Source: Terriglobia bacterium (GTDB lineage: Bacteria > Acidobacteriota > Terriglobia > JAJPHL01 > JAPKYU01). Taken from it: 64,000 nucleotides of DNA. The translations under genes were made by a program, and so were the position numbers. Numbering within the stretch: position 1 is the first letter of the stretch; every line of letters begins with the position of its first letter. Of this stretch, positions 1 to 64,000 are shown piece by piece. The notes beneath the pieces were generated by a model, which did no database searches, was not told the DNA's origin, and saw only the letters and a program-made list of their open reading frames with translations. The stretch is taken from positions 384,001 to 448,000 of the forward strand of contig CBDCVK010000010.1 in assembly GCA_965223005.1 (NCBI GenBank). Direction: 5' to 3'.

Positions 1-1021
1 TCCTTTCTTTAACGAGTTGAAAGATCCTCGCGTGCGTGGCATGGAATACCCTGGGGTCAGTGACCTGCAAGCTGACTAGGTCGTTGATATCGAAGAAGCG
101 ACGATAGTTGATCTCTTCAGCAGCAGTTTGCCAATGCGCCAACCGATACGGTTGGGCGACCAGGAGCCGATCCAGGGAATCAAAGCTCTTTGGCTTTCCC
201 GCGGTTCCGTTAAAAAAGCGCAGCGTTTCATCCAGGCATTTGCGGAATTCCAGATCGGCCAGATCGGTCAGATCGGCTAGATATAGCCTCCCTAGCCGCT
301 GCTGGATTTGTTCTTTGCCGCGCCGCCTTGCTTCGATCTCCTCGGGGATTTGGGTTGTGTAGTTGGGCAATCGTTCTGTGGCATCCGCAATGCCAGATAA
401 CTCCTGGGTGCGCGGCGCGCTGCGGGCGGCTGATTGGCGCATGCTCCCCAGGCAGTGCTCGAGAATGAGCCGATAGGATTTCGGCTCGAGAGGCAGGCGT
501 GTCTCAAAATAGCGAATGAAGAAGCCGTTTTGGTCAAACTCCAGAGACAGTTGCTGGTTTTCCAGAACTTTGCTGTAGGTGTCGCCCAACACCGGCAACA
601 GGATCTTGTTTTCCTGCAAGAAGGCCGCCTCGGTGGTGGGCGGCTGCCAGTCAATGTCGAAGTAGGAGGCATAGGGGGAGCTGGGGCCATTCTCTAGCAC
701 ATCCATCCACCAGGGGTTTTCCGCGCTGGCGGCCATGTGGTTGGGGACAATGTCCAGCAGCAAACCCATGTCGTGATGTTGGAGTTGCTCGACCAACTGA
801 TCGAATTCATCTTCCGTTCCAAGCTCGGAGTTGAGCCCCAGCGGGTCGACCACGTCGTAGCCGTGCGGGCTGCCTCTGCACGACTGCAGGCAAGGCGAAG
901 CATACAGGTCGGTGATCCCCAATTCATGCAGGTAGGGCACCAGATCGCGGGCGTGAGTGAAACGGAAGCTGCGGCTGAACTGAACCCGGTAGGTGGCAAC
1001 CGGCACGCGCAGAGGCGTCAT
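1..1021 (-). CDS. treY: Malto-oligosyltrehalose synthase TreY (5' part; runs off the left edge)
   Basis: Absent from the ORF track because no stop lies in the window. Manual translation from ATG at 1021 gives MTPLRVPVATYRVQFSRSF...LYASP...HGYDVVDP...LLLDIVPNHMA...NPWWMDVLENG..YFDIDW, the typical TreY N-terminus. ATGA overlap with the upstream stop. Confidence 0.93.
   Translation of the reverse strand, partial: MTPLRVPVATYRVQFSRSFRFTHARDLVPYLHELGITDLYASPCLQSCRGSPHGYDVVDPLGLNSELGTEDEFDQLVEQLQHHDMGLLLDIVPNHMAASAENPWWMDVLENGPSSPYASYFDIDWQPPTTEAAFLQENKILLPVLGDTYSKVLENQQLSLEFDQNGFFIRYFETRLPLEPKSYRLILEHCLGSMRQSAARSAPRTQELSGIADATERLPNYTTQIPEEIEARRRGKEQIQQRLGRLYLADLTDLADLEFRKCLDETLRFFNGTAGKPKSFDSLDRLLVAQPYRLAHWQTAAEEINYRRFFDINDLVSLQVTDPRVFHATHARIFQLVKER
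251..277. repeat. 3 x 9-bp tandem repeat (CAGATCGGY) inside treY
   Basis: cagatcggc cagatcggt cagatcggc; reads ADL-TDL-ADL in the treY frame. Confidence 0.85.
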
Positions 1022-3459
1022 CCGTTGGTTCCTGCGTCCACCCGGACCCGAAGCTTTTCTCCCAGTGCCCGGAACTGGTTCACCCAAGCATGTGCCGTTT
1101 CATCCCCGTGGTCGCCCTTGGCGAGGAAATCCGGGTAGAGGTTCTGCATCGTCTCGTAGTAGTTGTTCTGGGCTGTCCAAAGATTGACTTCAAACGGCAT
1201 CGAGCCGGCCAGTTCCACCCCCAGGTCTAGTGCTTGCAGGTGGTTCAGATCGGCGGGCTGCTCTCGGAATCGACTCGTCAGTCGCTCAATCTTGCGGCGG
1301 AGGGCAAACTCCAGGGTGGCTTCGTCTAGCTCGACTCCGGCTTTGGTGGCCTCGTCCAACAGCGCGTAAATGCGCTCCCGGTCCAGGCTGTCGGACTCCA
1401 TGGCTTGGCGCAGGTCTGCGTTGAGGGTGAACTCGGCGGCGATTTCGAAGCGGTGCGGCTGAGGCATCCCCAGCGATGTCAGGAAGCGCATCAAGGCGGT
1501 GTGGTCCTGGTAGATGCGGCGGTAGGCGGTCTCGGTCTCGGCCAGCACCGACTCCAGGATCATCTGCAGAATCTTGCGCTGCTCGTCGCGAAAGAGCAGT
1601 TTCAGCGTGTGTGCGCTCGATTCGAAGTGTTTTTCCACGATGCGCAGCAGCTCAGGGGAATCTCCGGCCTCGAAGGCCTCAGTGACTTCGTTGGCCAGCT
1701 CCTGGTAGGCTTGCTCTCCCCGGAACTGCCGGACCTGGGCCCGGACATTGTGGTCACCCAGATGCAGAACTCCGAAAGTCATTCGGGCGGACTCTCGCGT
1801 GATCTGGGAGACGAGTTTGGCTCGGCCTAGGGCAAATTTCGCTTTTCCTGCAGTCTGCAGGCGGAGGTCCTCCCGGTCGATGTCGTAACAATACGTTTGC
1901 GCTGCCTTGTCGGGACTTTCGAACATCGAACTGACGGCATAGTGAACGCCCACCTTGTGCAAATCCACCAGGGAAGGCTTCACCCACTTTTCGTAGATGC
2001 GGCGGCCGTCGCGGTGCTCGTTCAGATTGCTCTTGGCTCGCTCCAGCAGATCCAGAAACCGCGCTTCCAACGGCTCGTCCGACAGATCGCCGGCCAGCTG
2101 CAGGGTGCGTCCGGCGTATTGCAGCACCTGCACGGTCTCCAAGCCGGACAGATCATCGAAGAACCAACCGCAACTGGTATACATCAGCATCGCCTGACGC
2201 TCGAGTTCCAGGAGCTTGAGAGCTTCGATCTGTTCTTCCTCCGACATCGCCCGGATCGCATGCCGTTCGAAGAACCGCTCCACTGACTCTGGGGAGCGAT
2301 CCAGAATTACCTCGATGTAATCATTGCGGGCCGCCCAGGGATCGCGCAGCAGCTTCCCAGCCCGTTGGTCATAGAAGGGAGCCAGCGCATCCCGCAACCA
2401 GTCGAGCGCCTCGCGCAGCGGGCCTCGCCACCGCTGGTGCCAGCCGCGGTGCGCCCCCGAGTCACAGCCGCAGTTGCTTCGCCAGCGTTCGACCCCATGA
2501 GGGCAGCTCCAGGAGCTGTTCTCGAAGATTTCTCCTTCGTGGGTGGGTGGGTACCGCTCCAGGTACTCGCCGTAATTGGTGCTTCTTGCCAGATTGTTGA
2601 ATTCGATGTATTCCAGGGCATAGGAAAGCGCCATTTCGCCGTGCCGGTGGTGATGGCCGTAGGTTTCCCCGTCCGTCGCGATGTGCACAAGTTGCGGCCC
2701 GGAGCGTGCCTCATCAAAACCCTCCGTGAGCCGGTTGGCCAAGTGCTCACCCTGGATTAGTAAGTTTTCAAAAGCGACGCCACGGGAGATGGGCCCGTCG
2801 TAAAAGAACAGATGGATGCTGCGGCCGGCTCCAAGGTGGAGCCGATAGGGCATCGAAGGGTCCACTCGCCCCCCGCGCACGTCGCGCCAGCGGCCGCCGG
2901 GCGGGCGAACGCGGCGAGCCTGCGTCGGCGCCAAAATGGTGAAGCGGATCCCTTGCTCGACCAGAATGCGCAGCGTTTCCAGGTCCACGGCGGTTTCCGG
3001 CAGCCACATCCCTTCCGGAGGCCGGCCGAAGCGAGCCTGAAAATCGCGGATGCCCCAAATGACTTGCGTCTCTTTGTCGCGGCGGTTGGCCAGCGGCAGG
3101 ATCATGTGGTTGTAGGCTTGGGCCAGCGCGGACCCGTGCCCCGAAAACCTCTCCTGGCTCTCCTGGTCCGCTGCGAGAATGGCCCGATAGACTTCCGGCG
3201 ACTGTTGCTCCAGCCATGCCATCAGCGTGGGGCCGAAGTTGAAGCTGAGTTTGGCGTAGTTGTTGACGATCTTGATGATGCGCCCCTCGCCGTCCAGGAT
3301 GCGCGAGTTCGCATTCGGCGCATAACACTCGGCCGTGATTCGCTCGTTCCAGTCGTGATAGGGATAGGCCGAGTCCTGCATTTCGATCGCTTCCAACCCC
3401 GGGTTCTCGCGGGGCGGCTGGTAGAAATGGGCATGGATACAAATGTAGCGTGGCGTCAT
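1018..3459 (-). CDS. GH57-family glycoside hydrolase with C-terminal DUF3536
   Basis: HAHFYQPPRENP, GMWLPETAVD, ATDGETYGHH, SWSCPHGVERW and MYTSCGWFFD motifs; lies between treZ and treY. Confidence 0.9.
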   Translation of the reverse strand: MTPRYICIHAHFYQPPRENPGLEAIEMQDSAYPYHDWNERITAECYAPNANSRILDGEGRIIKIVNNYAKLSFNFGPTLMAWLEQQSPEVYRAILAADQESQERFSGHGSALAQAYNHMILPLANRRDKETQVIWGIRDFQARFGRPPEGMWLPETAVDLETLRILVEQGIRFTILAPTQARRVRPPGGRWRDVRGGRVDPSMPYRLHLGAGRSIHLFFYDGPISRGVAFENLLIQGEHLANRLTEGFDEARSGPQLVHIATDGETYGHHHRHGEMALSYALEYIEFNNLARSTNYGEYLERYPPTHEGEIFENSSWSCPHGVERWRSNCGCDSGAHRGWHQRWRGPLREALDWLRDALAPFYDQRAGKLLRDPWAARNDYIEVILDRSPESVERFFERHAIRAMSEEEQIEALKLLELERQAMLMYTSCGWFFDDLSGLETVQVLQYAGRTLQLAGDLSDEPLEARFLDLLERAKSNLNEHRDGRRIYEKWVKPSLVDLHKVGVHYAVSSMFESPDKAAQTYCYDIDREDLRLQTAGKAKFALGRAKLVSQITRESARMTFGVLHLGDHNVRAQVRQFRGEQAYQELANEVTEAFEAGDSPELLRIVEKHFESSAHTLKLLFRDEQRKILQMILESVLAETETAYRRIYQDHTALMRFLTSLGMPQPHRFEIAAEFTLNADLRQAMESDSLDRERIYALLDEATKAGVELDEATLEFALRRKIERLTSRFREQPADLNHLQALDLGVELAGSMPFEVNLWTAQNNYYETMQNLYPDFLAKGDHGDETAHAWVNQFRALGEKLRVRVDAGTNG

Positions 3460-3462
3460 GGG

Positions 3463-5310
3463 TTACACCGTTTGAAACAGAACGGCGGACTTCGGCCCGA
3501 CCGTCAAACGGGTTTCGCTGCTCGCGGTGAACCGCTCTGGCATCGAACCGCCGGCGCCAGCCCATCGGGGGTCGGAGGAATCCAGCAGCTTTTGCCAGTG
3601 CCCCGGCGGGAGGGGCAAGGAAAGCCGTGCTGCTGCGTCTCCAAAGTGGAAGACCGTGAAAACCTGGTTGGAATCTTTCCATCGGCGGACGAACAAAATC
3701 TTCTCCTTCTCATAACTCGCGACCTCCAGCGCCTCCTTGCTCAAGCAGGTCAGGGCGGGTGTGTTGTTCCTCAGCCGGATCAGCTGCTGATAAAAGTCGC
3801 GCAGGATGCGATGCGGTCCGTCCTGGCGTAATTCCCAGCGCAGCTTCGAGCACAAGAAAGTGCGCTCGTCCTGCGGGTCGGGCAGCTCGCCTTGCCCCGC
3901 CTCGCCTGGCCATTGAAAGGCGGCAAACTCTTGGCGCCTCCCCTGGCGCACCGCCTCAATCAGGGAAGGGTCCGAATGGCTGACAAAATACAGGAAGGGT
4001 GCTGTCTCGGCATACTCCTCCCCCATGAACAGCAACGGAACGCAGGGGGACAGCAGGACCACGGCGGCGGCCAGCTTCAGTTCCTCGAAGGAGGTGAGTT
4101 GGCTGAGCCGCTCGCCCAGCATCCGGTTTCCCACCTGGTCGTGGTTCTGCGCGCACACCACGAACCGGTACGCCGGGATGTCTCGCGAAGAGTTACCGAG
4201 GCGGCGCTGGCGGTAGGCCGAATACTGTCCCGAATACACATAGCCCTCGGTGAACGCCCGGGCCAGATGCTCGATTTGCCCAAAGTCCGCGTAATAACCG
4301 TTACGTTCGCCGGTCAGAAGGGCGTGCAGCGCGTGGTGGAAATCGTCGTTCCATTGGGCATCCAGACCCCAGCCGCCAACCTGGCGCGAGCGAAGGCACC
4401 GCGGGTCGTTCCGGTCGCTTTCCGCGATCACATGGACGGGACGCGCCAGCCGCTCCGCCTGCTCCTGCACAGCCGCGGCCAGCTCTTCCAGGAAGGGTTG
4501 AGCCGATGGGTCCACAATGGCGTGGATGGCGTCGAGGCGAAGCGCATCCACGTGAAACTCGGTAATCCAATAAAGCGCATTTTCGATAAAGAAGTGCCTG
4601 ACCTCGTCGCTGTGCGGCCCGTCGAAGTTGATTGCCCGGCCCCACGGGGTACGGTAGCGATCGGTAAAGTAGGGCGCAAAGTCACCCAGGTAGTTTCCTT
4701 CCGGCCCGACGTGGTTATAGACCACATCCAGGACTACGGCTAGCCCCTGTTGGTGGCACGCATTGACCAACCTCTTTAGGCCATCGGGTCCGCCGTAGCA
4801 GTTCTGTACCGCAAAGGGAAAGACGCCGTCGTACCCCCAGTTCCGGTCCCCAGGAAATTGCGCCACCGGCATCAACTCTACGGCCGTGACGCCAATCTGC
4901 TTCAGCTCACTGAGGCAGGGCAGCAGCGCGTCAAACGTTCCCTCCGGAGTGAAGGTTCCCACGTGGATTTCGTAAAGGATGTAACGTTCAAGCGGGAGGC
5001 CACGCCATTCCAGATCTTGCCAGCTAAAGGCTTGGTCCACAACCTGGGCCGGCCCATGAACACCCTGCGGCTGGAAGCGGGAGGCTGGGTCTGGCCTTTC
5101 TTGCCCACCGCCCAGGCGGTACAGGTACAAGCTGCCCGGGGCGACACCCTCCGCCACGACACGATGGTAGCCGCGCGGCTGCCGTTGCATCGGGACCAAC
5201 TGCTCGCGTGGGCCCATCATGCGCACTTCGACCTGCTCCTGTTGCGGTGCCCACAACAGAAACTCGCAGCGGCCGCGGCCCAGGTAGGTCGCGCCTAGCG
5301 CGGGGCTCAT
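3463..5310 (-). CDS. treZ: Malto-oligosyltrehalose trehalohydrolase TreZ (GH13)
   Basis: PDPASRFQPQGVHG, RNWGYDGV, DVVYNH, LRLDAIH, QNHDQVGNR, LLFMGEEY. Confidence 0.95.
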   Translation of the reverse strand: MSPALGATYLGRGRCEFLLWAPQQEQVEVRMMGPREQLVPMQRQPRGYHRVVAEGVAPGSLYLYRLGGGQERPDPASRFQPQGVHGPAQVVDQAFSWQDLEWRGLPLERYILYEIHVGTFTPEGTFDALLPCLSELKQIGVTAVELMPVAQFPGDRNWGYDGVFPFAVQNCYGGPDGLKRLVNACHQQGLAVVLDVVYNHVGPEGNYLGDFAPYFTDRYRTPWGRAINFDGPHSDEVRHFFIENALYWITEFHVDALRLDAIHAIVDPSAQPFLEELAAAVQEQAERLARPVHVIAESDRNDPRCLRSRQVGGWGLDAQWNDDFHHALHALLTGERNGYYADFGQIEHLARAFTEGYVYSGQYSAYRQRRLGNSSRDIPAYRFVVCAQNHDQVGNRMLGERLSQLTSFEELKLAAAVVLLSPCVPLLFMGEEYAETAPFLYFVSHSDPSLIEAVRQGRRQEFAAFQWPGEAGQGELPDPQDERTFLCSKLRWELRQDGPHRILRDFYQQLIRLRNNTPALTCLSKEALEVASYEKEKILFVRRWKDSNQVFTVFHFGDAAARLSLPLPPGHWQKLLDSSDPRWAGAGGSMPERFTASSETRLTVGPKSAVLFQTV

Positions 5311-5316
5311 CGCGGG

Positions 5317-7290
5317 TTACGCTCCATTCTTGAAGAAGGCAATGGCCAGCGGCGGCAGGGTGATGCTCAGAGCGTAGGGGCGCCCATGGACGGAAGCCGG
5401 CCCCGCCTCCACCCCGCCGAGATTCCCCGAGCCGCCTCCTCCGTAGTGCTGCGCATCGCTGTTGAGCAGTTCGTGCCAGAATCCGCCCCGCGGGATACCA
5501 AGCCGGTAATTGGTACGGTGGATCGGGGTGAAGTTACAGGCCACGACGAGAACGTCGTCGCTCGAGTGTCCCCTGCGGAGAAACGTCAGTACGCTCTGGT
5601 CGCTGTCGTCGCAGTCGATCCATTCAAAGCCCGCCGGCTCGTTGTCCAGCTCATAGAGCGCTGGCTCGCTGCGGTACAGCCGATTCAAATCTTCCACCCA
5701 CTTTTGCAAACCGGCGTGGGGCGTGTATTGCAACAGGTGCCAGTCCAGGCCTTTCTCATGGTTCCATTCCCGCCACTGGCCAAACTCGCCTCCCATGAAC
5801 AGCAGCTTCTTTCCGGGCTGGCTGTACATGTAACCGAGCAGCAGGCGGAGGTTGGCGAACTTCTGCCCATCGTCGCCGGCCATCTTGCCGAGCAGCGAGC
5901 TCTTTCCGTACACGACCTCGTCGTGCGACAGCGGCAGCAAGAAGTTTTCGTTGAAGGCGTAGGTCATTCGAAAGGTCAGCTTGTCGTGGGAGTCCTTCCG
6001 GCGGCCAGGGTCCCGGGACAGGTATTCCCGCGTGTCGTGCATCCATCCCATGTCCCACTTCATGCCAAAGCCCAAACCTCCCAGGTGGGTCGGTCTGGAG
6101 ACCATCGGCCAGGAAGTTGACTCCTCCGCCACGGTTTGGATGTCGGGGTAGTTCTTGTGGGCGTGCTGATTGAGTTCTCGCAGGAACTGGGCGGCTTCGA
6201 GGTTTTCCCGCCCCCCGTACCGGTTGGGAACCCACTCGCCTTTCGGGCGCGAGTAGTCCAGGTACAGCATGGAAGAAACCGCGTCCACTCGCAGTCCGTC
6301 GGCGTGGTAGGTGTCCAGCCAGAACGACGCGCTGCTTAGGAGGAAGCTTCGGCTCTCGTGCCGCTCGTAGTTGAAGATGTAGCTGCCCCAGTCCGGATGA
6401 AAGCCTTTCCGCGGGTCGGCGTGCTCGTAGAGGTGCGTTCCGTCAAAGTAGGCCAAGCCGTGCTCGTCGCTCGGAAAATGTGACGGTACCCAGTCCAGGA
6501 TGACGCCGATCCCGTTCTGGTGGAGGGAGTCAATCAAATACATCAAGTCTTGCGGAGCTCCGTAGCGGCTGGTGGGGGCGAAATAGCCAGTCGTCTGGTA
6601 GCCCCAGGAGCCGTAGAAGGGGTGCTCCATCACGGGCAAAAATTCCACGTGAGTGAACCCCATCCGGCGCACATAGTCGGCCAGCTTGGGCGCCAGTTCT
6701 CGATAACTCAGCCAGCGGTTGTCTTGCTCCGGGACGCGCATCCAGGAGCCAAGGTGCACCTCATAGATGGCGATGGGGCTACGCAGGGAATTACGCTGAT
6801 GCCGGCTTTGCATCCAGTCGCCATCCCCCCAGGAGTATTCCAGGTTGCAGACGACTGAAGCGGTTCGAGGGGGATTTTCCAGGAAGAAGGCGAACGGATC
6901 GGTCTTGTCCACCCGATAGTCGCCATGCCGGGAGACGACATAATACTTGTAAAGCTCTCCTGGACCCACTCCAGGTATGAATCCCTCCCAGATGCCGGCC
7001 GAGATGCCGGAATAGACACGGGGTTGCAATGGGTGGCTCGACTTATCCCATCCGTTGAAGTCCCCCATCACGTACAGCTGTTTTGCGTTCGGCGCCCAGA
7101 CAGCAAAATGCGTTCCCTGCGCGCCGGCTGCCTGCGCGAGATGAGCCCCCAGCTTCTGGTAAAGCCGATCGTGGCTGCCCTTGTTGAACAGGTGGAGGTC
7201 CTGATCGCTCAACAAGCTCGCGTCATAGCGCACCGTGGAGGCCTTGTCTGAGCCTAAGGTCCGCGGTGTATGCTTCTGGCTGGATTTCAA
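5317..7290 (-). CDS. glgB: 1,4-alpha-glucan branching enzyme GlgB
   Basis: [53 protein letters not shown]. Start placed at the TTG overlapping the malQ stop (the ORF track extends to 7449). Confidence 0.95.
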
Positions 7291-9425
7291 CAGCCTTTCC
7301 CTCCCACTCGTGCCCGACGTAGTTGCCGGAGTGTAGCGCAGACCTCGGGCAACCGGCGAAACGCTTCCAATGAGTGGTGAGCCTTCTGACGCCAGTTGGA
7401 GCGTGTCTCTCCGGTTGAAGGAACGTTGTGGGACTGCGTTTCCAGCCAAAGGTCTTCCAAGTTCACCAGCACGATTTGAGCCGGGCTAGCCGCCAAGTAG
7501 GCCAGGCAAGCTCTCAAAACATCACCAGTCCCCGTCGACCTGGATGTCAGCCAGCCGTGGCGCCGTAAGAAACTGACCAAAGCGCTTCGGAGGGCTTGGC
7601 GAGTCTTGCGCTCGCTTTGGGCACCCTTTTGGGTGAGAAGGCCCAGAGCCAGCCGGTCTTCCACATCCAGGTCCTTCCAGTAAGCGGCAAATGGGGGCAT
7701 GTCGTGCGTGTTCAGCCCGGCCACCGAGAACGCAGGCACTGCCCGTAGCGCCCTGCGCGCCTGATGCGCAATCTCGTATTGTACAACGTACATCCGCTGG
7801 ACCCGGTGGCGGCTCATCGTCGGATTGACGTAGTAGGGTACCGTACCCAGGTTCTCGCCGACGATGCTCGTCTTGTGCCGGTGCGATTCCAGGCTCAGGA
7901 TGGCGTAAAGTTCTTCAGCCGGGTAGCGCACATAGACCCCCTGGTGGTCTTCAAAACCGTCGGGAATCCAGTACAGCCGGTGCAGGGCCATCACGTGGTC
8001 AATGCGCAGCAGACCGGCGTGCTGGAGTTGATGGCGCAGGCTGGCGATGAAGTAGCCATAACCTTGCTCCCTGATCTTTTCTGGCTGTAGAGGCCGAAAC
8101 GCCCAATTCTGCCCCGTGGTGAAGACCCGGTCGGGAGGCGCGCCGCCGGAGACCTCCGGGGCAAACGCGTTCCGCTCGCGCCACACGTCATAACCCGCCG
8201 GATGGAGACCCAAAGGTAAATCCAGATACAAGCCAGGACCGTTTCGCCGGGCTTTTTCCGAAACCGCCTGAATCTGCTCTTGCGCCAACCATTGGGTGTA
8301 AAGGTAGTAGCGGCGCACCTGCTCATCGTAGTCACCCGGTTCGAGAACTCCCTCGCGCATTGGCTGGGGCCACCTCGGCCATGGAACCCGCTGGCGGTCA
8401 GAGGCGGCCCGGAAGCGGGCATAATCTTCCAGCCCAGGATGTGCCTCCAAGTAATGCCGGAAATTCGCCATCCGTTGCGAGTTCTGGGCGAAAAAGTGCC
8501 GTGCCAATTCCTCGAGCACCTTCCGTTTGACAGCCATCCCGCGACGATAGTCGACCAGGACCGACGATCGCAGAAGGTTCAGCTCCTGCTGGAGCCAGGC
8601 GGAGCCCAGTAGTTCCTTTACGCGGGCACAGGATTCCATTTCCGGAATGCGTGTGACGTCCAGGTAAAACTCGTTCCAGAACAGCCGGCTGGCCGGTGCG
8701 TACGGGCTTGGGTCGAAGGGCTCATCGAGGTAGGAGGCTAACAGCGGCAAGGTGCTGACCACACTTCCGCCCGATTGGCCGACCCACTCGACCAGCGCTT
8801 CCAGGTCCGAGAAATCACCCGCTCCCCAACTCTTGCGACCATGAAGCGCATATAGCGGGAGGAAAACTCCCCAGGTTCTGCCCTGCCGCTGTGGGCGCGG
8901 CGCGTAAGCCTGGAGCGGTGCAGCAATGATCAGCGACTCAGCTGTGTTTCCCTGCCATTCCAGTGTGAATCGGTGATAGCCGCAGGGCAGGCTTTTGGGG
9001 CTCCTTAGAGCTTTGACAACGTACCGCACTCCTGCGTCTTCTGCTGAGCGCAGAGCGCGAAGGCCCGCAAGGTTCGAGGTCCACTGCTGCACCTCTCCGG
9101 TTTCGAGCTGCAAGCGGCAACGCGCCAGGCCCCCGGCGCGCGATGCAGGCAGGCGCATCTCGACGCGCAATGGCGCGCCGTCCCAGGAAACCGTAGCGGG
9201 TTCCAGGCAGCGCTGCCACAGGTCCTGACGGCGTTGCCGCAAGGCTGACCCGGCATCCCCGTGGTTTTCTAGGGGGGCTCCCAACGCGCGAAGCACGGAC
9301 AAGAGTGCCTCAGGCGACGCCTGTCTGCGGCGGTGGGAAACGACATCGTAGTAAGCAGTTTGAACGCCGTAGAGGAGTGCCAGTTGCCGGAGCGGACCAT
9401 CCAGACGCTCTTTGCTGAGGTTCAA
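7287..9425 (-). CDS. malQ: 4-alpha-glucanotransferase MalQ (GH77)
   Basis: [48 protein letters not shown]. Start placed at the TTG following a GGAGGTG RBS; the ORF could extend to 9500. Confidence 0.92.
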
Positions 9426-9449
9426 CCGGTTCACCTCCATCAGTTCCAG

Positions 9450-9667
9450 ATCCTGGCACCAGAGCGGTTCGTCTCGAGAGGGAGTCCTCTTTTCGACCAC
9501 TCCTCTGGAAGCTCCTTGCGCGCGTGTATCCTATAAAGTAATCGAAATCGTGGCCGGTCGGAAGCTTGCGCTGCAAGAGCCGGAAGCTTGCGCAAGAGCC
9601 GAAGCTTGCGTTGTAAGGTGAGGAGTCGCCCGCCTTCAGTCTCGGGCTCGACCTTCTCGATGACCAC
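9450..9667 (-). pseudogene. Probable remnants of glgE (N- and C-termini) and of the treS N-terminus
   Basis: VVIEKVEPETEGGR (9626-9667), TGHDFDYFI (9532-9558) and RDEPLWCQD (about 9450-9476) resemble the GlgE N-terminus, GlgE C-terminus and TreS N-terminus as I recall them, in the usual gene order. Confidence 0.6.
9561..9610. repeat. Three copies of GAAGCTTGCG, two followed by CAAGAGCC
   Basis: gaagcttgcgctgcaagagccg gaagcttgcgcaagagcc gaagcttgcg. Confidence 0.8.
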
Positions 9668-9675
9668 CGGTGTGC

Positions 9676-9704
9676 TTGACTGCTATGGGAGCAGGCTATA
9701 TCTT
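9676..9704 (+). promoter_or_regulatory. Putative sigma70 promoter for the beta-propeller operon
   Basis: TTGACT-17 nt-TATCTT, 37 nt upstream of ATG 9742. Confidence 0.55.
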
Positions 9705-9741
9705 GAGTTTGTTGGAGTCTTTGTAGACCGAGCCGTCCACC

Positions 9742-11925
9742 ATGGTCGTCATTCTTTTCCTGCTGCTTCTTTTTGCAGGTTTCCTTCCGAGTGCCTCCTG
9801 GGGAAGCGACTGGCCCGACTGGCGCGGACCAGGGCGCGATGGGGTCTCCCTGGAAACATCGCTTCCCGCTCAGTGGTCACCCGCGGGCCAGAACCTGGCT
9901 TGGAAAGCGCCCTACGGCGGCCGCTCCGCACCAATCGTTCTGGGGGACCGGCTATTTTTGCAGAACTCAGTGGGCGAAGGCGAAATCCAGCAGGAGCGCG
10001 TCATGTGTTTCCATGCCGACACCGGAAAGCTGCTGTGGGAACATCGCTTCAATATTTTCTCCAGCGATGTGCCACCGCACCGGGTGGGATGGGCTTCGCC
10101 TGTCGCCGATCCTGCTTCGGGCAACGTCTATGCCCTCGGCGTGGGGGCGACGCTGCTGGCGCTCTCCCGAGACGGCCAGCTTCTCTGGGAGCGCTTTTTG
10201 TCGGAGAACTTTGGTCAAATCACCACCCACGGCGGACGCACCGTCTCGCCTGTCATTGAGGGAGATTTGGTGATCGTCAGCGGCGTCACCTCGGGCTGGG
10301 GAAAACAGGCGCGCGGACGCCACCGGTTCATAGCGTTTGACAAGAAGACCGGCGAAACGGTCTGGGTGAGCGCTCCGGGCGGGCGGCCCTATGACACCAC
10401 CTACTCGACTCCCATTTCCGCCGTGATCAAAGGGACTCGTTTGCTGATCGCCGGCGGCGGTGACGGCGCGGTCCACGCTCTGAAGCCGCAGACCGGCGAA
10501 CCCGTGTGGAAATTCGCCATGAGCAAGCGGGGCATCAACACCGGCGTCGTCCTCAAGGGTGCGACGGCGATTGTCAGTCACAGTGAGGAGAACCTGGCCT
10601 CCAGCGAGATGGGTCTGATTGCCGCCATTGACGCGTCCGCAACAGGAAATCTAGGAAAGCAGCATGTGAAGTGGGGAGTCCACGGTTTTCTCGCCGGCTT
10701 TTCGTCTCCTGTCGTCGACGACGGTCGCGTTTACCAGATCGACAACAGCGCCAATCTGTACGCTTTCGAGATCGCCTCGGGCAAGAAACTCTGGACTCTG
10801 AATCTTGGGACAATCCAGAGGGCCTCCCCAGTCTTGGCCGATGGCAAGCTGTATGTCGGCACCCAAAACGGCAGGTTCTATATTCTGCGGCCCGGCCCGG
10901 ACAGGTGCGAGATTCTCGACGCCGACCTGCTGGGAAACGAAGCGGCTCCCCAACCAATCATCGCCTCCGCTGCCATTTCTCGCGGTCGGGTGTACCTGGT
11001 CTCCAGCGAGGCGCTGTATTGCATAGGGAAGAAGTCCAACCAGGCTTCGCTGCGTTCCAGGATGCCCGAGGCGCCCGCCGGCCGCGGGCCGGTTGCCCAC
11101 GTACAGGTGGTGCCGACCGAAGTCGTGCTGCATCCCGAAGAAAGCGTCCGCTTTCGGGCCCGCCTGTTTGACCGGCACGGCCGCTTGATCCGGGAAGGGC
11201 AGGCCGCCTGGTCGCTCGAACAGCTTCGCGGTAAGATCCAGAACGACGGACGCTTCCTTGCCGCTTCTGATCCGGTTGCGCAGACGGGCCAGGTGAAGGC
11301 CACGGTGGAAGGACTTTCCGGAACCGCTCGGGTCCGGGTGATTCCACCTTTGCCGTGGGATGAGAATTTCCAATCTTTGGCTGTCGGTCGCCCACCTCGA
11401 CACTGGATGAGTGCCACCGGCAAGTTCGTCGTGCGCGAGGTGGATGGCAACAAGGTTCTGGTCAAGTTATCTGACAATCCCTTTCTCCGGCGCGCCCGGG
11501 TGTATATGGGGTCCTCCGGTTGGTCCAGTTACACGATTCAGGTAGATGTCCGGGCAACGGAGAAACGTCGCCAGATGGGAGATGCCGGAGTGGTCGCGCA
11601 GCGTTATTCCCTGGTGCTCTTCGGCAACCACCAGCGACTGGAGCTGCAATCCTGGCAGCCGGAAACGGCCCGCACGGTTTCTGCGGCGTTTCCGTGGAGC
11701 GGAGACGCTTGGTACCGTCTCAAGCTTCGAGTCGAGAACCTGCTAAACGGCAAGGTTCGGGCTCGGGGAAAAGCATGGCCGGCGCAGGAGGCCGAACCAG
11801 AGGCCTGGTCCGTTGAGCGAGTGGATCCCATTCCCAATCTGCAAGGGAGTCCAGGCCTTTACGCCAACGCGCCGTTTGAGATCTTTTTTGACAATCTCAA
11901 AGTCAGGCCGAACCGATTGCGATGA
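9742..11925 (+). CDS. Secreted PQQ-like (BamB-like) beta-propeller protein with extra C-terminal beta-rich domains
   Basis: Signal peptide, DWPDWRGPGRDG, repeated 'TGKxxW' and 'SSPV' blades; the C-terminal ~270 aa form additional Ig-like/lectin-like regions (inferred). Confidence 0.85.
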   Translation: MVVILFLLLLFAGFLPSASWGSDWPDWRGPGRDGVSLETSLPAQWSPAGQNLAWKAPYGGRSAPIVLGDRLFLQNSVGEGEIQQERVMCFHADTGKLLWEHRFNIFSSDVPPHRVGWASPVADPASGNVYALGVGATLLALSRDGQLLWERFLSENFGQITTHGGRTVSPVIEGDLVIVSGVTSGWGKQARGRHRFIAFDKKTGETVWVSAPGGRPYDTTYSTPISAVIKGTRLLIAGGGDGAVHALKPQTGEPVWKFAMSKRGINTGVVLKGATAIVSHSEENLASSEMGLIAAIDASATGNLGKQHVKWGVHGFLAGFSSPVVDDGRVYQIDNSANLYAFEIASGKKLWTLNLGTIQRASPVLADGKLYVGTQNGRFYILRPGPDRCEILDADLLGNEAAPQPIIASAAISRGRVYLVSSEALYCIGKKSNQASLRSRMPEAPAGRGPVAHVQVVPTEVVLHPEESVRFRARLFDRHGRLIREGQAAWSLEQLRGKIQNDGRFLAASDPVAQTGQVKATVEGLSGTARVRVIPPLPWDENFQSLAVGRPPRHWMSATGKFVVREVDGNKVLVKLSDNPFLRRARVYMGSSGWSSYTIQVDVRATEKRRQMGDAGVVAQRYSLVLFGNHQRLELQSWQPETARTVSAAFPWSGDAWYRLKLRVENLLNGKVRARGKAWPAQEAEPEAWSVERVDPIPNLQGSPGLYANAPFEIFFDNLKVRPNRLR

Positions 11926-11943
11926 GACAGCGATGAACCAATT

Positions 11944-13470
11944 ATGAAAGAGCCACGCTGCCGTACAGGATTGCTTTTTCTTGTCTTTATTCTCGCTTTT
12001 TACTCGGTAAGTCAATGGATGCCGGGGTGGGATTCGCTTGTCTCAGCTTCTGACCCGGGCGCCGGGGACTGGCCCATGTGGGGCGGAACCCCGGACCGAA
12101 ACATGGTTGCTAACGTGAAGGGGCTCCCTACGAGTTGGGATGTGGATTCCAAAAAGAACGTCAAGTGGGTGGCTGCGTTGGGTTCGCAAACCTACGGAAA
12201 CCCGGTGGTAGCCGCCGGCAAGGTGTTCGTGGGGACCAACAACGAGGGGTTGCGTGATCCCAAACAGTCGGGTGACCGTGGGGTGGTCATGGCGTTCCGC
12301 GCCTCCGATGGAGAATTTCTTTGGCAGGCAACCTCAAAGAAATTGGAGTCGGGGCGCGTTAACGACTGGCCTTATCAGGGTGTGGCGTCCTCTCCTCTAG
12401 TGGAAGGAGATCGTCTCTACTACGTCTCCAACCGCGCTGAGGTGGTTTGTCTCGACACCGAAGGCTTTCGCGATGGCGAAAATGACGGTCCGTTGCAAGA
12501 CGAAGAGTTCACCGGCGAAAAGGATGGCGACATTATTTGGAAATTCGACATGATGGAGGAAGTTGGCTCCTTCCCCCACAACCTGGCCAACTCTTCTCCC
12601 GTCCCGTTTGGTGATCTCATCTATCTGAGCACGTCCAACGGACAGGACGCGAGCCATGTAAATATTCCCTCGCCGCGCGCCCCGAGCATCATTGCGTTGA
12701 ACAAACGCACCGGCAAGCTTGTTTGGGAAGACAATTCAGTGGGCGACCGCATCTTGCACGGCCAGTGGTCCACGCCGGCCGTGGGCAACGTTGGAGGGGT
12801 AGATCAAGTGGTGATGGGCCAGGGGGACGGTTGGGTCCGTGGCTACGAGGTGCTGACGGGAAAGAAACTGTGGGAATTTGATATGAACCCCAAGGATTCC
12901 GTGTGGCCCAAGACCCGAAATTCAATTATCAGCACGCCGGTCATCTACGACAATCGTGTCTATCTCGCCAATGGCCAGGACCCCGAACATGGCGAGGGCG
13001 TCGGACACCTATACTGCATTGACGCCACCAAGCGCGGCGACATCACCGAGACCGGCCGGGTTTGGCACTACGAGAAAATCCGCAGATCCATCTCGACCGC
13101 GGCGATCCGTGACGGCCTGATCTATTATCCGGACTTCAGCGGGTTCCTTCACTGTCTGGATGCCCGAACGGGTGAGCCCTATTGGGTTCACGACACCCTG
13201 GCGGCGGTCTGGGGATCACCGTTGGTCGCCGATGGAAAGCTGTATCTGGGAGATGAAGACGGCGACGTAGTGGTTTTGCGACCTGGGAAGGAGCTCAAGG
13301 TGCTGGCCGAGATAAATCTGGGCAGCTCGGTGTACTCTACCGCTGTTCCCGCCAACGGCGCGTTGTTTATCGCCAGCCGAAGTCAACTCTTCGCCCTTGC
13401 GGAAACCAGCTCGCCTCGTGTCAGCGCAAACTTGACAGGATGGTTCGTGAGAAATTTCCTGTCCTGGTGA
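11944..13470 (+). CDS. PQQ-like beta-propeller repeat protein
   Basis: N-terminal hydrophobic segment, DWPMWGGTPDRNM, KWVAALGSQTYGNP, SSP/STP blades, acidic loop DTEGFRDGENDG. Confidence 0.87.
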   Translation: MKEPRCRTGLLFLVFILAFYSVSQWMPGWDSLVSASDPGAGDWPMWGGTPDRNMVANVKGLPTSWDVDSKKNVKWVAALGSQTYGNPVVAAGKVFVGTNNEGLRDPKQSGDRGVVMAFRASDGEFLWQATSKKLESGRVNDWPYQGVASSPLVEGDRLYYVSNRAEVVCLDTEGFRDGENDGPLQDEEFTGEKDGDIIWKFDMMEEVGSFPHNLANSSPVPFGDLIYLSTSNGQDASHVNIPSPRAPSIIALNKRTGKLVWEDNSVGDRILHGQWSTPAVGNVGGVDQVVMGQGDGWVRGYEVLTGKKLWEFDMNPKDSVWPKTRNSIISTPVIYDNRVYLANGQDPEHGEGVGHLYCIDATKRGDITETGRVWHYEKIRRSISTAAIRDGLIYYPDFSGFLHCLDARTGEPYWVHDTLAAVWGSPLVADGKLYLGDEDGDVVVLRPGKELKVLAEINLGSSVYSTAVPANGALFIASRSQLFALAETSSPRVSANLTGWFVRNFLSW

Positions 13471-13488
13471 ACCCTGGAGATCTACTAG

Positions 13489-14625
13489 GTGCGGAATTCT
13501 CTGATCATCCTGCTGGTTCTCACGTTCGTCTTGACGCTGGCGAACCGGGAGGAGCTGGATTCAGCCCCTGCAGGAAACCGCGCTGGGAACAAGGATTGGC
13601 CCCAATTTCGCGGAAATCATGAATTGACCGGGGTCCCTGGCTCCGCGCTTCCAGAGACCCTGAATCTTTTGTGGAGCCACGAAGCCGGTGGTTCCATCGA
13701 GTCTTCGGCAGCAATCGCGGACGGAGTGGTTTTTGTAGGCGCCCACTCCGGAGAACTGATTGCTCTGGATCTGCGGAATGGCAAGGTACGGTGGAAATAT
13801 GACGCGGGCGGGCCCATCGGCGAATCCTCTGCTTGTGTGCGCAATGGCTTGGTTACTGTGGGAGACCTTTCTGGAACTCTCCACGCAGTCAGTGCGAAGG
13901 ATGGCAGCCGGGTATGGACGTTTGAGACGAACGGTGAGATCAAATCGTCGCCAGTGATCATTGACGGGAAGGTCCTGGTGGGCTCCTATGATGAGCATCT
14001 TTACTGTGTTTCCGCCCGGACCGGAAAGCTGATCTGGAAGTTAAGAACGAATGGACCGGTGCATTGCACTCCGGCAGTGTCGGGCGGCCTGACCTTTGTC
14101 TCCGGATGCGATGAGGTGTTTCGCGGGGTGCGCATTGCCGACGGCAAGGAAATCTTTCAAGTCCCCTCCGGCGGATACACGGGGGCCTCGCCCGCCCTGA
14201 TGGCGCAGACCGCATTTTTTGGCACCTTTGGGAACGAAGTGCTGGCCGTCAACCTCGGCCAGCGGCGCATCGCCTGGCGGTATCAGCATCAGCAGCGACA
14301 GTTCCCGTTTTACTCCTCGGCCGCAGTGGCGGGGGACAGGGTAGTCGTCGGCGGCCGCGACAAAATGGTGCATTGCCTCAACGCAAAGACGGGAAAAGCG
14401 ATCTGGACGTTCGCCACTCGAGGGCGGGTCGAGTCTTCGCCGGCCATCGCTGGAGAGCGGGTGTATGTGGGTTCGAACGACGGGCGCTTGTATGTGCTGG
14501 ATCTGAAAACCGGGGCGAAACTGTGGGAGTTCCACGCCGGGGCGCCACTATCGGCCTCGCCGGCCATCAGCTCGGGTCGGCTAGTGATTGGCTCCCAGGA
14601 CGGCATGCTTTACTGTTTTGGCTGA
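13489..14625 (+). CDS. PQQ-like beta-propeller repeat protein (BamB-like)
   Basis: Signal peptide, DWPQFRGN, regular 'SSPAI..G.V.VGS.DG.LY.LD..TG...W' blades. Confidence 0.9.
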   Translation: MRNSLIILLVLTFVLTLANREELDSAPAGNRAGNKDWPQFRGNHELTGVPGSALPETLNLLWSHEAGGSIESSAAIADGVVFVGAHSGELIALDLRNGKVRWKYDAGGPIGESSACVRNGLVTVGDLSGTLHAVSAKDGSRVWTFETNGEIKSSPVIIDGKVLVGSYDEHLYCVSARTGKLIWKLRTNGPVHCTPAVSGGLTFVSGCDEVFRGVRIADGKEIFQVPSGGYTGASPALMAQTAFFGTFGNEVLAVNLGQRRIAWRYQHQQRQFPFYSSAAVAGDRVVVGGRDKMVHCLNAKTGKAIWTFATRGRVESSPAIAGERVYVGSNDGRLYVLDLKTGAKLWEFHAGAPLSASPAISSGRLVIGSQDGMLYCFG

Positions 14626-14649
14626 AGCCGCATGGACCCAAGGCAAGCC

Positions 14650-16008
14650 TCATTCGGGCAGCTGCTCCTGTTTAGGCTCCGGGAGCCAGAAGCTGGCGAT
14701 AAATCCAACCAAATACACCAGGAAGGCGACGGCCGCGGCGGCGTTGGCCAGTCGAGTGTAAGGCGTAAGCCCCGGCATCACATTGGCCAATTGGGTCGTG
14801 AGCAGAGCGGCTGATGTGCCAAACATCCGTCCGCCGACGTTGGCAGCAAAACTTTCCCCAGTGCCACGCAAATGAGTCGGATAGACCCGCGGTAAATAGT
14901 TTCCCCAAAAGCTGAACTGCGCCACCGTGAACAGTCCTGCCAGAAAAATGCCCCACTTCAGCAACTCCAGACTGCTCTTGGCCGGAAACAAGAACACCAG
15001 CGGAATCACCAGGAGGCCGGGAACCTGAAATATCCGCAGGAGCCTGCGGCGGGCGAGGATCCGGATGGCCAGAAACGCCAGGAAAAGGCGGCCGGAAAGC
15101 CCGCCCATTTCCTGAAACAACTGGACGGCGCTGACCGTCTGTTGCTGCTGCGTGCGGGACAGGTCGTGGACCTGCGGCAGCCCGGGGACCATTCGCGGCA
15201 CGTGCTGAATCGCGCCGAAGGCCGCTCCGTAGCTGCAGGCGACCATCAGCGCGGTCACGAGGGTGGTTTTTCGAAACGCGGGTTGGAAAAGTTCACCCAA
15301 GCTGGGACGCTTCAGCTCCCCTCTGGATTTCTTTTGTTGCCAGAGGGGCGATTCCGGCAGGAAGGGCCGGATGATGATGAGCGGAATGGCAGGAATCACT
15401 CCCGACATCAACGTATATCGCCAGGCTTCGTGACCTCCCCGGATCGATGGCAGATCGTTTGCGTACGTTACGGCCAGGTAATAAGCGCCGGTGACCATGA
15501 GGCCGCCCAATGAGGAGAACGCCTGGGTATAGCCCAGCACGGATTCGCGTTGTCTTGGGTTGGGAAACAGTTCGGCCAGCCATGCGACAGCGGCGACGAA
15601 CTCAACACATACACCGATAAAAGTTGTGCACCGAAAGAACAGCAGTGCAGGAAGCGATGTGGCGAAGCCCGACGCGAAAGCGGAAAAAGCATAGAGCAGG
15701 ATGCTCCAAACCAAAATCCGCCGGCGGCCGAAGAGGTCTGTCAAATACCCGCCCAGCAGGCCGAAGATGCCCCCGGCCACAGCCGGGACGTAAAACAGCA
15801 ATCCAACCCAATAGTTGAATTCGGCCGTTCCCGGCTGTGCCTGAACCAGTGCCATCAGGGCCGGCCGGACGATGAGGGGAAGCATCAGCAGTTCGTAAAT
15901 ATCAAAGGCGAAACCGAGACAAGCTACTCCGCAGATCATCCATTGGGTTCCGGTCAACGGGGAAGAGCTGTGGAACGGAGTTTTCTCTGTTCGGTGGTCT
16001 GGCGACAT
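14650..16008 (-). CDS. MFS transporter
   Basis: About 12 hydrophobic segments, GYLTDLFGRR (MFS motif A), PESP, YPTHLRGTG. Start placed at MSPDHR. Confidence 0.9.
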   Translation of the reverse strand: MSPDHRTEKTPFHSSSPLTGTQWMICGVACLGFAFDIYELLMLPLIVRPALMALVQAQPGTAEFNYWVGLLFYVPAVAGGIFGLLGGYLTDLFGRRRILVWSILLYAFSAFASGFATSLPALLFFRCTTFIGVCVEFVAAVAWLAELFPNPRQRESVLGYTQAFSSLGGLMVTGAYYLAVTYANDLPSIRGGHEAWRYTLMSGVIPAIPLIIIRPFLPESPLWQQKKSRGELKRPSLGELFQPAFRKTTLVTALMVACSYGAAFGAIQHVPRMVPGLPQVHDLSRTQQQQTVSAVQLFQEMGGLSGRLFLAFLAIRILARRRLLRIFQVPGLLVIPLVFLFPAKSSLELLKWGIFLAGLFTVAQFSFWGNYLPRVYPTHLRGTGESFAANVGGRMFGTSAALLTTQLANVMPGLTPYTRLANAAAAVAFLVYLVGFIASFWLPEPKQEQLPE

Positions 16009-16151
16009 ACTGACGAATTCTACTGTATCCCAAGTTAGGGACACGACAGAAAGCTTCGTTGTGCTCTTAGGGACGAGCGACCGCGGATTGTTCCGTTGCA
16101 GCGTCCATGAGCGATTGGTAAGATTCCTTGCATGACCAGCGGAGAACTCTA

Positions 16152-19100
16152 ATGGGTCCAGAGAGGGCCACACGATTTGCCTCCTCCCGAGTCTTGCGTT
16201 GGGTGCAGAGCGCCCGGCCGAGAGTGGTCCTGATCGCCTGCCTAGTCCTAGTCTCGGTTCGACTTCTGGGAGCACAAACCACTGGCACAATCGTAGGCGC
16301 GGTCCGGGACAAGACGGGCGGTGTCCTGCCGGCGGTGCGGTTGACAGCGCGGCATGTGGACACAGGCCTGACCCGCTCGACGGTCAGTCAAGCGGACGGA
16401 AGCTTTGTGTTTGCGGCAATGCCCGTCGGAGGCTATGAAATACGTGGCGAGCTGTCCGGGTTTCGGCGGTTAGTTCACAAAGGAGTGCATCTGACGGTAG
16501 GGGAGACCGCGGGGGTGAACCTGATCATGCAGATAGGGAGACTCGATCAGGAGATCACCGTGGTTGCCGAAACCTCATTGGTGAATACCCGATCTGCCGA
16601 GCTGAGCTATCTGGTCAGCGAAAACGCCATCCGAGAACTGCCGTTAAATGGAAGAAATTATACCGATCTGGCCTTACTTCAGCCAGGTGTGGTTGCTTTC
16701 CCTCATCGCGCGGGAGGCTCGATTGTTGCTCACGGTTTGGCTACCAGCATTAATGGGCGGGATCCGAGGTCCAATGTCTACCTGCTGGACGGTACGCCAC
16801 AGAATGATTTTACCAACGGGCCGGCTGGCAGCGCAGCAGGTACTGCTCTTGGGGTAGAAACCATTCGGGAATTTCGCGTTGAAGCCAACTCGTACAGCGC
16901 TGAGTTCGGTCGAAATTCCGGAGGCCAAATCAACGCCCTCACCAAATCGGGGACCAATGAGTTTCACGGGAGCCTCTACCACTTTCACCGCAACGATAAC
17001 CTGGACACAAGGAATTTCCGCGACATTTCGAAACCTGAACTCAAGCGGAATCAGTTCGGGGTGAGTCTGGGCGGTCCGCTAAGCAAAGACGGGATGTTTT
17101 TCTTCTTTGGCTACGAGGGCTTGAGGGAACGCAAGGGCCGTACCACTACTGCAATCGTTCCTGACGAGGAAGCGCACCTTGGGATCATCGATGGAGAAAA
17201 TATCGGCGTTAATGGTGCCGTCAGGCCCTATCTGGACGAGTTTCCATTGCCCAACGGAGAGAACCTGCCTGGTGGTCTTGCAGTTCATCGATTCGGTTTC
17301 AACGAACAAATCGGTCAGGATTTCCTGCAGGTGCGAGTCGATCGCAACATAGAGGCAACCGATAAATTCTTTGTCCGGTACACCTACGACGACGCCGACC
17401 AGCAGCTTCCTACAGACCTTCCCCAATTCCCCCGTGCCTTTTTATCGCGCAATCAGTTCGTGACTGCGGAGTATCAAAAGATTCTTTCACCGACAACTGT
17501 GAATACCTTTCGGGGAAGCTTTAGCCGAACTCGCATTGGGCAGGACGTCGAGGCAAATGTCCCGGCGTCGTTACAGCCCTTTGTGCCCGGGCAGGATAAA
17601 GTCGGAGAGATCAGGATCGGGGGCGTGTCGAGGTTTGGACCGCAAACTTCGGTCAATGTGTCGCTGGTTCAAAATGTGTTTGGCTTTGAATACGGTCTGA
17701 TCCACAGCCGCGGCCGGCATTTATTGAAGCTGGGTGCGCTGGCCGAACGCTATCAGGACAACATGTTCAATCCCACCTTTTCCCTGGGCATTTTCAGATT
17801 TGCTAATGTCCGGACTTTCCTGAATAACCAGCCTGCACTCTTCTTGGGGCTGGCACCCGGCGGTGCCTTGGACCGATATTGGCGTTTTACGCTATTCGGT
17901 TTTTATGCGCAAGATGACATAAGAGTCGCTCGGCGGCTGACGCTCAATCTTGGCCTTCGATATGAGTTCGCCACGCTGCCGCGCGATATCCAGGGGCGCG
18001 ACTCCACGTTGCTCCAGTTAAGCGACACCTCTCCCACAGCTGGACAGCTCTACCAAAACCCTACGTTGAGGAACCTATCGCCTCGTGTCGGATTCGCATG
18101 GGATATGTTTGGGGATGGCAAAACCTCACTGCGAAGCGGCTATGGAATGTTCTTCAACACAAATAACCAGCAGAATCTCATCATCACGGTCACGAATCCG
18201 CCAGCGACCCGACGAGTTGTTATCCCTGCACCTCTCAGACCCACATTCCCCATGCCTTCCTTTGATCGTGCGGGGGCTGACTCGATTCGTCCAATCGAAT
18301 GGGAACTCCGGAATCCGAACGTACATGTGTGGAACTTGAGCCTGCAGCGGCAGCTCGGCGAGAATACGGCCCTGACGGTCGGATATACGAGTTCCCGCGG
18401 AGTTCATCTTCTGCGGAGCGGCGATGTAAATATTGCGACTCCCGAGAGACTCGGTGACGGAACATTGTTTTTTCCGATTGGAGGACGAAGGCCCAACCCT
18501 GCCTTCTCCACGATAGAGTTGAAGCGAAGCGACGGTAATTCCTGGTATAACGCGATGATTGTAGAGGTGCGGCGGCGCTGGAGCAAGAAGTTAAGTTTTC
18601 AGTCCTCGTACACGTTCTCGCGCAACATTGACACCACGCAGGCCTCCACTTTCTTTTCGGATGCGACCAACGGAACGACCTCGGCGTTTCCTGAATTTCC
18701 AGGGCTGAATTACAACAAGGGTCTGGCGGATTTTCACGCCAAGCACAACTGGGTCACGAATTTCATCTGGAATCTTCCGTCCCCGCAGCTGGGCGGTGTA
18801 GGTCGGCTCCTGGATGAGTGGGAGCTGGCGGGAATCGTCCACATGCGCAGCGGGAACCCCCTGACTGTATTTGTTCAAGCGAACCGTTCCCGCTCGCTCT
18901 GGTCACCTTCGCTGGCACCGGGGTTGGGGTTTGACCGTCCGAGCATGGCGCCAGGGCGTACGCATGAAGATGCGGTCCTCGGCCACCCGGACGGCTATTT
19001 GGACCCCACGGCCTTTGTTCTCCAACCAGCCGGGACACTGGGCAACCTGGGCCGTGGCGCCCTGATCGGTCCGAACCTGCGTACCTTCGACCTGGCGCTG

Positions 19101-19319
19101 GTGAAGAACGTGCGGTGGACCAGGCTGGGTGAGAGCGGCAGAGTCCAGTTCCGGGCTGAGTTTTTCAATCTCTTGAACCGCGCTAACTTTGATACTCCCA
19201 GTTTGGTAGCTTTTTCTGGTGTAGGAGAAGGTGAAGATCCACTGGGCTCGTTCGGGATCATACGTGACACGGTTACGGATTCCCGACAGATTCAATTGGG
19301 ACTGCGCATTTCCTTCTAA
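16152..19319 (+). CDS. TonB-dependent receptor, Acidobacteria/Oar type, with N-terminal carboxypeptidase-regulatory-like domain
   Basis: GTIVGAVRDKTGGVLP, LPLNGRNYTDLALLQPGV, YSAEFGRNSGG, KSGTNEFHGS, C-terminal RQIQLGLRISF; GGAG RBS before ATG 16152. Confidence 0.92.
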   Translation: MGPERATRFASSRVLRWVQSARPRVVLIACLVLVSVRLLGAQTTGTIVGAVRDKTGGVLPAVRLTARHVDTGLTRSTVSQADGSFVFAAMPVGGYEIRGELSGFRRLVHKGVHLTVGETAGVNLIMQIGRLDQEITVVAETSLVNTRSAELSYLVSENAIRELPLNGRNYTDLALLQPGVVAFPHRAGGSIVAHGLATSINGRDPRSNVYLLDGTPQNDFTNGPAGSAAGTALGVETIREFRVEANSYSAEFGRNSGGQINALTKSGTNEFHGSLYHFHRNDNLDTRNFRDISKPELKRNQFGVSLGGPLSKDGMFFFFGYEGLRERKGRTTTAIVPDEEAHLGIIDGENIGVNGAVRPYLDEFPLPNGENLPGGLAVHRFGFNEQIGQDFLQVRVDRNIEATDKFFVRYTYDDADQQLPTDLPQFPRAFLSRNQFVTAEYQKILSPTTVNTFRGSFSRTRIGQDVEANVPASLQPFVPGQDKVGEIRIGGVSRFGPQTSVNVSLVQNVFGFEYGLIHSRGRHLLKLGALAERYQDNMFNPTFSLGIFRFANVRTFLNNQPALFLGLAPGGALDRYWRFTLFGFYAQDDIRVARRLTLNLGLRYEFATLPRDIQGRDSTLLQLSDTSPTAGQLYQNPTLRNLSPRVGFAWDMFGDGKTSLRSGYGMFFNTNNQQNLIITVTNPPATRRVVIPAPLRPTFPMPSFDRAGADSIRPIEWELRNPNVHVWNLSLQRQLGENTALTVGYTSSRGVHLLRSGDVNIATPERLGDGTLFFPIGGRRPNPAFSTIELKRSDGNSWYNAMIVEVRRRWSKKLSFQSSYTFSRNIDTTQASTFFSDATNGTTSAFPEFPGLNYNKGLADFHAKHNWVTNFIWNLPSPQLGGVGRLLDEWELAGIVHMRSGNPLTVFVQANRSRSLWSPSLAPGLGFDRPSMAPGRTHEDAVLGHPDGYLDPTAFVLQPAGTLGNLGRGALIGPNLRTFDLALVKNVRWTRLGESGRVQFRAEFFNLLNRANFDTPSLVAFSGVGEGEDPLGSFGIIRDTVTDSRQIQLGLRISF

Positions 19320-19353
19320 GCCCCAGCGGAAGGGTGCGGATTGACCTGGGTGG

Positions 19354-19375
19354 CCCTAGCGACTCCCTAGCGACT
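19354..19375. repeat. Exact 11-bp tandem duplication CCCTAGCGACT x2
   Basis: Seen between the two convergent stop codons. Confidence 0.75.
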
Positions 19376-20699
19376 AAGGAGCAGCGCTGCCAGAGGCGCG
19401 TCTGCCAACGCAGTAGAGATACTGGGCGGTGCGGAGGAGAATCTGGCCGTCCGAGATTGCCGGGGAACTCAGACAATACTCGTTGAAGTGGTTTTCTGCG
19501 AGAACTGCAAATTGGCGACCTGCCCGGACCACAGTAGTTAGCCCATCTTCGTTCGTCGCATAAATCTTTCCATCACCGAGTACGGGAGAGGAGCTATAGG
19601 TTCCCGGTTGGATGCGCTCCGGCCCCCACATTTTTCGGCCGGTCTTGGCATCCAGGCACCACATCAATCCGCGATCATTAACGATGTAGAAGTACTTGCC
19701 GTCGGTGATCGGAGTCGGCACATCCGGCCCCTTTTCGAAGGACCAGATTCGGTGCGAGTTGGTAATATCGCCGCGCCCACCGGCCCGAAAGGCGAGCAAA
19801 GGACGCACGCGGGTCGGCACGTAGACAATGCCCTCGGCTACGACCGGAGAAGCGACGATGCGGTACCATGGCTCGTTGTCCGGATTCAGGCCGTTGCCCC
19901 GCCATAGCTCCTTTCCAGTGGCCGGGTCGTGCCCGGTGACGCAATCGCCGCCGGAGACCACAATTTCCGTCTGATTGCCGTAGCGCAGAGGGGTCGGCGT
20001 CGAGTAGGAATCTGGGGATTCTCGAATCGCCTGCGTGGGGCGCTCCACTCTCCATATTGTCTTTCCGGTCTTTCTATCGATACGAAGCACGTAGGAAGGA
20101 TCGTCGGTCTTCATTCCGTGCAGGACCTGGATGTAAAGAGAATCCCCAAACAAGAGTGGCGAGGAGGCATACCCATGCGCCAGGCCGAAGCGGCCGTAAT
20201 CCTTCTGGATATCGCGCGCCCACAGTTGGTTGCCCGCAAAAGTAAACGCCTTGAGAATCCCGGTTCCGTTCATGACATACACGTTCTTTCCATCGGTGAC
20301 CGGGGATGGAGACGACATATTCTGCTTCCGCGTCTTGACGTTGCCGCCTCCCAGGTGTCTTTTCCAGATGGGCGCGCCCTTTCTTCTGTCCACACACCAC
20401 AGATAGAGATCGCTTCCATCTGCTACGTTGAGGAAGACGTGGTCACCCCAAATAATCGGAGTGGAGGCGCTCCAACTGGGCATCGCAAGCTTCCACGCTA
20501 TGTTTTTCTCGGTACTCCAGCGGACGGGTAGGTTCTTCTCCCCGCTCACTCCATTTAGATGCGGGCCCCGCCATTGCGGCCAATTCTCGGCGAGGACGAC
20601 GGTCGAAAAACCAAACAGGAGCAGGAAAAAAAGACTCCTATTGCGCAGTCGTTTTCTTGTGGCGGGAAATTGTCTTCCTTTTCGGCTAAACGGCTCCAT
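19374..20699 (-). CDS. Secreted PQQ-like beta-propeller repeat protein
   Basis: Signal peptide ending [41 protein letters not shown]. Start uncertain (between about 20643 and 20783). Confidence 0.88.
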
Positions 20700-20782
20700 A
20701 AGGCCAAGCATAAAGGCCAAGCATACTTGTGCTGCCTGAGGAAAAACAAGAACTCCCAATTCGTCTCTGGGCAGGCTACTCA

Positions 20783-23700
20783 CTACTCTGCGCGCAAGGC
20801 GGGCAACAGAGGAGAACGCATCGCGGCCATCGTTGCCAGCACGGATGCCGCCACCCCAGTCACAAGCACGGCGAGCAGCATCAAGCCCAGCGACAGGGCA
20901 GGAAACTGACTGCCGCGGATAACGAATGGCGGCGCGATAGCCAGCAATGCTGAGACTGCGCCGGTCACCAATCCGCCGAAGAGCAGTAGCGCATTCTCTG
21001 CGATCACGATCAAACCCAGATCCGCCGAGCGGAACCCGAGAGCCCGCAAAAGCGCCAGTTCCCGTCGCCTTTCCAGAACGTTGCGCAACAAGACGGCGGC
21101 CAGCCCGAGCGTTCCCAGCAGCAGACCTAAGCCCCCCAGGGTCTGGAACGTGGAAATGTAAGTGTTCTCCACGCGATGGAAAGCAGCCAGCAAACCTTCG
21201 GTTGAAACGACATCAAACCCGTAATCAGCCAGGCCTTCCTCCAGCACCCCGGTCAACGGCTCGACCTGGTGAGAAGGCATGTCGAGCAGGAAGAAGCGGG
21301 ATCCCTGCTGGTGCGGGAAAAGGCGCAGGAAATGCTTTTCCAAAATCAGAAGTTCCCTTTGAAAAACGCTGTCTGCCAGCGCGCCAACCATGCGCATTCG
21401 GACCGGGCGGTCCGTCTCCCGCTCGAAGAGGAATTCGTCGCCTAGCTTGAGATGGAGAACGTACTCCATTGAGTTGAAGTCGGCGATGGCGGGGATTGCT
21501 CCGTCGGCTTGCTCCGTCTCGAGAAGCAGCCAAGGATTTTCCTTTTCCTCAGGAGTGCTGGCCAGAGACTTCTGAAAAGAGAAACGACCGCTCTTGATGA
21601 AGGCGCTGGAGGCAGCCAAGATTCGCGGATTCTGAGGCCGGTACAGATTCAGGCAGCTGGCATCGTCTCCGGGTTTCAGCCGAAACGGCACGAACGTCAC
21701 CTTTTCGAGCGCCGAGGTTTCGCTTGCCGACAGATTCAGGCCTTCCTTGCCGGAATTTGTGTTCAAGTCGTAGTGGACCGGAAGGAGCGATTCTGCCAGG
21801 AGCGGAAAGCCGCCGGTGCCTGACTTTGGGTCAAGAATGGCCGGCTCGCTCGGCCGGAAGGCCCCTACGGCAACGATGATGAATGTGGCCGAGGCAATGA
21901 GGGCGATCGAGAGGATACTCCGTCCCGGGCGATGGGTGGTGTTGCGGAACCCTAGCCGCGACACGCCCTGCGCTCCACTTCCGCTAAGAAGTGACCTTCG
22001 ACCCTTCACAAGCCAGCCCCATTGATAAGAAAGGAAGGCCAACAACAGAACAATGCCGGCGCCAAAAAAGCCGGCCACTTGCCCAATCCATTGTCTGGAC
22101 GCGCTCACTAGAAGTACGCAACCGAGCAGGCTGAATGTGACACCCAGCCAGAATGCCCTCTGGCTTTTCGAAGCAGACTGGCGAGCACTTTCAACCGTGC
22201 CACTCAGCAGGCCGCGCGGTGTCGTTGGCCGAAGGCCCCGCAGAGTCCACGCGATGGAAATGATGGCCATCAGAATGCCGCCCACCCCGCCCAGGACCAG
22301 TGAGGTAAAGGAAATGTGCAAGGTCAGGAGTCTGGTGCCTACCGCAGCTGCCCACCAGGTACGTAACCCGTGCATGATGAGCCAGCCGTAGGCGAGGGCG
22401 CCGACCAGGCCCAGCAAACTGCCGGCCGTCGCCAGGGTGAGACCTTCTGTCAAGAAGAGAGCCCGAATTTTGGCGCTGGGGAAACCAATAGCTCGAAGAA
22501 TGCCGATCTCGGCCAGACGCTGTTCCACTCCTAATTTGAAGAAGAGTCCCGTAAGCAGCAGCGCGGAAATCACCAGGAAAAAGCTGAAATAAAGAAAATA
22601 TTCTCCAAAATCGGTAGCTCCTCGAGATGCCTGGAGCCCCTGAGCCCTCACTGCGGAAATGGAGAAGCCCATCTGGACGGGGTCTAGCGCGGTCTTCAGG
22701 CTCTTTCGGTAGGACTTCAGCGCTGCCTGTAGCTGGTCGGATCCGGAATCTGTGGTCGGCGCGGCTGCTGGCTCCTCAACAAATAGGCGCAGCGAGGTTA
22801 GCTTTCCGAAGCGCGACTGCCAGAGCTCCTGTCCCTTTTCCAGCGGGACAAAAGCTTTCGGCGTAGTTCCGTATTGGTCCCAATACTGCTCGTCCTGGTG
22901 CCGGATACGACCCAAGTCGATGGGAAACGGGGGGTCCCAATCCCCCAGGTTGTCCGAGTCTGTAATTCCTGGATATTGTGGAGCCAAATCCGCATCGCCT
23001 GCGACCCCTTCGATGGGAACTATGCCAGTAAGTTGAAATTGCGCCTTGCGGGTCAGGAGGCGCCCCTGTTCTTCCCAAACGTAGTATTCCAGCGAGACAA
23101 TTTGGCCGACCCGGGCAGCCAGGTCGCGCGCTGACCAATCGTTCAGCACGATCGTCGGCAACGACGCGCGAGGGGATGGTTGCGGCGCTTTCCGTGTCGC
23201 CCCGCGTTGCAGTTGCTCGTAGCCTTTGCGATCTATTGCGGTCACCAGCGAATAAGGGATTTCGCGCGAACCGGAACGGATACTGTTCGCCAGATACGTG
23301 AAAATGGCCGAGCTGTGCAGGCGCAGGCGGTTGGCTGTCGCGCGGGCCGCTTGCGCCAGAGGATCGCCGATCAGTCCGCTGTCGCTTTCCAGCACCAAGC
23401 AGTGGCGATGTTCCAGCACGCTGAGCTGGATCCCCAGGTCTCCCAGAGTGGAGGTGTCTTTCAAGAGTTTTCCGAGCAGCTCCAGCCTGGCTGCGCTGAC
23501 TGCATCCGTTCGCCCAGTCCCCGGGTCTCTCTCCGACACCAGAATGGTATTGACCTTGCCTTTCAACCCCAACTCCTGCTGCAACCGCCGCAACGGGACA
23601 AAGACGGCGCGAACCTGGCCTTGCTGAGGATGGATGGAAAACTCCCCAAGAGCTGAGGCAGGAAGTATCCCGCGAAGGGTCAATCGGATGGTACTGCCGA

Positions 23701-24226
23701 TGCTACCTTTTCGGCCGTGCAGCCACTCAGCGGGAACGGCCTCGGGCTTTTGGATTGTGACCAGAATGAAATCTCCGGTTTTGCTTCCCAACTCCTGCGC
23801 CAGTGCACTGCTGAGGAAACCCTCGCGATTGCCGAGACGTTTCGCTCCTGGATCTCCATGAAACTTCCAAAACCGTTCATCCACGCCGTACACTCGGACA
23901 CCAGAACCGCGGCGGCCGCTTTCCTGGTGCCTGACGAGTCCTTCCAGCATAATCAGCGGGCATGCCGCCCGGAAGGCCTCCGAGAACCTGCCATGCAGTT
24001 GCAGATCGACGGCCAGCCTTTCGCGGAAGAAGCTGGAGGAAGAAATAGCGTGGTCCGCCCTTCCCAGTCGCAGCAGGAACAAGTCTCGCAAACTGGCGCC
24101 GACGGAATCTCCTACCAGCAATGCGCCAGCCAGCACTGCCACACCAATGGACACTCCCGCCACAACCGCCAGGTTGGTGCGCCAGTAGTAGGTAAGACTA
24201 CGCTTGAGGAGGGTGGCTGTCCGCAT
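20783..24226 (-). CDS. Large FtsX/MacB-like ABC transporter permease (duplicated permease unit)
   Basis: Two 'R..E..ILRAIGF' / '[14 protein letters not shown]' FtsX signatures, multiple TM segments, two large periplasmic domains. Confidence 0.9.
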
Positions 24227-24891
24227 TACGCTCGTTGGAGCTGTCCTCCAACCAATTCAAATCGTACGGGGAACCTAGCGGCCAGCTCGGTGCTGTGGGT
24301 GACCATCACTAGGATGGTCTCCTGACGTTGGTGCAGGTCCAGCAACAGGGAGGCCACCCCTTGGGCCGAACGGCGATCCAGATTGCCCGTTGGCTCGTCG
24401 CAGAGCAGCAACAACGGCTCCATGAGGAGCGCGCGCGCCAGAGCCACCCGCTGCTTTTCACCGCCGGAGAGTTCGGCTGGGCGGTGCTCGAGGCGTTCCG
24501 CCAAGCCCACCTGCTCCAGCAGACTCTGTGCCCGAGCAACATAATCGTTGCCTGGGCCTGCGACCAAACTCGGAGTTAGCACGTTCTCAAGAACCGAGCA
24601 CTGCGGCAGCAGGCAGTGGTCCTGGAAGACAAACCCGATTTTCTTATTCCGGAATGCGGCCAGCTCGGTTTCGCTCAGTTCAAACGGGTTCTCGCCGTCC
24701 AAGCTGACCGTTCCCGCGCTGGGCGGTTCCAAGGCACCGAGGATATACAGCAAGGTGCTCTTGCCGCTGCCTGACGGCCCCATGATCGAGACCGCCTCTC
24801 CGCGGGAGAGAGAAACGTTTATTCCGGAAAGGATCGATAGTGGGCCCCGCGGACCGGGGTATTCCTTGGTGAGGTTGGCGACTTCGAGCAA
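24226..24891 (-). CDS. LolD/MacB-like ABC transporter ATP-binding protein
   Basis: GPSGSGKST, IGFVFQ, LSGGEKQRVALARAL, DEPTGNLD, VTH. Start placed at TTG (LLEVANL). Confidence 0.93.
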   Translation of the reverse strand: MLEVANLTKEYPGPRGPLSILSGINVSLSRGEAVSIMGPSGSGKSTLLYILGALEPPSAGTVSLDGENPFELSETELAAFRNKKIGFVFQDHCLLPQCSVLENVLTPSLVAGPGNDYVARAQSLLEQVGLAERLEHRPAELSGGEKQRVALARALLMEPLLLLCDEPTGNLDRRSAQGVASLLLDLHQRQETILVMVTHSTELAARFPVRFELVGGQLQRA

Positions 24892-24919
24892 AGGGCAAGA
24901 CCTCGGCCGAGCCGTTCGT

Positions 24920-26251
24920 TCAATTGCACTCGGCCACTGTGGTGCGCTGTTGAGGCTGTCTCTCCGCGCTCTGAAGGGTCGCGTAGACCTCCAGGGCGCG
25001 GCCGGCCATGCCAGCGACGCTGTAGTGCTCGCGAACTCCGTTGGAGCCATTGCGCCCCAGTTCCGTCGCCCAGGCCGGATCTTTCCAGATGGCCAGAATT
25101 CCCTCGGCCAGACGGTCGCAATCATCCGGTTCCACCAGCAATCCCCCCGACGTTTTGGCGATGATTTCCGCGAAGGTGCCCCGCCTGGGCTGAACCACCG
25201 GCACACCGTTGGCCATTGCTTCTAGCAAGTAGATGCCCTTGTGTTCGCTGTAGGTGCTCGGAACGCAAAGCACGTCCAGATTTTGAAGAAACCGGATTTT
25301 TGCGTCTCTGTCCAGAATGCCTCGGTAGCGGAACTCCCCGTCCAGGCCCCACTCCCCCATCTGTCTCTCGATGGCACGCAGATAGTCTTGATGTTCGGGG
25401 GCCAGGTAACCAGCCACCTCCAGCGTGGCCGCGGGCAGGTTGTCTCCTTGCCGCAGGCGCCTGTACGACTCGCACAGCACGTGCAATCCTTTTTCTGGAG
25501 TGATCCGAGCAAAGTAGCCGACAGTGAAACAGTTGGACCGCTGGCGGCTGCTGACTGCATATCCTTTCAAGTTGATTCCCAATGGCACCACGTGCATTTT
25601 GCCGTCGGGTATGCCCAGATACTTAGACATGAATTCGGCGCTGTATTCGCTCACCGGCAAGAAAGCATCCACAAACTCAACGTTCGCCCGAATCAAATCC
25701 AGAGCGGCGCTCCGGTAGGGCTCCGCGAGGCCTTCCAGAAATACATTCTCGCCCTGCAGGGTGCAGCAGACCGGACAGCCCAGCGCCTTTTTCAAGGGAC
25801 GCGCCAGCCCAATAAGGAGGGAGTTCGGAAGGTTGACGACGTCGGGGGAACTCTGCGTTTCGAGCCAGTGCAGCAATTTGAGGAATTCCTTGCGTTGGAA
25901 GCCCTCCTCGCCCTTCAACACTGAGATCGTGAGTTCGCCCAGCAGGCGGGGCTCGGTGTGGACCCAGCGCCGGGTGGCCGCCTGCAGCACTAGGCGAGAG
26001 TCCCACAGCCTGTCCAGCAGCCAGGGCGTCTTGCGGAACAGAGCCAAGCGTTGCTGAAGGTACACACTAATTCCCCCGAAGAACACTCTGCTCTGGCTGA
26101 CGTTCGGCTCGTCGGTCCGAGTGGGTGTATAAATGGGGAGAAGGATCACTTCATGGCCTTGGGACATCAACTCTGCCGCCAGAGCGTTATCCCGAAGACA
26201 ACTTCCACAGTACATTCGGGCGGCACCGGCGGTGATCAGGAGGATCTTCAT
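24920..26251 (-). CDS. GT4-family glycosyltransferase with N-terminal MYCGSC motif
   Basis: GYFARITPEKG and EHKGIYLLEAMANGVPVV (GT-B ExxGxxxxEA); N-terminal AGAARMYCGSCLRDN. Confidence 0.88.
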   Translation of the reverse strand: MKILLITAGAARMYCGSCLRDNALAAELMSQGHEVILLPIYTPTRTDEPNVSQSRVFFGGISVYLQQRLALFRKTPWLLDRLWDSRLVLQAATRRWVHTEPRLLGELTISVLKGEEGFQRKEFLKLLHWLETQSSPDVVNLPNSLLIGLARPLKKALGCPVCCTLQGENVFLEGLAEPYRSAALDLIRANVEFVDAFLPVSEYSAEFMSKYLGIPDGKMHVVPLGINLKGYAVSSRQRSNCFTVGYFARITPEKGLHVLCESYRRLRQGDNLPAATLEVAGYLAPEHQDYLRAIERQMGEWGLDGEFRYRGILDRDAKIRFLQNLDVLCVPSTYSEHKGIYLLEAMANGVPVVQPRRGTFAEIIAKTSGGLLVEPDDCDRLAEGILAIWKDPAWATELGRNGSNGVREHYSVAGMAGRALEVYATLQSAERQPQQRTTVAECN

Positions 26252-26449
26252 CTCAAGGCGCTGGCCGGATCAAAATGCCATTGCCCAATGTTGCGGACCC
26301 ACGCGTCCAGCGTGTCTCGAGACGCTTCGGTTCTCAGTTGCAGGTCCGCTTCGACAACGTGCTTCACTATTGCTGGACGCTGTAGTATAGGTATAGTTCG
26401 TTTCGCCCGCATTGTCGCTTACGTGCAAAACGCTGTCAAGAAGGGCTCC

Positions 26450-29400
26450 GTGCACGCGAGAATCGGCCTGGCCTGGATTCTTTCACTGATTCTGCTGTCC
26501 TTCCCGGCGCACGCTCAATCCCTCCATGGTTCTGTGAGCGGGCTGGTCACCGACCCTTCGATGGCCCCTGTTTCCGAGGTCCGGATCACGCTGGTTCACC
26601 AGGACACGAATAAGACGCGAAGCGCGGTTAGTGACGCGCAGGGCGAGTTCGTTATTTCGTCGCTGCCGCTTGGTTCCTATCGCCTGGAAGCCGAACTTTC
26701 TGGCTACAGGAAGCACGTCCAAAATCTGGTTCTACAGGTCAACCAGGAGTTACGGATTGAAGTGGCATTGCACTTGGGTAGCGTGAAGGAAACGGTGGTT
26801 GTGACGGGAACTCCCGCCCTGCTGAGAACGCAGTCGGCAGCGCTTGGCGTCGTGATTGAAAACCGGCAAATCCTCGGCCTCCCCCTGGACGGTCGCAACT
26901 TTTTAGAACTCAGTCTGCTGCTTCCGGGGGCGGTTCCCGCCGCCCAAGGTTCAGCCGCTTCCGTTCGGGGAGACGCCATCCATTTCAATGGGGCGCGGGA
27001 AGACTCAAATCATTTTCTTCTGGACGGTGTCTATAATGGCGATCCCGAACTCAACGGGCTTAATGTCAATCCCCCGGTCGACGCAATCCAGGAATTTGAG
27101 GTTCTGACCAGCACCTACGACGCTTCCTTCGGACGCAATGTCGGGGGACAGGTCAACGTTGTCTTGAAATCCGGCACCAATAAGGTGCATGGAAGCGTGT
27201 ACGCATTTCTCCGAAACAAATCTGTGGGTGCCCGCAGTTTTTTCGTCCCTCCGAACCCACAATATCAGAGGAATCAATTTGGTTTCTCGCTGGGCGGGCC
27301 CGTCCGCAAGGACGGGACGTTCTTTTTTGTCGATTATGAAGGTCGCCGTGAGCGCGAGGGAATCACCCGCGGCGCCGTTGTCCCGACGCTTCAGGAACGC
27401 GGGGGCGATTTCTCCCTGAGCCGTTTGGAGGTTCCCATCGATCCGTTCACCGGAGCGCCCTTTCCGGATGGCAAAATCCCGGAACAGCGTTTCCATCCCA
27501 TCGGCCGCAATATTGCTGCCTTGTTTCCAGAGCCCAACCGGCCTACCACGCCGCAGAACTTCGTTTCCTCTCCGTCGCGGCGGGATCGAGAAGATCACTT
27601 CGACGCGCGGCTGGATCACTCCCTGGGGCAGTCTGCCGATTTGTCGTTCCGCTATAGTCTTGCCGACGGGACGCGTTTCGAGCCCTTCTCCGGACCCCAG
27701 TTTGCTGCTGTTCCCGGCTACGGAACGGACGTGCCGCGGAGAGGCCAAAACCTGATGCTGAGCGGCATCCACATTGTCTCGCCCGTCTTCCTGCACGAGG
27801 TCCGCGCCGGATTCAACCGGGTGGCTGCCGGCGCCTTCCATGAGAACCAGGGAAAGAGCGTAAACCGTTTGGTGGGCTTGCCGGAACTTTCCAGCAAGCC
27901 GCGAGATTTTGGTCTCAGTTTCATTACCGTGTCCGGATTTTCTCCACTGGGAGATGAGTTTAATAATCCCCAGAATAGAGTCTTGAACACCTTCCAATTG
28001 TTGGATCACGCCACATACTCGCATGGGCGACATGTGTTGAAATTCGGCTTCGGTTTCCGGGCCCTGCAGCAGAATGCGTTTCGCGACGTGCAATCGCGAG
28101 GCTTCCTCAACTTTGTCGGTCTGACTCGAAATCCGCTCGCAGACCTGCTGCTGGGGTTTCCCACACTTACCGGCGGTGCGCGTCTGGACAATCACCAGCA
28201 CCTCCGTACGGAGAGCTATGACTTCTACGTCCATGACACTTATCGGATCCGTCCCAATCTGACCCTTACAGCAGGAATCCGTTATGAATATACCTCGCCG
28301 CCAGTGGACGCGGAGGACCGGGCCAATGTCTACGACCCGGCAACGCAGACTTTGGTCCCGGTAGGCTCAGGCGGAATACCGCGGAGCGGGTATAAGGCCG
28401 ACAAGAACAACTGGGGCCCCCGACTGGGCGTCGCCTGGAGCCCAGGGAACAGAGGCACCGTCCTGCGGGCAGGCTATGGAATCTATTTCGACCAGTCGTC
28501 GCTGGCTCCGGGAGAGGGACTTTATTTCAACGCCCCATTTTTCGATTTCAAGCTGTATTTCCCCCTTCCTCCAGATTTCCTCTTTCCAGGTTTCCCCGGT
28601 TTTGCGCTGACCTTGGACGATCCATTTCCCGAATTCTTTCCGCTGCCGTTGCCTTCTTCGGCTTTAGCGTTTCAGAGAGATTTGCGGAGCCCTCACGTCC
28701 AGCACTGGAATCTGAACATCCAGCAGAAACTGGGCGAGCGGCGCGTTCTGGAGGTGGCCTATGTGGGTTCCAAGGGAACGAAGTTGCTGACCGCGCGCGA
28801 TATCAATCAACCCCGCCCAAGCGCGCTGCAGCCCAATCCGCGGCCGGTGCTTCAGTTTGACGACATCAATCTTCTGGAGTCTCGCAGCAACTCTACTTAT
28901 CATGCGTTCCAGGTTCGATTCCAGCAGCGCCTGCATCGGGGGCTGTCGCTTCTAACCGCCTACACCTGGTCGAAATCTTTGGACGACGCTTCCAGTTTTT
29001 TCTCCAGCGCCGGCGATCCCAACTTTCCCCAGGACAGCGAGAATGTTCGAGCCGAGCGAGGCCGGTCCAATTTTGACGTCCGGCATCGTCTTTCCGTCGG
29101 TTATTCCTACGATCTGCCGATTGGCACGCAGGGAGCGGTTTTGAATCGTTTAGGTTGGCTTTCCACCGTGCTGGAAGGTTGGCAGACTCACGGCATATTG
29201 ACCTTCCAGAGCGGGCGCCCTTTCACTGTGGCGCTGCTTCCAGAGAACGACAACAGCAATACCGGCCGGTCCATACTGGGCTTTGGGGCCAATGATCGGC
29301 CCGACCGGATGGGCAATGGGAAACTAGATCATCCAACGCCAGAGCGGTGGTTCGACACAGACGCTTTTTCCATTCCGCCCCGGGGTCGTTTTGGGAATTC

Positions 29401-29632
29401 CGGCAGGAATATCTTGGAAGGTCCCGGCCTTCAGACCGTCAATTTGTCGCTGCTGAAGAACATAGTCCTCAAGGAGGGCTGGACGTTCCAAATACGGGCC
29501 GAGACCTTCAACCTTTTTAATCGAGCTAATTTTGATCTGCCGGATATCTTTGTGGGTTCGCCCACTTTTGGCCGTATTTTGTCAGCGCAGAATCCACGTC
29601 GAATCCAATTTGGTCTGAAACTTTTATTCTAG
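26450..29632 (+). CDS. TonB-dependent receptor, Acidobacteria/Oar type
   Basis: Signal peptide ...PAHA-QS, LPLDGRNFLELSLL, YDASFGRNVGG, KSGTN, C-terminal RRIQFGLKLLF. Start placed at GTG 26450. Confidence 0.92.
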   Translation: MHARIGLAWILSLILLSFPAHAQSLHGSVSGLVTDPSMAPVSEVRITLVHQDTNKTRSAVSDAQGEFVISSLPLGSYRLEAELSGYRKHVQNLVLQVNQELRIEVALHLGSVKETVVVTGTPALLRTQSAALGVVIENRQILGLPLDGRNFLELSLLLPGAVPAAQGSAASVRGDAIHFNGAREDSNHFLLDGVYNGDPELNGLNVNPPVDAIQEFEVLTSTYDASFGRNVGGQVNVVLKSGTNKVHGSVYAFLRNKSVGARSFFVPPNPQYQRNQFGFSLGGPVRKDGTFFFVDYEGRREREGITRGAVVPTLQERGGDFSLSRLEVPIDPFTGAPFPDGKIPEQRFHPIGRNIAALFPEPNRPTTPQNFVSSPSRRDREDHFDARLDHSLGQSADLSFRYSLADGTRFEPFSGPQFAAVPGYGTDVPRRGQNLMLSGIHIVSPVFLHEVRAGFNRVAAGAFHENQGKSVNRLVGLPELSSKPRDFGLSFITVSGFSPLGDEFNNPQNRVLNTFQLLDHATYSHGRHVLKFGFGFRALQQNAFRDVQSRGFLNFVGLTRNPLADLLLGFPTLTGGARLDNHQHLRTESYDFYVHDTYRIRPNLTLTAGIRYEYTSPPVDAEDRANVYDPATQTLVPVGSGGIPRSGYKADKNNWGPRLGVAWSPGNRGTVLRAGYGIYFDQSSLAPGEGLYFNAPFFDFKLYFPLPPDFLFPGFPGFALTLDDPFPEFFPLPLPSSALAFQRDLRSPHVQHWNLNIQQKLGERRVLEVAYVGSKGTKLLTARDINQPRPSALQPNPRPVLQFDDINLLESRSNSTYHAFQVRFQQRLHRGLSLLTAYTWSKSLDDASSFFSSAGDPNFPQDSENVRAERGRSNFDVRHRLSVGYSYDLPIGTQGAVLNRLGWLSTVLEGWQTHGILTFQSGRPFTVALLPENDNSNTGRSILGFGANDRPDRMGNGKLDHPTPERWFDTDAFSIPPRGRFGNSGRNILEGPGLQTVNLSLLKNIVLKEGWTFQIRAETFNLFNRANFDLPDIFVGSPTFGRILSAQNPRRIQFGLKLLF

Positions 29633-29697
29633 GGAGTGAGGGGTTCCGGGAGCATCCGCTGACTCGTGATCGATCCAGGCTTGAGAAGAGGCGGGGT

Positions 29698-31260
29698 TTA
29701 ATCCGCCGAGATTCTAAAGCACGCCATTTCCGTGCCGTTGCGGACCAGGAGTCGGCCTCCGTCCATGGCCGGATAATTCCAGGTCTTTCCGATAATAGCA
29801 GAAAAGCGGGCCAGTTCCAGGTGTCGCTCGGGAGTAGCCTTGACTAGCGCTACATCTCCCTGTTCACTGAGCACAATCAGGTGGCCGCTGGCTAGCAGCA
29901 ACTGGCCGTAGCCGTAGCGCCCACCCTTCCACACGCGCTGTCCCGTTTCTGCATTGACGCAGGCCAGGATCCCCTCGTCCAGGCCGTAGATGTGGCCTGC
30001 ATAGAGCACCGAACTGTTAAACTTGTTTTTCATCGAATTGTTTTCCCAAACGGTTCGGGCGCGAAAGCCGTTTCCGGTCCTGGCCACTTCCACTACTGTC
30101 GCACCATGCCCGTAGCCGGCCGACAGGAAAAAGCGATTTTCGTCGAGCACGATGGGCTGGGCGGCGTTAATGTCATAGTTGGTGACCCAGGGGTGATCCC
30201 AGAGCACCGAGCCATCTTCCACCGTCAGGCCCATAGCCCGCCGAGCGCTCACGACCAGGATTTGCCTCTGACCGGCCAGCGTGACCAGCATTGGTGAAGT
30301 GTAGGCCTGTTTGTCGTTGAGCGCTTTCCAGATGTATTCTCCAGTTCGCTTGTGGTAGGCGACCACCGACTTGCCCGTGCCACCGGGAAGCACAATTAAT
30401 TTCTCGTCCACGACGAGTGGCGAGGCGGACATTCCCCAGGTCAGATTCTGGCTTTGGTTGTCGGTCAGGATATTGCGCGACCAGATCAGCTTGCCCGATG
30501 TCGCCTCCAGGCAGCGAAGCTCGCCGATGGCACCCAGCGCGTAGAGGCGTCCTTCATGCCAGGTCGGGGTGGCTCGCGGTCCGTCCCCGCCCATGGCTTC
30601 ACGGAACTCTGCGTTCCAGGCGTGTGTCCACAACTCGCGGCCGGTCTCGAGGTCATAGGCAGCCACGACCTCTTGGCGCCGGCGTTGCTCGATTGTGAAA
30701 GCCTTCCCTTCTGCTATGACAAATGAAGCGTAACCGCCCCCGATCGGTTGCTTCCAGAGCAGAGGGAGTCCTCCGGACGGCCAATCCGTAAGGATCTGCT
30801 TCTCGTAGCGGCCGTCCCGTTTCGGTCCGCGATAATCCGTCCAGTAGGAGCCGAGCGCAGACGCTGAAGTGGTCCCTGCGGGAATCGTCGTTGCAGTTTC
30901 GGCGGCGACCGTATCTATCCCTGCGCCGCTCGCTGTCCCACGGACAGGACTGCCCGGTGCTGGCGAGGCTTCAAAGTCCACGGCACGATGTTCGGAGCGA
31001 TTCCGTTCCAGTTCCGTGTAGTGATCGCGTTCTTGAAAGGAGAAGATCGGGTAGAGGCCGCTGCCGTCCCGTTCGATCCTGAGGCCGAAAACCACCTGGA
31101 GATACACGACCCCTAGCATCAGAATCACTGCGGACCCAAGGACCTTGCGCCGCAGGCGCGTTTCAGAGCGCAACCAGAGCAGTACAAGTCCCACTGGAGG
31201 CAACAGAACCGAGGCCACCAGCAAAGTAGCTAGAGGCCGAGGCCAAGGAGTGGATGGCAT
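29698..31260 (-). CDS. Membrane-anchored PQQ-like beta-propeller repeat protein
   Basis: Two N-terminal TM segments, WTDYRGPKRDG, GDGPRATP, SASPLV, KTWNYP. Confidence 0.87.
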   Translation of the reverse strand: MPSTPWPRPLATLLVASVLLPPVGLVLLWLRSETRLRRKVLGSAVILMLGVVYLQVVFGLRIERDGSGLYPIFSFQERDHYTELERNRSEHRAVDFEASPAPGSPVRGTASGAGIDTVAAETATTIPAGTTSASALGSYWTDYRGPKRDGRYEKQILTDWPSGGLPLLWKQPIGGGYASFVIAEGKAFTIEQRRRQEVVAAYDLETGRELWTHAWNAEFREAMGGDGPRATPTWHEGRLYALGAIGELRCLEATSGKLIWSRNILTDNQSQNLTWGMSASPLVVDEKLIVLPGGTGKSVVAYHKRTGEYIWKALNDKQAYTSPMLVTLAGQRQILVVSARRAMGLTVEDGSVLWDHPWVTNYDINAAQPIVLDENRFFLSAGYGHGATVVEVARTGNGFRARTVWENNSMKNKFNSSVLYAGHIYGLDEGILACVNAETGQRVWKGGRYGYGQLLLASGHLIVLSEQGDVALVKATPERHLELARFSAIIGKTWNYPAMDGGRLLVRNGTEMACFRISAD

Positions 31261-31359
31261 GAGATTTTCTTGGTCTCCCGTTGTTTCGAGAAGAGGACCC
31301 CGAATGACGCCGCGCGATCCGACTTCAACTGGAGTCTGGCCCGTCCTATCTCCTGCCAT

Positions 31360-31388
31360 AGTATAACCTCGCGCGATGCGCGCGGCAA
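31360..31388 (-). promoter_or_regulatory. Putative sigma70 promoter
   Basis: TTGCCG-17 nt-TATACT on the minus strand; its position favours the ATG at 31260 over 31359. Confidence 0.55.
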
Positions 31389-31501
31389 ACGGAGTCGGTC
31401 CGCCGCTATGAATGGTTCAAGGAGCGCCGAGCGTTGGACTCCATCAACGTTGCCACCTTTTACCATTCGCTTGGCGTTGCTACGCAATGGTGGGGACGCC
31501 T

Positions 31502-32011
31502 CTAGGGCTGCGTTTGATCTGCGGCTGGTGCAGGGGTTTCCGGAGCCGGGGCTGGAGGCGCTGGTGTCTCCACACCCGCCGCATCGCCTGGCGTCTCCGG
31601 GGCGACAGCCTGGCGAAACTGTCTCATCATCTGCTGCAGCAAATCGAGCGTGGTGGGGTCTCCCTTGGTCAGGCCCACCGTCACCGAATCGCGCATCCGT
31701 AGGACCGACCCTAAAGCGAACTGCAACTTCGGCTGGGTATTCCGCGGCATTTCCAGGCGTACCTGGTCGAAGAACTTGGTGGAAAGTTCTTGCGCTTCTC
31801 CGTAGTCCCGCGCGGCGGTTTTCTCAATCAAGTGAAGCAGGCGGTTTTGAAGTTTGCAGATTCGGACGTGCGCCTCTGCCTCGTTCAGCTGCCCTCTGAC
31901 CAACTGCAATTCACCGTTCGCCGTCACCAGGCGCTGGTGTTCGGGCCAGTACCCGACGATGTAGGCGACAACAAGCAGCACGACTACGACCAGGGTGAGT
32001 TTCGCCTTCAT
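31502..32011 (-). CDS. Hypothetical membrane-anchored coiled-coil protein with Pro/Ala-rich tail
   Basis: GGAGGAG RBS, N-terminal TM helix, helical body, PAPPAPAPETPAPA tail. Confidence 0.75.
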   Translation of the reverse strand: MKAKLTLVVVVLLVVAYIVGYWPEHQRLVTANGELQLVRGQLNEAEAHVRICKLQNRLLHLIEKTAARDYGEAQELSTKFFDQVRLEMPRNTQPKLQFALGSVLRMRDSVTVGLTKGDPTTLDLLQQMMRQFRQAVAPETPGDAAGVETPAPPAPAPETPAPAADQTQP

Positions 32012-32247
32012 GGCTCCTCCAGAGATGCCCAGTTGCCCAGGACAGGCTTCGAGGCGCTGGTATCGCCGGGAGAATACCTCAAAACGAGTTGCCGGTGACG
32101 GCTCGTTTCACGGTTAGCTATTCCCTTTTTTCCACCATCAGATGAGGCTCTGGCCGGCTTGCCCGGGGCCTGAGAGCAGAGAATGGGAACGGCAGCAAGA
32201 CCCGACTGAGCGCGCCAATGCTTTACTGGGGCTTCCCAGGGAGCCGG

Positions 32248-33159
32248 CTAAGCGACCTCTTCTGATGATGAGCAGTCTGGCGGCTGTGCCGCGGGGGGGG
32301 GGCATCTGGCCAGCACGAGGTGCCGCTTGACCACTTCCAGGATGGCGTCGTTCCAGCCCTGGGGACCGGGAACATCGGTGAGGCGCGCTGTGGGGACCTT
32401 GCGAAGCAACCGGGCAGCAGCGTCGCTAGCGGGGTTCTGTACCACAACGGGAATCTCAGCCTCCTGAAGAAGGGAGAGGTCATTGAGGCTGTCGCCCAGC
32501 CCCACGGCGACAACCTTGCCCCAGGCCCGTTCGTAGAGCGACTTTAAGGTGCGAACGCCGAGGCCCTTGTCGGTGACGCCTGTCAGGTGGTTATAGCGCC
32601 CTCCCCGGGTACAGCGCAGGCCGGCGCGGTGCAGGGCCTTGAACAGCCGGCTGCGGGCTGGCAGGCCGGAGTCCAGGATGCGGAACGGCTCGTCATATTC
32701 GCGCAGCTTGGCCAGCCGAGCTACCATCAGGGAAAGCTTGCATTCCTTGGCTACTTCTTCAATCGTCATATCGCTGAAGCCCACTACCGGGATGTCCAAT
32801 TCGTTGGCAACCCGGTGCAGGGTTTCCACCAGTCGGTAGTAGGGCAGGCCGAATTCCAGCACGTCATACCCAGCGATGGAACGCCCGTCGCTAATTGGGA
32901 AAGGAAAGTACCTCCTAGGCAAAAAGAGCGCCCCACCGTTCTCGCTGAGAAAGGGATGGGCGACCTCCAAGTCTTGTTGCAGCATTTCAATCTCAGCGCG
33001 GGTCTTGCTGGAACATAACACCAGGGGAATCCCTTCCGTAGCCAGTAAGGCCAGCGCTTCGGCGGCGGGGGTAAAGGAGTACGACTCGTGGTCCAGCAAG
33101 GTGCCGTCCAGATCGGTGAAGACCACCAGGCGCTTCGCATTGTTCATCGGCGAGTTCAT
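32248..33159 (-). CDS. mpgP: Mannosyl/glucosyl-3-phosphoglycerate phosphatase (HAD IIB, MpgP/GpgP family)
   Basis: FTDLDGTLLD, SSKTRAE, ENGG, REYDEPF, GGR, DKG, GLGDSLND; overlaps the gpgS stop. Confidence 0.9.
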   Translation of the reverse strand: MNSPMNNAKRLVVFTDLDGTLLDHESYSFTPAAEALALLATEGIPLVLCSSKTRAEIEMLQQDLEVAHPFLSENGGALFLPRRYFPFPISDGRSIAGYDVLEFGLPYYRLVETLHRVANELDIPVVGFSDMTIEEVAKECKLSLMVARLAKLREYDEPFRILDSGLPARSRLFKALHRAGLRCTRGGRYNHLTGVTDKGLGVRTLKSLYERAWGKVVAVGLGDSLNDLSLLQEAEIPVVVQNPASDAAARLLRKVPTARLTDVPGPQGWNDAILEVVKRHLVLARCPPPAAQPPDCSSSEEVA

Positions 33160-34394
33160 CGGGTGGTGCCTCCCGCGTAGGTGGCAATTGCACTGTCCTG
33201 CTCCACCGCCTCGTGTAGCATGTCAAGGAAGTCCGGGATCGCTGACGTGATCCGATTCCAGTTGGGGATGAGGGGCACGCCGGTGGGGTCTTCCAGGTAT
33301 TGCTGGCCAGCGATCCTTAAGCCCCGGGAAAAGGTGGCCACGGCGCTCTCTTCCTCGTGCCGGTCGAACGAGAGGCTATTGATTGCCGCGTCAGCATAGT
33401 AGCGGGTTATGGTGTCCTGGGCGGTGCGGATGTAATGAACCTGGAGAGTGCGGAAGCCTCCTTCACTGAAGAGCACGCCTTCGGCGGCCAGGGTGCGGAG
33501 CAGAATCTTTCCGATGTCAATGGACATCCTCAACAAACCCTGTTGGGGGTCTTCGGCTGAGAGGCTTTGGTGTTTGTGGTCATAGTTTTCGCACAGTTCG
33601 GTCTGGCAGATGCGTTTGAGCGCACAGTTCCGATAGACTTCGGCCAGGACTCCAACTTCCAATCCCCAATCGCCGGGGATGCGGTTGACGCGTGCCAGAT
33701 CGGTCTTCATGGCAAATTCGCCGGCCAACGGGTAGCGAAAGCTGTCCAGGTATGCCAGGAAGGGGAGACGTCCGAAGATGGCTTGCAGAGAGCGGACCAG
33801 GGGAGTCACATACAGCCGGGTGACCCGGCCGTGCATCTTGGTGCTAACGCGCGAGTAGAAGCCCTTGCAAAATTCAAAGTCCAGGTTGGGGTTGGCCACC
33901 GGGTAGCACAGCCGGGCCAACAGCTCTCGGCTGTAGGTGGTAATGTCACAGTCGTGCAGGGCAATGACCTCGCCTGGACGATCGCTCAGCACGTACCCAT
34001 AGGCCATCCAGCAGGAGCGGCCTTTGCCATCTTCCCCCACTGGCAGTTCATGATCCCGCAATAATTGGTAAAGGGCCTGCAGGCGCGGCCCGTCGTTCCA
34101 AACGAACTTCACCGTTTGGGAAAAGCCGGCGAAGAACTGCTTGGCCTGCGCTAGCTCTTCAGCGGCGGTTCTGCCCAGTGTGACCACGATCTGGTCCAGG
34201 TAACGGACCGTCCGGAGTTCTTCAAGAATCTTCCCCATGGCCGGGCCGGAGAACTCCGAGAACAGGCAGGGCAGGACCAACGAAATCCGGTGACGCCGGC
34301 CGAAACGCTCCAGCTCGCTTTCCATTCTTTCCAGGTTTCCTGGACCTAGTCGGTGCAGTGTGGCGACGACGCCGGTCTGATAGAAATCAGCCAT
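33156..34394 (-). CDS. gpgS: Glucosyl-3-phosphoglycerate synthase (GpgS-like)
   Basis: MADFYQTGVVATLH, GKGR..W, HDCDI, KGFYSR, GRVTRL, FRYPLAGEF, DWGLEVG, YDHKHQ, IPNWNR; adjacent to the cognate phosphatase. Confidence 0.85.
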   Translation of the reverse strand: MADFYQTGVVATLHRLGPGNLERMESELERFGRRHRISLVLPCLFSEFSGPAMGKILEELRTVRYLDQIVVTLGRTAAEELAQAKQFFAGFSQTVKFVWNDGPRLQALYQLLRDHELPVGEDGKGRSCWMAYGYVLSDRPGEVIALHDCDITTYSRELLARLCYPVANPNLDFEFCKGFYSRVSTKMHGRVTRLYVTPLVRSLQAIFGRLPFLAYLDSFRYPLAGEFAMKTDLARVNRIPGDWGLEVGVLAEVYRNCALKRICQTELCENYDHKHQSLSAEDPQQGLLRMSIDIGKILLRTLAAEGVLFSEGGFRTLQVHYIRTAQDTITRYYADAAINSLSFDRHEEESAVATFSRGLRIAGQQYLEDPTGVPLIPNWNRITSAIPDFLDMLHEAVEQDSAIATYAGGTTR

Positions 34395-34455
34395 GACAGG
34401 CTCCTTGTTGCTCCAGCTGCTTACTCCCACCAGTCTAAGAAAGCTGAAGATTGGG

Positions 34456-34480
34456 GGGTATCGGGTCCGGACAGTATTTG
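34456..34480 (-). promoter_or_regulatory. Conserved motif AAATAC-N7-ACCCGATACCC upstream of gpgS
   Basis: Minus strand reads caaatactgtccggacccgataccc; the same motif and spacing occur upstream of otsA. Confidence 0.65.
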
Positions 34481-34599
34481 ACCGCCAAAAAGTATGTATA
34501 TGTATGTAAACGTGTCGGTAGCCTTCGCGGCCAGCTCCTCCCCGAGCCCGGTGCAGGAGACCTTTTGACCAGAGCCAGCGTCGGCGCTAAGATAGCGAC

Positions 34600-36109
34600 A
34601 TGCGACGGCTTCCCGGTGAGGGTCTGGCAGGCAGGACCGGCAGGTGGCTGCGCGACCGTCGTGCCTTTCTCAGGCACACTCTTGAGCGGCTGACCATCCG
34701 GGCAGCGCTGTTCCTGGGCTTCGGGTTGATCTTCGGCCTTTGGCTGATCTCCGGTTTCGACTTGGTGCGGCGCCTCGCGGAAGTCGAAAGCCGGGCATCC
34801 GCGATCAACGCGCGCTTTACCAAGAGCGAGGAGTTGCTGTTCACGGTGCGGGTCCAGGTGCTGCTGGGAGCCGTCTATGTGCGCGACGCTCTGCTGGATA
34901 TTGGTTTTGAGGAAGCGAATTACTATCGGTTCCTCCGAACGGTTGCAGGCAACCCGCACAGAGATCGATCAGGCGCTTCAAGAATATGTGCCGGTGATGG
35001 AATTGCCGGTCGAGCGAGAAAACTGGGCCGTACTGCAGAGCGAGATCGAGGACTATTGGAATGTGGTCTTGCCGGTACTCTCCTGGGATCCGACGCGCAA
35101 ATTCTTCGAAGCTCGCACCTTCCTGCGTCGTGAGGTGATTCCCAAGCGCGACATCATCATCAGCATTTCCGCGCGCATTCGGGCTTTAAATCGTGATGCC
35201 TTACAGCGACAACAGCAGGAACTGGCCCTCGTCTACCGCGAAATCCAGCACAAGATGTGGTGGACGAGCGGCCTGGCACTGCTGCTGGGCCTGGGCATTG
35301 CCTTCCTGGTGACTCACTACGCGGGGAGGCTGGAGAGCCGGATTCTTCAGCAGCATCTGCAGGACATCGAGAACAAGCGGGAGTTGCAACGGCTTTCCGC
35401 CCAACTGGTGCGCGCCCAGGAGGAGGAGCGGCGGAACATCGCCCGCGAGTTGCACGATGAAATCGGCCAGGCGCTGACCGCCATCAAGATGGAGTTGGCG
35501 CTGGCGGGGCGGCATTTGGACGTGCCCGGCAAGGCCCGGATGCCGCTGGAGGAGGCGCGGGCGATTGCCGACCGGGCGTTGCAGTCGGTGCGGGATCTCT
35601 CCCAGCTGTTGCATCCCAACATGCTGGACGACCTGGGCTTGCCCGACACTCTAAATTGGTATCTGCGCGGCTTCTCCAAGCGGACTGGCATCCGGGGGGA
35701 GCTCATCCACCAGAGGATGGAGGAAAGGCTGGCGCCGGAAGTCGAGGTGTGCGGGTATCGCATCGTACAGGAAGCGCTGACCAACGTGGCCCGACATGCG
35801 CAGGCCTCGCTTTGCCGCCTCTACCTGCAACGACTGCCCTACACGCTGCTGATCACGGTCGAAGACAACGGAAGGGGTTTTGATCCGCGGCGGTTGGAGA
35901 CGGCCAATCCGCGGCGCGGCTTGGGCCTGGTGGGAATTCGTGAGCGGGCCTCCGGATTGGGAGGAACCTTTCGCCTGGAGAGCAGTCCCGGCAGAGGCAC
36001 GCGCCTGTCGGTGGAGCTGCCGGTGCTGCCTGCCGCCGTTTCCAAGGAGGAGCCCGCAGCGGCCGAGGTGCCCACCCATAGCAAAGCAGTGCTTGCGGAT
36101 ACAGACTAG
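34600..36109 (+). pseudogene. NarX/UhpB-type (HisKA_3) sensor histidine kinase split by a frameshift near 34930
   Basis: Frame 1 carries TM1 and the start of the sensor domain up to ...EEANYYR; frame 2 continues ERLQAT...TM2...EEERRNIARELHDEIGQ...QEALTNV...EDNGRGF...GLGLVG. TTCCTCC (34930-34936) separates them. Confidence 0.8.
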
Positions 36110-36760
36110 ATGGCCAAACTTGGCATTTTGCTAGCCGACGACCACACCCTGATGCGCCAGGGCCTGCGGAAAATCCTGGAAGAGCGGCCTGACTGGGAGG
36201 TGGTGGGTGAAGCTGGCGACGGACGCGAAGCCGTTCGTCTGGCGCTGGAACACAGGCCCCATGTGGCCGTTCTGGACATTGCCATGCCCTTGCTGAACGG
36301 CATCGAAGCCACTGGCCAGATCACCCGCCGGGCACCCGAAGTGCGGGTGCTGATCCTGAGCATGTACTCGGACGAGGCTTACATCCTGCAAGTCTTGCAG
36401 GCGGGCGCCAAAGGCTACCTGCTGAAGGATTCCGCCGATGCCGACTTGATTCGGGCAGTGGCTGCCGTTGGGCAAGGCAAGTCGTTCTTCAGCCCGGCGG
36501 TGGCCAAGGTGATGCTGGACGATTATGTGCGCCATCTGGCCGAGCGGGGAATCACCGATCGCTACGATTCCCTGTCGGAACGGGAGCGGGAAATCTTTCA
36601 ACTGATTGCTGAGGGCCACAGCAACAAGGAGATGGCCGACCTGCTCTCGCTGAGTGTCAGCACCGTGGAAACCCACCGCGCCCACATCATGGAAAAGCTG
36701 GATGTGCACAGCACGGCGGAAATTGTTCTCTACGCGGTCCGCAAGGGCGTGATTTCCTAG
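36110..36760 (+). CDS. NarL/FixJ-family response regulator
   Basis: ADDH, LDIAMP, GYLLK, LSERERE...HTH STVETHRAHIMEKL. Confidence 0.95.
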   Translation: MAKLGILLADDHTLMRQGLRKILEERPDWEVVGEAGDGREAVRLALEHRPHVAVLDIAMPLLNGIEATGQITRRAPEVRVLILSMYSDEAYILQVLQAGAKGYLLKDSADADLIRAVAAVGQGKSFFSPAVAKVMLDDYVRHLAERGITDRYDSLSEREREIFQLIAEGHSNKEMADLLSLSVSTVETHRAHIMEKLDVHSTAEIVLYAVRKGVIS

Positions 36761-37023
36761 CCGGCTGCAGAGGCGCGCTGGCCTTCGCGTTTCCTCAGGG
36801 TCGCGGTCCGGCGAAGTTGTTGCAGCGGCCGCGTTCCCCATGTCAAGAAGTGGTTCCTCCGAGCAATTCAGTAACCTGCTGGACTTCTGCGCAGAAAGGA
36901 CACAAAGTCGCACGCCGGCCGGAAAATGCTAGCCCGAGACGCAGTTTCCAGTAGGAAGATCACCTCTGGTGCCAGCCCTCGTGCGAGCACATTCGGCTCT
37001 GATGTCTGGGGAAACGGGAAGCA

Positions 37024-39075
37024 ATGCCTGAACTGAATTTCCTGCAGGATCTGCTGATTCTGTTCGGCCTCAGTATCGCGGTGGTGGTTGCGTTCCATCG
37101 CGCCAATCTGCCGCCGGTTGTGGGTTTCTTGATCACTGGGGTGGTCTGCGGGCCGTATGGGTTTGGATTGATCGACGGGGTCCACGAAGTTGAATTCCTT
37201 GCCGAGATTGGAGTTGTTCTCCTGCTGTTTACCGTGGGGATTGAGGTCTCCATCGAGAAACTGGTGCGTCTGCGGACCTTCCTGCTAGTGGGGGGTGGGC
37301 TTCAGGTGGCGCTGACACTGGCCGCCATCCTCGCACTGGCGCGCCTGTGGGGAATGAGCCTGGCGCTGGCCACCTATCTAGGCATGTTGGTTTCTCTGAG
37401 CAGCACGGTGATCGTGATGCGCCTGCTGGCCGACCGCGGGGAGCTGGACAGCCCTCACGGTCGAACGTCTCTGGGCATCCTCATTTTTCAAGACCTTTGC
37501 ATCGTCCCCATGCTCCTGCTGGCCCCTTTCTTGGCGGGACCGGGAGTAGAGGTGGCTGCCGTAGTCCTCGTTGCTGCCAAGGCGCTCGTGTTCGTGATCG
37601 CGGCTGTAGTCGGCGCCCGTTATCTGGTTCCCTGGTTGCTCCACAAGGTGGTCGAGACCCGAAAGCGCGAGGTCTTCCTTCTGACGATCATGCTGCTGTG
37701 CCTGGGTGCGGCCTGGGCGGCGGCCCAGGTTGGTATGTCACTGGCGTTGGGGGCCTTTATTGCTGGGCTGATCATCTCCGAATCGGAGTACAGCCACCAG
37801 GCGCTGGGCGAGGTGCTTCCCTTCCGAGAGGTGTTCAACAGCCTGTTCTTCATCTCCATTGGGATGCTATTTGACGTGCGCACCCTGCTCTTGTCCCCCG
37901 TGGCGGTCCTGGGAAGTGTGCTGGCGATTCTTGTGATAAAGGCCGGCGTGGCCGCCAGTGTGACGTTCGCTTTGGGCTTCTCCATGCGAGTGGCTGTGCT
38001 CACCGGCTTAGGGCTGGCACAAATCGGCGAGTTCTCGTTTGTGTTGTCCAAGGTGGGTCTGCAGGCGGGGCTGCTGGATGACCGCCTGAACCAGTTGTTC
38101 CTGGCTGTGGCGGTTGGCACGATGGCGCTGACCCCGGCGCTGGGCGCTGCCGCCCGCCGGCTGGCCGGCTGGCTGGACCCCCGCGTTCCCGGTCGTTGGG
38201 CGAGAGGCAGGGAGCTGCCGTTGGACGACGCGGACAAAGTGCGGCGGCTCGAAGATCACGTCGTCGTAATCGGCTACGGACTGAATGGGCGCAACTTGGC
38301 CCGTGTGCTGGAGCACGTTGGGATCCCGTTCGTCGTGCTGGAAATGAACCCGGCCGTCGCCAGGGCCGCTCGCGAGAAGCGTGTCCCGGTTGTCTACGGG
38401 GATGCGACGCACGCCGATCTTCTGCGCCATGTCGGCATTGAGAAGGCTCGGGTGGTAGTGGTCGCCATTTCCGATGCGGCGGCCAGTCGGCGCACTGCGG
38501 ACATCGCTCGCCGTCTAAATCCGGCAGCCTACATCATCGTGCGAAGCCGGTACTTGCAGGAAATGGAGCCGCTGGTGGCGGTCGGCGCCCACGAGGTGGT
38601 CCCGGAGGAGTTTGAGACTTCGATCGAGATCTTCTCCCGAGTCCTTCACCGATATCTCGTTCCAAGGGACATCATCGAGCGGTGCGTCGGTGAGGTTCGC
38701 CGGGACGGGTACGAAATGTTCCGGACGCTCTACGCGGCTCACCGCCCGGCCGAAGGGATGCAGCGGTTTCTCCGCAATTTGGCAATGGAGGTCTACCGAG
38801 TCGACTCCGGCAGCCGGGTCGTCGGCAAGCGGCTGGCGGAATCCGGAATCCGACAGAACACCGGGGCCACGGTCTTAGCCATCCAGCGGAGCGATGGGAA
38901 CTTGGTAGTGAATCCGGCGTCTAGTGAGGTGATGGGGGAAGAAGATAGAGTTCTGCTGCTGGGCCGGCCCGAGCAACTAGCCGCGGCGGCCGCGTTCTTT
39001 GTGAAGGATTCCGGGGCCGTGGCGGCACAGCCACCTCCCGATGATCCCCGAGACCCTCGCCTCCACAATACCTAG
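37024..39075 (+). CDS. CPA2/Kef-type cation:proton antiporter with TrkA-N and TrkA-C (RCK) domains
   Basis: LAEIGVVLLLF, SLSST, LIFQD, FFISIG, QIGEFSFV, IGYGLNG, YGDAT, C-terminal RCK_C. Confidence 0.92.
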   Translation: MPELNFLQDLLILFGLSIAVVVAFHRANLPPVVGFLITGVVCGPYGFGLIDGVHEVEFLAEIGVVLLLFTVGIEVSIEKLVRLRTFLLVGGGLQVALTLAAILALARLWGMSLALATYLGMLVSLSSTVIVMRLLADRGELDSPHGRTSLGILIFQDLCIVPMLLLAPFLAGPGVEVAAVVLVAAKALVFVIAAVVGARYLVPWLLHKVVETRKREVFLLTIMLLCLGAAWAAAQVGMSLALGAFIAGLIISESEYSHQALGEVLPFREVFNSLFFISIGMLFDVRTLLLSPVAVLGSVLAILVIKAGVAASVTFALGFSMRVAVLTGLGLAQIGEFSFVLSKVGLQAGLLDDRLNQLFLAVAVGTMALTPALGAAARRLAGWLDPRVPGRWARGRELPLDDADKVRRLEDHVVVIGYGLNGRNLARVLEHVGIPFVVLEMNPAVARAAREKRVPVVYGDATHADLLRHVGIEKARVVVVAISDAAASRRTADIARRLNPAAYIIVRSRYLQEMEPLVAVGAHEVVPEEFETSIEIFSRVLHRYLVPRDIIERCVGEVRRDGYEMFRTLYAAHRPAEGMQRFLRNLAMEVYRVDSGSRVVGKRLAESGIRQNTGATVLAIQRSDGNLVVNPASSEVMGEEDRVLLLGRPEQLAAAAAFFVKDSGAVAAQPPPDDPRDPRLHNT

Positions 39076-39126
39076 TTGCTGCCATGGCATGACCCCCTCT
39101 GCTTGGGGTAGCGGAATCCCATCGGC

Positions 39127-39151
39127 AAAATACAACTTCCACCCGATACCC
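39127..39151 (+). promoter_or_regulatory. Conserved motif AAATAC-N7-ACCCGATACCC upstream of otsA
   Basis: aaaatacaacttccacccgataccc, 34 nt before the otsA ATG; matches the gpgS-upstream copy. Confidence 0.65.
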
Positions 39152-39185
39152 GCCTCCCTCCCTTCAGAAGTACAATAAACCATAT

Positions 39186-40709
39186 ATGCATACCGAGGAA
39201 ACCCTAAGGAACACCGTTCTAGAGCGATTGAACGGCGGCAAGTTCGTGGTGGTTTCCAACCGGGAGCCGTTTGTCCACCGCTGGGAGGATGGGCGGATCG
39301 TTTGCCTGCAGCCGGCTAGTGGAGTGACCCGGGCCTTGGATCCCGTCCTGCGTGCGGCTCGCGGACTGTGGGTGGCCCACGGCAGCGGGGATGGGGACCG
39401 CGAGGTGGTGGACTTTCGGGACTTGATCGCCGTTCCTCCCAAGCGACCCCGATACACCCTCAAGCGCGTCTGGTTAAGCCAGGAACAGGAAGACCTGTAC
39501 TATTACGGCTTCGCGAACCAAGCCTTGTGGCCCTTGTGCCACGTTGTCTACCAGCGGCCAGTTTTTGAAGAAGCGCACTGGAAAGCTTACCAGGAGGTCA
39601 ATGCCCGGTTTGCTGACGCGATCGCCGAGGAGATTGGGGGGGAGCGCGCCTTTGTCTTCATCCAGGACTATCATCTGGCCTTGCTCTCGCGCATGATCAA
39701 GGAGCGTTGCCCGGACGCCATCACCGCGCAGTTTTGGCACATTCCCTGGCCGAATCCGGAGGTTTTCCGCATCTGCCCCTGGCAGGAGCAGATCCTGGAG
39801 GGATTGCTGGGCAACGACATCCTGGGCTTTCATCTCCGCTACCACTGCATGAATTTTTTGGACACGGTAGCCAGAGTTCTGGAGGCCCGAGTGGACAGCG
39901 AGCTGCGGGCGGTGATTTACGGTGGTGCAACCACGAAAGTGCGTTCCTTTCCGATCAGCGTGGACTTTGAGGCCATCCAGGAGGCAGCCGAGACAGCCGA
40001 AGTGTGTGCGGAGATGGGTCGGTTGCGCCAGCGCTTCCAACTCAGGGGCCAATTCGTGGCACTCGGTGTCGATCGGCTGGACTATACGAAGGGAATCGCA
40101 GAGCGGTTTCGGGCGGTGGATCGGTTTCTGATGAAGTACCCTGAATACCGGGGTCGGTTCACCCTGATGCAGGCAGGCGTCCCCACCCGGTCTCGCATTC
40201 CTCAGTACCAGCAGGTGGAAGAAGAACTGGAGCGGCTGGCCGAGGAGATTAACCACAGGCACCAGAGAGAGAGTTGGCAGCCCATCGTGTTCGTCAAAGA
40301 TCATTTTGATCCGGTCAGCCTATACGCCCTGTACCGTCTGGCCGACCTGTGCATCGTCAGCTCGCTGCACGACGGGATGAACCTGGTGGCCAAGGAATTT
40401 GTCAGCGCCCGTTTCGACGAAGCCGGGGTGCTGCTATTGAGTCCTTTCACCGGCGCCTCGCGAGAACTGCGCGAGGCCGTGCTGGTCAATCCCTACGCTA
40501 CCGACGAGTTTGCCGAAGCCATCCGGGGGGCCCTGGAAATGGACCCTGAGGAGGCGCGCCTGCGCATGCGGCAACTGCGACAGACGGTGGCGCGGGAAAA
40601 CATTTACTGCTGGGCTACTCGCATCGTGGAAAAGCTCTCCGATCTATCTGAGGAACTGGGCCATGCTGAGCCCTTGGGGGCTTTGGCTGCGGATATCGCG
40701 AGAGCTTGA
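39186..40709 (+). CDS. otsA: Trehalose-6-phosphate synthase (GT20)
   Basis: VVSNREP, YYYGFAN..LWPLCH, QDYHL, HIPWP, GVDRLDYTKG, DGMNLVAKE. Confidence 0.9.
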   Translation: MHTEETLRNTVLERLNGGKFVVVSNREPFVHRWEDGRIVCLQPASGVTRALDPVLRAARGLWVAHGSGDGDREVVDFRDLIAVPPKRPRYTLKRVWLSQEQEDLYYYGFANQALWPLCHVVYQRPVFEEAHWKAYQEVNARFADAIAEEIGGERAFVFIQDYHLALLSRMIKERCPDAITAQFWHIPWPNPEVFRICPWQEQILEGLLGNDILGFHLRYHCMNFLDTVARVLEARVDSELRAVIYGGATTKVRSFPISVDFEAIQEAAETAEVCAEMGRLRQRFQLRGQFVALGVDRLDYTKGIAERFRAVDRFLMKYPEYRGRFTLMQAGVPTRSRIPQYQQVEEELERLAEEINHRHQRESWQPIVFVKDHFDPVSLYALYRLADLCIVSSLHDGMNLVAKEFVSARFDEAGVLLLSPFTGASRELREAVLVNPYATDEFAEAIRGALEMDPEEARLRMRQLRQTVARENIYCWATRIVEKLSDLSEELGHAEPLGALAADIARA

Positions 40710-41000
40710 ACAACCCCCCCGCTGCTGTTACTCTTCGATTTCGACGGAAGGCTGGCTCCTAGTATGGAGCGGCCCCTCTGTGCTATTTTATTTTGGCGAC
40801 GACGTGGGCGATGAGCCGGCTTTCGCCGTGGTCTCGCAAGGAGGCTCCGCGGTGCGGGTCGGCAAGAGGGTGCGTAGTTCTCGCGCGCCTTTCTACCTGA
40901 CCAGTCCGGCTGACCCGTCCGGAGAAGCTCTCCGACTTTCTTCAGCGCGCTTGGAGCTGCCTGGTACGGAAACGGCCGCACAGGGACAGCGCGATCAGAC
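40663..41000 (+). pseudogene. otsB: Trehalose-6-phosphate phosphatase otsB remnant (frameshifts and large internal deletion)
   Basis: LLLFDFDGRLAP (HAD motif I) is followed within ~30 nt, in another frame, by FYFGDDVGDEPAF...AVRVG (C-terminal HAD motif); the middle is missing; C7 run at 40714-40720. Confidence 0.8.
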
Positions 41001-41002
41001 AG

Positions 41003-41683
41003 GTGCGAGGGGAGCAGGAGGCGTGGGAAAAAGCTGTGGTTGACGCGTTTCGCTTCTACACGGAATCCAACCTAGCCCTGTACACCCCCCGGCGGGCCGA
41101 CAGTCTTCGCTCCCTGCTGGAATGCATTCGGAAAGTCAGCGGGGCTTCCATCTTCTACCACTTTTTCCACGCCCTGCGGCGGCGGCACTTCACCACCTTC
41201 GAATACAAGAATGACTTCGCCCGCTGGGTGGTCATGAATTTCCAGGAGCCGCGCCTGGCCGAGCGGCTGGCGGTCATTGACCCCTTAGAGTTCGGCAGCG
41301 TGCGGGCCACGCGCGAGCGGTTGATCCGCTACCTGGAGGAGGCCGTCGGGAGCAGCGAGTACTCGGTGCGGGTCCGCGACGGCGAAGAATTTCGGTTTCT
41401 TACCTTGAAAAGCTTTGTCTTCCCCACCGGCCTGGTAGCCCACGATCTCCGCGAACTGGCTGCCTGCATCGAGCGGTCCAGCTTGAGCTCGTTGTTCTTT
41501 CACTTCATCGAGACGCGCCTGCGAATGGGCCTTCCCAGCAACGACTATTCCCTGTGGTTGGAAACTGTCTTCGGAGAGGGGGAACTGGCCGCGCAAATTA
41601 ATCGGCTGAGCCCCTACTTTCATAGCCTCCCTGAAGTGCGGAGCCGGATCGTCGAACTCGTACGACAGAGGTGCGGGACATGA
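41003..41683 (+). CDS. DUF5752-like protein (internally duplicated SIF.HF / ND.S.W motifs)
   Basis: SIFYHFFH...NDFARWV and SLFFHFIE...NDYSLWL; immediately upstream of treT. Confidence 0.78.
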   Translation: MRGEQEAWEKAVVDAFRFYTESNLALYTPRRADSLRSLLECIRKVSGASIFYHFFHALRRRHFTTFEYKNDFARWVVMNFQEPRLAERLAVIDPLEFGSVRATRERLIRYLEEAVGSSEYSVRVRDGEEFRFLTLKSFVFPTGLVAHDLRELAACIERSSLSSLFFHFIETRLRMGLPSNDYSLWLETVFGEGELAAQINRLSPYFHSLPEVRSRIVELVRQRCGT

Positions 41684-42951
41684 GTGCGATTCGCCTGGAG
41701 GACTACGCCCCACTGGTCGGCGAAGGCGAACTCCACGACCTGCGGCTTCTGGCGGCTCCCTTGAAAGGGCTTCGAGTACAACACATCAACTCCACTGCGC
41801 TGGGGGGCGGCGTGGCCGAAATTCTGATGCGGCTGGTGCCACTGATGCGGGAATTAGGCTTGGATGCTTCCTGGACGGTTCTCGACGGCACCCCTGAGTT
41901 CTTCGAAGTGACGAAGGCGTTTCACAACGGGCTGCACGGGCAACCCACCCAGATCACGCTGCCCATGCTGCAATGTTACAAGCAAGTCCAGGAAAGTAAC
42001 TATGCCAAGGTGGATCCCAAGGCGGACGTCGTCGTGTTGCACGATCCTCAACCGGCGGGGCTGGCCGAAATGCGGACTGGGCATCCGGGCCGTTGGATCT
42101 GGCGCTGCCACATTGATCTCTCCGACGCGGATCCAATGGTCTGGGGTTTCCTTCGCCCCTACGTCGAACGTTGTAATGCGGCCCTCTTTCACCTGCCCGA
42201 GTATGCCCAGGAGTTGCACATTGAGCAGTACGTCATCCCACCGGCAATTGATCCGTTTTCCGAGAAGAACCGCGATCTCAATGAGAGTGAAATAACTCAT
42301 GTTTTGAAGAAATTCGGCATGGACCCGGGCCGCCCGATTGTAGCGCAGGTTTCGCGCTTTGATCGGCTCAAGGACCCCGTGGGAGTCATCCAGGCCTACC
42401 GGCAACTCGGCAGATGGGTGGATTGCCAGCTTCTGCTGGCTGGCGGGGCTGCGGCCGACGACCCGGAAGGCCAGGAGGTGCTCGCCGAGGTCCGGCAGCA
42501 GGTTGCTGAAGATCCCAATGTCTTCGTTTTGGATCTACCTCCGGACAGCCATTTTGAGATCAACGCCCTGCAGCGGGCCGCCACCGTGATCGTGCAAAAA
42601 TCCATCCGAGAAGGCTTTGGGTTGGTGGTAACTGAGGCGATGTGGAAATGCAAGCCGGTCATTGGCGGAAATGTCGGCGGCATCCGTCGACAGATCCTCC
42701 ACGGGGAAACAGGCTACCTGGTCAACACTATCGAGGGCACCGCCTGGTACTTGCGCGAATTGCTGGTCAATCGGGCTCTGGCGGCGCGCATGGGTGTCTT
42801 GGCGCAAGAATACGTTCGGACCAACGCACTCCTTCCCCAGTATCTGCAAAGCTGGCTCCTGGTTCTGCTTGGGTTGCACCAGCCCGGCGAGGGCATCCTG
42901 CCTTTGCGCGAAACCGTGCGCCCTGTGAAGCCACAAGAGCAAACTGCCTGA
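41680..42951 (+). CDS. treT: Trehalose glycosyltransferring synthase TreT-like (GT4)
   Basis: INSTALGGGVAEIL, HDPQP, WRCHID, QVSRFDRLKDP, EGFGLVVTEA. Confidence 0.87.
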   Translation: MSAIRLEDYAPLVGEGELHDLRLLAAPLKGLRVQHINSTALGGGVAEILMRLVPLMRELGLDASWTVLDGTPEFFEVTKAFHNGLHGQPTQITLPMLQCYKQVQESNYAKVDPKADVVVLHDPQPAGLAEMRTGHPGRWIWRCHIDLSDADPMVWGFLRPYVERCNAALFHLPEYAQELHIEQYVIPPAIDPFSEKNRDLNESEITHVLKKFGMDPGRPIVAQVSRFDRLKDPVGVIQAYRQLGRWVDCQLLLAGGAAADDPEGQEVLAEVRQQVAEDPNVFVLDLPPDSHFEINALQRAATVIVQKSIREGFGLVVTEAMWKCKPVIGGNVGGIRRQILHGETGYLVNTIEGTAWYLRELLVNRALAARMGVLAQEYVRTNALLPQYLQSWLLVLLGLHQPGEGILPLRETVRPVKPQEQTA

Positions 42952-43057
42952 CTTGCGTTCTTAGGATGCCAGGCTAGGAAACCGGCTTTCCTCCTAGGCG
43001 CAACTCTAGGGCGGAGGCTGTGGCGTCGCCAGCGGGAAGTGAGAAGAGCGTGTAGCC

Positions 43058-43513
43058 TTAGCGCGTCCTGCGTTGGTTGAGGTTCCAGCGGATCATCAAT
43101 TCCAGACGCTTGGAGCTGGAGGGGAGGAAGGCCCCAGCCGGGCCCGGTGTCAAGCCCAGGTAGAGGTTGTGTTTGTACAACCCCACGTCCACCTTTCCAT
43201 CCAGAAAGCTGTGCAGGCGGAACCCCTTGTAGAGGTGGAAATAGTCGCGTTCGTAGGTAAAATTCTTGTAGCGGAAGTGTAAGGGCCGGATCAGTCCCCT
43301 CGAGCGTAACAGCCGATCCTCCTCGCTCCTGCGCCCGAAGTCTCCCAGGGCTCCGAACAACGAGCCGTCGCTCTTGGGGGTGTGAGGACGCCAGAACATT
43401 TGCACTCCGGCGGCGTCCTGGGCGTTTGCCAAGCTTTCCTCAGCCAGGCCTACCGGCGATGCCAACAGGGCAACCGCCGTAACAACCGTCAGCGTCCAAT
43501 AAGCCGACCCCAT
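43058..43513 (-). CDS. Hypothetical secreted protein
   Basis: GGGAG RBS, signal peptide ending GLA-EE, aromatic-rich mature part. Confidence 0.6.
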   Translation of the reverse strand: MGSAYWTLTVVTAVALLASPVGLAEESLANAQDAAGVQMFWRPHTPKSDGSLFGALGDFGRRSEEDRLLRSRGLIRPLHFRYKNFTYERDYFHLYKGFRLHSFLDGKVDVGLYKHNLYLGLTPGPAGAFLPSSSKRLELMIRWNLNQRRTR

Positions 43514-43675
43514 GACTCCCCTTCAGATAGCTTTTGCCCTTGGATCTCCTCTGCGGAGTATACCACACCATCCCGTCCGCGTAGTTTTCAAAGTGGCTAG
43601 CCGAGTGTGCTCACAAAGCGATCTCTTTCTGGGTGTCTATTATGTTCCTGAATAGATGGCATCAGAGAAAGAGCC

Positions 43676-43705
43676 TTGACTCGCCGGGAGAGGGGATTGT
43701 ATAAA
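43676..43705 (+). promoter_or_regulatory. Putative sigma70 promoter of glnA
   Basis: TTGACT-18 nt-TATAAA. Confidence 0.5.
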
Positions 43706-43750
43706 CGACGGCCGCTTATCTCTGCTGCGAATTACCTAAGGAGGCTAGGT

Positions 43751-45169
43751 ATGGCCAAAACTCCCGACGATGTTCGGAAACTGGCAAAAGGCGCCGGGGC
43801 CCAAATTGTGGACTTCCGATTCGTAGACCTGCCCGGGGTGTGGCAGCATTTCTCCATCCCCGCTGAAGACCTCAGCGACGACCTGTTCGAAGAGGGCATC
43901 GGTTTCGATGGCTCCAGCATTCGCGGCTTCCAGCTCATCCAGGAAAGCGACATGCTGCTGGTCGCCGACCCGGAGACGGCTCAGATGGATCCCATCCTGG
44001 AGATTCCCACGCTGAACTTGATCTGCAACGTGAAGGACCCGGTGACGCTGCAGAGCTACACCCGCGATGCTCGCTATATCGCGCAGAAGGCGGAAAACCA
44101 CCTGAAGAGCACAGGAATCGCCGATGCCAGCTACTGGGGCCCAGAGGCGGAGTTCTATATCTTTGACGATGTCCGCTATGAGCAGAATGCACAGTCCGGC
44201 TATTACTTCATCGATTCCAAAGAGGGCATCTGGAACTCCGGTCGGGAGGAGAATCCCAACCTCGGCTACAAGCTACGCCATAAGGAGGGTTACTTCCCCG
44301 TGCCGCCGGCCGACAGCATGCAGGACATGCGCTCGGAAATCATCCTGAAACTGGCACAGGTGGGCGTTCCGGTTGAGGTGCATCACCACGAGGTGGGGAC
44401 CGCCGGCCAGGGCGAGATTGATATGAAGTACGGGCCCCTCACCAAGTTGGCTGACAGCATGATGTGGTACAAGTACATTATTCGCAACGTCGCCCGCAAG
44501 CACGGCAAGTCGGCCACCTTCATGCCCAAGCCCATATTTGGCGACAACGGTTCGGGCATGCACACCCACCAGAGCTTGTGGAAGAGTGGCAAGCCCTTGT
44601 TTGCCGGGGACCTCTACGGGGGGCTGAGCCAGATGGCCCTGTGGTACGCGGGCGGCCTGCTCAAGCACGCCGCAGTGCTGCTGGCCTTCTGCGCTCCGAC
44701 CACCAACTCCTACCGGCGCCTGGTGCCCGGATTCGAAGCACCGGTCAACCTGGCCTACTCACGCCGCAATCGCAGCGCGGCTGTCCGCATCCCGATGTAC
44801 TCGACCAGCCCCAAGGCTAAGCGAATCGAGTTCCGGCCTCCGGACCCCTCCGCCAACCCCTATCTCTGCTTTGCCGCGCAGTTGATGGCAGGTCTGGACG
44901 GAATCCAGAACCGGATCGATCCCGGCGAGCCGATTGACAAAGACCTCTACGACCTGGAACCGGAGGAAGCCGCCAAAATCCAGAGCACCCCGGGCTCTCT
45001 CGGCGAGGTGCTCGACTTGCTGGAGAAGGACCACGACTGGCTGCTGGCCGGCGATGTGTTCACGCCCGACGTGATCGAGTCCTGGCTCACCTATAAGCGC
45101 GAACGCGAACTGGCCCCGGTGAACCTGCGCCCCGTGCCCTACGAGTTCTTCCTCTATTACGATCTGTAA
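43751..45169 (+). CDS. glnA: Glutamine synthetase type I
   Basis: [46 protein letters not shown] adenylylation-site motif; AGGAGG RBS. Confidence 0.97.
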
Positions 45170-45202
45170 CTCTGGAGAAGTCTGGAGCAGCACGCTCGGT
45201 CG

Positions 45203-45230
45203 TCCCCGACCCGCCCAGGCGGGTCGGGGA
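45203..45230. terminator. Strong GC hairpin between convergent glnA and ldh (terminator or REP-like element)
   Basis: tccccgacccgcc-ca-ggcgggtcgggga perfect inverted repeat; no U-tract. Confidence 0.55.
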
Positions 45231-45330
45231 GGGTCCAGACATTTGCCGAAAGGATTGTGCGCGGCTCTCCGCAAGCCCAGCGCACGTCTGCCCTGAGGGA
45301 GGCTTGAGGAGTGGAGGGAGCCTGGGTCTC

Positions 45331-46332
<1,002 letters not shown>

Positions 46333-46437
46333 GGAGCGGTCGTGAGGTGGTCGCCTGGGACCTTGCTCTTCACCTGCTCCGCTTCTCCATATTCGATTTC
46401 CTTGATTTCCAAGCAGGGATTTCCGGGCAGGCGACCT

Positions 46438-48957
46438 TCATCCGCGCACTACGATGTTCACCAGCTTGTTGGGGACGACAATGGTCCGGACCAGTTGCTT
46501 GCCGACCATGAACTGGGCCACGCGGGGGTCAGCCAGGGCCCGCTGCTCAATCTCCTCCTGGCTGGTGCCGGCTGCCGCGACCAGGCGGCTGCGCAAGCGT
46601 CCATTCACCTGCACCACGATTTCGAACTCCTCCTCCCTGGCCAGCTCGGCGATGTAGCTGGGCCAGGACTCCCGCAGGAGCAAGCCGTCGTGCCCCAGTA
46701 TACTCCGCAGTTCCTGCGCCAGGTAGGGAGCGAAGGGCGCCAGCAGCAGCACAAAGCTTTCGAGGGCTTCGCGCAACACGGCGGGGGAAAGCTGTTCCTC
46801 GGAGGCGTAGAGTTCGTTCAACAGTTCCATCAGCGCGGCGATGGAAGTGTTGAAGTGCCAGCGTTCCTCGAAGTCGTCGGTGATGCGGCGGATGGTCTGA
46901 TGGAGCCGGCGCTGCGTGGCCCGGTCGGCGACAGTTTGAGCCGCGGCGACCGGATTGCCGTCGTCGCGGACACGCCTGACTGCGGAAGTGGCGGGAACTT
47001 GGGGAGAAACTTGACCGCCGCAGGCCTTGTTGGCGTTGCGCACTGCGAAGCGGTAGGCCCGCTGCATGAAACGATCGATGCCCTCGATGCCTGATTCGTT
47101 CCAGTCCAGGTCTTTGGCCGGCGGAGCGGCGAACATCGTGTAGAGGCGGGTGGCATCGGCGCCGTAACGGGCCACCATCACGTCCGGGTCCACGACGTTG
47201 CCCTTCGACTTGGACATCTTGGCGCCTTCGCGGATGACCATGCCCTGGGTGAAGAGCCGTTCCACCGGCTCATCGTGGGTCACCAAACCCAGATCGCGCA
47301 TCATCTTCGCCCAGAAGCGGGAGTAGACTAGGTGCAGGATGGCGTGCTCGACACCGCCGATGTACTGCTCGATCGGGAACCAGTAGCTGACCGCACGCGG
47401 GTCTATGGGCCCATCGGCTTCCGCCGGGTTGGTATAGCGGTAGAAGTACCAGGACGAGTCCACGAAGGTGTCCATCGTATCGGTCTCGCGGCGTGCCGGG
47501 CCGGAGCAGCGCGGACAGTTGGTGCGCGCAAATTCGTCCACCCGCGCCAGTGGCGATTCCCCCGTCCCGGTGACGGTCACGTCCAGCGGCAGCACCACCG
47601 GCAGTTGCTCGTCAGGCACCGGAACGGTGCCACAGCTTGGGCAGTAAATGATGGGGATGGGAGTCCCCCAGTAGCGCTGGCGGGAGATGCCCCAGTCGCG
47701 GAGCCGGTAGGTGATGGTGCCCCGGCCGAACCCGTGCCGCTCGACGTGCTCGGTCATCCGCCGGATGGCCTGCTCTGAGGTGTGCCCGCTGAATTCGCCC
47801 GATTCCACCACTCGCCCGTACTCGGTGAAGGCCGCGCCCTCCCGGGGCTGCCCCTCCAGCGGCACAATCACCGTGCGGATGGGGATGCGGTATTTGGTGC
47901 AAAACTCGTAGTCGCGCGCATCGTGCGCCGGAACGGCCATGATGGCCCCGGTGCCGTACCCCATCAACACGAAATTGCCGATCCAGATTGGCAGCTGCTC
48001 TTCGTTAAAAGGATTGACTGCAAATTTTCCCGTGAAGACGCCTTCCTTCTCGAACTCGCCCTCTCCCTCGCCGCGACTGGCCACCAGCTTCTGCGCCTGG
48101 GCTCTCATGCCTGCGCTCCACGGGGTGTTGCCGATCAGCTTTTCCACCAGGGGATGTTCCGGGGCCAGCAGCACCGCGGTGGCGCCGTAGATCGTGTCCA
48201 GGCGGGTGGTGAAGATTTCGATGGCGGTCTCGCGATCGTCCGCCAGCCGGAACTGAATCTGGGCGCCCACCGAGCGGCCGATCCAGTTGCGCTGCATGGT
48301 CAGCACCTTTTCGGGCCAGCGCTTCAGCTTGCCGACGTCTTCCAGCAACTGGTCTGCGTAGTCGGTGATGCGCAGAAACCACTGCTCCAGTTCTTTCTCG
48401 CCGACTGCGGTGTCTTCGTGGCGCCAGCAGTTGCCGTCCTTGACCTGCTCGTTGGCCAGCACCGTCTGGCACTTCGGACACCAGTTCACCCGGCTGTGCT
48501 TGCGGTAGGCCAGGCCGCGCTCGTACATGCGAAGGAAAAACCACTGGTTCCAGCGGTAATATTCCGGCTCGCAGGTGGAGATTTCCTTACTCCAGTCGTA
48601 AGCAAACCCGAACCGGCGTAACTGCTGCTTCATGGACGTGATGTTGGCGCGCGTCCAGTTGCGGGGGTGGGTCTGGTTTTGGATGGCCGCGTTTTCCGCC
48701 GGCAGCCCGAAGGCGTCCCATCCCATCGGATGCAGCACGTTATGGCCGCGCATCCACTTGTAGCGCGCTAGTGCGTCACCGATCGAATAGTTGCGCACGT
48801 GCCCCATGTGGAGGGTGCCCGAGGGGTAGGGCAGCATCTCCAGCACGTAGTACTTCGGCCGGCTGGGGTCTGGCTCGGCCCGATACGGGTTTTCCTGCTC
48901 AAACCGCTTTTGCCACTTGGGCTCGATTTCCTGCGGGTTGTAGTCTCGCTCTGCCAT
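46438..48957 (-). CDS. leuS: Leucine--tRNA ligase
   Basis: PYPSGTLHMGH, GTGAIMAVPAHD, RQRYWG, GGVEHAILHL, KMSKS. Confidence 0.98.
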   Translation of the reverse strand: MAERDYNPQEIEPKWQKRFEQENPYRAEPDPSRPKYYVLEMLPYPSGTLHMGHVRNYSIGDALARYKWMRGHNVLHPMGWDAFGLPAENAAIQNQTHPRNWTRANITSMKQQLRRFGFAYDWSKEISTCEPEYYRWNQWFFLRMYERGLAYRKHSRVNWCPKCQTVLANEQVKDGNCWRHEDTAVGEKELEQWFLRITDYADQLLEDVGKLKRWPEKVLTMQRNWIGRSVGAQIQFRLADDRETAIEIFTTRLDTIYGATAVLLAPEHPLVEKLIGNTPWSAGMRAQAQKLVASRGEGEGEFEKEGVFTGKFAVNPFNEEQLPIWIGNFVLMGYGTGAIMAVPAHDARDYEFCTKYRIPIRTVIVPLEGQPREGAAFTEYGRVVESGEFSGHTSEQAIRRMTEHVERHGFGRGTITYRLRDWGISRQRYWGTPIPIIYCPSCGTVPVPDEQLPVVLPLDVTVTGTGESPLARVDEFARTNCPRCSGPARRETDTMDTFVDSSWYFYRYTNPAEADGPIDPRAVSYWFPIEQYIGGVEHAILHLVYSRFWAKMMRDLGLVTHDEPVERLFTQGMVIREGAKMSKSKGNVVDPDVMVARYGADATRLYTMFAAPPAKDLDWNESGIEGIDRFMQRAYRFAVRNANKACGGQVSPQVPATSAVRRVRDDGNPVAAAQTVADRATQRRLHQTIRRITDDFEERWHFNTSIAALMELLNELYASEEQLSPAVLREALESFVLLLAPFAPYLAQELRSILGHDGLLLRESWPSYIAELAREEEFEIVVQVNGRLRSRLVAAAGTSQEEIEQRALADPRVAQFMVGKQLVRTIVVPNKLVNIVVRG

Positions 48958-48983
48958 GCGCGTTTTGTGAAACCGTGCTCGCC

Positions 48984-49042
48984 TATCCGCAGATTTCGCA
49001 AGAACTGGACACGCAGGCCTTATCGTAATCTGCGCAATCTGC
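48984..49042. repeat. Imperfect palindromic element built from CGCAGATT / AATCTGCG units
   Basis: tatccgcagatttcgca ... aatctgcgcaatctgc. Confidence 0.6.
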
Positions 49043-49056
49043 CGACGTACTCCAGC

Positions 49057-50019
49057 TCAATTCCTGAGCTCTCCTTTGTGAACTTTGTGTTTTTGTGTCT
49101 TCGTGTTGTCTTTTCCCAGCCGGACCAGGCGGCGCACGGTTTGCAGGTTCCGCAGATCGTCGCCTTCCCGCTCGATTGGGGTCTCCAGGATGAAGGCTTT
49201 GTTGCGCAACCGCGGGTGGTTCAGGATGCGGCGGAACCCGACCAAGCCGATGCCGCCGCGTCCGATGTGCTCGTGCCGGTCAGCGCGCGAGCCGAGCGCG
49301 GTGCGCGAGTCGTTCGTGTGGACCACGCGGACCGAGTCCAGGCCCACGGTCCGCTCCACATGGGCCTGCAGGTCAGCCAGGCCTTTCACCCTGGAGAGGT
49401 CGAAGCCGGCCTGGTAACAATGCGCCGTGTCCAGGCAGCAGCCGAGGGGCACGCCGTCGGTCAACTCCAGGATGGTGGGTAGCTCCTCGAAGTCGGACCC
49501 CAGCGTGCCTCCGCCCCCGGCGGTGTTCTCGAGCAACACGCGCAACCGGCCCGTTTTTCTTCCCCGTGCTGCCTCTTCCAGTCCTGTGATGAACCGAAGA
49601 AGGGCACTGCGGCGGTCGCTATTGCCCGCGCTTCCCGGATGCGTCACCAGATATTCCGCACCCAGGATCGCGGCGCGCTCCAGTTCCCCGCGGAAGGCTT
49701 CAATGGATTTTTGGCGAATCCGCGGGTCCGACGAGGCCAGGTTGATCAGGTAGTTGTCATGAATGACCAGCGGATAGAGGTCATAGGTTTCGCGCAACCG
49801 CCACAGGGAGCGCGCTTCGGCCGGATCCACTCGTGACTGCTTCCACTGGCGGGGGCTGGAGGAGAAAATCTGGAACGTGTTGCAACCGAGGTGGTGAGCG
49901 CGTTCGGCGGATTTTGAGAGCGCGCCCGCGATGGACGTATGAATGCCGATGCGCCGCCCGGCCACCGGGCCCGGCGGCGCTTGATTCTCCGGGATAGCAA
50001 TCGCCTCGGACAACCCCAC
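49057..50019 (-). CDS. nfo: Endonuclease IV
   Basis: IGIHTSIAG, HDNYLINLAS, HPGS, LENTAG, DTAH, NDS..DRHEHIG.G, ILETP; start uncertain. Confidence 0.93.
   Translation of the reverse strand: MGLSEAIAIPENQAPPGPVAGRRIGIHTSIAGALSKSAERAHHLGCNTFQIFSSSPRQWKQSRVDPAEARSLWRLRETYDLYPLVIHDNYLINLASSDPRIRQKSIEAFRGELERAAILGAEYLVTHPGSAGNSDRRSALLRFITGLEEAARGRKTGRLRVLLENTAGGGGTLGSDFEELPTILELTDGVPLGCCLDTAHCYQAGFDLSRVKGLADLQAHVERTVGLDSVRVVHTNDSRTALGSRADRHEHIGRGGIGLVGFRRILNHPRLRNKAFILETPIEREGDDLRNLQTVRRLVRLGKDNTKTQKHKVHKGELRN
49074..49105. repeat. Degenerate TTTGTG-unit repeat forming the nfo 3' tail
   Basis: ctttgtgaactttgtgtttttgtgtcttcgtg; encodes TKTQKHKVHK. Confidence 0.6.
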
Positions 50020-50203
50020 CGCGCCTCTCCGTGCTCAGAAAAACATTCTCCGTATGTATATTAGCACGAACTCCGAACGACGGTGGCGCAGCGCTCCAAA
50101 GCAAGATGCTGCCATTCACCGACAGCTGAGCACGCAAAGCATGCCGGGACATGCACGGAGAGGCGCGCCCCCGGCCCGGCAGTTTCCACGATAAGTTCGA
50201 CGC

Positions 50204-50229
50204 CGACAGGCAAGGATGCCTGTCGCTAC
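50204..50229 (-). repeat. GTAG-type REP-like element
   Basis: Minus strand reads GTAG-cgacaggca-tcct-tgcctgtcg: GTAG tetranucleotide abutting a 9-bp perfect stem. Confidence 0.7.
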
Positions 50230-50254
50230 TGTATACTTTTTCTCTTGAGGGCAG

Positions 50255-52003
50255 ATGAAACGCAAGATTGAAGCCGTCCGGCTACTGTTCCCCTACCTGC
50301 GGCGCTACCGCTGGCGCTACGTGCCCGGCGTGTTGGCGCTGGTGGCCAATAACGTCGCTTGGCTGGCCATGCCGTTGCTGCTGAAGGCTGCCGTTGACAG
50401 CCTGACCCAGCCGCTCACCCATCAGACGCTGATGTTCTACGCGCTGGCGCTGATCGGGGTCGCCTGCGCCAAGGGTTTCTTCCAATACTGGATGCGCTGG
50501 ATCTTGATTGGCATCTCTCGCGACATCGAGTACGACCTGCGCAACGACCTGTTCCGGCACCTGGAGCGCCTCTCGCTCGCCTACTACCACCGCAACCGTA
50601 CCGGCGACATCATGGCGCGGGCCACCAACGACCTGAACGCCGCCCGCATGCTGCTCGGCCCCGGCATCATGTATTCGGCCAACACCCTGATGGTGATGGT
50701 CTTCGCGATGGCCATCATGCTGCGGCTGGACTGGCGGCTGACCTTGATGGCGTTCACGCCGGTTCCGGCCGTCACGCTGGCGGTGATCTACTTCGGCCGG
50801 CGCATCCACGACCGCTTTGAGCGCATCCAGGCCATGTTCAGCGAGCTGAGCGCCCGCGTGCAAGAGAACCTCTCCGGGATGCGGGTGGTGAAGGCGTATG
50901 CGCAGGAGGAGGCCGAAATCGCCCAGTTCCGCGCAGCCAGTCAGGAGTTCGTCAGGCACAACATCGGGCTGGTCAAGTTATGGGGGATGTTTTATCCGCT
51001 GCTGCAGGTGCTGATCGGGCTGGCGTTCGTGATCGTGCTATGGATGGGCGGGCTGGCGGTCGACGCGGGGCGCATCTCGCTCGGCTCGTTTGTGGCCTTC
51101 AACGTCTACCTGGTGCAGCTCACCTGGCCGATGATCGCGCTGGGCTGGGTGGTCAATCTGGCCGAGCGCGGCGCTGCATCCACCGGGCGCATCCGCCGAA
51201 TCCTGGAAGAGCCGGTCGAAATCGCTTCCCCTGAAGAACCGGCGCGGCTGGGCGAGATTCACGGCGCGATTGAGTTCCGCAACTTGAGCTTCACCTACAA
51301 CGGCCGGCCAGTGCTGCGCAACGTGAACCTGCGGATCCCCGCCGGCCAGACCGTGGCCGTCGTCGGCCACACCGGCTCGGGCAAAACCACGCTGGTGAAC
51401 TTGATCCCTCGTCTGTTCGATGCCCCGCCAGGCACCGTGCTGCTGGACGGCGTGGACATCCGCCGGTGGTCGCTGGAGGCGCTGCGGTGCCAGATCGGCT
51501 TCGTGCCTCAGGAAACGTTCCTGTTCAGCGACACTCTTCGGGAGAACATCGCCTTCGGAGCTCCAGAAGCTGAGGATGCCAGCGTGCGCTGGGCAGCCGA
51601 AGTCGCCGGGCTGCTGCCCGACGTCGAGGAGTTTCCCGAGAAGTTCCAGACGCTGGTCGGCGAGCGCGGCATCACCCTGAGCGGCGGGCAGAAGCAGCGC
51701 ACCGCCATCGCCCGCGCCCTGGTGCGAGACCCCCGCATTCTGGTGTTGGACGACGCGCTGTCCAGCGTGGACACCTACACCGAGGAGCGCATCCTGACCC
51801 GGCTGGCGGAAATGATGAAGGGGCGGACCTCCATTCTGATTTCGCACCGCGTCTCAACCGTCCGCGCCGCCGACTGGATCGTGGTGCTGGAGCAGGGGGA
51901 AATCGTCGAGAGCGGCACCCACGACGAGTTGCTTGCTCGTGGCGGCTATTACGCCGACCTCTATCAGAAGCAACTACTCGAGGAGGAACTAGAGAGAGCA
52001 TGA
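50255..52003 (+). CDS. ABC exporter subunit 1 (MdlA-like, fused TMD-NBD)
   Basis: RTGDIMARATND, GHTGSGKT, LSGGQKQR, degenerate Walker B LDDALS. Confidence 0.93.
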   Translation: MKRKIEAVRLLFPYLRRYRWRYVPGVLALVANNVAWLAMPLLLKAAVDSLTQPLTHQTLMFYALALIGVACAKGFFQYWMRWILIGISRDIEYDLRNDLFRHLERLSLAYYHRNRTGDIMARATNDLNAARMLLGPGIMYSANTLMVMVFAMAIMLRLDWRLTLMAFTPVPAVTLAVIYFGRRIHDRFERIQAMFSELSARVQENLSGMRVVKAYAQEEAEIAQFRAASQEFVRHNIGLVKLWGMFYPLLQVLIGLAFVIVLWMGGLAVDAGRISLGSFVAFNVYLVQLTWPMIALGWVVNLAERGAASTGRIRRILEEPVEIASPEEPARLGEIHGAIEFRNLSFTYNGRPVLRNVNLRIPAGQTVAVVGHTGSGKTTLVNLIPRLFDAPPGTVLLDGVDIRRWSLEALRCQIGFVPQETFLFSDTLRENIAFGAPEAEDASVRWAAEVAGLLPDVEEFPEKFQTLVGERGITLSGGQKQRTAIARALVRDPRILVLDDALSSVDTYTEERILTRLAEMMKGRTSILISHRVSTVRAADWIVVLEQGEIVESGTHDELLARGGYYADLYQKQLLEEELERA

Positions 52004-52006
52004 AAG

Positions 52007-52084
52007 CAGGTTCCAGGTTTCAGGTGTCAGGGTTTCGCGACAAAGGCTCGCCTGACACCTGACACCTGGCACCTGAAACCTAAA
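52007..52084. repeat. Heptamer-repeat inverted element (CAGGTNN)n ... (CCTGNNA)n
   Basis: caggttc caggttt caggtgt cagg - 19 nt - cctgaca cctgaca cctggca cctgaaa cctaaa. Confidence 0.85.
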
Positions 52085-52086
52085 CA

Positions 52087-53970
52087 ATGAGCGGCCACCA
52101 CGAAGAAGAAGTCCTGGGCAAGGCGTACGACGCGCGCCTGATGAAGCGCCTGCTGCACTACCTGCGCCCCTACGTCTTCCTGGCGGCGCTGGCGCTGTTT
52201 GGCATCTTGGCGCACGCCGTCTTGCAGGCGGTGGGGCCCTTTCTAACGAAGGTGGCGGTGGACCGCTACCTGACCGAGTCGTCCGCCCAGCGCCTCACCT
52301 TTCTGGACGCCTACCTGAGCCCTGACACCTTCCGTGGCCTCACCCAGATTGCCATCCTCTACATTCTGGTTCTGGTGAGCTCCTTCGCCGTCGAGTTCTT
52401 GCAGACCTACACGATGCAACTGGCCGGACAGAAGGCGATGTTTGACCTGCGAATGCAGATTTTCGGCCACCTGCAGCGGCTGCACGTGGGCTTCTTTGAC
52501 CGCAATCCGGTCGGGCGGCTGGTGACCCGGCTGACGACCGACATTGACGCGCTCAACGAAATGTTCGCCTCAGGTGTGATCGCCATCTTCGGCGACTTCT
52601 TCACGCTGACGGCGATCATGGTGGTCATGCTGTGGCTGAATGTGCCACTGGCGCTGGTCACCTTCGCCGTGCTGCCCCTGATCGCGCTGGCCACCGCGCT
52701 GTTTCGCAAGCGGGTGCGTGATTCCTACCGGCGGATCCGCACCGCCATCGCGCGCATCAATGCGTATCTGCAGGAACACATCAGCGGCATGGCCGTGGTG
52801 CAACTGTCTAACCGGGAGGAGAAAAGCTTCCGGGAATTCGAGACAGTCAACCGGCGACACATGGGGGCTTTCAAGGACGCGATCTTCGCCCACGCCCTGT
52901 TCTACCCGACGGCGGAAATCCTGAGCGCCGTGGCCATCGGACTAGTTCTGTGGTACGGCGGGCTGCGAGTGTTGGACGAGACGCTGACGGTGGGGGTGGT
53001 GGTGGCGTTCATCCAATATGCGCAGCGCTTCTACCGGCCGATCATGGATTTGAGCGAGAAGTACAACATCCTGCAAGGGGCCATGGCCAGCGCCGAGCGC
53101 GTCTTTAAATTGCTGGATACCCCGGTGGAGGTGACCTCGCCGGTCACTCCTGTCCGCCTGGACCAGGTACAGGGACGAATTGAGTTCCGTAACGTCTGGT
53201 TTGCCTACCGAGGCGCGCCCAGCCGGCGATCGGAAAAGGTGCCGACGGGCGACGGCAACCCGCCCGCCGAGCCGGACTGGGTGCTGAAGGATGTTTCCTT
53301 CACCATCGAGCCTGGCGAAACGGTGGCCATTGTCGGGCACACCGGTGCGGGTAAGACCACCCTGAGCAGCCTGCTGCTGCGATTCTATGACGTGCAGCGC
53401 GGCCAGATCCTGCTGGACGGCGTGGATCTTCGCCAGTTGGAGCTGACCGAGCTGCGCCGCCTGTTCGGCGTCGTGCTCCAGGACCCGTTCCTGTTCTCCG
53501 GCACCGTGGAGCGCAACATCCGTCTGGGCAGCGAACATTTGGAGATGGGTGACCTGGAGGAGGCTGCCGAACAGGTGAACTTGGCCGACTTCATCCGCTC
53601 GCTGCCCGCCGGCTTCCACGCGGAGGTCCGCGAGCGTGGGGCGACGCTGTCGACCGGCCAGAAGCAGCTCATCAGCTTCGCCCGCGCGCTGGCGCACCGG
53701 CCGCGCATCCTGGTGCTGGACGAGGCCACCTCCAGCGTGGATACGGGAACCGAATTACGGGTGCGCGAGGCGCTCGGCCGCATGGTGATTGGCCGCACCT
53801 CGATCATCATCGCCCACCGGCTTTCCACCGTGCAGCGCGCCGATCGGATCCTGGTGATGCACAAGGGGCTGCTGCGCGAGTCCGGCACCCACCAGGAGTT
53901 GCTCGCCGTCCGCGGCATCTACTGGAAGCTCTACCAGTTGCAATATAGGGATCAGGAAGTCCGCGCTTGA
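52087..53970 (+). CDS. ABC exporter subunit 2 (MdlB-like, fused TMD-NBD)
   Basis: EEEVLGKAYD, GHTGAGKT, LSTGQKQ, LDEATSSVD, IAHRLST. Confidence 0.93.
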   Translation: MSGHHEEEVLGKAYDARLMKRLLHYLRPYVFLAALALFGILAHAVLQAVGPFLTKVAVDRYLTESSAQRLTFLDAYLSPDTFRGLTQIAILYILVLVSSFAVEFLQTYTMQLAGQKAMFDLRMQIFGHLQRLHVGFFDRNPVGRLVTRLTTDIDALNEMFASGVIAIFGDFFTLTAIMVVMLWLNVPLALVTFAVLPLIALATALFRKRVRDSYRRIRTAIARINAYLQEHISGMAVVQLSNREEKSFREFETVNRRHMGAFKDAIFAHALFYPTAEILSAVAIGLVLWYGGLRVLDETLTVGVVVAFIQYAQRFYRPIMDLSEKYNILQGAMASAERVFKLLDTPVEVTSPVTPVRLDQVQGRIEFRNVWFAYRGAPSRRSEKVPTGDGNPPAEPDWVLKDVSFTIEPGETVAIVGHTGAGKTTLSSLLLRFYDVQRGQILLDGVDLRQLELTELRRLFGVVLQDPFLFSGTVERNIRLGSEHLEMGDLEEAAEQVNLADFIRSLPAGFHAEVRERGATLSTGQKQLISFARALAHRPRILVLDEATSSVDTGTELRVREALGRMVIGRTSIIIAHRLSTVQRADRILVMHKGLLRESGTHQELLAVRGIYWKLYQLQYRDQEVRA

Positions 53971-54065
53971 CGGGCTGCTTCCTCACCTTTGGCCAATGGC
54001 GGGCTCATCTGATAGTGCATACTTGCGTCGGCAGCGTTTCCGTTGCATACTAAAGCAGGTTAATA

Positions 54066-54551
54066 ATGGCCGAGAAGCTCACCAACGGCTTCCGCCTCTT
54101 GGAGTGGCTGCGGAAGATTTTCATGGTGGACCTGCTGAAAGGTCTGGCGGTCACCTTCCGATACCAACACCCAAAGAACATCTACACCGAGGAGTATCCG
54201 AAGGTCCGGCCGGAGGTGGCCGAGCGCTATCGCGGAGCGCCGCGGCTGAACATCAGCCCGGAGAATGGCGAGACGCTGTGCATTGCCTGCGACCTGTGCG
54301 CGCTGGCCTGCCCGGAGAACCTGATCGTAGTGGGCTGGCATCGCGAGGGTGGCAAGGGACGCAAGCTGCTGACCACCTTCATCTACGACACCTCCCGCTG
54401 CATGTTCTGCGGCCTCTGCGAAGACGCCTGCCCAACCGATGCGCTGGAATTGACCCAGGACTTTGAGCTGGCCAACTACACCCGCGAGGGCGCTATCTGG
54501 GACCGTCAGATACTAGAGGAAGGTCCGCGCCCGACCCAGTACACCCGCTGA
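54066..54551 (+). CDS. nuoI: NADH-quinone oxidoreductase subunit I (2x[4Fe-4S])
   Basis: YRGAPRL, CIACDLCALACP, CMFCGLCEDACPTDALELT.DFE. Confidence 0.9.
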   Translation: MAEKLTNGFRLLEWLRKIFMVDLLKGLAVTFRYQHPKNIYTEEYPKVRPEVAERYRGAPRLNISPENGETLCIACDLCALACPENLIVVGWHREGGKGRKLLTTFIYDTSRCMFCGLCEDACPTDALELTQDFELANYTREGAIWDRQILEEGPRPTQYTR

Positions 54552-54660
54552 AGCCTGCCCGCGCGGCTACCAGACCCAATTTTTTCGCTGCAAGGCAGGC
54601 AGAATTTAGGCTCTTGCGCGCGGGGGGCCGAGCAGTCAGCCCTGCCACAATTTACGGGAG

Positions 54661-54957
54661 GTGCTCTTGGTTCGCCACGTTGTGTTTTTCAAGTTCAAAG
54701 CGGATGTGAACGAAGCCGATCGGGCCGACGTCGTCGCCCGCCTGAAAGCGCTGCCGGAACGGGTTCCGGGAATTCTCAAACCGGAGGTTGGGGAAGACTT
54801 CATAAAGTCGCCGCGATCCTATGACGTCGCGCTCGTGTTTGGCTTCGAGGACCGAGCGGCGATGGACCGCTACCAGAAGCACCCCAACCATGTGTCGGTG
54901 GGCGAGCGGATCCGGCCATGCTGCGAATCCGTAGTGGCCGTCGACTACGAGATCTAG
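54661..54957 (+). CDS. Dabb-family (stress-responsive A/B barrel) protein
   Basis: VRHVVFFKFK, L..IP-like LPERVPGI, Y..HP.H, VDYE; GGGAGG RBS. Confidence 0.88.
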   Translation: MLLVRHVVFFKFKADVNEADRADVVARLKALPERVPGILKPEVGEDFIKSPRSYDVALVFGFEDRAAMDRYQKHPNHVSVGERIRPCCESVVAVDYEI

Positions 54958-55163
54958 CCGCAATTCTCCATCGCGTTGCGACCACCGCCTTCGAGGCGCC
55001 AATCAAGCGCAAACGCACCCGCTGGGCGCTGCGCAGTTCCTTTGCGTCCTGGCAGTTGGAAGATTCTGAGCCGCGAACGTCAGCGAAAGGTCCACCAGCG
55101 GGCAGGCGATTCCTCATCGGGGCGGTGGACGAGGCAGCGAAAACATGCTTTGATAGCGCCCGC

Positions 55164-56648
55164 ATGCCCTACGTCCTGGCACTGGATGAAGGTACGACCA
55201 CCACGCGGGCGATTCTATTTGACGAGCAGGGAGCCCAGCGAGCCATAGCCAGCCGGCCCATCCAGTGCCGGTATCCCCGCGAAGGTTGGGTCGAGCAGGA
55301 CGCCGAGCAAATCTGGGAGACGCAGCTAGAAGCCGCCCGCCAGGCGCTGGCCAGCGCCGGGGTCCAAGCGCGCGAGGTGGCCGCGCTGGGCATTAGCAAC
55401 CAGCGCGAGACCACTTTGCTTTGGGAACGCAAGAGCGGGCGCGCGGTGACCCCCGCCATTGTCTGGCAGGATCGCCGCACCGCTGACTTGTGCGAGCAAC
55501 TGCGGCGCGATGGACTGGAGGCGGAACTTACCCAGCGGAGCGGCCTGCTGGCCGACCCCTATTTCTCCGGCACCAAGCTACGATGGCTGCTGGACTCAGG
55601 ATCCGGCCTGCGTCAACGCGCGGTGGCCGGGGATCTGCTGTTCGGCACGGTGGACTCCTGGCTGCTCTACAAGCTGACCAAGGGGCGCCTGCACGTCACC
55701 GATGCCTCGAACGCCTCACGCACCCTGCTGTTTAACCTCAAGGAGCGCCGCTGGGACGAACGCCTGCTGGACATGCTCAAGGTGCCCGCCGAAGTACTGC
55801 CCTCGGTGCGCGGCTCCTCGGAGGTGTACGGGGAAAGCGATCCTGAATGGTTTGGAGGCCCCATTCCCATCGCCGGCATTGGCGGCGATCAGCAAACGGC
55901 GCTGTTCGGTCAGGCTTGCTTCCGGCCCGGCATGGCAAAAAACACCTACGGCACCGGCACGTTCCTGCTGCTGCACACTGGCAGCCAGCCGGTGCCGTCC
56001 CGCCACCGGCTGGTTTCCACCGTGGCCTGCGCTCCGGCAGGCCAGCGTGCCTATGCATTGGAAGGCAGCGTGTTTATGGCGGGCGCGGCACTGGATTGGA
56101 TGCGCGACACGCTGCGGCTGTTTCCCGACGCGGCTGCCAGCGTGGAGCTGGCGCAGTCAGTCGCCTCCAGCGGTGGCGTCTACGTGGTGCCGGCGTTTGT
56201 GGGTCTGGGCGCGCCTTACTGGGACCCGCACGCTCGCGGGGCCATCCTGGGCCTTTCGCGCGGCACCACCGCCGCCCACATCGCACGCGCCACGCTGGAA
56301 TCGATCGCCTATCAGACCCGGGACCTCGTAGAGGCCATGCAGCGCGACGCGCAGGTCGAAATCCGCGAATTGCGGGTGGATGGCGCCGCAGCCCGCAACG
56401 ACTTCCTGCTCCAATTTCAGGCTGACCTGTTGGGCGCCCGCGTCGTTCGCCCCGCCTACACTGAAACCACCGCGCTGGGCGCCGCCTACCTGGCGGGCCT
56501 GGCAGTGGGCGTCTGGAAAACCACTGACGAACTGGAAACGCTGTGGAAGCGGGAACGCATCTTTGAGCCGCGCCTGGACCCGGCCCGCCGCGAAGAACTC
56601 TACGCCGGCTGGAAGCAAGCCGTCGCCCGCGTGCTTTCCAGCGGTTAG
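55164..56648 (+). CDS. glpK: Glycerol kinase
   Basis: ALDEGTT, NQRETT, WQDRRT, DPYFSGTK, TDASNASRT, GDQQ, KNTYGTG. Confidence 0.95.
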   Translation: MPYVLALDEGTTTTRAILFDEQGAQRAIASRPIQCRYPREGWVEQDAEQIWETQLEAARQALASAGVQAREVAALGISNQRETTLLWERKSGRAVTPAIVWQDRRTADLCEQLRRDGLEAELTQRSGLLADPYFSGTKLRWLLDSGSGLRQRAVAGDLLFGTVDSWLLYKLTKGRLHVTDASNASRTLLFNLKERRWDERLLDMLKVPAEVLPSVRGSSEVYGESDPEWFGGPIPIAGIGGDQQTALFGQACFRPGMAKNTYGTGTFLLLHTGSQPVPSRHRLVSTVACAPAGQRAYALEGSVFMAGAALDWMRDTLRLFPDAAASVELAQSVASSGGVYVVPAFVGLGAPYWDPHARGAILGLSRGTTAAHIARATLESIAYQTRDLVEAMQRDAQVEIRELRVDGAAARNDFLLQFQADLLGARVVRPAYTETTALGAAYLAGLAVGVWKTTDELETLWKRERIFEPRLDPARREELYAGWKQAVARVLSSG

Positions 56649-56692
56649 TGTGAGCCGCTCAGGAAAAAGCCGGTCACGCTATTGGCACGCTA

Positions 56693-57202
56693 TTAACGCC
56701 CGACGCGCCAGGCCAGGATGCCCACCAGCACCAGCTTGATCAGGTCCAGGAAGGTATAAGCGGCATGAAGCTTGCCGAAAGCGGCCATTTGCGGGGGAGG
56801 CGGGCTGCGTGGAACAAAATCCAGGGTGCGTCCGAGGCTGCTGATGGCCGGAGTAATGACGCCCAGCATCACCACTACCAGCACCAGCAGGAGGCCGGCG
56901 AGGGTGAGGTTGGCCGGAGTGCGCGGCGTTTGTCTTAGCAACAGCACTAGCACGGCCGCGCCCAACACCAGTTGCACAGCGCCCCAAAGGCGGAACAACC
57001 AGCGGTTGAACTCCGAAGCCAGGTGTCGGTAGACCGGGCGTCGCGCGGCTTCCGGAACGGAGAGCAGCGTTGGCGCCGCCTCCGGCGTCGGTCGGCTGAG
57101 CACGCGGTCCACGTTACGGAAGCTGACCGTAGCCACCAGCCAGATCAGCAACGTGCCACCCATCCAGGCCCCTAGAAGCAACAGGATCGGTTTGGTCGGC
57201 AC
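56693..57202 (-). CDS. DUF4149-like membrane protein
   Basis: Four TM segments, C-terminal F.KLH motif. Confidence 0.7.
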   Translation of the reverse strand: MPTKPILLLLGAWMGGTLLIWLVATVSFRNVDRVLSRPTPEAAPTLLSVPEAARRPVYRHLASEFNRWLFRLWGAVQLVLGAAVLVLLLRQTPRTPANLTLAGLLLVLVVVMLGVITPAISSLGRTLDFVPRSPPPPQMAAFGKLHAAYTFLDLIKLVLVGILAWRVGR

Positions 57203-57226
57203 CTGCGTTTTCCCGGCCCAAGCGGC

Positions 57227-57745
57227 TCAGAAGAATAAGTACTTCCGCCAGGCGGCGTCGGACCTGCCCATCTGGCGCATCAGATGGCGGCTGGTATGCA
57301 GAGTGAAGGAGCGTGGGCGGCCGATGAGCCTCATGGCCGCTTCCTCCGGCAGGCGGTCACCTTTCTGGTTGTTGCAGGGATGGCAGCAGGCCACCAGATT
57401 CTCCCAACTGGAATCGCCGCCCCGCGAGCGCGGAACAATGTGGTCCAGCGTCAATTCTGAGGCCGGAAAGGCCCCGCTGCAGAACTGGCAGGTGTTGCGG
57501 TCCCGCATCAGGATGTTCTTGCGTGACAGAGCCCGGCCCTGGAAAGGGATGCGCCGGTATCCCAATAGACGGATCACGGAGGGCACACGTACCCTGCGCG
57601 ACGGGGAGTGAAAGTAAGCTCGGCTTTCCTCCTCAGCGGAGGCCACGCCTTTCAGGATCAGCACCACGGCCCGGCGAGCGGCACAGACGTTGATGGGCTC
57701 GTAGGTGGCATTGAGAACGAGGACAGGAATGTGCAGCTCGCTCAT
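57227..57745 (-). CDS. HNH endonuclease (McrA-like, VLVLNA.YEP type)
   Basis: [48 protein letters not shown]. Confidence 0.92.
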
Positions 57746-58006
57746 TGAAATGGTTCAACTTTTCGCTTTGGAGTTGGGAAGGCGAAAGGCGAAGGCTGCA
57801 ACCGGCAGGCGTGGATCAGGCCCCGACCAGCGGGGCCTCAGACTTCGGAAATCCAGGACCTGCGTCATGACTCGGCCGTTTCTCCCAGCTTCCTAAGAAT
57901 CATAGCAGGAACGCCCCTTGGCGCTCAAGAGTGGCCGCCAGGAACGTGATGGACATTGGCCGGCCCCTGACGGGGGCGGAGCCCCCTCGTCCCGTTCCCC
58001 AATTAC

Positions 58007-58720
58007 TTATTCGGAGGCCAGCGCGCGGCGGCGATCCTCGGCATAAGCGGCAAGATTTCGGTTGGCGGAGACGATGGTTTCCAGGGCCTCGGCTACACCC
58101 GGCAGGGCGGGACCGGGAATCACCACGTACAACTCATCTTCGCTCAACCCCGTGTATACCCGGTTCCCGATGCAACCCAAACTGGTGACGGCGCCGGCAG
58201 CGGAAAGCGCGGCAGGCAGGGCCATGCACGTGGGCCGTCCCAGCGCCGGCAGCGAAGAGTTCGCACCGGCGCGTGCCGCCGCCTCGCTGAGCAACATGGC
58301 GGCCGCCGGCCGGCAGGCGAACAGGACCACCTGCGGGGCCGTAGGCGCGTCGGCCAGCGGCGAATAGAGGACCGCCGCAGGCGTCCGGGGTAAACGCGGA
58401 ATCCTCGGAATCTCGTCCAGGCTCAGGTAGCCCACCGAGGTCATCAGCCCCAGCGTCTCGTCCAGTTCCCGGGCGCGCTCCGGCGGAAGCTCGACGTTAT
58501 GGGTGTAGCTGCCCACCGCACAGTTGTAGTGGTCCGCCGGAACCGTGTAAAAGGTGCGCCCCTCAGCAGCCAGGCGCCAGAAGCTGCACCCGGAGGGCTC
58601 GCTCCCGCTGAACCTGGGAAGCTGAGTCGGTTCCTCGGGGAGAAAGCTCACTGCCACCGGCCTCCTGGTTAAGCCAAGCTGCTCGCAGAAGCGAAGCTCC
58701 AGTTCTTTTCTGTCACTCAT
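58007..58720 (-). CDS. DUF169-family protein
   Basis: PVAVSF, SGCSFW, CAVG, RPTC, SLGCIGNRVY.GL..DEL. Confidence 0.8.
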   Translation of the reverse strand: MSDRKELELRFCEQLGLTRRPVAVSFLPEEPTQLPRFSGSEPSGCSFWRLAAEGRTFYTVPADHYNCAVGSYTHNVELPPERARELDETLGLMTSVGYLSLDEIPRIPRLPRTPAAVLYSPLADAPTAPQVVLFACRPAAAMLLSEAAARAGANSSLPALGRPTCMALPAALSAAGAVTSLGCIGNRVYTGLSEDELYVVIPGPALPGVAEALETIVSANRNLAAYAEDRRRALASE

Positions 58721-58751
58721 GCTCGTTGCCTCCTACTCCGCCCCCGGTCGC

Positions 58752-59087
58752 TTACGAGCTCAGCGCGTCAATCTTGGCGGCCAGAATGAAATCGCTTTCC
58801 GTCAGCCCGTCAATCTTGTGCGTCCAGATCTTGACCCCCACCTTGCCCCAGGCGAGAAAGATATCCGGGTGATGCCCCTGCTCTTCAGCCAGGTTTCCCA
58901 CCCGATTCACAAACTCCAAGGCGCTTCGGAAATCAGGGAAGCGGAAGGTTTTCTCGAGGTGGTGCTCCTCAACCACGCTCCAGCCGGGCACCTGTCGTTC
59001 GAGCCCCTCCAGTTCCGGCCCTTTGAGCGGCGGGACTCCGCCGCGACACGGTACGCAAGTCTTTGCGGCCAGTTCTGACACGTTCAT
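58752..59087 (-). CDS. phhB: Pterin-4-alpha-carbinolamine dehydratase
   Basis: CVPCRGG, AEEQGHHPDI, WTHKIDGLTESDFILAAKID. Confidence 0.93.
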   Translation of the reverse strand: MNVSELAAKTCVPCRGGVPPLKGPELEGLERQVPGWSVVEEHHLEKTFRFPDFRSALEFVNRVGNLAEEQGHHPDIFLAWGKVGVKIWTHKIDGLTESDFILAAKIDALSS

Positions 59088-59254
59088 CCTCCTCTCCTGA
59101 ATACCAAGAATACCACGAAACGACAAAGGGGAAACGATGTGGCGCCCGGTCCCGATCTATGCTAGCTTGGAGTGGGCGTCCGGTCCCCTGGCCGCCACGG
59201 AAATACTGATTTCCGGAACCCTCAGGAAAGGCCGCAGCGAATAGCACACAGCCA

Positions 59255-59533
59255 ATGGCACACAAAGTAAAGTGCGTTAAGTTTCAGAAAGAGCTCCCCG
59301 GGTTAGACGCCCCGCCCTGGAGCGGCGAACTGGGGCAGCGGGTCTACGACAATGTCTCGCAGGATGCCTGGAAGCTGTGGCTGGAACACCTGAAGATGGT
59401 CATCAATGAATACCGGCTCTTCCCGGCCGATCCGGAAGCGCAGAAGCTCATCGAGGGGCAGATGGAGCAATTCTTTTTTGGCGAAGGAGCCGCCCTCCCA
59501 CCCGGTTACGTTCCACCCCAGGCCAAGAGCTGA
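59255..59533 (+). CDS. yggX: Fe(II)-trafficking / oxidative damage protection protein YggX
   Basis: V.CVK...GL..PP..GELG.R....VS..AW..W......INEYRL. Confidence 0.9.
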
Positions 59534-59544
59534 GAAAGCAGCGC

Positions 59545-60810
59545 TTAGACAACTGCCAGCATCGGCGAGATCCGGAAGTGCAGGCGTCGGTGCGCTTCGC
59601 GCAACGCCTCCTCCACGGCCGCGGGCGAGGAAGCGCGGGCAAACAGGAAGCCCGGATAGCTGGCGCCCTCCGGCCAAGGCACCAGCTTCTGGTGCAGCTT
59701 GGCGGTAACGTGGACCTCTTCGACGCCTGGCACCCGCAAGGCGTCTTCCACTCCTTCCACTTCCTCGAAGACCCCGGCGCCGGGGATGGGAATCATCATG
59801 ACCCCTGCCGCTGCGCTTTCTCGGGCAATTCCGTCGAGCGACTCGCCCCGGGCGTTGCGGATAACCAGCTCCTCCAGCGACATCCCCGCACCGAAGCGGA
59901 GGGCGCGCGAGCAAAGGCCGCCGATGGGCCGCGCAGCCAAATCCAACACCCAAGGACCGCGGTCATTCAAGCGGAACTCGGCGTGCACAGGGCCGTGGAA
60001 CAGCCCCAGGGCGCGCACTGCGCGCTCCAAACACCCGGTCAGGGCTGCCTGCTCGCTCACCGGCAGTCGCGACGGGGTCACATAAATTGTCTCTTCGAAG
60101 TAGGGACCTTCCAACGGGTCAGGCTTGTCGAAGATGGCCAGAACCCGCAGCCTGCCCCGCCACATGAGCCCTTCCACCGCAAATTCGGACCCGGGAACAA
60201 ACTCCTCCACCAGAATCTGCTCGGTCTCAGCCTCCTTCTTCACCTGGATTTCGGGGCTAGCCAGCAGCGCGGCGATGCGGTGGAAAGCGGCCGCGAATTG
60301 CTCCGGGTTGTCAGCGCGAATGACGCCCCGGCTGGCGGCTAGCGACACAGGCTTCAGCACGCAGGGGAACGGGACGCAGGACACGCTCCCACCGTCGGCC
60401 GGAGGCGGCCCCTCGCGACAGGAATAGCAGGCATAGGCAGGCACGTTCAGCCCCGCTTCCTCGAACCGCTGCCGGGCAAGGAACTTGTTGTGGCAGGCTT
60501 CGGCCCCCTCGGGGCTGTGCCAGGTGATTCCCAGCGCGCGGCAGGCTACCGCAGCCGTCACTGTGGGCTTGTCGCCAACCGCCGCCATAGCCTGGATGGG
60601 ATGCTCGCGAGCGTAGCGGCAAATCTCATCGGCCGAGTGCGCAGGATCTTCAAAGTGCAGTGGCAGCGCAGCGTCCTGCCAGGGGTCTTCCAGCACGTGG
60701 CAGCGGTCGGTGCCCAACACCATCTCCAGTCCTAAGCCACGGGCCACTTCGGCAAACGCTTGCGTCTGGTAGCCGGTGGTGGTGGCGAGAAGAAGGAGCC
60801 TGGGCGTCAT
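59545..60810 (-). CDS. ATP-grasp domain protein (L-amino-acid-ligase-like)
   Basis: NKFLAR, PCVLKP..LAASRGV, LVEEFVPG.E..VEG, GPVHAEFR, AARPIGG. Confidence 0.88.
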   Translation of the reverse strand: MTPRLLLLATTTGYQTQAFAEVARGLGLEMVLGTDRCHVLEDPWQDAALPLHFEDPAHSADEICRYAREHPIQAMAAVGDKPTVTAAVACRALGITWHSPEGAEACHNKFLARQRFEEAGLNVPAYACYSCREGPPPADGGSVSCVPFPCVLKPVSLAASRGVIRADNPEQFAAAFHRIAALLASPEIQVKKEAETEQILVEEFVPGSEFAVEGLMWRGRLRVLAIFDKPDPLEGPYFEETIYVTPSRLPVSEQAALTGCLERAVRALGLFHGPVHAEFRLNDRGPWVLDLAARPIGGLCSRALRFGAGMSLEELVIRNARGESLDGIARESAAAGVMMIPIPGAGVFEEVEGVEDALRVPGVEEVHVTAKLHQKLVPWPEGASYPGFLFARASSPAAVEEALREAHRRLHFRISPMLAVV

Positions 60811-60834
60811 TGCTTGCTTCTTACAGGGCTTGCT

Positions 60835-62235
60835 TCATACAAGAGCAAACTGCTCTTCGGTGGGTTCGGCTCAACAGTACCAGGGCTCGTTCAGGTAGGG
60901 CACGGTAGTACGCTGATAGGGATCGGGAACTCGCAGCGGCTGCGTAGAAATGCCTGCCGCATCGTGAGCCAGCTCCCAGACTTGGGAGAAAATCGCCCGC
61001 CGCGAGTGGCCCTCCTTTTCGGCCTGCCAGACCCGTCGTTGGACTTGCTCACACAAGCGGGCCACACGTGGGTCGGGATGCTTCCAGCGGTAACTCAACG
61101 CGGCCTCGTCGAAGCCCCCAGCGACGAGATGCCGCACCTCCTCCAGTTCCAGCAGCCGTGAACCGGTGGGGATCAGCAGCCGGATGGCGAGCTGGACGGG
61201 CGCCACCTGCTCGACCAGCTTCAGCTCGTCCAGTACCGCCAGCAGGTCGCAGTAGCCCCGCAGCGTGATCCACGGCGTAAAGGCGACAAAGGTCGGCGCC
61301 AGCACAAGGCCGGTGCGCCGGCATAGCTCCACGACGTCGTACAAATCGGCGCGGGTGTGCCCCTTGTCCAGCAGCTGCAATACGCGATCGTCCACCGATT
61401 CCACGGCGCTGGTAACAAACTGGCAGCCGGTTTCGGCCAGCACCGGCAGCGCGGCGGCGTGCTTCCGCAGGTGCTCCACCTTGGCGGTCACATCGTAGGT
61501 AAGCCGGGGAAACTCATGGTGCAGAGTTCGCACAATTTCCAGCGAATGCCTGACGCCGTTTAGGAAATCGGGGTCGCCGAAGGTGATGTGTTCGGCGCCC
61601 GCCGCGACCTGGCGGCGAATGTCCTCCAACACCACGTCCCGTTGCACCACCCGGAAGGCGCCGTTGTAGACCGGAACAACGGGGCAGTGGCGACAAAGGT
61701 GCTTGCAGCCGCGAGTGGCTTCGGTGTAGCCGACCGTACGCAGCTGCCCCTGGCCGTCGGTTAGCTGCGCGTAGGAGGACAACTCGGGCAGGCCGCTGCG
61801 GTCCGGCACGAGGAAAGTTTGGCGCGATAGCGAAACTAGCGGCTCTTTCTGCACACCCCGTCCGTCCGGCAGTTGCTCGAGCACGCGCACCAGGCCCCCT
61901 TCGAACTCACCCCCCAGAATCGTTTCAGCGCCCAGACCACGCAGGTAGCTTTCGTTGAGCGGCGCGTAGAGGCCGTAGAAGCAGAGGTGGGCGCGAGGGT
62001 TGAGGCGGCGAACAGTTTCCGCACCCCGCGCCGCTATGCGCGTCGCAGTGTGCATCGGCACGTAGAACGCCACCAGATTGGCCGAACGAACCGGCTCTTC
62101 CTGCAGCTTCTCCCGGGAAAGGTCCAGGCAGGTGACCGAAGCCCCGGCCTGTCGCAGCCAGGCAGCGGGCGAAGCCAGCCCGAAGGGCTGGCGCCCCAGC
62201 TCGTAGGTCGAAATGAGAACGACTTCCGGACTCAT
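60835..62235 (-). CDS. CUAEP-tail radical SAM selenoprotein with B12-binding-like N-terminal domain; UGA at 60871-60873 read as Sec
   Basis: GCKHLCRHCP (CxxxCxxC), ITFGDPDF; 3' end reads YLNEPWYC-TGA-AEPTEEQFALV-TGA. Start placed at MSPEVVLISTYELG. Confidence 0.88.
60841..60857 (-). promoter_or_regulatory. Candidate bacterial SECIS hairpin
   Basis: mRNA: UGA + 13 nt + AAGAGCA-GUU-UGCUCUU, a perfect 7-bp stem with G first in the loop. Confidence 0.7.
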
Positions 62236-62340
62236 GCGGCGGCGGCTCCCAGGCGCGCTCACATTCATGATACCAAAACCCGCGCTCGGCCTGCCGGGCG
62301 TACAGCAATTCCGGCCCACGGGGGTGGGCAAGAATTCTGC

Positions 62341-62369
62341 TTGCACTCTGAGGGCGGTCTCGATATACT
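62341..62369 (+). promoter_or_regulatory. Sigma70 promoter
   Basis: TTGCAC-17 nt-TATACT, 22 nt before ATG 62392. Confidence 0.7.
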
Positions 62370-62382
62370 TTGCGACACAAAG
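62367..62382. promoter_or_regulatory. Operator-like palindrome (A)CTTTG-N5-CAAAG overlapping the -10/+1 region
   Basis: actttgcgacacaaag. Confidence 0.6.
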
Positions 62383-62391
62383 CTTGCAGCC

Positions 62392-63021
62392 ATGCCACCG
62401 GAACTGAACGAGGCACTGGAGCAGATCAGCGCGATCCGCGGGCACCTGGTGACTGCGGAAACCTTCCGCGGCTACCGGGCCGTGCCTGCTGCGGCTACTG
62501 GCGTAGTGGCGCTGCTGGCGGCGCTGGCGCAGCCGACGTTGGCCGGCGACCTGGTGGTTCAGCCTGTGCGGTACGTCATGCTTTGGGTGGGGGCTGCGGT
62601 GCTGTGCGCGGCCGGCGTTGGCGCGCAAATGCTGCTTGGCTATCTGAACTGTGCCTCAGCCCATCGGCGCGCCACCACGCGAATCGTGGTGGGGCAACTG
62701 CTGCCCTCGCTGACGGCCGGCGCGCTGCTGACCTGGATCCTGACCTGGCGGCAACCCGATTCGGTAGCCTTGTTGCCGGGCCTGTGGGCGATGCTGGTCA
62801 GCCTGGGCGTATTTGCCTCGCGGCGTCACCTGCCGCGAACCATCGGCTGGGTGGGCCTGTACTACTTGGTGTGTGGGGCCGCGATCCTGCACTACTTGCC
62901 CGGACGGGAAGCACTGGCACCGTGGGTGATGGGGGCAACCTTCGGCGTCGGCCAGTTGGCAGCCGCGCTGGTGCTCTACTGGAATCTGGAGAGAAATGGC
63001 TCGGAAGAGGAAGCAGTCTGA
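62392..63021 (+). CDS. Hypothetical integral membrane protein (about 6 TM)
   Basis: Begins ELNEALEQISAIR; hydrophobic helices; PGLW and MG.TFG.GQ motifs; overlaps the regulator start. Confidence 0.8.
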   Translation: MPPELNEALEQISAIRGHLVTAETFRGYRAVPAAATGVVALLAALAQPTLAGDLVVQPVRYVMLWVGAAVLCAAGVGAQMLLGYLNCASAHRRATTRIVVGQLLPSLTAGALLTWILTWRQPDSVALLPGLWAMLVSLGVFASRRHLPRTIGWVGLYYLVCGAAILHYLPGREALAPWVMGATFGVGQLAAALVLYWNLERNGSEEEAV

Positions 63022-63424
63022 AACCCAACCGACCGGCGGACGCTTTGCCTACGAAGGCTTGGACCGGCTGCTGCACGAACGCGCGCGCCTGGGCATTCTG
63101 ACCACTCTGGCCACTCGCCCGGACGGCGTGCTGTTCTCTGACCTGAAGGAACTGTGCGCGCTCACCGACGGCAACCTCAGCCGCCACCTGCAGGTGCTGC
63201 ACGAGGCCGGCCTGGTCGAGGTCTGGAAGCGGTTTGAGAACCGGCGCCCGCAGACACTTTGCCGCCTCTCGCGGCAAGGGCGCGAGAGGTTCCTGGTTTA
63301 CTTGACGGTGTTGGAAGAGGTGGTGCAGGACGCGGCCGTGACTCGCAGGGCGCTGCTGAAGCATTCCCGCAAGCCCCGGAAGGGAGAGGCGTTGGCCGCC
63401 TCCAGCGGCTGGGTGCCGGCCTGA
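62996..63424 (+). CDS. Winged-HTH transcriptional regulator (MarR/ArsR-like)
   Basis: LDRLLHERARLGIL..L, FSDLK....LTDGNLSRHL..L.EAG.V, RPQT. Confidence 0.9.
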   Translation: MARKRKQSETQPTGGRFAYEGLDRLLHERARLGILTTLATRPDGVLFSDLKELCALTDGNLSRHLQVLHEAGLVEVWKRFENRRPQTLCRLSRQGRERFLVYLTVLEEVVQDAAVTRRALLKHSRKPRKGEALAASSGWVPA

Positions 63425-63445
63425 GCAGTTTTTTTGTGGCATTTA

Positions 63446-63479
63446 ACTTTGTACTACAGAGGTCTACATAACGCAAAGT
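63446..63479. promoter_or_regulatory. Degenerate copies of the CTTTG-N5-CAAAG operator upstream of ispH
   Basis: actttg-tacta-cagag and ctaca-taacg-caaagt in an AT-rich spacer. Confidence 0.5.
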
Positions 63480-63503
63480 ACATTCCCAACACGGAGGCTC
63501 TCA

Positions 63504-64000
63504 ATGCAAGTCATCCGCGCCGAGGCCATGGGACTCTGTTTCGGGGTTCGCGACGCGCTGGAATCCATCGCCGCAGTCCCCGACCCGCACCACGTCACCG
63601 TTTACGGTGAGCTGGTGCACAACGAGGAAGTGAACCGCCGGCTGGCGGAGCGCGGCTTTCGGCAGCTCACCGAGCACAGCCGGAAGCAGGCAGTGCCGGA
63701 AACGCCGGTAGTGCTGATCACCGCGCACGGCATCAGCAACGAGGAGCGCGCGCGGCTCGAGTCCACCGGCCGCCGCCTGCTGGACACCACCTGTCCCCTG
63801 GTGCGCCGGGCGCACCAGGCCGCGCTGCGACTGGATGCCGAAGGCTGCTTGGTGCTGGTGATCGGGCGCCGGGGGCATGTGGAAGTGCGGGGGCTGGTGG
63901 GGGACCTTCGTCGCTGCGAGGTGGTGGAATCGCCCGCCGAGGTCCGCAGCTACCCGGCCGAGCGGCTTGGGGTGATCTGCCAGACGACCACCCCTGATGC
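63504..64000 (+). CDS. ispH: 4-hydroxy-3-methylbut-2-enyl diphosphate reductase (5' part; runs off the right edge)
   Basis: Manual translation: MQVIRAEAMGLCFGVRDA...GELVHN...ITAHG...DTTCPLV...IGRRGHVEVRG...VICQTT; GGAGG RBS. Confidence 0.9.
   Translation, partial: MQVIRAEAMGLCFGVRDALESIAAVPDPHHVTVYGELVHNEEVNRRLAERGFRQLTEHSRKQAVPETPVVLITAHGISNEERARLESTGRRLLDTTCPLVRRAHQAALRLDAEGCLVLVIGRRGHVEVRGLVGDLRRCEVVESPAEVRSYPAERLGVICQTTTPD

Follow-up and report, generated by a model that had tools for sequence, protein, structure and literature searches.

A predicted selenocysteine in the C-terminal tail of an acidobacterial CUAEP/CCAEP-tail radical SAM enzyme related by sequence to ArsL

On the minus strand of the window (the whole stretch of DNA analysed here, 64,000 nucleotides), positions 62235..60835 encode what is, judged by its sequence, a radical SAM enzyme of 466 residues that belongs to the catalogued NF040546 family, and the first in-frame UGA of this gene very probably specifies selenocysteine through the usual bacterial pathway. 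The observation at codon 455 holds up but is already known, the gene being an ordinary member of its family; new is the predicted Sec-Sec (UUAEP) variant that we found in Chloroflexota. Taken as a whole, the explanation set out below, which joins an NF040546 enzyme, selenocysteine recoding and a proposed ArsL-like chemistry, appears likely. The elements of the gene are:

60835..62235, minus strand: CUAEP-tail radical SAM selenoprotein gene at full length (466 aa), with ATG at 62235 and true stop TGA at 60837..60835
60871..60873, minus strand: in-frame UGA, predicted Sec455, immediately 3′ of the codon for invariant Cys454 (60874..60876)
60838..60870, minus strand: post-Sec tail AEPTEEQFALV, 11 codons, overlooked by ordinary ORF calling
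60841..60857, minus strand: SECIS-type hairpin AAGAGC-AGUUU-GCUCUU with a 6-bp stem, starting 13 nt past the UGA, within codons E-E-Q-F-A-L

The table-11 ORF terminates at 60871, that is, at the first UGA. An earlier note on this DNA had pointed out that the frame runs on from WYC through UGA-AEPTEEQFALV-UGA, and re-reading the minus strand returns the same letters. The reverse complement of 60835..60897 is TAC CTG AAC GAG CCC TGG TAC TGT TGA GCC GAA CCC ACC GAA GAG CAG TTT GCT CTT GTA TGA, which translates as Y L N E P W Y C U A E P T E E Q F A L V stop. At the other end of the gene, inspection of start codons revealed a second possible ATG at 62268; family N-termini read M-x-V-V-L-I-S-T in the homologue alignment. 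Homologues in databases are mostly 454-459 aa long and cover 97% of the query, indicating that they have been cut at the UGA.

Family membership is clear from the curated equivalog model NF040546 (CUAEP/CCAEP-tail radical SAM (seleno)protein), which the protein matches with 633.1 bits against a cut-off of 500 (E 2.5e-190). The match runs from residue 5 to the tenth residue after the Sec and takes in profile positions 1-467 of 468, and the C-terminal motif that the model requires is present as W-Y-C-U-A-E-P, where U is the TGA at 60873..60871. Some homologues already carry the NCBI name CUAEP/CCAEP-tail radical SAM (seleno)protein. The earlier note had matched the tail to this family; it exists, its curated cut-off is passed here, and it is called uncharacterised in print (Haft & Gwadz, bioRxiv 10.1101/2022.07.06.499078). 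Compared with the family at large, nothing of substance differs, and the Sec lies at the catalogued position. The window copy has a short tail, with 11 residues after the Sec ending in ...QFALV, where many relatives have about 26 residues ending in ...A[E/D]xF[V/I].

Counting residue conservation over 77 sequences aligned with MAFFT, we found three conserved cysteine features upstream of the tail:

61684..61707, minus strand: CxxxCxxC (C177-KHL-C181-RH-C184), radical SAM [4Fe-4S] cluster motif, invariant in 77/77
61423..61425, minus strand: Cys271, invariant in 77/77, for which the ArsL paper gives no conserved counterpart
61981..61983, minus strand: Cys85, in the N-terminal Rossmann-like domain, conserved in 76/77

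Pfam Radical_SAM (PF04055) spans residues 308-445 of the ORF product P0001, in P0001 numbering. The predicted fold combines a B12-domain-like region with a radical SAM core, and its best structural matches are AprD4, TsrM and OxsB. A sequence search of solved structures returned no structure of ArsL or of this family, the sole match being the glutamine methylase 9ccb (E 1.3e-5). Model confidence is low at the tail, where successive blocks of residues 441-466 have mean pLDDT values of 74, 61 and 43, compared with 89.8 overall.

Comparison across 80 related loci gives evidence for selenocysteine. The position of codon 455 is TGA in 64/80, TGC or TGT in 14/80 and part of a TGA-TGA pair in 2/80. 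An in-frame [A/S/V]EP follows this codon in every readable locus, including all 64 single-TGA sequences, and the variation after the UGA is codon-like: alignment columns 6, 9 and 12 vary, and codon positions 1 and 2 are invariant. The earlier note had proposed aligning homologue C-termini and looking for Sec machinery in the genome. The alignment places Cys exactly at the UGA site in the 14 TGC/TGT loci, with the [A/S/V]EP continuation kept. The source genome carries selA (551 bits), selB (341 bits), selD (357 bits) and tRNA-Sec (78.5 bits), all four above their cut-offs; its selD itself contains one in-frame TGA, and ARAGORN calls a tRNA-SeC with anticodon tca. Across 401 sampled genomes of the phylum, 71 carry the family, and selA is present in 62/62 of those with a TGA inside the family match; the sole family-positive genome lacking selA has no TGA. 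Relatives are encoded by at least 558 stretches among 185,579 species genomes.

The hairpin downstream of the UGA gives a second line of comparative evidence. The earlier note had described a perfect 7-bp stem with a G-first loop 13 nt past the UGA. Hairpin and spacing are real, and the stem covaries among relatives, but the seventh A-U pair, which is optional in the window (AAGAGCA-GUU-UGCUCUU, loop GUU), is not general; what relatives conserve is a stem of 6 bp closed by AGUUN (5 nt) or AGUU (4 nt). Folded in isolation, the 25-nt hairpin reaches -7.8 kcal/mol (z = -3.37), equalled by 0/200 shuffles. The 71-nt context folds no better than shuffles (z = +0.57, with 145/200 folding as well), so the signal from this single sequence is only local, and it is the comparison of TGA and Cys forms that raises the hairpin above chance. 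Among the 64 TGA-form sequences (the window plus 63 loci), 49 have 4 to 8 consecutive pairs at the site and in the remaining 15 the helix is broken by one A.C mismatch, whereas 12 of 14 Cys-form sequences have two pairs or fewer. Loop bases A23, G24 and U26 are identical in 64/64 TGA forms. In one register (29 sequences), 90.1% of cells are paired and 4/7 pairs have changed on both sides, a result reached by 0/500 shuffles; in the other register (35 sequences) pairing is 89.1%, and it drops to 41.8% in the 14 Cys forms.

Bacterial SECIS elements, of which E. coli fdhF has an example, offer the natural comparison. Like them, the CUAEP hairpin is intragenic, lies soon after the UGA and has a conserved G and U in its apical loop, and its covariation and its presence only with the UGA codon add to the likeness. 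It differs in that its helix is minimal, only 6-7 pairs long, and occurs in two registers (AGUU and AGUUN), and it is a putative SelB target that has no Rfam match: a permissive search of 60700..61000 returned no SECIS-type family, only two chance-level matches.

Together, the Cys-form homologues, the conserved continuation, the family profile and the Sec genes support the suggestion of the earlier note that the UGA hides a selenocysteine, and from them we infer actual selenium insertion at codon 455. SelD would supply selenophosphate, with which SelA would convert Ser-tRNA(Sec) to Sec-tRNA(Sec); SelB, bound to the intragenic hairpin 13 nt past the UGA, would bring this tRNA to the ribosome, which after Sec455 would read 11 more codons to the real stop. 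It is highly improbable that the UGA is a genuine stop, with a protein ending in ...WYC and a downstream similarity left as the decaying remnant of a Cys-form ancestor: gene callers do terminate the protein there, the majority of database homologues are 454-459 aa long and the whole-context fold around the UGA is not significant, but all 64 single-TGA sequences keep [A/S/V]EP with only third-position variation, the curated NF040546 profile reaches 10 residues beyond the UGA, the covarying hairpin is specific to TGA forms and selA accompanies all 62 TGA-form genomes of the phylum sample.

In the two TGA-TGA loci, both positions of the dyad are UGA; the first Cys is predicted to be replaceable by Sec as well. 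A scan for the TGA-TGA pattern gave 29 matches, 10 of which we rejected as chance occurrences lacking the upstream ORF and the hairpin.

What the tail might do is best approached through ArsL, a radical SAM protein of arsinothricin biosynthesis (RCCLKC-tail family), which is by sequence the closest named relative of the CUAEP enzyme. The ArsL model NF040542 is the runner-up family with 282.6 bits, far ahead of the next at 41.6, and its cut-off of 450 bits is not reached. Similarity between the two proteins extends across some 400 residues (profile positions 2-409 of 423), and they share the canonical cluster motif and a chalcogen-rich C-terminal tail. The tails themselves differ: here it is C-U-A-E-P (CUAEPTEEQFALV) with two chalcogens, and the ArsL tail R-C-C-L-K-C, which has three, is absent. 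The ArsL paper counts only six conserved Cys in that enzyme, three as cluster ligands and three within the tail, and so describes no equivalent of the invariant or near-invariant Cys271 and Cys85 of the CUAEP family. These two residues would also suit an auxiliary cluster or a redox relay, which counts against ArsL-like chemistry. The usual genomic partner also differs from that of ArsL, being an ATP-grasp ligase; when the 12 window neighbours were scanned with Pfam, no ArsM-type methyltransferase and no ars gene appeared.

The ArsL preprints describe reductive SAM cleavage to methylthioadenosine and an ACP radical, three C-terminal Cys that bind As(III), and attack of the SAM-derived radical on the As(III) held by this Cys-rich tail; removal of the tail abolishes product formation and leaves SAM cleavage intact. 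This precedent lends support to the version of the CUAEP tail as a metal(loid)-binding arm, one of the putative roles suggested in the earlier note, with Cys271 a candidate third ligand or redox partner. We infer from this kinship a regiochemistry of SAM cleavage, a role for the tail, a substrate and a product, all conditionally. Reductive cleavage of SAM by the [4Fe-4S] cluster on CxxxCxxC, which may occur at the C-gamma-S bond, would yield a 3-amino-3-carboxypropyl radical; the partner of this radical would be a soft atom (a metal, metalloid or chalcogen) offered by the flexible Cys-Sec dyad at the C-terminus, perhaps together with Cys271; and the 2-amino-4-X-butanoate product would then go to the co-occurring L-amino-acid ligase. 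That the enzyme works like ArsL in these respects, from SAM cleavage through a tail-presented soft atom to delivery of a product to the ligase, is a tentative proposal that we regard as possible.

The neighbouring genes to which this proposal refers are:

59545..60810, minus strand: ATP-grasp L-amino-acid-ligase-like gene, 24 nt downstream of the radical SAM gene (Pfam ATP-grasp_4, LAL_C2, ATPgrasp_N)
59255..59533, plus strand: gene for a YggX-like Fe(2+)-trafficking protein, in convergent orientation to the ATP-grasp gene (Pfam Iron_traffic, E 1.8e-36)
58007..58720, minus strand: DUF169 gene (Pfam PF02596), a recurrent minor neighbour

We sought a terminator-like site between the radical SAM and ligase genes and found none; the two are probably co-transcribed. 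Among solved structures, the neighbouring ligase comes closest to the L-amino acid ligase BL00235, whose entry 3VOT matches at E 1.1e-41 across residues 48-412. The neighbour shares ATP-grasp_4 and LAL_C2 with BL00235 and BacD but passes no NCBIfam model, and the next gene after it is usually YggX or Nfu, an arrangement that is not known from the dipeptide-antibiotic ligases. A ligase ortholog occurs in 68/71 family-positive genomes, of which 41 have it adjacent to the enzyme gene and 27 have it at another place, although related genomes are not independent and such statistics overstate the link. Conversely, 13/81 ligase-positive genomes lack the CUAEP enzyme, some of them 97-100% complete, indicating that the ligase does not strictly need it.

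YggX was rejected as a module-specific member: it is found in 161/401 genomes, comprising 44/71 family-positive and 117/330 family-negative ones, and in one family of the window's class it is present in 33/33 sampled genomes, only 5 of which have the enzyme. DUF169 has tblastn matches in 9/80 loci, in some of which it separates the radical SAM gene from the ATP-grasp gene. A plus-strand "membrane protein" ORF at 61873..63021 was discarded as an artefact, its matches in 45 loci being antisense to the radical SAM gene and internal to it. For the winged-helix regulator (62996..63424), the 80 loci gave no match. Longest-ORF calls favoured antisense frames, and neighbour ORFs of high-GC loci were picked by a GC-by-codon-position filter before the Pfam scan.

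Two other roles for the tail deserve consideration. The Cys-Sec pair might not carry a substrate at all and instead form a redox or hydrogen-atom relay that swings into the active site, quenches or reduces the substrate radical and is re-reduced from outside, as happens with the Cys pair at the C-terminus of class I ribonucleotide reductase and with the Cys-Sec tail of thioredoxin reductase. The dyad of vicinal chalcogens does sit on a low-confidence terminal segment of the model, the invariant core Cys271 could partner it, and it tolerates Sec, Cys and even Sec-Sec, as expected of a redox couple. We nonetheless find the relay somewhat doubtful, with no conserved thioredoxin-like or reductase gene adjoining the CUAEP gene and, in the nearest characterised relative, a tail that serves for binding the substrate atom rather than for redox. 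The likeness to mammalian thioredoxin reductase (Gly-Cys-Sec-Gly), which the earlier note had brought up, is an analogy only: both place Cys and Sec side by side on a flexible stretch near the C-terminus, but fold and cofactors are unrelated, a flavin domain is missing here and the dyad lies 12 residues from the end, with 11 residues after the Sec, rather than in penultimate position.

Quite unlikely is a further scheme, in which an auxiliary Fe-S cluster or metal site is formed jointly by Cys85, Cys271, Cys454 and Sec455 and is consumed or serves as a sulfur or selenium donor. LipA, BioB and MiaB-type enzymes are precedents for a cluster used as a sulfur donor. Such a site would explain why Fe and Fe-S trafficking genes adjoin the module: 57/74 informative ligase loci have a gene of YggX or Nfu type within 600 nt. 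Four invariant or nearly invariant chalcogen residues are available besides CxxxCxxC, and the structural neighbours include MiaB and RimO. Against this, the Fe-trafficking gene still accompanies the ligase gene where a genome lacks the radical SAM enzyme, YggX occurs in the 117 enzyme-negative genomes counted above, and two adjacent residues, as the dyad would require, are seldom ligands of one cluster. For ArsL, moreover, iron and sulfur content is reported to be unchanged upon tail truncation.

Returning to the ArsL-like proposal, its most specific form remains unlikely as a complete package: the dyad, Sec-Sec in some Chloroflexota, would ferry a soft atom to an ACP-type radical, a C-Se, C-S or C-metalloid bond would form, the methionine- or glutamate-like product would pass to a dedicated ligase, and the pair would be wired to the YggX/Nfu genes.

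For annotation, the true product is predicted to be 12 residues longer than the ordinary ORF call, and the omitted part probably holds the business end of the enzyme. The natural Sec-Sec variant would make a useful test case for the decoding of two adjacent UGAs with one hairpin, and the kinship with ArsL suggests concrete assays of the SAM cleavage product, the tail-bound element and the amino acid used by the ligase. The CUAEP family is common in soil phyla, and if the reading of a tail-borne soft atom and a partner ligase is true, it would represent a small-molecule pathway that is widespread in soil bacteria and as yet undescribed, rather than a rare antibiotic cluster.

On the minus strand, positions 60897..60835 of the window encode YLNEPWYC, then TGA, AEPTEEQFALV and a second TGA, exactly as the earlier note had read them. 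The table-11 ORF ends at 60871. The features around this site are:

62370-63424, plus: two overlapping genes divergent from the radical SAM gene, an ORF without a Pfam match and an HTH_34 / ArsR-MarR-like regulator
62235..60835, minus: radical SAM gene (probable start ATG 62235), with the UGA (codon 455) at 60873..60871
60857..60841, minus: hairpin AAGAGCA-GUU-UGCUCUU, 13 bases past the first TGA
60810..59545, minus, same strand as the radical SAM gene: ATP-grasp gene (ATP-grasp_4, LAL_C2, ATPgrasp_N), starting 24 bases past the true stop
59255..59533, plus: YggX-like gene, convergent with the ATP-grasp gene
58752-59126: pterin-4a-carbinolamine dehydratase gene, just past the YggX gene
58007-58720: DUF169 gene, 0.8 kb downstream of the ATP-grasp gene, past the YggX gene

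The ATG at 62235 is most likely the gene start: the profile of NF040546, the CUAEP/CCAEP-tail radical SAM family, begins four residues later, and relatives open M-x-V-V-L-I-S-T. From this start the protein has 466 residues, selenocysteine included. Read through the UGA, it scores 633.1 bits against NF040546 (cut-off 500 bits) over profile positions 1-467 of 468, with 10 residues past the selenocysteine matched, bearing out the family assignment of the earlier note; Radical_SAM is the only Pfam match. The closest protein-database homologues are mostly 454-459 residues long at 97% query coverage, indicating that database copies end at the UGA, and a few bear the NCBI family name. A full-text literature search for CUAEP, CCAEP and NF040546 returned a single relevant paper, by Haft and Gwadz (bioRxiv 10.1101/2022.07.06.499078), which places the family among the rare selenoproteins with a CU motif and describes it as uncharacterised, as the note did. 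Within this selenoprotein family, which is already curated, the gene is an ordinary member, and its novelty is low. Long-tail relatives (~26 residues past the selenocysteine) share the conserved end ...A[E/D]xF[V/I], and in short-tail relatives the last two residues are hydrophobic (PF, LV, CF). The very end of the protein seems to be conserved in its own right.

Across species-representative genomes, at least 558 stretches encode a relative, and the best 80 of these were used as related loci. The site carries TGA in 64 of the 80 (one of which ends with its contig just past A-E) and TGC or TGT in 14; in the other 2, the Cys and Sec codons are both TGA. In every readable locus the frame runs on into [A/S/V]EP, a pattern that the motif search itself demanded, and the nucleotide alignment is for that reason the stronger evidence. 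In the TGA sequences (n = 64), the A-E-P codons are invariant or nearly so at their first two positions and vary at the third, the signature of a translated sequence. Homologue C-termini show the two features that the earlier note expected, a Cys codon aligned with the UGA (14/80 loci) and a conserved AEP continuation.

Folded in isolation, the hairpin reaches -7.8 kcal/mol (z = -3.37), with 0 of 200 shuffles as good, confirming the stem-loop described in the note; a 71-nt stretch around it folds no better than shuffled sequence (z +0.57), so on the window sequence alone the hairpin is a local signal only. The TGA sequences fall into two registers that differ by one loop base (alignment columns 16-34, window 60858-60840): a loop AGUUN with a 6-7 bp stem in 29 sequences, the window included, and a loop AGUU in 35, of which 15 are mismatched (A.C) at the third pair.

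Pairing in the hairpin region of the related loci (shuffle counts are not probabilities, because the sequences share ancestry)
TGA forms, loop AGUUN: n = 29; 90.1% of cells paired; both sides changed in 4/7 pairs; 0/500 shuffles reach the score
TGA forms, loop AGUU: n = 35; 89.1% of cells paired; both sides changed in 4/7 pairs; 0/500 shuffles reach the score
Cys forms (TGC or TGT at the site): n = 14; 41.8% of cells paired; both sides changed in 0 pairs; not above shuffles

Shifting the pairing partner by 1-3 columns lowers pairing to 33-61% in both TGA sets, and A23, G24 and U26 of the loop do not vary among the TGA sequences (64/64). The contrast in pairing between TGA and Cys forms is independent of the shuffle counts.

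The window's genome (96% complete) holds all four components of the selenocysteine machinery, each of which the earlier note had proposed to look for: selA (551 bits), selB (341 bits), tRNA-Sec (78.5 bits; ARAGORN anticodon tca) and selD (357 bits; G000:C10:916629-917552, minus strand, locus L010). The selD match contains one in-frame TGA, suggesting that selenophosphate synthetase is here probably a selenoprotein too. Among 401 sampled genomes of the phylum, the family occurs in 71, above cut-off in 68 of those; 62 of its matches have one TGA and 10 have none (7 full-length, 3 cut or partial). These 401-genome tallies take in three genomes flagged unpublished (G024, G049, G152), and no claim depends on those alone. 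Present in 300/401 genomes overall, selA is found in 70 of the 71 family-positive genomes and in 62/62 with the TGA form when the two tables are compared. The sole family-positive genome lacking it (G375, 97% complete) has a copy without TGA. Together, the family profile, codon alignment, TGA-specific hairpin and machinery support the note's interpretation that the UGA is decoded as selenocysteine, which we consider very probable.

Two of the related loci, L081 (7354-7359) and L103 (3920-3925), read W-Y-TGA-TGA-A-E-P with the same hairpin. A scan of the genome collection for the TGA-TGA pattern gave 29 stretches, for a pattern whose size would yield, by a rough estimate, about 17 chance matches. 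In 19 of them (L183-L187, L190-L192, L194-L196, L198-L200, L202-L204, L208 and L209, the match lying at 301-320 of each) the upstream ORF belongs to the family, the tail reads AEP..Q[F/Y]ASD.V and a hairpin of 5-7 bp is present; the other 10 are chance matches. The 19 represent 18 genome assemblies, most of them Chloroflexota and one a Zixibacteriota MAG. One such UUAEP protein, with both TGAs read as selenocysteine, scores 631 bits against NF040546, whose CUAEP/CCAEP-tail name does not cover this variant, and selA and tRNA-Sec are present in 5/5 UUAEP genomes checked. No paper on this variant came up in a non-exhaustive full-text search of the literature on tandem or adjacent selenocysteine. 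Should both codons be decoded, the dyad would be a vicinal Sec-Sec pair, consistent with chelation or redox activity by two residues with selenium allowed at either position.

The downstream ATP-grasp protein has the L-amino acid ligase BL00235 as its best solved relative (3VOT, E 1.1e-41), followed by BacD, and the gap between the two genes contains no terminator-like site. This ligase-like gene occurs in 53/80 related loci, where it mostly follows the radical SAM gene directly; many of the other loci are short. In the phylum sample, an ortholog (E <= 1e-40) is present in 81/401 genomes: 68 have both enzyme and ligase, 3 the enzyme without the ligase and 13 the ligase without the enzyme, co-occurrence statistics that are inflated by kinship among genomes. 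The two genes lie within 8 kb in 41 of the 68, distant on the same contig in 6 and on different contigs in 21. Because co-occurrence persists when the genes are separated, it argues for a shared pathway.

Iron-related genes recur beside the ligase. The YggX-like gene is found in 46/80 related loci and in 161/401 sampled genomes (44/71 with the enzyme, 117/330 without), counts that weaken the case for YggX as a component of the enzyme-ligase module. Ligase neighbourhoods were collected from 79 sample genomes plus the window; six loci were cut too near the ligase, leaving 74 informative. Within 600 nt of the ligase, 32 have a YggX-like and 25 an Nfu/NifU-like gene (57/74 together), 56 of these genes lying downstream and 1 upstream. 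Nfu lies just past the radical SAM gene in 5 further loci of the 74, and ligase-only genomes in the set have Nfu in place of YggX. Two unrelated families of iron or Fe-S trafficking genes are thus linked to the ligase, at the same position beside it. Upstream, a divergent aconitase gene (~893 aa) lies ~140 nt from the radical SAM gene in 36/80 related loci; it is absent from this position in the window, where the winged-helix regulator and unannotated ORF stand instead. The regulator has no tblastn match in the 80 loci. DUF169 recurs near the radical SAM gene in 9/80, sometimes between it and the ligase.

The second-best named family for the radical SAM protein is ArsL (NF040542; 282.6 bits, profile positions 2-409 of 423), far ahead of the third at 41.6 bits. 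According to two reports (10.1101/2024.02.01.577332; 10.64898/2026.04.29.721666), ArsL splits SAM into methylthioadenosine and a 3-amino-3-carboxypropyl radical even though its CxxxCxxC motif is canonical, and three cysteines of its C-terminal RCCLKC motif bind As(III); without the tail, product formation stops, SAM cleavage persists, and iron and sulfur content are unchanged. By analogy, the Cys454-Sec455 dyad would bind the atom that receives the alkyl group, a mechanism that we regard as possible but doubtful. The CUAEP protein scores below the ArsL cut-off, and its tail offers two chalcogens where that of ArsL offers three. In an alignment of the window and 76 loci (excluding L034, which is cut, L092, without a start by the rule used, and the TGA-TGA loci L081 and L103), the family also has two further conserved cysteines, C271 (77/77) and C85 (76/77), whereas conserved cysteines are reported to number only six in ArsL (10.64898/2026.04.29.721666). 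These extra cysteines would fit a tail acting as a redox or hydrogen-atom relay, or an auxiliary metal or cluster site, and they keep both explanations alive beside the ArsL-like one. A literature search combining radical SAM, selenocysteine and 3-amino-3-carboxypropyl found nothing about the CUAEP family.

An AlphaFold model of the protein is confident overall (pLDDT 89.8, pTM 0.89), but over residues 441-466, its last three blocks, pLDDT falls to 74, 61 and 43. Such a C-terminus is compatible with a mobile arm, though it is no proof of one. The best structural matches of the model (AprD4, TsrM, OxsB and MiaB) all combine a Rossmann-like N-terminal domain with a radical SAM core; the solved structures searched included none of ArsL. 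Testable leads on the chemistry of this family come from its relation to ArsL, its ligase partner, the iron and Fe-S trafficking neighbours and the Sec-Sec variant.
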